A DNA stretch of 32,000 nt from contig NC_007517.1 of NCBI RefSeq assembly GCF_000012925.1, positions 2,640,001 through 2,672,000 of the forward strand. Reading direction: 5' to 3'. Positions 1 through 32,000 of the stretch are shown one piece after another; positions within the stretch are counted from its first letter, which is position 1, and each line of letters starts with the position of its first letter. The notes beneath the pieces were generated by a model. The model saw nothing but the letters and a program-made list of their open reading frames with translations. It searched no databases and was not told the origin of the DNA. The stretch comes from Geobacter metallireducens GS-15 (lineage in GTDB: Bacteria; Desulfobacterota; Desulfuromonadia; Geobacterales; Geobacteraceae). Both the position numbers and the translations under genes were made by a program.

Positions 1-676
1 TCAGTCTGATCCGTGCGGCCAGGTCATCGTCGTTGGTGGCAACCGCTCCCCCCTCGAAGGTATTGAAGAATTTCGTCGCGTGAAAGCTGAAGACCTCGGC
101 ATCGCCGAAACTTCCTATCATGCGTCCGTTATGGGAGCAGCCGAACGCATGTGCCGCATCGAAGAGCAATCTCAGATTGCGCCTACCGGCGATCTCAGCC
201 AACGCCTCGATCTTGCACGGCTTCCCCCACAGATGAACACCAATGATTCCTGTCGTGCGGGGGGTAATGAGCGACTCGACCCGACGCGGGTCGATGGAGT
301 GTGTTTCTGGATCGATATCACAGAAAACGGGGGTAATCTGCTGCCACTGGAGTGAATGGGGAGTGGCGACAAACGTAAATGAAGGAACGATCACTTCCCC
401 CGTCATCCCCAGGGCTCTGATGGTAATTTCCAGAGCCACCGTTGCATTGCACATGGCGATACAGTGTTTGACCCCCAGCAACGCCTCAAGCCGCCGCTCG
501 AACTCCTGGACGCAGATGCCGTTATTGGTGAGCCAGCGCCGGTCAAGGATGCCGTTGACCCTTTCCAAAAACTCAGAGCGGTCTCCAATGTTGGGCCGGC
601 CCACGTGGAGAGTATCCGAAAAGGCCGGAGAACCTCCCATAACAGCAAGCTCATCACAAGAAGTCTTCAGTTTCAT
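1..676 (-). CDS. DegT/DnrJ/EryC1/StrS-family PLP-dependent sugar aminotransferase. Only the N-terminal ~225 codons are present; the gene runs off the left edge of the window.
   Basis: Absent from the ORF track because there is no in-window stop. Hand translation of the minus strand from ATG 676-674 stays open to position 2: MKLKTSCDELAVMGGSPAFSDTLHVGRPNIGDRSEFLERVNGILDRRWLTNNGICVQEFERRLEALLGVKHCIAMCNATVALEITIRALGM...DAAHAFGCSHNGRMIGSFGDAEVFSFHATKFFNTFEGGAVATNDD. SFHATK is the PLP-lysine block typical of this family. The ATG overlaps the upstream stop as TAATG. Confidence 0.85.
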   Translation of the reverse strand, partial: MKLKTSCDELAVMGGSPAFSDTLHVGRPNIGDRSEFLERVNGILDRRWLTNNGICVQEFERRLEALLGVKHCIAMCNATVALEITIRALGMTGEVIVPSFTFVATPHSLQWQQITPVFCDIDPETHSIDPRRVESLITPRTTGIIGVHLWGKPCKIEALAEIAGRRNLRLLFDAAHAFGCSHNGRMIGSFGDAEVFSFHATKFFNTFEGGAVATNDDDLAARIRL

Positions 677-1347
677 TATTCGATCCTTTTTCTGATTTTT
701 GCCGGCACACCGTACGCAAGCGCGTTGTCCGGAATATCGCCCACAACAACCGAACCGGCGCCTATGAACGAGCCTGCCCCGATACGAACCCTGTCTATAA
801 TCGATGATCCTATGCCGATCCAGGCACCCTCGCCCACAGCCACGCGTCCTGCAAGGCGGACGCCGGGGCAGATGTGGGCACCGTCTTCGATTGTGCACTC
901 ATGATCCACACTGGCTGAAGTGTTGATGATGACGTTCGCCCCGACGTGAACGCCAGGGTTGATGACAGCGCCAGCCGCAACAACCGTTCCCTCTCCGATC
1001 ACCACATCGCGGGCGACAACTGCAGAGGGGTGCACCGCCGTCACAAGCTCAAGTCCCTGTGCTCTGAGATATTCCGCCACCTTGAGCCGTGCAGGGCAAT
1101 TCCCGAAGGCAACGATCGCATGGCGTACCCCCTGCCCGCAGAGCATAGCGAGTGAGTCTCTGCCGCTGAAGACCGGGAGACCAAAGAACTCTTCCCCATT
1201 TCTCCCTTCGGTGACATCGTCCAGAAACCCAACAATATCATACTCGCCCCGCAGTCTGACAATATCCGCCACGACCATCGCATGACCCGAGGCTCCCCAG
1301 ACAACAAGCTTTTTCACATTGTTACCCCCAGGCCACATTCTACACAC
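676..1347 (-). CDS. PglD/NeuD/VioB-type sugar N-acetyltransferase (hexapeptide-repeat, left-handed beta-helix)
   Basis: The N-domain KKLVVWGASGHAMVVADIVRLRGEYDIVGFLDD is followed by hexapeptide repeats (VVIGEGTVVAAGAVINPGVHVGANVIINTSASVDHEC...GVRLAGRVAVGEGAWIGIGSSII). The start is ambiguous: GTG 1347, ATG 1338 (AGGTG 6 nt upstream) or GTG 1317 (GGGGG 7 nt upstream). Confidence 0.85.
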   Translation of the reverse strand: MCRMWPGGNNVKKLVVWGASGHAMVVADIVRLRGEYDIVGFLDDVTEGRNGEEFFGLPVFSGRDSLAMLCGQGVRHAIVAFGNCPARLKVAEYLRAQGLELVTAVHPSAVVARDVVIGEGTVVAAGAVINPGVHVGANVIINTSASVDHECTIEDGAHICPGVRLAGRVAVGEGAWIGIGSSIIDRVRIGAGSFIGAGSVVVGDIPDNALAYGVPAKIRKRIE

Positions 1348-1352
1348 CTACG

Positions 1353-2306
1353 TCAGTAGCGAAATATATAGCGCTTCCAGAAGGGAGTTTTTAACAAACA
1401 ATAAAGCCAATCGGATTTTCGCTTGGTAAACAATGTATTCCAAGGTTTAGTCGAAGTTGCGTAATGGATAATAGCTGGGCTTTCAAAAGCTTCTAACAAC
1501 TCTTTTTCGCTGTAGATAGTGTCAAATCCAAGATTCTTTCTATATCCCTTAAACAGGTAATTAAACAAATTACCCTTTACTTTCAATTTCATTTTATGTC
1601 TGTCTTTAAACAAATTATACATATATGTGCAAAAGCAATAACGTAACGGGATATAATCAATTTTGTCTTTTAAGACTATATTCAATATATCCTGCTCTGG
1701 CTGAACAACAATAGAACTCATTCCCTGCAATGCAATCATAATATCGTCATATATATTATCTTCTCTCATTTTTTTGAGATTATAGACAAGAATCCCTGCT
1801 CCTATGCCGTTTTTAAGGATGGATTTAATTTCCGCGGGCATATTCATATTTTCATAATATTTATCAAGTTTTCCACACACCCTAACACCGGCAATATAAT
1901 TTTCTTCACTTAACATAAAGAAGACATCAGATATATCATCCTTGAATACAACATCAACGTCAGACCATATTATTTTGTCATACTGAGGAAATTCAAGCAT
2001 TGGCACAAGCTTATATAAACATTCTTTAGTATAATGCCCCTTCCCTTTAATATTTTCCCACTCATTCTTAAACGATTCGCCCATATCTCTGAATTCAACA
2101 CTTGCATTGCTAAAGAGTGAAACCACTTGCGCCAGAAGATCCCGATTCTCTTCAGATATATCTTCATGTAAGACAATAAAGTGGTATTTATACGATACAT
2201 TAACATTAGCCAACAACGAGTGAAACGCTACAGCGGCAGGAATTACATAATTATTATCAAATGCAAAAAATACTGGAATATTAAGTTCATTTATAGCCAC
2301 AAGCAC
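1353..2306 (-). CDS. Glycosyltransferase family 8 (RfaI/RfaJ-like LPS hexosyltransferase type), low-GC gene
   Basis: GT8 blocks are present: IPVFFAFDNNYVIPAAVAFHSLLAN, DKIIWSDVDVVF (DxD), GIGAGILVYNLKKMRED and PEQDILNIVL. GC is about 30%. The start is GTG 2306 or, more likely, GTG 2300 (AGGAG 5 nt upstream). Confidence 0.8.
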   Translation of the reverse strand: MLVAINELNIPVFFAFDNNYVIPAAVAFHSLLANVNVSYKYHFIVLHEDISEENRDLLAQVVSLFSNASVEFRDMGESFKNEWENIKGKGHYTKECLYKLVPMLEFPQYDKIIWSDVDVVFKDDISDVFFMLSEENYIAGVRVCGKLDKYYENMNMPAEIKSILKNGIGAGILVYNLKKMREDNIYDDIMIALQGMSSIVVQPEQDILNIVLKDKIDYIPLRYCFCTYMYNLFKDRHKMKLKVKGNLFNYLFKGYRKNLGFDTIYSEKELLEAFESPAIIHYATSTKPWNTLFTKRKSDWLYCLLKTPFWKRYIFRY

Positions 2307-2406
2307 TCCTGCAATCGTTGACTGTATAACCTATCGAGGGATATTGATAATCAATCAACTCCTCATATATACGCATAGCAACAACGTATATGTAAGATTA
2401 CTTATC

Positions 2407-2427
2407 ATAAAACAAAAACCTTTTTGT
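2407..2427 (-). terminator. Weak AT-rich stem-loop plus T-run immediately after the FkbM-like gene
   Basis: The minus strand reads ACAAAAAGGTTTTTGT followed by TTTTAT. The stem is about 6 bp and all A-T, so stability is low. Confidence 0.3.
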
Positions 2428-2432
2428 CAGTT

Positions 2433-3134
2433 TTAAGACATAGTTCTGGATGAATCTATAGCTATACTGTCGTTTCCATGAATAAACACTTCATACCCAT
2501 GTGACTCAAGCAAAATCGTAATTTCTTGCTGTTCTTCCTTCTTCAAGCTTTGATGCTCGTACTTTATCATTTTAGGTCGAATGACATCAAAATCTATCAT
2601 TTTAATTACTTCCCCATCATACCCTTCTACATCTATTTGCAATAAATTAACATGTTCGAACTTATTATCCCTTATTAGTTCCATAAGATGTACACATTCA
2701 ACTTCTTCAGAAACGATGTAATCAGACGGTAATCCTGATTGCTTATAATGATTCGGATCCAAAGAACCTATTCCTTGCACCCACTCAGGCAATAAATCCA
2801 ATTTTGCAGGATCGACATAATGCAAGACTGCCTTCTTTTTGTTCTGATGAACAGCACAGTTTACCGGGATTATATCCGGATATCTTGAATAGTTTTGTTT
2901 CAACTTTTCAAAGTAAATTTTCAATGGTTCAACCACAACCCCTCTGCATTTTCGCGATGTAACGAAACTGTACAACTCGTCAAAGCTGACACCATCATTC
3001 GCTCCTATCTGGATAAAACAAAAGTCGTCATCGCGATTATACTCTTCTATTAGGTATTGTTTAAATTTATCAATTTTTGTTATTTCATAGCCATAACGAC
3101 TAATAATTCTATTTACAATTGTTCTTACATGCAT
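2433..3134 (-). CDS. FkbM-family SAM-dependent methyltransferase, low-GC gene
   Basis: CFIQIGANDGVSFDELY (SAM-binding GxNxG-type block) and HVNLLQIDVEGYDGEVIK are the signature blocks of the FkbM family (TIGR01444-type). GC is about 30%. Confidence 0.8.
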   Translation of the reverse strand: MHVRTIVNRIISRYGYEITKIDKFKQYLIEEYNRDDDFCFIQIGANDGVSFDELYSFVTSRKCRGVVVEPLKIYFEKLKQNYSRYPDIIPVNCAVHQNKKKAVLHYVDPAKLDLLPEWVQGIGSLDPNHYKQSGLPSDYIVSEEVECVHLMELIRDNKFEHVNLLQIDVEGYDGEVIKMIDFDVIRPKMIKYEHQSLKKEEQQEITILLESHGYEVFIHGNDSIAIDSSRTMS

Positions 3135-3149
3135 ACCGTACTCCTTTTT

Positions 3150-4007
3150 TCATTTAGTATTACGAGTTTGAATAGTTCTTGATGAAAGAGATTCCTGATT
3201 CCGTTCACAATAATGCCTCAGTAACGGCTCCGGATACCGTGCGACTCTCGCCCCGAGATACTTGATCTTACGGAGCCTGTTCCAGTCACCAGGTTCCTGA
3301 TATCTGTAGGCCTCAATATCCCACGGGACGGCGGTAAACCACCGGTGGTAAAAAATAGACGATGTGGTGACCTTCCCTCCTGAAAATTCCTGGGCTTTTC
3401 TCATTGCCCAGCGCCCGTTTGAGCGCTCATACCAGAAGGGGTGCCAAACCAGATCGGCCTTCTCCCGCTGGATGAATTTGACCAGCTTTTCAATCCGGTC
3501 GGGGACGAATTCGTCATCGTCGTCGAGGTGGGTAATAAAGTCGCCCCGTGCCTGCGAAAGTGCGTAGTTGAACGGGACCGTGCCGGCAACACACCATCGG
3601 TGGAGGGGATTCTCCGGATAGTTCCCCCGTTCCGGCAGGTTGATGAAACGAAAACGGGGATCCGTTATTCCCTGTACAAGCCGGGGTGTGTCGTCGGTAC
3701 AGCAATCACCGACCACAATCAGTTCTATGTTGCCGTAAGACTGTTCGAGAACAGACCGAACAGAACGCTCCACCAGTAACTTGCCGCGATTGTACGTGCC
3801 GATGCACACCGTCACAAGGGGCGCATCTTTCTCATAGACCTCACGGTATTCGCGGGAATTTCTGTCAGCATAAAAACCGTCAAGCAATTCCCGGGGAATG
3901 TCCAGCCTCGACTTGAGCGTGTCAACTTCATTTTTGAGCTGATTTATCAGCTTATAATTTTTCACCACATTGAAGCTGTTAAAAAAATTAAGCAAATCAT
4001 CAATCAT
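3150..4007 (-). CDS. Glycosyltransferase family 2 with an N-terminal coiled-coil-like extension
   Basis: VTVCIGTYNRGKLLVERSVRSVLEQSYGNIELIVVGDCCTDDT and the HLDDDDEF DxD block. GGAAGGTG Shine-Dalgarno (SD) sequence upstream of ATG 4007. GC is intermediate, about 47%. Confidence 0.8.
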   Translation of the reverse strand: MIDDLLNFFNSFNVVKNYKLINQLKNEVDTLKSRLDIPRELLDGFYADRNSREYREVYEKDAPLVTVCIGTYNRGKLLVERSVRSVLEQSYGNIELIVVGDCCTDDTPRLVQGITDPRFRFINLPERGNYPENPLHRWCVAGTVPFNYALSQARGDFITHLDDDDEFVPDRIEKLVKFIQREKADLVWHPFWYERSNGRWAMRKAQEFSGGKVTTSSIFYHRWFTAVPWDIEAYRYQEPGDWNRLRKIKYLGARVARYPEPLLRHYCERNQESLSSRTIQTRNTK

Positions 4008-4025
4008 TGCGCACCTTCCACAAAC

Positions 4026-5066
4026 TCATCGGAACAACTGCCTGGAGAATATCGCCTCGGACGCCTTCCAGTTCCAATGGGTGTCGTCAGCGTAAAAAAC
4101 GTCCTTTTCACCTCTGCGCACCTCGTCGAGAAGGACCTTCTTGGTGTCGACAAAGATATAACGCTTCGGAAGAGGACGCAACTTTTCAAAAAAATCACTC
4201 GTCGGATAGGGGTTATCCACGATGAACTCGCTGTACAGATTGTATTTGTCCACAACAGGCATGAAACAGAGCCGGATTCCCTTTTGGGCGAGCTTGTCGG
4301 ACAACGTGTTCAGGTTCCGGTTGAGCGCCTCGATCTGGTCGGCTGTGGCGAACTTCTTGTACTTCAGAAAGAGAAGCGTTGATGGTTCTGCTGTTGTGAA
4401 CAGGTCCCCCTTCAGGTGCCTCACATGGACTTTGCCGACGAAGGCGTGATCGGAGATAGGATAGAGGAGATTGTACAGGATGAACTTGAAATTGCCGGTA
4501 TTGATGAAGCTCACCTCCGGCATCTGGCCAGCCCCTCCCTTTGCCCGGTAACCTTTGAGTTGCTCCTCGGAAAGTATCCTCGAGAAATCAATCGGCTGGG
4601 CGAACTCGTCGAAGCTGAACTTTTCCGCCGCCTCGATGAGGACATACCGGGGCTTCAGCCGGTCCAGATATCCGTTGTTGCACCAGATGGACACGGTGGT
4701 TATGGAATCTATGCCGCGGTATTGGCCGACATTGAGGACCGACACGCCGCTCAGGGACGCCATGTAGTCCTGATAGTAACGGTTTCGCCCACCGGCAGCC
4801 CCCTGCGAGAACGAGTCCCCGATGGTTAGGACATCAATCTTCTGCCCTGCATAATCGGAAACCTCGAGGTGCCGTTTCGGGAGATCAACATGGTTCGTCC
4901 TCGGAACTTTCACGCGGGCGAGGTACCCCATGCGAGCCAGATCACCGCCGGCGTAATGTTTATCGGTCAGCAGATCTTCGGTGACCACTTCCCACAGAAG
5001 GAAATTCAGGCCGATGAACAGCGCCACTACAGCTAGAAAGATACGACACCAACGCTTATATTTCAT
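4026..5066 (-). CDS. Membrane-anchored periplasmic SGNH-fold O-acyltransferase of the AlgJ/AlgX/DltD type
   Basis: N-terminal signal-anchor CRIFLAVVALFIGLNFLLW. SGNH block I is LTIGDSFSQG. The C-terminal D-x-x-H block is FYADDTHWNW, as in the AlgJ/AlgX/PatB-type partners of MBOATs. It sits 8 nt downstream of the MBOAT gene. Confidence 0.65.
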   Translation of the reverse strand: MKYKRWCRIFLAVVALFIGLNFLLWEVVTEDLLTDKHYAGGDLARMGYLARVKVPRTNHVDLPKRHLEVSDYAGQKIDVLTIGDSFSQGAAGGRNRYYQDYMASLSGVSVLNVGQYRGIDSITTVSIWCNNGYLDRLKPRYVLIEAAEKFSFDEFAQPIDFSRILSEEQLKGYRAKGGAGQMPEVSFINTGNFKFILYNLLYPISDHAFVGKVHVRHLKGDLFTTAEPSTLLFLKYKKFATADQIEALNRNLNTLSDKLAQKGIRLCFMPVVDKYNLYSEFIVDNPYPTSDFFEKLRPLPKRYIFVDTKKVLLDEVRRGEKDVFYADDTHWNWKASEAIFSRQLFR

Positions 5067-5074
5067 CAGAAACC

Positions 5075-6568
5075 CTAAAACTGAAAATAGAGAAATTCAC
5101 TCACCGTGCTCATGCTCATGAGAGCCCAGGCAAAGGTGACGATGGCCAGGGTGCAGCTCTTCCAGGAGGGCTTCAGCATCTCGGCAATCTCATTGGAGTT
5201 TTTTGCAAGCAGAATGAACGGAAACGCAAGGGCGACCGAAATCCATGTCTCATCTTTGCCGTCGATCCCTTGCAGCCACGGGCCGAACTGCACGCCCCAC
5301 TCGCCGAGTTTTGCCAGAAGCGGTATTTTCGCGAGGGAATGGTTCAGCATCAAGCCGTTGACGCCGAACATGCCCGCAAGCACTTTTGTCGCGTCGTGCC
5401 ACTCTTTCGCTCTGAAGAACACGAAGGAAAGATTTGCGAAGTTGAATGTAAGAAACCAGCCGAGCGCCGGATGCATCCACCATTTGCGCTTTTTCCAGTA
5501 GTGATTGAGCACCAGGGCGGTACCGTGCAAGCACCCCCACAGGATAAAGGTCCATCCCGCCCCATGCCAGAACCCGGAGATGAGCATTGCCACGAAGATG
5601 GCGGCCAGTGAATTGGCAAAGGTTATGGAACCGAACGAACGGAGGATCGGCGTATAGACGTAGGTGGTGATGAACTCGGTCAGCGTGATGTGCCACCGCT
5701 TCCAGAAGTCGATGATGCTCCTTGCCTTGTAGGGGCTGTTGAAGTTGACCGGCAGGCGGATATTGAACAGCAGGCCGATGCCGATAGCCATGTCGCTGTA
5801 GCCGCTGAAGTCGAAATAGAGCTGGAAGGTGTAACTCAGACTTGCGAGCCACGCCTCGACAAAGGTAAGCGTCCCCGCCTTGTCGAAACCCGCAGTTGCC
5901 CATTCGGAGAACCGGTCGGCAAGGACGACCTTCTTAAACAGCCCCATGGAGAACAAGAGTATCCCGAGATACACGTTCCGATAGCGGAGAACCTTGGTGC
6001 GGAGCGATGCGAACTGCGGCATCATGTCGCTATGGTGGAGGATCGGGCCGGCCAGAAGGTGCGGGAAAAAGGTGACAAACAGGGCGTAATTCAGAAGATT
6101 TCGCTCTTCCACCAGCCCTTCGTACGCATCCACCAGAAAGGCTATCTGCGTGATGGTGAAGAAGCTGATCCCAAGCGGGAGAACGATCCTGAGAAGCGGA
6201 AGCCCGGCATCCAGTGCCGAATTGACGTTGGTTATGAAAAAGTCGACATACTTGAAGAACCCGAGCAACAGGAGGTTCGCGACTATGCCGAAGACGAAGA
6301 TCGCCCTGCGTGATACTCCCTTCCTGGCTCCGGCCCCATCGGACAGGAGACTGCCGATGGTGTAATTGAACAGGATCGACCCCAGGATGAGGGGAACATA
6401 CTTAATATCCCACCAGCCGTAAAAAAAGAGGGATGCGAAGAGGAGCCAGGAGTTTGCGGCGACGGCGAGGCGCTTTCCGTTCAGCAGGTAATACAGGAGC
6501 AGGGTTACCGGCAGGAACGCCAGGATGAATTCGTAGGAGTTGAAAAGCATAAATCTACGTCTTCTCAC
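5075..6568 (-). CDS. MBOAT-family membrane-bound O-acyltransferase (AlgI/DltB/PatA type)
   Basis: Polytopic membrane protein with MLFNSYEFILAFLPV, FWKRWHITLTEFITTYVY and the catalytic-His block ISGFWHGAGWTFILWGCLHG. ATG 6568 forms an ATGA overlap with the carrier-protein stop. Family-typical N-termini suggest the alternative ATG 6550 (MLFNS...). Confidence 0.85.
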   Translation of the reverse strand: MRRRRFMLFNSYEFILAFLPVTLLLYYLLNGKRLAVAANSWLLFASLFFYGWWDIKYVPLILGSILFNYTIGSLLSDGAGARKGVSRRAIFVFGIVANLLLLGFFKYVDFFITNVNSALDAGLPLLRIVLPLGISFFTITQIAFLVDAYEGLVEERNLLNYALFVTFFPHLLAGPILHHSDMMPQFASLRTKVLRYRNVYLGILLFSMGLFKKVVLADRFSEWATAGFDKAGTLTFVEAWLASLSYTFQLYFDFSGYSDMAIGIGLLFNIRLPVNFNSPYKARSIIDFWKRWHITLTEFITTYVYTPILRSFGSITFANSLAAIFVAMLISGFWHGAGWTFILWGCLHGTALVLNHYWKKRKWWMHPALGWFLTFNFANLSFVFFRAKEWHDATKVLAGMFGVNGLMLNHSLAKIPLLAKLGEWGVQFGPWLQGIDGKDETWISVALAFPFILLAKNSNEIAEMLKPSWKSCTLAIVTFAWALMSMSTVSEFLYFQF

Positions 6569-6804
6569 TTCCTCGCAAGTTTCTTGTCGACCAGGTCGGC
6601 CAGATCGCCCACATTCTTCAGTTTCTGCAGCTCGCCCAGGGCAAACTTGATCTTGTAGTGCACCTCCAGGGACACAATGAGGTTCATGTGCGAAAGAGAA
6701 TCCCAGGCATCGATGTCATTGGCCGAAGTCTCGCGGGTCAGGACGATGCTGTCGTCGTCGAAAACCTGGCGGAAGATCGGGGTGAGTGCGTCCAGGGTCG
6801 GCAT
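6565..6804 (-). CDS. Stand-alone acyl/peptidyl carrier protein (DltC-like role)
   Basis: 79 aa and acidic. The phosphopantetheine-attachment context is DIDAWDSLSHMNLIVSLE (DSL serine). The GGAGGA SD lies within the last codons of the ligase gene (GGAGGAATGAACTATG). Confidence 0.75.
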   Translation of the reverse strand: MPTLDALTPIFRQVFDDDSIVLTRETSANDIDAWDSLSHMNLIVSLEVHYKIKFALGELQKLKNVGDLADLVDKKLARK

Positions 6805-6807
6805 AGT

Positions 6808-8427
6808 TCATTCCTCCATGGTAGAGATGTCCCCGGCGTCCTGCCCCAGGTAGGTTGCCTTCAGGTAGCGGCGCATGATCTTGCCGCTCTTGTTCTTGGG
6901 AATCCGTTCGAGGCAGTGGATCTCGTGGGGGGTTGCAACCGAAGAAAGCTTGTTGGCCAGGTGAAGCCGAATCTTCAACTGGAGTTCGTCGGTCAAGGCA
7001 TACCCCAGGTGGAGGGATACAAAGGCCACGACCTTTTCGTAGAGCAGTTCGTCGGGGGCACCGATCACCCCTGCCTCAGCCACCTCGTGGACCTCGATGA
7101 GCGCGCTCTCGATCTCGAAGGGGCTGATGAGATGCCCAGCCGTATTGATAACATCGTCGCTCCTGCCGACGAACCAGAAATATCCGTCGGTATCGCGATA
7201 GGCGACATCACCCGTGCAGTAGAAGCCGTTCCTGAACTTTGATGCATAGGCACCGGCGTTGTTCAGGTAAGAGGAGAACATGGAAGCCCATCCCGGCTTG
7301 AGGCACAGGTCCCCCTGTTGGCCGGAGCCGAGGAGTTCCCCCTCGGTGGATATGACAACCGCCTCGATGCCATCCACCGGCTTCCCCATGGAACCCGGTT
7401 TCACCGGGATTCCCGGACGGTTGGCAATCATAATGGCGCCGGTTTCGGTCTGGAACCAGGTATCATAAACCTCTTTTGCCAGAACGCGGCGGGCCCAGTG
7501 GATCACCTCCGGGTTGAGCGGCTCGCCAACACTGCAAATATGCCGGAGCATGCCGAGGTCAAAGCGGGCGAAAAGGAGCGGTTCCTCCCTCATGAGCATT
7601 CGCAGGGCAGTCGGCGCAGTGTACCAGACCGAAACCTCTTCCCGCTCCAGGATCTCGAACCACTGCTCTGCTGCATAGCCGCCGCCGAAGTGAACCTGGG
7701 TCACGCCCATGCTCCAGGGGCCGATAATGCCGTAGGAGGTTCCGGTTACCCATCCCTGATCAGCGGTGCACCAGTACACATCATCCTCACGAAGCCCGAG
7801 GACCAGCTGGGCAGTCGAGTTGATCATAGTCACCGCGCCGTGGCGATGGAGCACCCCCTTCGGCTTTCCCGTGGACCCAGAGGTGTAATGGAGAACCGAC
7901 GGCGCATCCGCAGGTGTCAGGGGAGTGACGAACGCGGGGGATGCCTCCGCCATGAGCCGGCTGTAACTGAAAATGCCGTCGGCCTGGTGATCGTCGCTGT
8001 CAACCAGGATGATGAAGCGAAGATCCGGCAGTTGCGGGCGGATTCGGATAATTTTCCGGAGAAGGCTCTTCTTGGTGATGATGCCGCACGCACGGGCGTC
8101 GGCGAGACGGTCCAGGAGAGCCTCTTCGCCGAAGTTGGAGAAAAGGGTGCCTGCAACCGCGGTAAGTTTCAATGCGCCAAGAAAGGCAACGAACTGTTCC
8201 GGCTGCTTCGGCAGGTACGTGAAGAACACCTCGCCAGCCCCGACCCCCAGGGAGGCGAGAACATTGGCGAATCTGCCCGAAAGGCCGTCAAGCTCGTTGA
8301 AGGTGTAATCACGACGCTCCATGCCGGGCGTGAGCCACCGCATGGCAACGCGATCTCCCCTCCCCAGTCGGCATTGGCGGGAGGTACAGATATCCCCGAT
8401 GTTGTACTGGCCGTTTTCTATCAGCAT
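6808..8427 (-). CDS. AMP-forming adenylating ligase of the acetyl-CoA-synthetase (ACS/AcsA) type
   Basis: Blocks seen: HYTSGSTGKPKG, YWCTADQGWVTGTSYGIIGP, VWYTAPTALRMLM, YDTWFQTETG, FYCTGDVAYRDTDGYFWFVGRSDDVINTAGHLISPFEIESAL and IPKNKSGKIMRR. These are ACS-type rather than DltA-type. Confidence 0.85.
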   Translation of the reverse strand: MLIENGQYNIGDICTSRQCRLGRGDRVAMRWLTPGMERRDYTFNELDGLSGRFANVLASLGVGAGEVFFTYLPKQPEQFVAFLGALKLTAVAGTLFSNFGEEALLDRLADARACGIITKKSLLRKIIRIRPQLPDLRFIILVDSDDHQADGIFSYSRLMAEASPAFVTPLTPADAPSVLHYTSGSTGKPKGVLHRHGAVTMINSTAQLVLGLREDDVYWCTADQGWVTGTSYGIIGPWSMGVTQVHFGGGYAAEQWFEILEREEVSVWYTAPTALRMLMREEPLLFARFDLGMLRHICSVGEPLNPEVIHWARRVLAKEVYDTWFQTETGAIMIANRPGIPVKPGSMGKPVDGIEAVVISTEGELLGSGQQGDLCLKPGWASMFSSYLNNAGAYASKFRNGFYCTGDVAYRDTDGYFWFVGRSDDVINTAGHLISPFEIESALIEVHEVAEAGVIGAPDELLYEKVVAFVSLHLGYALTDELQLKIRLHLANKLSSVATPHEIHCLERIPKNKSGKIMRRYLKATYLGQDAGDISTMEE

Positions 8428-8446
8428 GCTTTCCCCGCAAAACTGC

Positions 8447-9538
8447 TCATGGTCGACCTCCCGTTTCCAGCAATCCAGCCAGTTCGGTCATCACCTCTTC
8501 AGGGGTGATGGCGTCCATGCAGGCAATGGGTCCACCGTCAGTTCGAGAGCACTCCTCACGGTTACAGGGGACGCACTCCCATTCTTTCTGAATCACGACA
8601 ATCGATCCCTGGCGCTGGATTGTTCCGCGAGGACCGTACGGCGCAGAGCCGGGAAAATCGTTTGGCCAGGGTCCCCAGTGATGCACCAGCGTCGGGCCAT
8701 AGAGGGCGACCGTGGGGACATCCAGTGCCGCGGCCATATGGGTGACGACGGTATCCACCCCCACGTATCCCCTCCCCCGCCGGATCACGGCGGCCAGTCG
8801 CGGGAAGGAGAGCACGTCGCCGATGGAGCCGGTGCCCTCAGGCGCCACGGCCAGAATGTCCGCCAGCATCTTTGCATCGTCGGCGTTCGGCGACACCGTG
8901 AAAAGCGGTTTCAACCCCGCATCCAGAATCAGTCCGGCAAGCCGGCGCCAGCCGTCAACCGTCCAGCATTTGTACTCCTTGCGCGAGTACGGATGAAGTA
9001 CTACGTAGCCAGCGTCCCCGAACAACCGTGCCGCATATGCCTCGTCTTCCGCGTCGCCACCCGCGACAACCCGTGGACGCGGAGGGATGGCAAGAGGTTC
9101 CAGCCGGGTCAGAACGAGAGGAACGATGTGCATCCGGTCGTCATAGAGACGACAGGAGGACAGCAGCAGTTTTTTCCACCACTCCTTGCCGCGAAAATAG
9201 GAAAAACCGTACGACCGGCGACCGGCCGCAACGCAGAAAAGCGTGGTACGATCAGAAACATTGCTGCCGATAGCGTAATCGTATTTCTTCCAGAGCGAAA
9301 GGAGAAGCGGCACGACCGATTTCTGCGGATCAATGGTATGGACGGACCGTATGAGAGGATTCTTCGCCAGGACCCCTTCCGTTCCTTTCAGAACCAGGTA
9401 ATCAATCGTGGCATCCGGGAAACGCTCCTTGATCGAGAGGGCCAGAGGGGTCGAAAGGAGCACGTCACCGATGTAACGGAGCGAGACGATCAGGAATGAC
9501 GGCGCGGCCGATCTATGGAAATTCGAACGGCTAGTAAT
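8447..9538 (-). CDS. Glycosyltransferase family 9 (ADP-heptose:LPS heptosyltransferase family); start codon unresolved
   Basis: FLIVSLRYIGDVLLSTPLALSIKERFPDATIDYLV (the GT9 N-terminal block begins at about 9499) and the C-terminal Cys cluster WECVPCNREECSRTDGGPIACMDAITPEEV. The ORF is open up to ATG 9739, but that region overlaps the C-terminus of the upstream GT2. In-frame candidates are ATT 9538 (GGGAGG 7 nt upstream), GTG 9619 and TTG 9643. Confidence 0.75.
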   Translation of the reverse strand: MTSRSNFHRSAAPSFLIVSLRYIGDVLLSTPLALSIKERFPDATIDYLVLKGTEGVLAKNPLIRSVHTIDPQKSVVPLLLSLWKKYDYAIGSNVSDRTTLFCVAAGRRSYGFSYFRGKEWWKKLLLSSCRLYDDRMHIVPLVLTRLEPLAIPPRPRVVAGGDAEDEAYAARLFGDAGYVVLHPYSRKEYKCWTVDGWRRLAGLILDAGLKPLFTVSPNADDAKMLADILAVAPEGTGSIGDVLSFPRLAAVIRRGRGYVGVDTVVTHMAAALDVPTVALYGPTLVHHWGPWPNDFPGSAPYGPRGTIQRQGSIVVIQKEWECVPCNREECSRTDGGPIACMDAITPEEVMTELAGLLETGGRP

Positions 9539-10343
9539 AACGCAACCTCCCGCCGAGCCATTTCTCTTTGAGGGTGTGGCCGTGGAACATCCGCTCGCAC
9601 TTCTGCCACGCGAACTCACGCAGCTTGCGGCGCCACCGCTCAATGAGACGCCGCCCCCGCGTGAGCTGCCACTTTTCCCGGAAGTAGGCCCGATTCTCTG
9701 CCACGTAGGGACGTTCGGGGCGATTCTTCCGAATGGCATCCTGGGTCACTGACCCGAAATGGTGGATAAACGATCGCCCCGTTGTCCCAAGCCGGAATCC
9801 GGCATTCCGCGCCCGGCGGAAGAAATCCGCGTCCTCGAATTGGCCGATCCGGAAGTTCTCGTCGAAGAGGCCCACAACCTCGAAGACCCGGCGCCGCACC
9901 ATGAAGCATATGCCGTCGGCCACCCCGCGCCGCACGACATCCCCCATCCGGCCGACGAACTCCTGGGAGTACCCCTCGATATCGTAATTGTACTCCCCTT
10001 CCCTGATGGCGGGACTTACCACGTCGAGCCCCTCCTTCCCCGCGGCTTCCAACAGCCCGTCGAGCCATCCCGGCGATACGACCACATCGTTATTGAGGAT
10101 CATCACCCACTCGGAGGTAGTTTCCCGGACCCCCTGATTCCAGGCGCCTGCACAGCCGAGATTCTCCCTGTTGCGGATCACGCGGAGATCGGAACAACTC
10201 TTCAGATACTCAGCGGTGCCGTCGGTGGAACCGTTGTCGATGAGGAGCACGTCCACACCATTCAAACCGGCACGGCGCAAGCTCTGGACGCAGAGTTGCG
10301 TATAGGCCACCTGATTGTAGAGAGGGATCACAATACTGATCAT
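9531..10343 (-). CDS. Glycosyltransferase family 2
   Basis: MISIVIPLYNQVAYTQLCVQSLRRAGLNGVDVLLIDNGSTDGTAEYL, NLGCAGAWNQG and ILNNDVVVSPGWL. The track ORF extends to 10736, but the conserved domain starts at ATG 10343 and the extension overlaps the upstream gene. Confidence 0.8.
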   Translation of the reverse strand: MISIVIPLYNQVAYTQLCVQSLRRAGLNGVDVLLIDNGSTDGTAEYLKSCSDLRVIRNRENLGCAGAWNQGVRETTSEWVMILNNDVVVSPGWLDGLLEAAGKEGLDVVSPAIREGEYNYDIEGYSQEFVGRMGDVVRRGVADGICFMVRRRVFEVVGLFDENFRIGQFEDADFFRRARNAGFRLGTTGRSFIHHFGSVTQDAIRKNRPERPYVAENRAYFREKWQLTRGRRLIERWRRKLREFAWQKCERMFHGHTLKEKWLGGRLRYY

Positions 10344-10398
10344 CGTCTCTGAACCGTCGGGGGATTCATACCCCTCACTAAAAGTGTGTTCCTTCTGT

Positions 10399-11328
10399 TC
10401 AAAGCCATCCGGTATCCGCTCCACGACCAAGGTCAACCCCTTCGAGTCTCTGATCGATGGGAACAACGTCACTCCCGGTCCGCCCAGCGGCCCTCCATCG
10501 GGGAAGTCGGGAACCGTAAATTCGCAGGACTCCCATAAAAGGCTCGTCGCGGGTTGCGCCCGGAAGCGGCACAATGCAGTCGGTCGGTCCACCAAGGGCA
10601 TTGGCGGCCCAATGTGAATAGCCTGAAATGGGAGTGGCCAGCATGAGCGGGCAACAGGCCAGGGCAAAGAGATCCGCCACCGGATTGACCCGCGAATCAT
10701 GGTCCGGCCCCTTGTAGTCATAGTGAGAAACGACATCGAGGGTTGCTACGTCGAAGTTTCTGTGAAGCTCCGTATAGGTGTCCGGATCGCCGGTGCCGGC
10801 CAGGAAAAAAACCGTATCCTTTTGCCGAGCCTGGATTGCCGCCATGGCCCGTTCGTACCACCAGAGCGGCACGGCCGGCCATTCAGTAGCCGTATTTTCA
10901 TAACGATCGGGGTCAACCACCTGGAAATCGCCGTGTCGGATATGGACGCCCACCACCGGCCGACCGCTCGTCCGGCCAAAAAACGAGCGGATCTGTGTTG
11001 CCAGTGACGGATTGAGGCGCACCTTTCTGGCCACATCGAGGTAGATTGGATCGAGCAGTTCGGAAGGGCCATCGAGGGACCGAAGGATTATCTTCCTGCC
11101 CGCAAGCCTCCCGAACATCTCCTCATCACAGTTTCTGACGCGAACTGCGCCCAGCTTGGTAAGAGCCCGGACTTTCCCCCTCCGGGTTCCCTCAACGCTG
11201 AAGGAATCGAGTTCATGCCAGTCCAGAATAATGTCGTGCCCGTAGGCCTGACGTATGGCAAAAGCGAGGGGCAGTGTTTCCAGTCGATTAGAGATACCGA
11301 CGAATTCATTTATATACAGTTTCGGCAT
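10399..11328 (-). CDS. Hypothetical protein with fucosyltransferase-superfamily (GT11/GT23/GT65-like, GT-B) signature motifs
   Basis: VVGVHIRHGDFQVV resembles the HxRRGD(Y/F) GDP-binding motif. LMLATPISGYSHWAANALGG resembles the C-terminal STFSWWAA block of GT11 enzymes. The likely start is ATG 11328 (MPKLYINEF...) rather than 11361. Confidence 0.5.
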   Translation of the reverse strand: MPKLYINEFVGISNRLETLPLAFAIRQAYGHDIILDWHELDSFSVEGTRRGKVRALTKLGAVRVRNCDEEMFGRLAGRKIILRSLDGPSELLDPIYLDVARKVRLNPSLATQIRSFFGRTSGRPVVGVHIRHGDFQVVDPDRYENTATEWPAVPLWWYERAMAAIQARQKDTVFFLAGTGDPDTYTELHRNFDVATLDVVSHYDYKGPDHDSRVNPVADLFALACCPLMLATPISGYSHWAANALGGPTDCIVPLPGATRDEPFMGVLRIYGSRLPRWRAAGRTGSDVVPIDQRLEGVDLGRGADTGWL

Positions 11329-11368
11329 AACGGATATATTCCCGCGACCAGAGGTGCGCACACGTTGA

Positions 11369-12118
11369 CTATCGCTGGCGCTCCTCGATCAATTCAACGG
11401 ACTTTGCATACTTGAGAAATGTGTAGACGGCGTACAGCAGTGAAAGGAGGAGGCCGGTGCTGCCTTCCAGAACTCCCATCCGCAGCACATACATCTTGAA
11501 AAAGGTGAAACAGGGCCGGAAAACGATGGAGAAGACCCCCGGCCTTCTTCCTGACCTGGCAATCTCTTCCGCCGCCAGCGTCGAGTATCGGTCCATCCTG
11601 GCGACGTAATCACCGATCCCCTCGTAGGTGAAGTGGATCAGATTCCCTTGCAGGGTACTGACCGGACCGGGGCACTCAACGGATTCGTGGACGAGGCGCT
11701 CGGCGAAGCGGCACCGGCTCCGGTTGTACAGTCGCAGATTATGGTCAGGGTACCAGCCGCAGTGTTTGATCCAGCGTCGGCCGAAATAATTCTCCCGCGC
11801 CACGCGGAAACCGTCGTAACGGGCAAAATCAGTGGAAAGGATCGAGTCCCGCAGTTCCGGTGAAACACGCTCATCCGCATCGATATTGAACACCCAATCA
11901 TTTACAGCCTGATCGGCGGCGAAGTTCTTCTGTTTGCCGAAGCCTTCCCACTCATGCTCGAAATATCGCACCTTGGGGTGCTTGCGACAGATTTCGGGAG
12001 TCCTGTCGGAGCTCCCCGAATCAACCACGATAATCTCATCAGCCCAATCGAGGCTCGCAAGGCAGTCAGAGATATTCTTCTCTTCGTTCTTGGCGATGAT
12101 GGTGGCCGTTATGTTCAT
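11369..12118 (-). CDS. Glycosyltransferase family 2, WaaE/KdtX-like LPS core glycosyltransferase
   Basis: MNITATIIAKNEEKNISDCLASLDWADEIIVVDSGSSDRTPEI, GFGKQKNFAADQAVNDWVFNIDADERVSPEL. ATG 12118 forms an ATGA overlap with the upstream GT9 stop. The 39-codon extension in the track is not family-like. Confidence 0.75.
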   Translation of the reverse strand: MNITATIIAKNEEKNISDCLASLDWADEIIVVDSGSSDRTPEICRKHPKVRYFEHEWEGFGKQKNFAADQAVNDWVFNIDADERVSPELRDSILSTDFARYDGFRVARENYFGRRWIKHCGWYPDHNLRLYNRSRCRFAERLVHESVECPGPVSTLQGNLIHFTYEGIGDYVARMDRYSTLAAEEIARSGRRPGVFSIVFRPCFTFFKMYVLRMGVLEGSTGLLLSLLYAVYTFLKYAKSVELIEERQR

Positions 12119-13194
12119 GCAGAATGCTCCAAAGCAGCAACACACGTCCGAAGCCGCTCCGCGGCCTCCACCACGTCGGTCATTGTCACTGCTGTCATGC
12201 ACCGGTGGTCCGTGGGACACTCCCGCAGGAGGCACGGGGCGCAGTCGGTGTCGCGGCGCACGACGGCGGCACGGTCGCTCCAGGGCGAGGTGGTCGTGTG
12301 ATCAGTGGGGCCAAACACCGCCACGAGCGGAACACTGAAGGCGGCGGCGATGTGCATGGGGCCCGAGTCGTTGGTGATGAAGAAGTCGCAGCGTTTGATG
12401 AGCGCCATCAACTCCCGCACCGAGGTCTTCCCCGCCATGACGAGGGCGGGTACGGTCATGGCGGCGGCGATGTCGGCGGCGATGGCAGCCTCTCCCGGTC
12501 CGCCAGTCACCACGACCCGTGCCCCCCAGCGGAGAGACAACTCATCGGCCACGGCGGCAAACCGCTCCGGGTACCACCGCTTGGCCGAACCATAGGTGGC
12601 GCCGGGGTTGATGCCGATGACGAAATCGTTCGCGCCGATCCCCGCAGCGGCCAGAAGCCGGGCCGTGCCCTCTTTCTCCTCCCGGGTGACGGTCAGGGAG
12701 AGGTGTTTGGCCCCGGTTTCGATTCCGAATCGGGAAAGCATGGCGAGGTAATAGTCGACATGGTGGAGCTTTTTCGCTTCGATGGTTACCGGTGCGCCAT
12801 GGGTCAGGAGCATCCCCCGTCCGTCGGTTCGGTACCCCATAATCCGGGGGATTCGGGCAAGCCGGGCAATGAGCGCCGCGTCGATAGCGTTCTGCAACAG
12901 GATGGCGAGGTCGAACCGCTCCGCCCTGAGCTCCCGTGCCAGTCTAATCCTTCCCCGGATGCCGGCGTGCCTTCCCTTCCGGTCATAGACATGAACTGCA
13001 TCGACCGTTTCGTGATTGGCGAAAAGTTCAGCCACAAGGGGATTTGCAAGAACCGTTATCCGTGCTTCGGGGAAGGACTCACGAATTGCTCGAAGAGCAG
13101 GCGTGGTCATGACCGCATCGCCGAGCCAGTTCACCGCCCGGACGAGAATGGTGCGTATAGCCGATTTATCGAGAGCCGATATGCTGTCGGTCAC
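12115..13194 (-). CDS. waaF: ADP-heptose:LPS heptosyltransferase (GT9), type II-like
   Basis: IRTILVRAVNWLGDAVMTTPALRAIRESFPEARITVLANP (NWxGD block), ITNDSGPMHIAAAF and the C-terminal DCAPCLLRECPTDHRCMTAVT. The likely start is GTG 13194, overlapping the upstream stop as TAGTG. The symbol is assigned on motif resemblance only. Confidence 0.7.
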   Translation of the reverse strand: MTDSISALDKSAIRTILVRAVNWLGDAVMTTPALRAIRESFPEARITVLANPLVAELFANHETVDAVHVYDRKGRHAGIRGRIRLARELRAERFDLAILLQNAIDAALIARLARIPRIMGYRTDGRGMLLTHGAPVTIEAKKLHHVDYYLAMLSRFGIETGAKHLSLTVTREEKEGTARLLAAAGIGANDFVIGINPGATYGSAKRWYPERFAAVADELSLRWGARVVVTGGPGEAAIAADIAAAMTVPALVMAGKTSVRELMALIKRCDFFITNDSGPMHIAAAFSVPLVAVFGPTDHTTTSPWSDRAAVVRRDTDCAPCLLRECPTDHRCMTAVTMTDVVEAAERLRTCVAALEHSA

Positions 13195-13382
13195 TAATCG
13201 CGTTTCCCCGCTTCTCCAATTTTTTCCGCTTCGTCCACCAGCATGACCGGAATTCCGTCCCGCACGGGGTAGACGAGCCGACATGAATCGCAGACAAGCC
13301 CCACCTCGTCGTCCTGGAAGACTACTTCCCCCTTGCACTGAGGACAGGCCAGAATCTTGAGCAATTCGCTTGATAATGCCAT
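13194..13382 (-). CDS. Trm112/YcaR-family (UPF0434) small zinc-ribbon protein
   Basis: MALSSELLKILACPQCKGEVVFQDDEVGLVCDSCRLVYPVRDGIPVMLVDEA (CPxC...CxxC plus the GIPxML block). AAGGAG lies 9 nt upstream of ATG 13382; the ATG at 13391 abuts the SD directly. Confidence 0.8.
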   Translation of the reverse strand: MALSSELLKILACPQCKGEVVFQDDEVGLVCDSCRLVYPVRDGIPVMLVDEAEKIGEAGKRD

Positions 13383-13397
13383 AGAGGGCATCTCCTT

Positions 13398-14465
13398 TTA
13401 AAGCACTTTGTCGATGGCTGTTTCGAGGGGTTTCGGATCCATAAGGCTCATCTCCAGCACCGCCGCATAGACAATCCCCAGCCGACTCAGGACCGGTCCG
13501 AGCTTGACCGCATCCTTGCCGGTGGTTATGAGGAAATCGGCGCCGGCCGTGCGGCGGGCCGCCATGAGCCGCGCTACCTCTTCCTCTCCGTAGGGGCAGT
13601 GGTCGCCAAAGGAAACCGTTGCCGCAAGGTCCACCCCTTCCTCCCGGAGTGAGGCGAAGAATGCGTCGGGGTCGGCAATGCCGGCAAAGGCAACTCCTCT
13701 GCGGCCATACAGGGCGGTGAACGGTTGCCGCTCACCACCGGGAAGAAGCTCCACCCCAGCCAGCACATGACCAGCCCGGCAGGATGGAATGGCTCCGTGA
13801 ACCGCTGGCGCCTCGGCACCGGTGCACCGGGTGTAGACCACCAAGTCAGCCCGTTTGAGGGCCAACGGCGGTTCCCGGAGCAAACCCGCCGGGAGGACCA
13901 TGCCGTTGCCGAGGGGAGCGCTACAGTCCATGAGGAGGATGTTCAGGTCCCGGTGAAGCCGCAAATGCTGGAAGCCGTCATCCAGGATGAATACATCGGG
14001 GTTAAGCCGCTCCTGGGCCAGGAGCCCGGCAGCGTAACGGTCGGTACCGATGACCGCCATGAGCCCCGGCACCGCCGTGGCAAGATGCACCGGTTCGTCA
14101 CCCGCCTCGGCAGCGGAGAGAAAGACCCTCTGACCGTCCGAGACGATATGCGTCTTTCCCTCCAACGATCCCCCATACCCCCGGGAGATGACCGCCACCC
14201 GTTTCCCCCGCGCCATGAGCAGACGCGCAACAAGCGCCACCATGGGGGTCTTGCCGGTGCCGCCAACGGTGAGGTTGCCAACGGAGATGACCGGACGATT
14301 CAGCTGCTTCACCCGGAAGATCCCCGCACCATAGGCGAGTGCCCGCAACCGAACTGCCAGGGCGTACGGAACGGAAAGAACAGCGAGAAGCGCCAGAACG
14401 AGCCGATCCAGCATCCCCCGCCGCTTGCCGGAAACAAGGTTTCGGAAATATCCTTCGAGTGTCAT
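13398..14465 (-). CDS. lpxK: Tetraacyldisaccharide 4'-kinase
   Basis: N-terminal membrane helix, the P-loop context VISVGNLTVGGTGKTPMV, and SRGYGG and ILDDGFQH blocks. Confidence 0.9.
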   Translation of the reverse strand: MTLEGYFRNLVSGKRRGMLDRLVLALLAVLSVPYALAVRLRALAYGAGIFRVKQLNRPVISVGNLTVGGTGKTPMVALVARLLMARGKRVAVISRGYGGSLEGKTHIVSDGQRVFLSAAEAGDEPVHLATAVPGLMAVIGTDRYAAGLLAQERLNPDVFILDDGFQHLRLHRDLNILLMDCSAPLGNGMVLPAGLLREPPLALKRADLVVYTRCTGAEAPAVHGAIPSCRAGHVLAGVELLPGGERQPFTALYGRRGVAFAGIADPDAFFASLREEGVDLAATVSFGDHCPYGEEEVARLMAARRTAGADFLITTGKDAVKLGPVLSRLGIVYAAVLEMSLMDPKPLETAIDKVL

Positions 14466-14498
14466 ATTTCATCCGGGTGAGATAGCAAAATGGTAAAA

Positions 14499-14530
14499 CC
14501 TCGCTACCTCGCTACCTCGCTACCTCGCTC
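14499..14530. repeat. Tandem 8-nt repeat, about 4 copies (plus strand CCTCGCTA x3 plus CCTCGCTC), spanning the stop codon of waaA
   Basis: Read directly from the sequence: cctcgcta cctcgcta cctcgcta cctcgctc. The minus strand reads GAGCGAGGTAGCGAGGTAGCGAGGTAG and encodes the final ERGSEVAR* of WaaA. Confidence 0.85.
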
Positions 14531-15814
14531 AATGAGCGGGCCGATGATCTCCAGATGCCGTGCGGCAGCGCCTCCCTGGTCCGCCATGAGCCGGATGCCG
14601 TTCTCCCCCATGGACCGGCGGGCGGGTTCATCGGCCAACAGACGGCGCAGGGTCGCTTCCAGCTCCCCATGATCGTTGACCTGCTCTCCCGCTCCGGCAC
14701 CGAGCACGAGGGCCGTGATCTCGCGGAAATTGTGCATGTGGGGGCCGAACAGGACCGGCGCGCCCACCGATGCCGGCTCCAGGAGGTTATGCCCCCCCAC
14801 CGGGACAAGGCTCCCTCCCACGAACACCACGTCCGACAGGGCGTAGAGCTTCATCAGTTCGCCGATGGTGTCCACTAGGAGAACGCCGCCGCGTGGCTGC
14901 TCCTGAACCTTGTCCAAGGCCGAACGGCGCACGAAGGGAATCCCTTTCCCCTCCAGGAGGGTTCCCACCTCGACGGCCCGTTCCGGGTGACGCGGCACAA
15001 GAACCAGGAAGAGATCAGATCTCTCTCCCGCGAGACGGGCATAGATGTCCGCCACAACCTCCTCTTCCCCGGCATGGGTGCTCCCCGCTGTGATGATGAG
15101 TGCGCCGGCAGGCAGGCGATAGCTGCAGAGCAGTTCCTGGCGCTCAGCCGGCGTGAGCGATCTGACAGGCAGATCATACTTGAGATTGCGCGTTACGTGG
15201 ACACGCTCCGCAGGCGCTCCGACGGCGATTATGCGGCGGGCGTCCTCGCTGCTCTGCATGCAGAGGGCTGACAGGTTGTTCAGGATGGGAGCAAAAAAGC
15301 GGGAGAACCGGAGATAGCGAGGGAAGGAACGGTCCGAGATGCGGCCGTTGACCATGACTGACGGGATCCCCGTCCGGCGGGCGTGGCGGAGGAAATTGGG
15401 CCAGATCTCGGTTTCCACCACGATGACCAGCGAGGGCGCAACGAGTCGAAGCGCCCGGGCAACGGCGAAGCCGAAATCAAAAGGGAAGTAGACCACCAGA
15501 TCCGCTTCGGGGATAGTGACCGCCACCGACCGCCCCGTCTCCGTCACCGATGACAGCACGAGGGGACGTTCGGGAAAGCGGCGCTTCAGCTCCCGCAGGA
15601 GCGGCTTCACCGCCATGGTTTCCCCCACCGACACCGCGTGGACCCAGATCGGCCCCTTGCCGGCAACCCGTGCGAGGCTCTCCGGCGCTATGCACCCGAA
15701 CCGCTCCCCGAAACCGGCGAAACTTCTCCCCCGGCTCACCGTCCGCCACGCGTGGTGGATAAGGATCAGGGGGGAGAGGAGGAGCAGTAGTATGTCATAC
15801 ACCAGAAATATCAT
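14504..15814 (-). CDS. waaA: 3-deoxy-D-manno-octulosonic acid (Kdo) transferase
   Basis: N-terminal anchor MIFLVYDILLLLLSPLILI, then PIWVHAVSVGE, and the C-terminal GGSLVPVGGHNLLEPA block typical of KdtA/WaaA (GT30). Confidence 0.9.
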   Translation of the reverse strand: MIFLVYDILLLLLSPLILIHHAWRTVSRGRSFAGFGERFGCIAPESLARVAGKGPIWVHAVSVGETMAVKPLLRELKRRFPERPLVLSSVTETGRSVAVTIPEADLVVYFPFDFGFAVARALRLVAPSLVIVVETEIWPNFLRHARRTGIPSVMVNGRISDRSFPRYLRFSRFFAPILNNLSALCMQSSEDARRIIAVGAPAERVHVTRNLKYDLPVRSLTPAERQELLCSYRLPAGALIITAGSTHAGEEEVVADIYARLAGERSDLFLVLVPRHPERAVEVGTLLEGKGIPFVRRSALDKVQEQPRGGVLLVDTIGELMKLYALSDVVFVGGSLVPVGGHNLLEPASVGAPVLFGPHMHNFREITALVLGAGAGEQVNDHGELEATLRRLLADEPARRSMGENGIRLMADQGGAAARHLEIIGPLIERGSEVAR

Positions 15815-15840
15815 CGAAACGCTCTATCCCCGCTGCCGCC

Positions 15841-15868
15841 GGTCCCTGGTCCCTGGTCCCCGGTCCCG
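15841..15868 (-). repeat. Four tandem heptads (minus strand GGGACCR) forming a canonical G-quadruplex motif in the msbA-waaA intergenic spacer
   Basis: The plus strand reads ggtccct ggtccct ggtcccc ggtcccg. The minus strand reads GGGACCGGGGACCAGGGACCAGGG, i.e. G3-N3-G4-N4-G3-N4-G3 (core 15844-15867). Confidence 0.6.
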
Positions 15869-15872
15869 GCCT

Positions 15873-17588
15873 CTAACTGAATTGCATATCGTAGAGCTTG
15901 CGGTAGAGGCCGCCGCGGGCCAGGAGTTCGTCGTTGGTCCCCACCTCCACCACTTCTCCCCTGTCGATGACCACGATCCGGTCCGCATGGAGCACGGTGG
16001 AAAGCCGGTGGGCAATGACGAGGGTGGTCCGGTTCTTCATGAGATTGGCAAGGGCCTGCTGGACCATATGCTCGCTCTCGGTATCGAGGGCGCTAGTGGC
16101 CTCGTCCAGGAGGAGTATGGGCGCATCCTTGAGAATGGCCCGGGCGATGCAGAGCCGCTGGCGCTGGCCGCCGGAGAGCCGCACCCCCCGATCGCCGATG
16201 TTCGTATCGTATCCTTCCGGCATATCCATGATGAAATCGTGGGCAAAGGCGGCCCGGGCAGCCCGCTCCACCGCCTCCATGGGGGCATCAGAGTTGCCAA
16301 GCCTGATATTGTTGGCAATAGTATCGTTGAAGAGGACCGTTTCCTGATCCACCAGGGCAACATGGCTGAGAAGGTCATCCAGGCGCGCCTGCCGCACGTC
16401 GACCCCGTCGACGAGGACCGCGCCGCCGGTTACGTCGTAGAAGCGTGGAATGAGCGACATGATGGTCGTCTTTCCTGCCCCCGACGGGCCCACCAGCGCC
16501 ACCACCTCGCCCCTTCCCGCCGAGAGCGACACGTTGCGCAGGACTTCCTCGTCGTTATAGCGGAACGAGACGTTGCGCAACTCCACGGAGCCCTGGGGCG
16601 GCCCCATCTCCACCGGCTCGGCGGGGTCCTCTATGTCGGCCCTCTGGTCGATCACCTCAAAGACCCGCTCCGCGGCCCCCACAGCCTGCTGGACAGTATT
16701 ATAGGAACTGAGCAGCTTCTTCACCGGCCCGTAGAGCATTACCATGGCGGTCAGGAAGGAGAAGAACTCGGACGCGGACATGCGGCCGTGCATGACCTGG
16801 CTCCCCCCGAACCAGATGACCCCTGCTACACCAAGGGAGGTGATAATCTCCATGATCGGCGTGTGGAGCGACTCGTACTTGATACTCTTTCTGAGGTAAT
16901 GGTAGAGGCCGAGATTCGTCTGGCTGAACCGGTCGATGAAACGCCGCTCCAGGCGGAACGCCTTGACCACCTTGATCCCGGTGAAGGTTTCCTGGAGGAT
17001 GCTCGTAATCTCCCCCATCTGGCCAAGGGACTGCTTTGCCAGGTTCTTGATCCGCTTGCCGATCTTCTGGGCCGGCACGGCCGTGAGGGGGAGAACGATG
17101 AAGGTGATGAGGGCCAGCTGCCAGTTCCGGTAAAAGATGACACCGAGGAGCCCAATGGCCGTCACCCCGTCCCGCAACAGTCCCGTCACCACATTGGCCA
17201 CTCCTGACTGCATCTGTCCCACATCGCTCATGACCCGGGACATGAGAACGCCCGTGGGATTGTCGGCGAAATAGCGCAGCGGCAGCCCCATGTGCTTCTG
17301 GTACACTTCGTTGCGGATGTCCTGGATCGCCAACTGCCCCGCGGTGGAGATGTAGTATTGCTGCACGAAACGGGCGACGCCCCGGAGGATAAAGACGATC
17401 ATCACCGCCACGGGGAGGAGGATAAAAATCGTCATGTCCTTTTCGGTGAATATCTTCTTGAGAAGCGGCTCCACCAGCCAGGCGATGGCCGCGTCGGTTC
17501 CGCCGACACACAGGGAGGCCACCATGGAAATGGCAATGCGCCACCCGTAGGGTTTGCTGTAGCGTAAGAGGCGTTTGAAGGTTTCCAT
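15873..17588 (-). CDS. msbA: Lipid A export ABC transporter, fused permease/ATPase
   Basis: 571 aa with a six-helix TMD then an NBD: Walker A GPSGAGKTT, signature LSGGQRQR, Walker B ILLLDEATSALD. It sits between lpxB and waaA. The start overlaps the lpxB stop as TAATG. Confidence 0.85.
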   Translation of the reverse strand: METFKRLLRYSKPYGWRIAISMVASLCVGGTDAAIAWLVEPLLKKIFTEKDMTIFILLPVAVMIVFILRGVARFVQQYYISTAGQLAIQDIRNEVYQKHMGLPLRYFADNPTGVLMSRVMSDVGQMQSGVANVVTGLLRDGVTAIGLLGVIFYRNWQLALITFIVLPLTAVPAQKIGKRIKNLAKQSLGQMGEITSILQETFTGIKVVKAFRLERRFIDRFSQTNLGLYHYLRKSIKYESLHTPIMEIITSLGVAGVIWFGGSQVMHGRMSASEFFSFLTAMVMLYGPVKKLLSSYNTVQQAVGAAERVFEVIDQRADIEDPAEPVEMGPPQGSVELRNVSFRYNDEEVLRNVSLSAGRGEVVALVGPSGAGKTTIMSLIPRFYDVTGGAVLVDGVDVRQARLDDLLSHVALVDQETVLFNDTIANNIRLGNSDAPMEAVERAARAAFAHDFIMDMPEGYDTNIGDRGVRLSGGQRQRLCIARAILKDAPILLLDEATSALDTESEHMVQQALANLMKNRTTLVIAHRLSTVLHADRIVVIDRGEVVEVGTNDELLARGGLYRKLYDMQFS

Positions 17589-18742
17589 TATCTCTTCTTT
17601 CCGAGCATCTCGAGGACGATTCCCGCCACCCGTTCCGAGCAGCCCCCGGAACCGAGCTTTTCCCTGACCCTGGCAAGCCCGGCCCGGGTTTTCTCCGTGT
17701 GGACAGGGTCATCCAGATAACGGCCGATCTCCGCGGCGATCCGCTCGGCGGTGGCCTCGTCCTGGATCAGTTCCGGCACCACCCGCTCTCCCGCCACGAT
17801 GTTGCAGATGCCGATGTGATCGACCCGGATGAGGCGCTTGCCCACCTCGTAGGTCAGGGGGGATACCGTGTAGATGATCACCATCGGCACCCCCATGAGG
17901 GCGATTTCAAGGGTAACCGTCCCCGATACCGTCGCGATGGCATCGCAGACCTGCATCACGTCGTAGACCTTGTCCCGGGCCACGACAACCTCCAGCCCCG
18001 ACGCCGCCAGATGGGGAGCGATGTCGGCATCGGTCAGGCTCGATGCCAGGGGAAGGATGAACTGGATGCCGGGGTAACGGTCCCGTAAAAGTTTCGCGCT
18101 CTCCAGGATAACCGGGAAGAGTCGGGCGATTTCCCCCCGGCGGCTCCCCGGGAAGAGCCCCACCACCCGCCGGGAAGGATCGAGCCCGAAGGCAGCCAGG
18201 GCCTCGCTGCGGCTCATTGACGGGGAGACGCGATCCGCCAGGGGATGCCCCACGAAGGATACCGGTACACCCGCCTTCTCGTAAAAGGGGACCTCAAAGG
18301 GAAAGACCACCGCCATCCGGTCCACGAGCCGGGCGATCTTTTTCACCCGCCCCGTCCGCCAGGCCCAGACCTGGGGACTGATGTAGTAGAGCACCTTGAC
18401 CCCGGCCCGCTTCGCCACCTTTGCCACGAGCATGTTGAAATCCGGGTAGTCGATGAGGATCAGAAGGTCCGGCGGATTGGTCGTGATGAGACGCTTGAGG
18501 GTAGCGTATGCCTTGTAGATGACGCCGAAGTGGGCAAGCACCTCCACGAGCCCCACCACCGCCATTTCCGAAGAATCGACAACGGTCTCCACCCCCGCCG
18601 CCCGCATGTGCGGGCCGCCAATGCCGAAAAATGAGAGGGTCGGATCGAGGCGCAGAGCCTCTTTCACCAGGTTCGAGCCATGGAGGTCGCCGGAAGCCTC
18701 GCCGGCCACGATCATCACGCGTTTGTTCGGAGCGGTACCCAT
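17588..18742 (-). CDS. lpxB: Lipid-A-disaccharide synthase
   Basis: KRVMIVAGEASGDLHGSNL, DYPDFNM, YISPQVWAWR and VSGTVTLE blocks. The likely start is ATG 18742 (MGTAPNKRVMIVAGE), not 18790. Confidence 0.9.
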   Translation of the reverse strand: MGTAPNKRVMIVAGEASGDLHGSNLVKEALRLDPTLSFFGIGGPHMRAAGVETVVDSSEMAVVGLVEVLAHFGVIYKAYATLKRLITTNPPDLLILIDYPDFNMLVAKVAKRAGVKVLYYISPQVWAWRTGRVKKIARLVDRMAVVFPFEVPFYEKAGVPVSFVGHPLADRVSPSMSRSEALAAFGLDPSRRVVGLFPGSRRGEIARLFPVILESAKLLRDRYPGIQFILPLASSLTDADIAPHLAASGLEVVVARDKVYDVMQVCDAIATVSGTVTLEIALMGVPMVIIYTVSPLTYEVGKRLIRVDHIGICNIVAGERVVPELIQDEATAERIAAEIGRYLDDPVHTEKTRAGLARVREKLGSGGCSERVAGIVLEMLGKKR

Positions 18743-18752
18743 ACGAATACAA

Positions 18753-18777
18753 AGAGACGCCCACGGGGGGCGTCTCT
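18753..18777 (-). terminator. Strong GC-rich stem-loop with a U-rich tail in the gnnB-like/lpxB spacer (intrinsic terminator or attenuator-like)
   Basis: The minus strand reads AGAGACGCCC-CCCGT-GGGCGTCTCT followed by TTGTATTCGT and then the lpxB ATG. The stem is a perfect 10 bp. Confidence 0.4.
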
Positions 18778-18807
18778 CCCTTTCATGCACGAAAGCGTTG
18801 CTTCCGG

Positions 18808-19908
18808 CTATGCCTTGAGGGCCGATTTCACCACGTCCACGACCCGGCGTACCTGTTCTTCGGTCATCTCCGGGAAGATGGGGAGGGACATGCAGCGGGA
18901 TGCCACCTCCTCGGCCGCGGGGAGGGAAACACCGGCGTAGTCGGCGGCGAAGACATCCTGCTTGTGCAGAGGAATCGGATAGTAAACCGCCGAGGCAATC
19001 CCCGCGTCGGTGAGGGCCTTCATGATGGCGTCGCGGCGGTCGGTGAGAAGCGTGTACTGGTGGTAGACATGGGTTCCCTTGCCATCCTCGAAGGGAGGGG
19101 TGGCGCCGGTGCCGGCCAGCAGTTCGCTGTAGAGGTGAGCCACGCGGCGGCGCCCCTCGCTGTATTCCCGGATGTGCTTGAGCTTCACCCGCAGGATCAC
19201 GGCCTGTATCTCGTCAAGGCGGCTGTTGTAGCCAATGACCGAGTGATGGTAGCGAACCTTGCTCCCGTGGTTGCGGAGCACCTTCACCCGCTCGGCCAGT
19301 TCCGGGCAGGAGGTGGTGACAAGGCCGCCATCGCCATAGCACCCCAGGTTCTTGCTGGGGAAGAAGCTGAAGGCCCCCAGCGCCCCGAAGGTGCCGGTCA
19401 TGCGACCATTAACGTCGGCGCCGAAGGACTGGGCGCAGTCTTCGATCATCAAAAGACCATGCTTGGTGCAGAGGGCCTGGATGGCATCCATGTCCGCCGG
19501 CTGGCCGAAGAGATGAACCGGAAGGACCGCCTTGGTCCTGGGGGTGATGGCCGCCTCGATCCTGGCAGGATCGATATTGAAGCTCTTGGGGTCCACGTCC
19601 ACGAAGACCGGCGTGGCCCCCACGTAACGGATCGCCTCGGCAGTGGCGATAAAGGTGAAGGGAGAGGTGATCACCTCATCACCCTCCGTGATCCCTGCAG
19701 CGGCAAGGGCCAGGTGGAGGGCGTCGGTCCCCGAGGCAACGCCGATGGCATGCTTTACGCCGAGAAACGCGGCCGCTTCCTCCTCGAACGCCGTCACGTT
19801 GGGCCCGAGAATGAACTGGGTCTTTTCAAGGGCTTCCAGAATGCCCCTGTCGATCTCCTCCTTTATTGCATGATACTGCACCTTCAAATCCACCATCGGA
19901 ATATTCAT
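18808..19908 (-). CDS. gnnB: DegT-family PLP aminotransferase, GnnB-like (UDP-3-keto-GlcNAc transaminase candidate)
   Basis: MNIPMVDLKVQYHAIKEEIDRGILEALEKTQFILGPNVTAFEEEAAAFLGVKHAIGVASGTDALHLAL and FSFFPSKNLG (PLP lysine). Its position between lpxA and lpxB beside a Gfo/Idh/MocA oxidoreductase matches the gnnA-gnnB arrangement. The start is ATG 19908. Confidence 0.6.
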   Translation of the reverse strand: MNIPMVDLKVQYHAIKEEIDRGILEALEKTQFILGPNVTAFEEEAAAFLGVKHAIGVASGTDALHLALAAAGITEGDEVITSPFTFIATAEAIRYVGATPVFVDVDPKSFNIDPARIEAAITPRTKAVLPVHLFGQPADMDAIQALCTKHGLLMIEDCAQSFGADVNGRMTGTFGALGAFSFFPSKNLGCYGDGGLVTTSCPELAERVKVLRNHGSKVRYHHSVIGYNSRLDEIQAVILRVKLKHIREYSEGRRRVAHLYSELLAGTGATPPFEDGKGTHVYHQYTLLTDRRDAIMKALTDAGIASAVYYPIPLHKQDVFAADYAGVSLPAAEEVASRCMSLPIFPEMTEEQVRRVVDVVKSALKA

Positions 19909-19916
19909 GGTTTCCC

Positions 19917-20849
19917 TCACAGTTTTTTGCTGATCTTTATCGCCGTTTCCAGCGCCCGCTTGCCGTCCTGGCCCGATACCACCGGCTTTGCGCCCGTCCG
20001 GACGCACTCCAGGAACGAGGCTATTTCGGACTTCAGGGCATCTCCCTGATCAAACGACTTTTCCTCCATGTCAACCTTGGGAACACCGGGAAGCATTTCT
20101 CCGCTCCCCTTGCGGAACACCGCCAGCTTCTTGTTCTGGAAGTCGACGGAGATGTAGGAGTCGGCCTGGAATATCCGCATCTTCCGCTCGCTCTTGAGGC
20201 TGATGCGGCTGGCCGTGACGTTGGCCACGCAACCGTTCTCGAACTGGATGCGGGCGTTGGCGATATCCTCCTCGTCGGTGAAGACCGGGGCGCCAATGGA
20301 GCTGATCTGCTTCACCGGCGAGCCGACAATGGTCTGGATGATGTCGATGTCATGGATCATCAGATCAAGAACCACGTTCACATCGGTTCCCCGGGGCTTG
20401 AAGGGAGCGATCCGGATCGACTCAATGAAGCGGGGCCCGGTCAGAAGTCCCTTGAGGCCCACGATCACCGGGTTGAACCGCTCAAGGTGCCCCACCTGGA
20501 AGACCACACCGTTATCTTCGGCAAGCCGGATGAGTTCGTCGGCCTCTTCGACCGTGGTCGTAACCGGTTTCTCCAGGAGGACGTGAACGCCCCGTTCCAG
20601 AAACGCCCGCGCCACCTCGAAGTGGAACTGGGTCGGCACCACGATGCTGACGGCGTCGACCTTGTCGAGCAGCTCCCGGTAATCGGTGTAGGGGGCCGTC
20701 CCCACCTTGGCGGCCACCTCCTCCGCCCGGGGCCTGCTGGTATCAACCACCCCGATCAGATCCGACTCAGGGAGCTGGGCGAATTTCTCCGCGTGGAAGA
20801 GGCCCAGATAGCCAACGCCGATCACCGCGGTCCGAATCTTTTCCGTCAT
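19917..20849 (-). CDS. gnnA: Gfo/Idh/MocA-family NAD-dependent oxidoreductase, GnnA-like
   Basis: Rossmann N-terminus IRTAVIGVGYLGLFHAEKF plus the EKP block VHVLLEKPV. ATGA overlap with the lpxA stop. Confidence 0.6.
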   Translation of the reverse strand: MTEKIRTAVIGVGYLGLFHAEKFAQLPESDLIGVVDTSRPRAEEVAAKVGTAPYTDYRELLDKVDAVSIVVPTQFHFEVARAFLERGVHVLLEKPVTTTVEEADELIRLAEDNGVVFQVGHLERFNPVIVGLKGLLTGPRFIESIRIAPFKPRGTDVNVVLDLMIHDIDIIQTIVGSPVKQISSIGAPVFTDEEDIANARIQFENGCVANVTASRISLKSERKMRIFQADSYISVDFQNKKLAVFRKGSGEMLPGVPKVDMEEKSFDQGDALKSEIASFLECVRTGAKPVVSGQDGKRALETAIKISKKL

Positions 20850-21616
20850 CGGCAGATACCCCTTTCCGATTTTTGTGCGAACTCGATGAAGTGAACGATC
20901 TCGGGAGACATGGGGACCTCTTCCCGGATGCGGGCAATGGCCTCGTCGAGCCGCAACCCCGACCGGAGCATCAGACGATAGGCCTTCTTCACGGCACTGA
21001 TTGTGTCCGGGGAGAAGCCGCGCCGCTTGAGGCCTACGGTGTTGAGCCCCGCCGACGTGGCCCGGTTGCCGCTGGCGATGGTATAGGGGAGGACATCCTG
21101 CCCCACCATGGCGCCGCCGGAGAGCATGGCGCTCTCGCCAACCCGCGTGAATTGGTGCACGGCGGAAAGCCCGCCGAGAATGGCATGATCCTCCACCACC
21201 ACGTGCCCCGCCAGGGTCGATCCGTTGGCCATGATGACCCGGTTGCCGACAACGCAGTCATGGGCCACATGGCAGTAGGCCATGAAGAGGTTTCCCTCGC
21301 CGATCACCGTTTCGCCGATACCGGTCACCGTTCCCGGCTGGAGGGTCGTGAACTCCCGGATAATGTTCCTCTTGCCGATCCGGAGCCAGGTTTCCTCACC
21401 CCGGTACTTGAGATCCTGGGGGATCCCCCCCACAGACGCCATATGAAAGATCTGGCACTCCTCGCCAATATCGGTCCAGCCGTCAATGACCGAGTGGGCG
21501 CCAATCCGTGACCCGCGGCCGATCCTGACATGCTCGCCGATGATGGCATAGGGGCCGATCTCGACCCCTTCGGCCACCTGCGCCTCGGGGTGTACGATTG
21601 CCGTGGGATGAATCAT
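20846..21616 (-). CDS. lpxA: Acyl-ACP:UDP-N-acetylglucosamine (or UDP-GlcNAc3N) O/N-acyltransferase
   Basis: MIHPTAIVHPEAQVAEGVEIGPYAIIGEHVRIG hexapeptide repeats, HVAHDC, and the C-terminal helical domain GLNTVGLKRRGFS. The start is ATG 21616, 2 nt after the fabZ stop. Confidence 0.9.
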   Translation of the reverse strand: MIHPTAIVHPEAQVAEGVEIGPYAIIGEHVRIGRGSRIGAHSVIDGWTDIGEECQIFHMASVGGIPQDLKYRGEETWLRIGKRNIIREFTTLQPGTVTGIGETVIGEGNLFMAYCHVAHDCVVGNRVIMANGSTLAGHVVVEDHAILGGLSAVHQFTRVGESAMLSGGAMVGQDVLPYTIASGNRATSAGLNTVGLKRRGFSPDTISAVKKAYRLMLRSGLRLDEAIARIREEVPMSPEIVHFIEFAQKSERGICR

Positions 21617-21618
21617 TG

Positions 21619-22071
21619 TTACAACCTGTCCTTGTCGGCAAAGGTGGCCTTGAGTTCCGCCTGGGTCGTCACCTTCCCCTTGACAATGGCCTTGGCGCTG
21701 AAACACCAGATGCCGCGCTTGCACCCGGTGGCCGCAACCTCGATCCGGAGTTGGTCTCCCGGCAGCACCGGCTTGCGGAATTTCACGTTGTCAATGGAAG
21801 CAAAATAGCAGACTTTATTCCGGACTTCGTCGTCCGATGCCATGTATGCAAGGATACCACCCACCTGGGCCATGGCCTCGACAATCAGCACCCCCGGCAT
21901 GATGGGATGACCGGGGAAATGTCCCTGGAAGAAAGGCTCGTTGATGGTAACGTTCTTGATCCCCACGATCCTTTCTCCCGGCACGTGCTCCACGATCCGG
22001 TCCACCAGGAGAAAGGGGTAACGGTGGGGAAGGATTTTCATGATTTCATTGATATCAAAGACAGTTTCCAT
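21619..22071 (-). CDS. fabZ: 3-hydroxyacyl-ACP dehydratase
   Basis: ILPHRYPFLLVDRI, FFQGHFPGHPIMPGVLIVEAMAQ; 150 aa; lies between lpxD and lpxA. Confidence 0.95.
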   Translation of the reverse strand: METVFDINEIMKILPHRYPFLLVDRIVEHVPGERIVGIKNVTINEPFFQGHFPGHPIMPGVLIVEAMAQVGGILAYMASDDEVRNKVCYFASIDNVKFRKPVLPGDQLRIEVAATGCKRGIWCFSAKAIVKGKVTTQAELKATFADKDRL

Positions 22072-22073
22072 TA

Positions 22074-23111
22074 TCAGGCTCCTTGTTTCTCTTCCAGTTC
22101 CCTGACCCGCTTCTCCAGTTCGGCGATCGTCTTCCTCAGTTCAGGGAGTTTCGGCACCACCGCAGACGCTCGGAGCCAATCCCGGTGGTTGAAGGCAGGG
22201 ATGCCGCTCACCATGGAACCGGCGGGGATATTGCCGGGAATGCCCGACTTGGCCCCCACCATGGAGTTGTCGCCGATTTCCAGGTGTCCCGCAACCCCCA
22301 CCTGGCCGGCGAGGGTCACGCGCCTGCCGAGCTTTGTACTGCCGGAAATCCCCACCTGGGAGACGATTGTACAGTTTTCGCCGATCACACAGTTATGGGC
22401 TATCATGACGAGGTTGTCGATCTTGGTCCCCCGCCCGATGCGGGTAGCGGCAAGGGCCGCCCGGTCGATGGTGGTGTTGGCGCCGACCTCCACATCATCC
22501 TCAATGACAACGATCCCCAGTTGAGGGATCTTGTAGAAACCATCGCCGTCCGGGGCGTAACCGAAACCATCGGAACCGATGATGGTACCGGCATGGATTG
22601 TAACCCGGTTCCCGATGCGGCACCCCTGGTAGACGACAACGTTGGAGTGGAGCGTCACATCGCTGCCCAGGGTGACCCCTTCATAGATGACAACACCCGG
22701 AAAGATCGTCACCCGGTCCCCGAGCGTTACGCCGTCTCCCACGAAGGCTCCGGGATAGATGGTGACGTCGCTCCCCATGGCGACGTTGTGGCCCACCAGC
22801 GCCCCCTCCATAACCCCTTGGGGCTTCCGTGGCGCGACATGGAACAACGTGAGCAGCTTGGCAAAGGCCAGGTAGGGGTTCGCCACGTGGATCGCGTTTC
22901 TGCCGTGGCGCTCGCCCCCCGGCGGCAGCACCACTGCGCCGGCTCCGGTTGTGGCAACCTTTGGCGCGTAGCGGGGATTGGCGAGGAAGGTAATCTGGTG
23001 ATCGGCGGCATCGTCAAGGCTTGCAACGCCGGATATCGTCTTGGACTCGTCACCGGCAACGGTGCCGCCGAGGTATTCGGCAAGTTCCCTGAGGGTTCGC
23101 GAGACCGCCAT
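22074..23111 (-). CDS. lpxD: UDP-3-O-acylglucosamine N-acyltransferase
   Basis: [21 protein letters not shown], extended hexapeptide repeats, and a C-terminal coiled-coil [17 protein letters not shown]. Confidence 0.9.
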
Positions 23112-23114
23112 GGG

Positions 23115-23636
23115 CTACTTCTTCCGCGACGCGTTGAAGAGCTTGAGGATTTCGTCGGTCACGTCAGCCTTGTCATCCACATAGATCATCCCTTCATTCC
23201 GAATAAAGATGAAGGAGTAGCCGTTCTTCCTGCCGTAGTCCTGAACGACCTTCTCAAGCTCTTCAATGATCTTCTTGGTGAACTCCTCGTCCTTGGTCTG
23301 GAGCTCGTCTTGGGCGTCCTTCGTGAACCGCTGGAACTCCTTGAGTTTCTGCTGGTAGTCCTTTTCTTTGTTGCTGCGGGCAGCCTCGGAAAGGAGGACA
23401 CTCTGTTTCTCAAGGTCGTCCTTGAGCTTTTTAAGCTCCTCCTGCTTGGTATTGATCTCGTCCTGGTACTTCTTGACCTTGGCGGCAAGCTGCTCCTTGG
23501 CCTCCTTGCCGGACTCGGAGAGATTGAGGGCCTTCTGCATGTCGATGTAACCGAGTTTGCCGCCGTCAGCCCCAAAGGCCACGGAAGCGAGCACCAGAGA
23601 ACCCACGATGGATGCAACCGTAACGAATCTTTTCAT
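23115..23636 (-). CDS. skp: Periplasmic chaperone Skp/OmpH
   Basis: Signal peptide MKRFVTVASIVGSLVLASVAFGA, then a Lys/Glu-rich coiled-coil. Lies between bamA and lpxD. Confidence 0.85.
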   Translation of the reverse strand: MKRFVTVASIVGSLVLASVAFGADGGKLGYIDMQKALNLSESGKEAKEQLAAKVKKYQDEINTKQEELKKLKDDLEKQSVLLSEAARSNKEKDYQQKLKEFQRFTKDAQDELQTKDEEFTKKIIEELEKVVQDYGRKNGYSFIFIRNEGMIYVDDKADVTDEILKLFNASRKK

Positions 23637-23699
23637 TTGTTTCTTCCTTTCGTGCCGTAATACTGCGATTCAAATCGTATGGGCCAGCGGCCCGTACTG

Positions 23700-25958
23700 T
23701 CAGAAGAAGCTTCCGATGGAGAACTCGAACTTGCCACTGGTCTTGTCGATGCCATCCCTGGGGTTGATGGGGATGCCGTACTCGAGGCGCAGCGGTCCAA
23801 GCGGCGATACCCAGCGGATACCTGCGCCGTAGCTCATGCGAAAACTGGAGAACATGGTGTCGCCCGTGTCATAGACGTTGCCGGCATCAAAGAACGCGAC
23901 CCCCTTGAGCCCGGCATCCTTGAGAAGCGGGAACGTGTATTCCAGGTTGAAAACGGCTTCCTTGTCCCCACCGATGAACGCCGCCTCGCCGGTAGAAGTT
24001 CTCTTGTAGGGGCTGATGCTCCGCCCCTCGTAGCCACGGATCGTGTTGATCCCGCCGGCGAAGAAACGTTCGTCGATCGGAACATCCTTGCCGATGCCCT
24101 GGATGTAACCAAGTGCGCCCCTGAGGCTGAGGACCGTGCTCCACTTCATGGGGAAGAACAATGATGTATCACCGAAGTAGCGGATGAAGCGGCTGGTGCC
24201 CCCCAAACCGGCGACCTCGATGGAGATGTTGTTCACCATCCCCGTGGTCGGGTCGAGCCGGTAGTCGGTGGTGTCACGGGTGAGGCTCGCGGTGATGGAG
24301 CTGGTGGTGGACGTGGTTTCGGGGATTATATCCTCACTCGACACATTGACGTCGAATATCTTCTTGTCCTCGTACTTGTACATCCAGAGGGTCCGCATGG
24401 TGTCGCTCAACGGATACCCCGCCTTGATGTCGCCACCCGTGGCGCGCCGCGTAAAGTCGAGGTAGTCCCGCTCGGTGCGGTAAATGTCAGCGCCCACCGT
24501 CCAGCGGGTATCGAGGAAATAGGGGTCCGTGAGCCCCACGTTATAGGTAGAGGACTTGCCGCCGATGGAGGCGGCGAGGTTCGCCTTGAGACCGAGCCCC
24601 AGGAAGTTCCCCTGGGAAACCGAGCCCTGGCCGATGAGACCATCAAGGGAACTATAGCCGGCGCCGATACTGAACGTCCCGGTCGGCTTCTCCTTCACCT
24701 CCACGTTCACATCGAGCTTGTTGTCGGCACTCCCTTTCGCGGTGGCAATGTTCACTTCCTCGAAGAAACCGAGATTCATGAGACTCTGCTTGCTCTTCTT
24801 GAGTCCGGTGCTGCTGTAAGCATCCCCCTCGACAAGCTTGATCTCTCGACGCAGGACCTTGTCGCGGGTCTTGGTGTTGCCGATGACATTTATCCGGTCG
24901 ATAAAAACCTTTTCCCCCTTCTCGAAATCAAAGGTTATGTCAACGGTCTTCTTGTCGGCGTTTATCTTGGAAAGGGGGGTAACGTTGGTGAAGGCGTACC
25001 CCTTGTCGGCATAGAGGTCCGTGAGAGCGAGCACGTCAGCTCGCAGGTTCGCGCGGTTGAACGTCTCGCCAGTCTTGACCCGAAGCCCCAGGCCGAGCAC
25101 GTCCTCCTTCTCCAGGAGGTCTCCCTTGAACCCGATGGAACCGGTCTTGTACTGATCCCCTTCGGTGATGCCGATGGTAACGGCAAGACCGCTGCGATCC
25201 TCCAGGACCTTGACGTCGGGCTCTCCAACTTTCACGTTCACGTAGCCGTTGTTGAAGTAGAGGTCGGCAATGAGATTCACGTCGTTCTTGAGGACTTCGT
25301 CCTTATAGGTTCCGGCGCCGGTGAGCCAGGACAGAAACCATTTCTCCTTGGTCTCCATGACGCCACGGAGCTTCTTGTCGGGGAAGGCCTTGTTACCCTC
25401 GAACCGGATCGCTTTGATGAGGACCTTTTCCCCTTCGGTGATGGCGACGACCACTCTGACGTCGTTGCCGGAACGTTTCTCGCCCTTTACATCGACTTCG
25501 GCCAGGTAATACCCCTCGTCGGCGTACAGTTTCTTTACCTTCTTGGCGCTCAGAGTCAGTTCTTTCTGCGAGAATATGGTGTTGGTTTTCAGGCCGAGGG
25601 CCTCTCGCACCTTATCGGTGGAGATTTGCTTTGCCCCGTCGATCTTGATCTCGCGAATGATCGGCTTCTCGACGACCGTATAAACGAGAACAACGCCGCC
25701 GTCCGATTTCTCCGTGTCGGCCTTCACATCCTGAAACTGCCCCAGCCGATAGATGGCACGGATGTCCGCGTCAACCTTCTCCACGTAGAAAAGGTCGCCC
25801 GCCTTAAGCGTTACGGCATTGAGTATGGCCGCAGCGTCGATTCTCCGGTTGCCCCTCACCTGAACGTCGGAGATTTTCTCCCCTTCGGCAAAGGCCCCTT
25901 GGGCAGCGAGAACGACTGCCGCGGCGATACCAACTCTAGTTGCATGTAACCGAATCAC
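23700..25958 (-). CDS. bamA: Outer membrane protein assembly factor BamA (Omp85 family)
   Basis: Signal peptide, POTRA repeats (ISDVQVRGNRRIDAAAILNAV..., IKAIRFEGNKAF...) and a C-terminal beta-barrel ending GKFEFSIGSFF. GTG start at 25958. Confidence 0.95.
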   Translation of the reverse strand: MIRLHATRVGIAAAVVLAAQGAFAEGEKISDVQVRGNRRIDAAAILNAVTLKAGDLFYVEKVDADIRAIYRLGQFQDVKADTEKSDGGVVLVYTVVEKPIIREIKIDGAKQISTDKVREALGLKTNTIFSQKELTLSAKKVKKLYADEGYYLAEVDVKGEKRSGNDVRVVVAITEGEKVLIKAIRFEGNKAFPDKKLRGVMETKEKWFLSWLTGAGTYKDEVLKNDVNLIADLYFNNGYVNVKVGEPDVKVLEDRSGLAVTIGITEGDQYKTGSIGFKGDLLEKEDVLGLGLRVKTGETFNRANLRADVLALTDLYADKGYAFTNVTPLSKINADKKTVDITFDFEKGEKVFIDRINVIGNTKTRDKVLRREIKLVEGDAYSSTGLKKSKQSLMNLGFFEEVNIATAKGSADNKLDVNVEVKEKPTGTFSIGAGYSSLDGLIGQGSVSQGNFLGLGLKANLAASIGGKSSTYNVGLTDPYFLDTRWTVGADIYRTERDYLDFTRRATGGDIKAGYPLSDTMRTLWMYKYEDKKIFDVNVSSEDIIPETTSTTSSITASLTRDTTDYRLDPTTGMVNNISIEVAGLGGTSRFIRYFGDTSLFFPMKWSTVLSLRGALGYIQGIGKDVPIDERFFAGGINTIRGYEGRSISPYKRTSTGEAAFIGGDKEAVFNLEYTFPLLKDAGLKGVAFFDAGNVYDTGDTMFSSFRMSYGAGIRWVSPLGPLRLEYGIPINPRDGIDKTSGKFEFSIGSFF

Positions 25959-26006
25959 TTCTCCCCCGGGAGAATGGAATGTACAGCTGTATATGCGCCG
26001 ATTGCG

Positions 26007-26684
26007 TTAATCGGCAACGACCCGGCCGTCCACCAGACGGACCGTCCGCCCCATGTAAGATGCGAGTTTCTCGTTGTGGGTAACGATGACGAGCGTCACC
26101 CCCCGCTTCCGGTGAACACGCTCAAGGGTTTCATGCACTTCGTCACTGGTCTTCATGTCGAGGTTGCCGGTCGGTTCGTCAGCCAGAAGAAGCTTTGGAG
26201 AGAGAACCAGCGCCCTGGCAATGGCGACCCGTTGCTGCTCCCCTCCCGAGAGTTCACCCGGTTTATGGGTAAGACGATGCGCAAGCCCGACCTCCCCAAG
26301 AAGCTCCCTGGCCGGCGCTGCTGCATCAGAGCGCTTAACGCCGGCAATGAGCAGCGGCATCATGACATTCTCAAGGGCCGTGAACTCCGGCAGCAGGTGA
26401 TGGAACTGGAACACAAAGCCGATGGAGTGGTTCCTGAACGAGGCCAGGGCCGCATCACCCAACCGGAAGACATCCTCTCCCCCGAAGCGCACACTGCCCG
26501 AAGTCGGTCGGTCAAGGGTTCCCATGATGTGGAGAAGCGTACTCTTCCCCGTCCCCGAAGCCCCGACGAGGGCGATGGTTTCGCCTTCGGCCACGGTCAG
26601 GTTTATCCCCTTCAGAACATCGACTCGGGTTTCCCCGGAACCGTAACCCTTCGTGAGATCCATCACCTCAAGGAGACTACTCAT
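26007..26684 (-). CDS. lolD: Lipoprotein-releasing ABC transporter ATP-binding protein
   Basis: Walker [10 protein letters not shown], signature [15 protein letters not shown], Walker [13 protein letters not shown]. 8-nt overlap with the upstream LolC/E-family permease gene. Confidence 0.8.
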
Positions 26685-27948
26685 AGCGCAGCGCCTCCGC
26701 AGGCGGCAGCTTCGACGCCTGCCAGGACGGGTAGAGGGTCGCCACGAGCGATATGAGTACCGCCGTCACGGAAATCAGGACAACGTCGGAAAGGACCACC
26801 CGGGAAGGGAAGTGATCCAGATAATAGACATCCTTACTAAAGAGTTCGAAACCGGTCACCTTCTGCACGACGCCGACGATCGGTTCCAGATTGTAGGCCA
26901 CGAGGAGGCCACCGATGACCCCGATGACAGTCCCGGAAATCCCTATTATGAGGCCCTCCAGCACGAAAATCTTCATGATGCTTCGTCCCGTGGCCCCCAT
27001 GGACTTGAGGATCGCAATGTCCTTCGTCTTTTCCAGAACCACCATGAAGAGCGTCGAGGCAATGCCGAAGGCAGCGACCAGCACGATCAGGGTCAGAATG
27101 ACGAACATTACCATCTTTTCCGTCTTCAACGCAAAAAGAATGTTCTTGTTCATCTGCATCCAGTCCCGAGCATGGAAGGGGAAGCCGAGCTCGCGGTCGA
27201 TTTTTCGTACCAGCTCTCCGGTACGATAGACATCCTGCACCCGGAGCTGAATGCCGGTGGCGGCGTGACCGAGGGAGAGGAACTCCTGGGCCTCTGAGAG
27301 CCCCACATAGGCGAGGGTGGAATCATACTCGAACATGCCGGTATTGAAGAGCCCCACGACACGGAACTGCTTCATCTTAGGTACCATGCCGAGGGGTGTT
27401 ATGTTGCCGAGGGGGGAAATGACGTTGACCGTGTCGCCGGGGTAAATATTGAGGGAACGGGCAAGCTCCCGACCGATGATGATGCCCGGCTTGGGAGGCT
27501 CCGGGGTCGCGAGAGGAAGGGGCGAACGCTCCAGGTCTCCGAGCTTACCCTCCACAAGTGATCGGTAAAGATTGGTTACCAGGGGATCGGTCTTGACGTC
27601 GATGCCACGGAGCACCACGCCGGAGACATTGGAGCCGGTGGAAAGCATGACCTGGCTGTAAATAAACGGGGTGGCGGCCACAACCCCCTTCATCTTCTTG
27701 AGCCGCTCCATGATGGCGGGATAGTCTTCCATGGTGCCGCTGGACTTCAGGACCACCACGTGGGCGTTGGTTCCGAGGATCTTTTCCTTCAGATCCTCCT
27801 CGAAACCGGTCATAACCGCCAGCACGACAATGAGAGCCATTACCCCGAGGGCGACTCCGGCGGTGGAGATAAAGGTGATGATCGATATGAAGGTCGACTT
27901 CCGCTTTGCCTTGAGGTAGCGGAGGCCAATAAAGAGTTCGTAGGACAT
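26677..27948 (-). CDS. LolC/LolE-family lipoprotein-releasing system permease (FtsX/MacB-type fold)
   Basis: [36 protein letters not shown], a large periplasmic loop, and a C-terminal FtsX-type 3-TM bundle ending [17 protein letters not shown]. Confidence 0.8.
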
Positions 27949-27974
27949 TTTGGATCCGGGGACTGTGGACCGGA

Positions 27975-28002
27975 AATCAGGGACCGCAGAAGGCCCCTGA
28001 TT
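27975..28002 (-). other. 8-bp stem-loop in the lysS-lolC/E spacer
   Basis: The minus strand reads AATCAGGG-(12 nt)-CCCTGATT followed by TCC. There is no real U-tract, so at best it is a processing or stability element. Confidence 0.25.
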
Positions 28003-28025
28003 CTCGATCTGCTTACGTAATCCCG

Positions 28026-29501
28026 TTATTTCTCCTTGCGAAGTTGCGGGAAGAGAATGACGTCCCGGATGGACGGGGAGTCGGTCAGGAGCATGACGAG
28101 GCGGTCGATGCCGATCCCTTCTCCGGCCGTCGGAGGCATCCCGTACTCAAGGGCGCGTATGTAGTCCTCGTCCATGTAGTGGGCCTCTTCGTCACCCTTG
28201 GCTTTCTGGGCAACCTGACCCAGGAAGCGCTCCTTCTGGTCCACGGGGTCGTTGAGCTCCGAGAAGGCATTGGCCATCTCGCGGCCGGCGCAAAAGAACT
28301 CGAAACGGTCGACGATATCGGGATCCTTGTCGCTCTTGCGTGAAAGGGGCGACACCTCCGTGGGATACGCGGTGATGAAGGTGGGCTGGATCAGCTTTAC
28401 CTCCGCCACCTCCTCGAAAATCTCGGTGATAAGCTTGCCGTAGCCCACGTCGGTCGGCAGGTCGAGCCCGATGCTCCGGGCGTAGGCATAGGCCAGGTCG
28501 CGATCTTCGAGGGATTTTGCGTCGATGTCGCCGTACTCGAGGATCGCCTCCTTCACGGTAAGCCGCTTCCAGGGACGCTGGAAGCTGATCTCCACCCCCT
28601 GATAGGTGAAGTCGAGGGTTCCGAGCACCTCCTGGGTCACGTGACAGAGAAGCTCCTCGGTGAAATCCATCAGGTCCTCGAAGGTGGCGTAGGCCTGGTA
28701 GAACTCCATCATGGTAAACTCCGGGTTGTGACGGACCGAAATTCCCTCATTGCGGAAGTTGCGGTTAATCTCGAAGACCCGTTCGAACCCTCCGACCACC
28801 AGACGCTTGAGATAGAGCTCCGGCGCGATGCGGAGAAAAAGCTCCATGTCGAGGGCGTTGTGGTGGGTAACGAAGGGACGGGCCGTGGCTCCTCCGGGAA
28901 TCGGCTGCATCATGGGCGTTTCCACTTCGAGGAAGTCGTGACGCACCATGAATTCGCGGATCAGGTTGACGATCCGGGAGCGCTTGATGAAGACCTCCCG
29001 CACCTCGGGATTCACGATCAGGTCAACGTAGCGCTGGCGATATCGGGTCTCGACATCGGTGAGACCGTGGAATTTCTCCGGAAGAGGAAGGAACGATTTG
29101 GTGAGGAGCCTGACCTCGCTCGCGTTAAGGGAGAGCTCGCCGGTCTTGGTGCGGAAGGGGGTGCCGGTGGCGCCGATAATGTCGCCGATATCGAAGGACT
29201 CAAAGGCTTCATAGGCCTCGTCACCGAGAGTGTCCTTGCGCACGTAGAGCTGTATGCGCCCCTTGCGGTCCTGGAGCTGGACGAAGGCGGCCTTGCCGAA
29301 GGAGCGGCGAGCAATGATCCGACCGGCCACCACAAAGGGGTCTGCCCCCTCTTCTATAATCTCGCACTTTCCATACGCAGCCACCACGTCCGCCGATGTG
29401 TGCCGGGGTTTATAGTCATTGGGGTAGGGGTTGATCCCTGCCTCCCAGAGGGCATCGACCTTGCGCCGCCTTTGAAGCAGCAATTCGCTCAGTTCTTCCA
29501 T
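28026..29501 (-). CDS. lysS: Lysine--tRNA ligase, class II
   Basis: OB anticodon-binding domain (GRIIARRSFGKAAFVQLQD), class II motifs FLEVETPMM and ELYLKRLVVGGFERVFEINRNFRNEG, and the C-terminal GIGIDRLVMLLT. Confidence 0.95.
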   Translation of the reverse strand: MEELSELLLQRRRKVDALWEAGINPYPNDYKPRHTSADVVAAYGKCEIIEEGADPFVVAGRIIARRSFGKAAFVQLQDRKGRIQLYVRKDTLGDEAYEAFESFDIGDIIGATGTPFRTKTGELSLNASEVRLLTKSFLPLPEKFHGLTDVETRYRQRYVDLIVNPEVREVFIKRSRIVNLIREFMVRHDFLEVETPMMQPIPGGATARPFVTHHNALDMELFLRIAPELYLKRLVVGGFERVFEINRNFRNEGISVRHNPEFTMMEFYQAYATFEDLMDFTEELLCHVTQEVLGTLDFTYQGVEISFQRPWKRLTVKEAILEYGDIDAKSLEDRDLAYAYARSIGLDLPTDVGYGKLITEIFEEVAEVKLIQPTFITAYPTEVSPLSRKSDKDPDIVDRFEFFCAGREMANAFSELNDPVDQKERFLGQVAQKAKGDEEAHYMDEDYIRALEYGMPPTAGEGIGIDRLVMLLTDSPSIRDVILFPQLRKEK

Positions 29502-29554
29502 GTGACGTGTAATCCCTTTCTCTGTGCCGGTTTCGACCGGTTTAACAAACCCGC

Positions 29555-29583
29555 AAATTAGCCCACGGGCAAAGCCAAGTCAA
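29555..29583 (-). promoter_or_regulatory. Candidate sigma70-type promoter for lysS
   Basis: The minus strand reads TTGACT-17 nt-TAATTT, located between the upstream terminator and the lysS ATG (29501). Confidence 0.3.
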
Positions 29584-29589
29584 GATAAA

Positions 29590-29615
29590 ACCGGGAACTT
29601 TCGGGAGATCCCGGT
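29590..29615 (-). terminator. Rho-independent terminator after the DUF4139-like gene
   Basis: The minus strand reads ACCGGGATCT-CCCGAA-AGTTCCCGGT followed by TTTATC. The stem is 9 bp with one T-T mismatch. It lies 9 nt after the stop at 29624. Confidence 0.5.
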
Positions 29616-29623
29616 GCCAGTCC

Positions 29624-30604
29624 TTACTCCTGAAGCCTTCCCGCCACAACATCTTTCAACTCTCCGGACGAACTCCCCTCGAAGCGGACCGCCCCCAGAT
29701 ACTCTCCGTTCAGGTAGCAGGCACCGCCACCTGCCATGAGACGCTCGCCGGTCGTGTTTCTGAAGGCGAAGCTCACCCCGCTCTGGGGAGCCCGGAAGGG
29801 CTCTTCTCTCTCAACGGGGAGAGAAAATCTGGCAACCGGCGCGAGGTTGGAGGAAACGGAAACTGCCTGGACATCCGGGGTCGCATCAACGACATTCTGG
29901 GCCACGACCGACACCTTGTCCCGCTGGACGCCAGGAAGCTGAGCCTTAACCGTTACCTCAACCATACCGTTCCCCCTGAGTCTGAAATCGTAGAAAGGGG
30001 TCCAACCGGTTCCCGTGGTGAGAAAACTGTAGGAAGCGCTTCCCTTTCCAGAGAGCCATACGCGAGCCACGCTTCCGCCGATTCCCCCTTCCTTCTTCAG
30101 GGCTTCGATGCGGGCATCGACCGTCTTGAGCCCCTCCTCTGCGCGGCGACGCCCACGGTAGACCTCCTCCAGTTGGGTCACGGCGTAGTCGGTCCCTTTT
30201 CTGATGGTGTCGAGGGGCTGGGGATTATTCTTAGTCTTACGGGGGGCTTTACTGCTCTGGGATTTGGCTGCGGCCTTGAAAATCTCCTGGCGGACGTCCA
30301 GGGCCTTCAACCGGTCTTCCAGGGTGCGGCGCCGTTCCATGAGATCCTTCATCTCTTTTTCAGCCTTGGAGTCAGGCCGTGCGGGGACAACATCCACCCG
30401 CGCTACAGGCACTGACCCTGCGGGGCGTACTCGAAACGAGCCGGGGATGTAGTTGCCGGGGAGTGGCAGCTCCAGGTACCCTTTGGGGGCTGAAGCCACA
30501 CCTTCGACCCGAGTGCCATCAAGGAAGTAGGTTACGTTTTTAGAAGCCGCAACCGCAGGTGACACAACCACAAATAGCATGACCGCAACGATCAGAAACC
30601 GCAT
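29624..30604 (-). CDS. Secreted hypothetical protein, DUF4139/DUF4140-like (MuiA-family-like) with a central coiled-coil
   Basis: Signal peptide MRFLIVAVMLFVVVSPAVAA, a charged coiled-coil (KEMKDLMERRRTLEDRLKALDVRQEIF) and a YSFLTTGTGWTPFYDFRL block resembling the DUF4139 core. GGGAGGG SD. Confidence 0.45.
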   Translation of the reverse strand: MRFLIVAVMLFVVVSPAVAASKNVTYFLDGTRVEGVASAPKGYLELPLPGNYIPGSFRVRPAGSVPVARVDVVPARPDSKAEKEMKDLMERRRTLEDRLKALDVRQEIFKAAAKSQSSKAPRKTKNNPQPLDTIRKGTDYAVTQLEEVYRGRRRAEEGLKTVDARIEALKKEGGIGGSVARVWLSGKGSASYSFLTTGTGWTPFYDFRLRGNGMVEVTVKAQLPGVQRDKVSVVAQNVVDATPDVQAVSVSSNLAPVARFSLPVEREEPFRAPQSGVSFAFRNTTGERLMAGGGACYLNGEYLGAVRFEGSSSGELKDVVAGRLQE

Positions 30605-30646
30605 AAGCCCTCCCTGGCAGTTCAGTTGTGCAACATGAAGCGTCGG

Positions 30647-31120
30647 TTACTTCGCAGCCTCGAGCAGTTCCACTTCAAATATGAGGGTCGCGTTGGGGGG
30701 GATCACGCCGCCGGCCCCGGCAGCGCCATACCCGAGTTGGGCCGGCACGATGAGACGCCGTTTGCCCCCCACCTTCATGGTCATCACCCCTTCGTCCCAG
30801 CCGGGGATCACCTCGCCGGCGCCAATGGTAAAGACAAAGGGCTCGCCCCGGTCCACGGAGCTGTCGAACTTGGTGCCATTCTCGAGCCAGCCGGTATAGT
30901 GAACCTTCACGGGCTTGCCCGAGGTCGGCTGGGGGCCGTTGCCGACAACGAGATCCACGTAGGAAAGCCCCGACGGTGTCGTGACGGCTCCAGCCGGCGC
31001 CGTGGAAACGGCGGCGGGCTTGGCCTCCCCCAAGGACTTCGCGTCCTTGTCGGAACACGCGGCAATGGCAACCCCGGTGACAAAGAGAAACAGAACGAGC
31101 AACTTTTCAACGGATCTCAC
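30647..31120 (-). CDS. FKBP-type peptidyl-prolyl cis-trans isomerase, predicted lipoprotein
   Basis: Lipobox VAIAAC, and the FKBP core VKVHYTGWLENGTKFDSSVDRGEPFVFTIGAGEVIPGWDEGVMTMKVGGKRRLIVPAQLGYG...LIFEVELL. Confidence 0.85.
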   Translation of the reverse strand: MRSVEKLLVLFLFVTGVAIAACSDKDAKSLGEAKPAAVSTAPAGAVTTPSGLSYVDLVVGNGPQPTSGKPVKVHYTGWLENGTKFDSSVDRGEPFVFTIGAGEVIPGWDEGVMTMKVGGKRRLIVPAQLGYGAAGAGGVIPPNATLIFEVELLEAAK

Positions 31121-31135
31121 GTAAACCTCCCTGCT

Positions 31136-31618
31136 TCAATCAATTCCGCCCAGGCGGAGGATGTATTCCCACTCGTGTTGCGTCACCGGCTGAACCGACA
31201 GGCGGCTCCTCTTGAGAAGCACCATACCGGACAGTTCGGAATGTATCTTCATCTCGTTGAGGGTTACCGGCCGCTTCAGGGGCCGGACATACCTCACGTC
31301 AACCATGTACCAGACAGGATTGTCCCCGCCCGCCCGGGGGTCGAAGTGTTCGGCCGACGGATCCAGTGCCGTCCAGTCGGGATAGCCTTCGCTCACCACC
31401 TCGGCGATGCCGACGATGGCGGGCTCGGGGATGTTGCTGTGGTAAAAGAGAACTCCGTCACCGGGCTTGATCTCATCCCGCAAGAGATTGCGGGCCTGGA
31501 AGTTCCGCACCCCGTCCCAGTGCTCGGTGCCGTTGGGGCGCGCCTTCAAGTCATCGAAGGAGAAACAGGAAGGCTCGCTTTTGAAGAGCCAGAAACGGCG
31601 CTCGCGTATCACGGTCAT
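31136..31618 (-). CDS. EVE-domain (PUA-like, DUF55) protein
   Basis: FWLFKSEPSCFSFDDL...WDGVRNFQARNLLRDEIKPGDGVLFYHSN...IVGIAEVVSEGYPD. The likely start is ATG 31618, just after the upstream stop at 31623. Confidence 0.8.
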   Translation of the reverse strand: MTVIRERRFWLFKSEPSCFSFDDLKARPNGTEHWDGVRNFQARNLLRDEIKPGDGVLFYHSNIPEPAIVGIAEVVSEGYPDWTALDPSAEHFDPRAGGDNPVWYMVDVRYVRPLKRPVTLNEMKIHSELSGMVLLKRSRLSVQPVTQHEWEYILRLGGID

Positions 31619-31622
31619 CCTG

Positions 31623-32000
31623 CTACGAGAGCTGGTGGACAAAGAGCCCGCTGCGCAGTTTCGGTTCGAACCAGGTGGACTTGGGGGGCATTATCTGCCC
31701 GGCATCGGCCAGCTGCATGAGTTCTTCCATGGAGGTGGGGTTGAGAGAGAAGGCGATCCGATAGCCCCCGCCATCCACGAGCCGCTCCAGTTCGTCGGTC
31801 CCCCGGATTCCCCCCACAAAGGAGATCCGCTGGTCGGTGCGGGGGTTGCGGATGGCGAGAATCGGACTCAGGAGATTGTTCTGGAGGATGGAGACATCCA
31901 GGTGCGACACCGCATCCCCCTCGTCGAAGGTTCCCTCCTTGGCGACGAGCTGATACCAACGCCCCTCAAGGTACATGCCGAATTCGTGCCGCTGGGACGG
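31623..32000 (-). CDS. DUF1015-family protein; C-terminal part only, the gene starts beyond the right edge of the window
   Basis: The frame is open from 32000. The C-terminal IAFSLNPTSMEELMQLADAGQIMPPKSTWFEPKLRSGLFVH resembles the conserved DUF1015 C-terminus (PKSTxFxPKxxxGL). Confidence 0.7.
   Translation of the reverse strand, partial: PSQRHEFGMYLEGRWYQLVAKEGTFDEGDAVSHLDVSILQNNLLSPILAIRNPRTDQRISFVGGIRGTDELERLVDGGGYRIAFSLNPTSMEELMQLADAGQIMPPKSTWFEPKLRSGLFVHQLS

Follow-up and report, generated by a model that had tools for sequence, protein, structure and literature searches.

A putative carrier-protein-dependent MBOAT/SGNH pathway for envelope glycan O-acylation in the lipid A/core operon of Geobacter metallireducens

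The tightly packed lipid A/core operon of Geobacter metallireducens, which contains lpxA, lpxB, lpxD, lpxK, kdtA and msbA, includes four adjacent minus-strand genes for an acetyl-CoA synthetase (Acs)-like ligase, a carrier protein, an MBOAT and an SGNH-fold protein, which raises the question of what such a set accomplishes there. In the window (the whole stretch of 32,000 nucleotides that was analysed), the gene content, motifs, synteny, clade-specific ligase substitutions and carrier fold could be established by observation. The probable explanation is an O-acylation pathway for an envelope glycan, with the LPS core as the likeliest target, in which a carrier protein supplies an MBOAT/SGNH pair. 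Its chemistry is inferred throughout, as are the acyl group and the acceptor, and has no biochemical tests behind it.

The four genes and their conservation

A reading based on the sequence alone had described four consecutive genes in the order ligase, carrier, MBOAT and SGNH. All of these open reading frames were recovered, and profile searches with the AMP-binding and AMP-binding_C, PP-binding, MBOAT and ALGX families all gave matches. The features are as follows.

3150–4007, minus strand: GT2 glycosyltransferase gene, context, 18 nt downstream of the SGNH gene in the same operon
4026–5066, minus strand: membrane-anchored SGNH-fold protein, 346 aa (ALGX, 37.5 bits, residues 238–337 only)
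5075–6550, minus strand: MBOAT, 491 aa (ATG start at 6550; Pfam MBOAT, 110 bits)
5078–5095, minus strand: FLYFQF, the final six MBOAT codons, a fused FxYxxF acyl-shuttle motif with Tyr488 as proposed acyl acceptor
6565–6804, minus strand: carrier protein, 79 aa (PP-binding, 22.0 bits, cut-off 20.8)
6697–6699, minus strand: Ser36 codon of the carrier (WDSLSH), phosphopantetheine attachment site by motif
6808–8427, minus strand: Acs-like adenylate-forming ligase, 539 aa (Pfam AMP-binding, 238.7 bits, and AMP-binding_C, 63.8 bits)
6812–6817, minus strand: GGAGGA ribosome-binding site of the carrier gene, read within the final ligase codons
6880–6882, minus strand: Lys516 codon, catalytic adenylation lysine (Lys609 of Salmonella enterica Acs), kept in the alignment
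7129–7131, minus strand: Leu433 codon, at the place of Arg526 in the A8 motif of S. enterica Acs (GHL instead of GHR/GER, by alignment)
7453–7455, minus strand: Phe325 codon, acetate-pocket Trp414 position of S. enterica Acs (alignment to 2p2f)
8447–9463, minus strand: GT9 gene (heptosyltransferase III-like), context, directly upstream of the ligase in the same operon

The junctions largely agree with the earlier description: the ligase stop (TGA, 6810–6808) is followed after 3 nt by the carrier ATG at 6804, with the GGAGGA where it had been placed, and 8 nt separate the MBOAT stop (TAG) from the SGNH ATG. The SGNH stop is a TGA. The overlap proposed between the carrier stop and a long MBOAT start does exist, but it reads GTGA rather than ATGA because the long start is a GTG (at 6568, giving six more residues and 497 aa, 5075–6568). 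Gene callers place the MBOAT start at the ATG at 6550, 14 nt past the carrier stop, in agreement with the conserved N-terminus MLFNS(Y/F)EF of its orthologues.

A survey of co-occurrence, which the sequence-only reading had proposed, found the colinear ligase-carrier-MBOAT-SGNH set in 20 of 57 genomes, comprising 19 from Geobacterales, Desulfuromonadales or 'Deltaproteobacteria' and one from Holophagaceae. Because the set recurs in these 20 other genomes, the arrangement is not a matter of chance. One locus (L011) contains only a remnant of the ligase, with the carrier, MBOAT and SGNH genes still present. Neither ligase nor carrier was seen at at least 19 MBOAT-SGNH loci of other phyla, each with 3.8 kb or more of sequence available upstream, and the ligase-carrier pair is therefore viewed as a clade-specific addition.

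The Acs-like ligase and its carrier protein

The ligase (ABB32565.1; UniRef Q39T59, 'acetate--CoA ligase') is identified by inference as Gmet_2340, which is already in the literature as a metabolic enzyme, having been described as an acetyl-CoA synthetase in the 2009 genome paper (PMC2700814). That annotation would suit a true acetyl-CoA synthetase feeding the MBOAT directly, as with PatA and AlgI, while the carrier serves a separate role. Consistent with such an enzyme, the best solved relative is the B. subtilis-type AcsA (572 aa, PDB 9g79, 482 bits, 44% identity), all Acs core motifs are kept together with the catalytic lysine, including the five signature motifs recognized earlier, and the MBOAT, a close relative of MBOATs without a carrier, shares its fused motif with the acetyl-CoA-dependent PatA. 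The best family match, NF003313 acetate-CoA ligase, reaches 682 bits against a curated cut-off of 729; since the core motifs are kept and the shortfall is only 47 bits, the ligase may still make acetyl-CoA.

Several observations nevertheless argue against this interpretation. In the Geobacter clade the ligase and carrier genes always occur together, 3–4 nt apart, and no dedicated Acs is found at carrier-less MBOAT-SGNH loci. Moreover, two Acs positions are replaced across a monophyletic clade: in all 21 carrier-linked ligases Phe stands at Trp414 (DTWFQTETG versus DTWWQTETG) and Leu at Arg526, with Val310, Thr311, Val386 and Lys609 retained, and the Phe is also invariant in 14 cluster representatives. 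Fourteen clusters at 50% identity carry this 'FHL' signature, and they were monophyletic in 42 of 50 bootstraps of a neighbour-joining tree computed without the signature columns. Trp-type relatives can also have Leu at the Arg526 position, and nothing diagnostic is seen at Arg584.

Linkage to a carrier persists in several gene orders and in other phyla, which, like the other computational tests, agrees with the Dlt-like ligase-carrier logic suggested from the sequence. A carrier gene lies within 3 kb of the ligase in nine of the 11 FHL representatives sampled; none was seen near the other two (P0156 and P0169), which counts against the link, whereas the absence of a nearby carrier from one Trp-type relative (P0128) fits it. 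At three of these nine loci (L067, L072 and L074) the ligase stands in the DltA position of a complete Dlt architecture, with a short MBOAT lacking the motif, a DltC-like carrier, a DltD-like SGNH protein and a DltX-like microprotein of 38–43 aa ending in FxYxxF. Thus, the acetyl-CoA synthetase reading of Gmet_2340 is probably wrong, and a true Acs supplying the MBOAT appears improbable; the ligase probably loads a small acid onto its dedicated carrier protein, although the loading itself is inferred.

Given the overall four-part logic of Dlt, the acid could also be an amino acid (D-alanine or glycine), transferred as in Dlt or AlmEFG and lowering envelope charge, and Bordetella dra and Vibrio AlmEFG are known to aminoacylate Gram-negative envelopes in a carrier-dependent manner. 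The ligase, however, belongs to the Acs clade and not to the amino-acid-adenylating clade (TIGR01733, 151 bits, cut-off 317), Val310, Thr311 and Val386 of the acetate pocket are conserved, and no DltA model is among its top 25 family matches. Together with the NF003313 and AcsA matches, this upholds the earlier view of an Acs-type rather than DltA-like enzyme, and aminoacylation can scarcely be credited.

The carrier (ABB32564.1, Q39T60) is 100% identical to an ACP structure that has already been solved (PDB 2LML, 2lml_A) and is very probably GmACP3/gmet_2339. Its WDS[LI][ST]H motif is invariant among 23 orthologues, and the presence of Ser36 removes one possible refutation of the earlier proposal, a carrier without a modifiable serine. 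A putative role in LPS biosynthesis is stated in the title of a 2011 paper on GmACP3, and a later paper citing that study describes holo-GmACP3 with bound Ppant arm. Such a role, and the location in a lipid A/core operon, could also mean that lipid A receives a long-chain or hydroxy fatty acid through the carrier and ligase, with the MBOAT as a lipid acyltransferase. Delivery of such acids for lipid A acylation is reportedly what the 2011 study proposed, and the carrier is said to contain a large hydrophobic cavity similar to the cavities of acyl-ACPs with medium or long chains; long acyl chains are transferred by eukaryotic MBOATs. Such a cavity fits uneasily with a C2–C4 acyl group.

Delivery of a fatty acid nonetheless appears very improbable. 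Three of the four acetate-pocket residues are as in Acs and the fourth is Phe, which does not make an open pocket, and the best family matches of the ligase are acetate-, propionate- and methylbutyrate-CoA ligases rather than FadD or AasS. In addition, the FxYxxF shuttle and periplasmic SGNH partner of the MBOAT are the hallmark of glycan O-acylation. The lipid A acyltransferases described so far are members of the LpxL/LpxM family, and none is known to be an MBOAT.

The MBOAT, the SGNH protein and the acceptor

The MBOAT (ABB32563.1, Q39T61) matches DltB (6bug) with 104 bits, both conserved histidines being aligned in RWH (His287) and FWHG (His329), and scores 166 bits with the NCBIfam DltB model, under its cut-off of 375. 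Two hydrophobic segments precede FLYFQF within an extension of about 110 aa that is absent from DltB, and F[LIV]YFxF forms the exact C-terminus of every complete MBOAT in the survey. The FxYxxF motif and its acyl-Tyr role have been described for PatA and DltX, and auto-acylation of PatA on this Tyr, followed by transfer of the acyl group on to PatB, has been shown (PMC12148441). Because the MBOAT has its own fused motif, no DltX is needed.

The SGNH protein (ABB32562.1, Q39T62) is proposed to be a periplasmic O-acyltransferase with Ser85, Asp327 and His330. The GDS and DTHW blocks noticed earlier are located at residues 83–85 and 327–331 (DDTHW) and are invariant in 24 homologues, and the predicted signal anchor corresponds to an N-terminal helix (residues 2–33, AF2 model, pLDDT 81.8) with a single TM segment (9–27). 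Foldseek matches of the model include RGAE and PatB, the latter a peptidoglycan enzyme and the closest solved transferase fold.

The same machinery might therefore act on peptidoglycan, exopolysaccharide or another periplasmic glycan, its position in an LPS operon being incidental. Assignment of the LPS core rests on gene neighbourhood only, the G. hydrogenophilus MBOAT is named 'peptidoglycan O-acetyltransferase' in UniRef, and no GT9 gene was found near five carrier-linked loci (L013, L015, L021, L031 and L032). Furthermore, the characterised bacterial MBOAT-SGNH pairs all modify polymers other than LPS (PMC9558356). On the other hand, the SGNH protein is not a PatB orthologue because identity is only 10–12% and TM-scores are 0.33–0.50, and core glycosyltransferase genes flank the module on both sides, the intergenic gaps being 3–19 nt. 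GT9 heptosyltransferase-family genes lie within 7 kb in 16 of the 21 carrier-linked loci, and an orthologue of the upstream GT9 gene adjoins the module on its upstream side in nine loci (L006–L008, L011, L012, L020, L024, L026 and L039). A non-LPS acceptor thus remains possible but rather unlikely, and the LPS core is the most likely one.

Proposed pathway and relationship to known systems

In the favoured pathway to the LPS core, the Acs-derived ligase would adenylate a small carboxylic acid, either acetate or possibly, in view of the exchange of Trp for Phe in the pocket, a slightly larger one (e.g., C3–C4), and would transfer it as a thioester not to CoA but to the phosphopantetheine arm on Ser36 of the carrier. 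The MBOAT, with His329 as predicted catalytic residue, may then deacylate the carrier on the cytoplasmic side and pass the acyl group to its own Tyr488 on the periplasmic side. Finally, the membrane-anchored SGNH protein would take the group onto Ser85 and esterify a hydroxyl of a lipid A-core sugar after flipping by MsbA.

Why a carrier should be used with acetate, rather than the acetyl-CoA pool of the cell, is not explained by this pathway.

The FxYxxF shuttle, the pocket substitution, the solved carrier structure and the published description of the ligase had escaped the sequence-only reading. Since the MBOAT ends in a PatA/AlgI-type FLYFQF, the system, whose activity is untested, looks like a hybrid of two known sugar-acylating machines: it shares the carrier-protein donor with Dlt but lacks DltX, and its shuttle, fused into the MBOAT, is that of PatA.

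The four-gene module: operon setting and conservation

A sequence-only reading of the window had proposed that four tightly packed genes form a Dlt-like module for the acylation of an envelope glycan. The four minus-strand ORFs are present where that reading placed them, and a Pfam search returned the domains that it had stated:

6808-8427, minus strand: ligase, 539 aa, with the Pfam families AMP-binding and AMP-binding_C
6565-6804, minus strand: carrier, 79 aa, a narrow pass for Pfam PP-binding (22.0 bits against a cut-off of 20.8)
5075-6550, minus strand: MBOAT, 491 aa when read from the ATG at 6550, Pfam MBOAT at 110 bits
4026-5066, minus strand: SGNH protein, 346 aa, Pfam ALGX over residues 238-337

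The window proteins are identical to the Geobacter metallireducens entries ABB32562-ABB32565. Two junctions are built as had been described: the start codon of the carrier gene comes 3 nt after the end of the ligase gene, with a GGAGGA at 6817-6812, and 8 nt separate the MBOAT stop from the SGNH ATG. The ATGA overlap claimed for carrier and MBOAT could not be upheld, as the long MBOAT start is a GTG and the overlap reads GTGA. Gene callers place the MBOAT start at the ATG at 6550, 14 nt past the carrier stop, and this start is favored because the orthologues share a conserved N-terminus, MLFNS(Y/F)EF.

The surrounding region is a lipid A/core region in which every gene lies on the minus strand, in the following order:

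Minus strand, first part: bamA, skp, lpxD, lpxA, a pair of genes for a GFO/MocA oxidoreductase and a DegT aminotransferase
Minus strand, second part: lpxB, a gene for an msbA-like ABC transporter, kdtA, lpxK
Minus strand, third part: GT9, GT2, an unknown gene, GT2, GT9, and then the four-gene module
Minus strand, fourth part, after the module: GT2, FkbM methyltransferase, GT8, PglD-like acetyltransferase

Intergenic gaps of 18-19 nt flank the module, and a consensus scan, uninformative in itself, detected no excess of promoter- or terminator-like sites over shuffled sequence and none in the module junctions; the four genes are accordingly taken to belong to a single long operon. Several other features were observed in the same region. 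The GT8 and FkbM methyltransferase genes (window 1350-3130) have a G+C content of 33-40%, compared with 54-64% elsewhere in the operon, and look like a recently acquired outer-core segment. The GFO/MocA oxidoreductase and DegT aminotransferase genes between lpxA and lpxB (window 18808-20849) correspond, on Pfam domains only, to the GnnA/GnnB arrangement, in which case the lipid A would be GlcN3N-based. A 62-aa Trm112p-like ORF lies between lpxK and a GT9 gene (window 13195-13383, minus strand); it is called in identical contigs (L001:2489-2677) and is absent from the overview of the window, which lists ORFs of at least 100 aa.

To survey the conservation of the module, aligned SGNH homologues were used to scan a single genome from each species. 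This gave 57 loci, and the ORFs in all six frames of these loci were searched with the four proteins of the module. Co-occurrence of the genes in other genomes, a check put forward in the sequence-only reading, was found: ligase, carrier, MBOAT and SGNH genes share the same order and strand in 20 of the 57 loci, 19 of which belong to Geobacterales, Desulfuromonadales or 'Deltaproteobacteria' and one to a Holophagaceae MAG. Neither ligase nor carrier could be detected at 19 or more MBOAT-SGNH loci for which at least 3.8 kb of upstream sequence was available, and carrier-less loci of this kind occur in Campylobacterota, Nitrospirota, Paenibacillus, Spirochaetes, Bacteroidota, and Acidobacteriota. 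A search of the loci with a carrier profile added a single weak match, 2.8 kb downstream at one locus (L042). MBOATs from carrier-linked loci (those with an adjoining carrier gene, 21 in all) scored 682-1040 bits against the window MBOAT, and unlinked ones at most 575 bits. The ligase-carrier pair is therefore read as a clade-specific addition to an older MBOAT-SGNH pair. Genes of the GT9 heptosyltransferase family lie no more than 7 kb away in 16 of the 21 carrier-linked loci.

Variants of the set were also seen. At a Desulfuromonadales MAG locus (L011:4816-5500), all that is left of the ligase between the GT9 and carrier genes is about 20 codons from its N-terminal end (IRGDQFNVGW), and the other three genes of the set are intact; the loss may be genuine or may stem from the assembly. 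Another locus carries a second, divergent SGNH-carrier-MBOAT set (L021:2-2555), the MBOAT of which scores 227 bits and ends in FVYFQF, just upstream of the main ligase-carrier-MBOAT-SGNH set, and a single visible ligase seems to serve both carriers and both MBOATs. One MBOAT followed by two to four tandem SGNH paralogues was observed at L013:5744-10221, L014:1751-5187 (a locus that starts within its carrier gene), L015:4552-9113, and L032:4564-8047, which suggests that several acceptor positions or types are served by one acyl relay.

Carrier, MBOAT, and SGNH protein

The carrier would have failed as a relay component if it lacked a modifiable serine, as the sequence-only reading had pointed out; this possibility can be set aside, since Ser36 lies in a DSL motif and the ACP fold has been solved. 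The motif WDS[LI][ST]H, which holds Ser36, is invariant in 23 carrier orthologues, and the window version, WDSLSH, differs from the LDS(M/F)G of DltC-like carriers. Among NCBIfam models only generic ACP families matched, all below their cut-offs, and no DltC model was among them. The window carrier is 100% identical to PDB entry 2LML, an NMR structure with the four-helix carrier fold that is named 'putative acyl carrier protein' and comes from G. metallireducens GS-15. A putative role in LPS biosynthesis is given to an ACP of this organism, GmACP3, in the title of a structural paper (Ramelot et al. 2011, Biochemistry 50:1442), and a later paper citing that study describes holo-GmACP3 with a rigid bound phosphopantetheine arm and 23 Ppant-protein NOEs. 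That 2LML is GmACP3/gmet_2339 is an inference from three observations: the carrier is completely identical to an ACP of G. metallireducens GS-15, its gene lies in an LPS context, and the ligase, which fits the description of Gmet_2340, has the consecutive accession; the consecutive carrier and ligase accessions fit gmet_2339 and Gmet_2340, the locus tags themselves being inferred. The 2011 work is said to name gmet_2339 and to report a WDSLxH/N motif, a large hydrophobic cavity, and conversion of the apo form by E. coli AcpS. It reportedly proposes the acylation of lipid A with long-chain hydroxy fatty acids, not a Dlt-like relay of short acids through an MBOAT and an SGNH protein.

The MBOAT aligns to DltB (6BUG, 104 bits) with conservation of RWH (His287) and FWHG (His329), and has the invariant catalytic His expected of an MBOAT glycan O-acetyltransferase. 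Its score of 166.5 bits against the NCBIfam DltB equivalog TIGR04091 is below the cut-off of 375. An extension of about 110 residues follows the DltB-like core; it contains two hydrophobic segments within residues 433-483 and ends in FLYFQF. All complete MBOATs in the survey end in F[LIV]YFxF at the exact C-terminus. By its sequence, this ending is the FxYxxF 'acyl shuttle' motif, here fused to the MBOAT. In PatA, the Tyr of such a motif is auto-acetylated from acetyl-CoA and the acetyl-Tyr peptide is the donor for PatB, and in Dlt systems the motif resides on a separate microprotein, DltX (PMC12148441). No separate DltX microprotein was found in the module, and its gaps of 3-14 nt leave no space for a small ORF.

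In the SGNH protein, GDS (Ser85) and DDTHW (Asp327, His330) are invariant among 24 homologues of 46-89% identity, and Ser85, Asp327, and His330 are the predicted SGNH triad. A basic N-terminus (MKYKR) precedes a single TM segment (residues 9-27), a topology that suggests a periplasmic catalytic domain. The AlphaFold2 model (pLDDT 81.8) consists of an N-terminal helix (residues 2-33) followed by an alpha/beta domain, and its Foldseek matches include SGNH enzymes such as rhamnogalacturonan acetylesterase (RGAE) and the O-acetyltransferase PatB. With TM-scores of 0.3-0.5 and identities of 10-12%, these matches hold at the fold level only and support no specific family. No NCBIfam family, DltD models included, matches the protein, and ALGX is its sole Pfam match.

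The Acs-type ligase and the FHL subclade

The ligase is Acs-type rather than DltA-like, as had been read from its motifs. Its top NCBIfam matches are acetate-, methylbutyrate-, and propionate-CoA ligases, no DltA model occurs among the best 25, and the amino-acid adenylation model TIGR01733 reaches 151 bits, below its cut-off of 317. The best family match, to NF003313 (acetate-CoA ligase), is also below cut-off (682.3 bits against 729), as is that to TIGR02188 (443.8 bits against 724.95). The best solved relative is a 572-aa AcsA (PDB 9g79; 482 bits, 44% identity over the full length). The core motifs are present, including SGKIMRR with the catalytic Lys516, the TSGSTGKPKG P-loop, and the remaining adenylate-forming motifs.

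The UniRef name of the window protein is 'acetate--CoA ligase'. An acetyl-CoA synthetase route for acetate scavenging by G. metallireducens (Gmet_2340) was stated in the 2009 genome paper (PMC2700814). The window ligase resembles B. subtilis-type AcsA over its full length and has the same adenylate-forming motifs, the same catalytic Lys, and all but one of the four residues of the acetate pocket, but its N-terminus is shorter by about 35 aa and its gene adjoins a carrier gene in an envelope locus instead of a metabolic context. Mapping onto S. enterica Acs (2p2f) showed that Val310, Thr311, Val386, and Lys609 are kept, whereas the acetate-pocket Trp414 is replaced by Phe325, a change shared by 21 of 21 carrier-linked orthologues, and Arg526 of the A8 motif is replaced by Leu433. 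Arg526 acts in the thioester-forming step of Acs. All 21 carrier-linked orthologues have DTWFQTETG and GHL[IVL]SPFE, and the full-length ones are all 535-545 aa. In the absence of an enzyme assay, the formation of acetyl-CoA from acetate, ATP, and CoA and the loading of a carrier are both inferred activities.

A search of 1.84 billion cluster representatives for ligase homologues recovered the combination of Phe at the Trp414 position with His-Leu in the A8 motif (hereafter FHL) in 14 clusters at 50% identity, all of 507-555 aa. These clusters are monophyletic in a neighbor-joining tree, the exact clade appearing in 42 of 50 bootstraps and the clade with at most one intruder in 47 of 50. For this tree, the three signature columns were dropped and seven fragmentary or aberrant sequences were removed; it is a crude distance tree and not a full phylogeny. 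A first tree that included the fragments had split the window group from the other FHL clusters and was set aside as unreliable. Other candidate markers were rejected as well. The Arg584 position, considered as a sign of lost CoA binding, has Ala or Ser in the relatives nearest to the window ligase, yet some FHL members keep the Arg; Arg191 and Arg194 belong to a loop that is missing from B. subtilis-type AcsA too.

A carrier gene lies within 3 kb of the ligase gene for 9 of 11 sampled FHL cluster representatives, the window's own group included. No carrier was seen near the ligase of the other two, P0156 (3.4-kb contig only) and P0169. The sampled loci outside the window include the following:

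L063 and L064: carrier gene directly downstream of the FHL ligase gene, on short contigs
L065: carrier, ligase, MBOAT ending in FVYFVF, and a 320-aa protein, beside GT4 genes
L077: PLP-dependent decarboxylase and ligase, facing carrier, MBOAT ending in FIYTQF, and GDSL-like protein
L067:129-4630, L072:236-4800, and L074:2634-6963: metagenomic operons with SGNH protein, MBOAT, microprotein, carrier, and FHL ligase
L075:4847-9790: FHL ligase and 78-aa carrier, with hexapeptide-repeat acyltransferase, DegT aminotransferase, and sugar dehydrogenase genes as neighbors; flagellin and fliD genes on either side

In the three metagenomic operons, the SGNH proteins are DltD-like, the MBOATs are short (397-430 aa) and without the C-terminal motif, the DltX-like microproteins (38-43 aa) end in FIYTDF, FQYAGF, or FQYVGF, and the carriers are DltC-like with an LDSFG motif. 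This is a complete Dlt architecture, DltX included, with an Acs-type ligase in the DltA position. No MBOAT is present at the flagellin locus L075, where the ligase-carrier pair may feed a cytoplasmic N-acylation of the flagellin glycan.

The persistence of the linkage through changes in gene order and through the exchange of fused and separate shuttles is the strongest evidence that the FHL ligases serve carrier proteins. The subclade might then represent a previously unrecognised and widespread group of short-chain acid:carrier-protein ligases that feed non-acetyl groups to glycan-modifying enzymes in many phyla, a tentative proposal that is held with slightly less than even confidence. Under the same proposal, the acyl groups would go to fused-motif MBOATs in Geobacter, L065, and L077, to MBOATs accompanied by a DltX-like microprotein in L067, L072, and L074, and to the cytoplasmic hexapeptide acyltransferase of L075.

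Two of the ligases deserve separate mention. In a Wzx/Wzy polysaccharide locus (L070:1-9000), an Acs-like ligase that is Trp-type but has His-Leu in its A8 motif (P0128) lies by an asparagine-synthase-like amidotransferase, with no carrier nearby; here an Acs-like enzyme may take part in glycan modification in another way. The FHL-type ligase at L077:4537-10363 (P0122) has a degenerate P-loop (TPGPTAQARA) and an Arg in place of the catalytic Lys, and may be an inactive variant or one with altered chemistry.

Proposed relay and relation to known acylation systems

On the basis of these components, a relay can be proposed, every step of which is inferred. The ligase would adenylate a small acid and load it onto the phosphopantetheine at Ser36 of the carrier, the MBOAT would shift the acyl group onto its own Tyr488, and the SGNH protein would take it on Ser85 and esterify a sugar of the flipped lipid A-core, an acceptor suggested by gene neighborhood alone. 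The Acs-like ligase pocket argues for a C2-C4 acyl group. The invariant Trp-to-Phe change and the provision of a dedicated carrier, despite freely available acetyl-CoA, argue against plain acetate, and the large cavity reported for the carrier argues for a larger acyl group.

An undescribed ester substituent on Geobacter LPS is predicted by the relay, and the chemistry of the outer surface is relevant to the way G. metallireducens contacts minerals and electrodes. The relay also offers a testable function for 2LML, a solved structure without an established one, and puts the acetate-scavenging claim for Gmet_2340 in question, an annotation that has spread in UniRef. In the full-text literature searched, no Acs-type ligase was reported to occur together with a carrier and an MBOAT, which is weak evidence since most subscription journals were outside the coverage. 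A link between the carrier and LPS has already been proposed; no earlier account seems to exist of the relay on Dlt lines, of the hybrid design, or of the ligase clade. A 2022 review lists AlgI, PatA, DltB, and WssH as the only bacterial MBOATs studied, and the one route that it describes for LPS acylation is via AT3 proteins (PMC9558356). If the proposal for the FHL subclade is true, the Geobacter module would be without precedent in two respects, as an MBOAT/SGNH pathway on the LPS core and as a fused-motif system with a carrier-protein donor, against the present view that carriers are used by Dlt alone.

Dedicated ligases and carriers that feed the modification of LPS or outer-membrane components are known from Vibrio cholerae AlmEFG and the Bordetella dra system. 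The ligases of these systems are DltA-like and load glycine or D-alanine, and AlmG is a cytoplasmic-face acyltransferase of the LpxL family, not an MBOAT/SGNH pair. The GmACP3 study, very probably on the carrier found here, was structural.

The module resembles Dlt in that one operon encodes a dedicated adenylating ligase, a small carrier (about 80 aa), an MBOAT, and an SGNH protein with a membrane anchor, and in the presence of an FxYxxF motif. It differs from Dlt in its Acs-type ligase, in the fusion of the motif to a longer MBOAT (491 aa, compared with about 400-425 aa for DltB) with DltX absent, and in its Gram-negative host and LPS context. A long MBOAT with a fused C-terminal FxYxxF and a separate SGNH partner is shared with PatA/PatB (peptidoglycan), AlgI/J/F/X (alginate), and WssH/I (cellulose). 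The SGNH model likewise fits the PatB fold and the protein matches the Pfam ALGX family, although it is only 10-12% identical to PatB; its residue order is the canonical Ser...Asp-x-x-His, and that of AlgX/AlgJ is Asp-His...Ser. PatA/AlgI/Wss-type systems have no carrier protein and use acyl-CoA as the donor (PMC12148441). Compared with PatA/B, AlgI/J/X, and WssH/I, the module adds a carrier and a ligase in gene content, and the donor used by its MBOAT is inferred.

Bacterial MBOAT-SGNH acylation is described as split into carrier-dependent systems (Dlt, with DltX) and acyl-CoA-dependent systems with a fused motif (PatA, AlgI, WssH). At the level of gene content, the module is a counter-example to the carrier-less fused-motif design, in that a fused motif, a carrier, and a ligase occur together, and the two designs would, at this level, be made of interchangeable parts. 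It may also serve as a natural system for asking what sets the choice of donor in an MBOAT.
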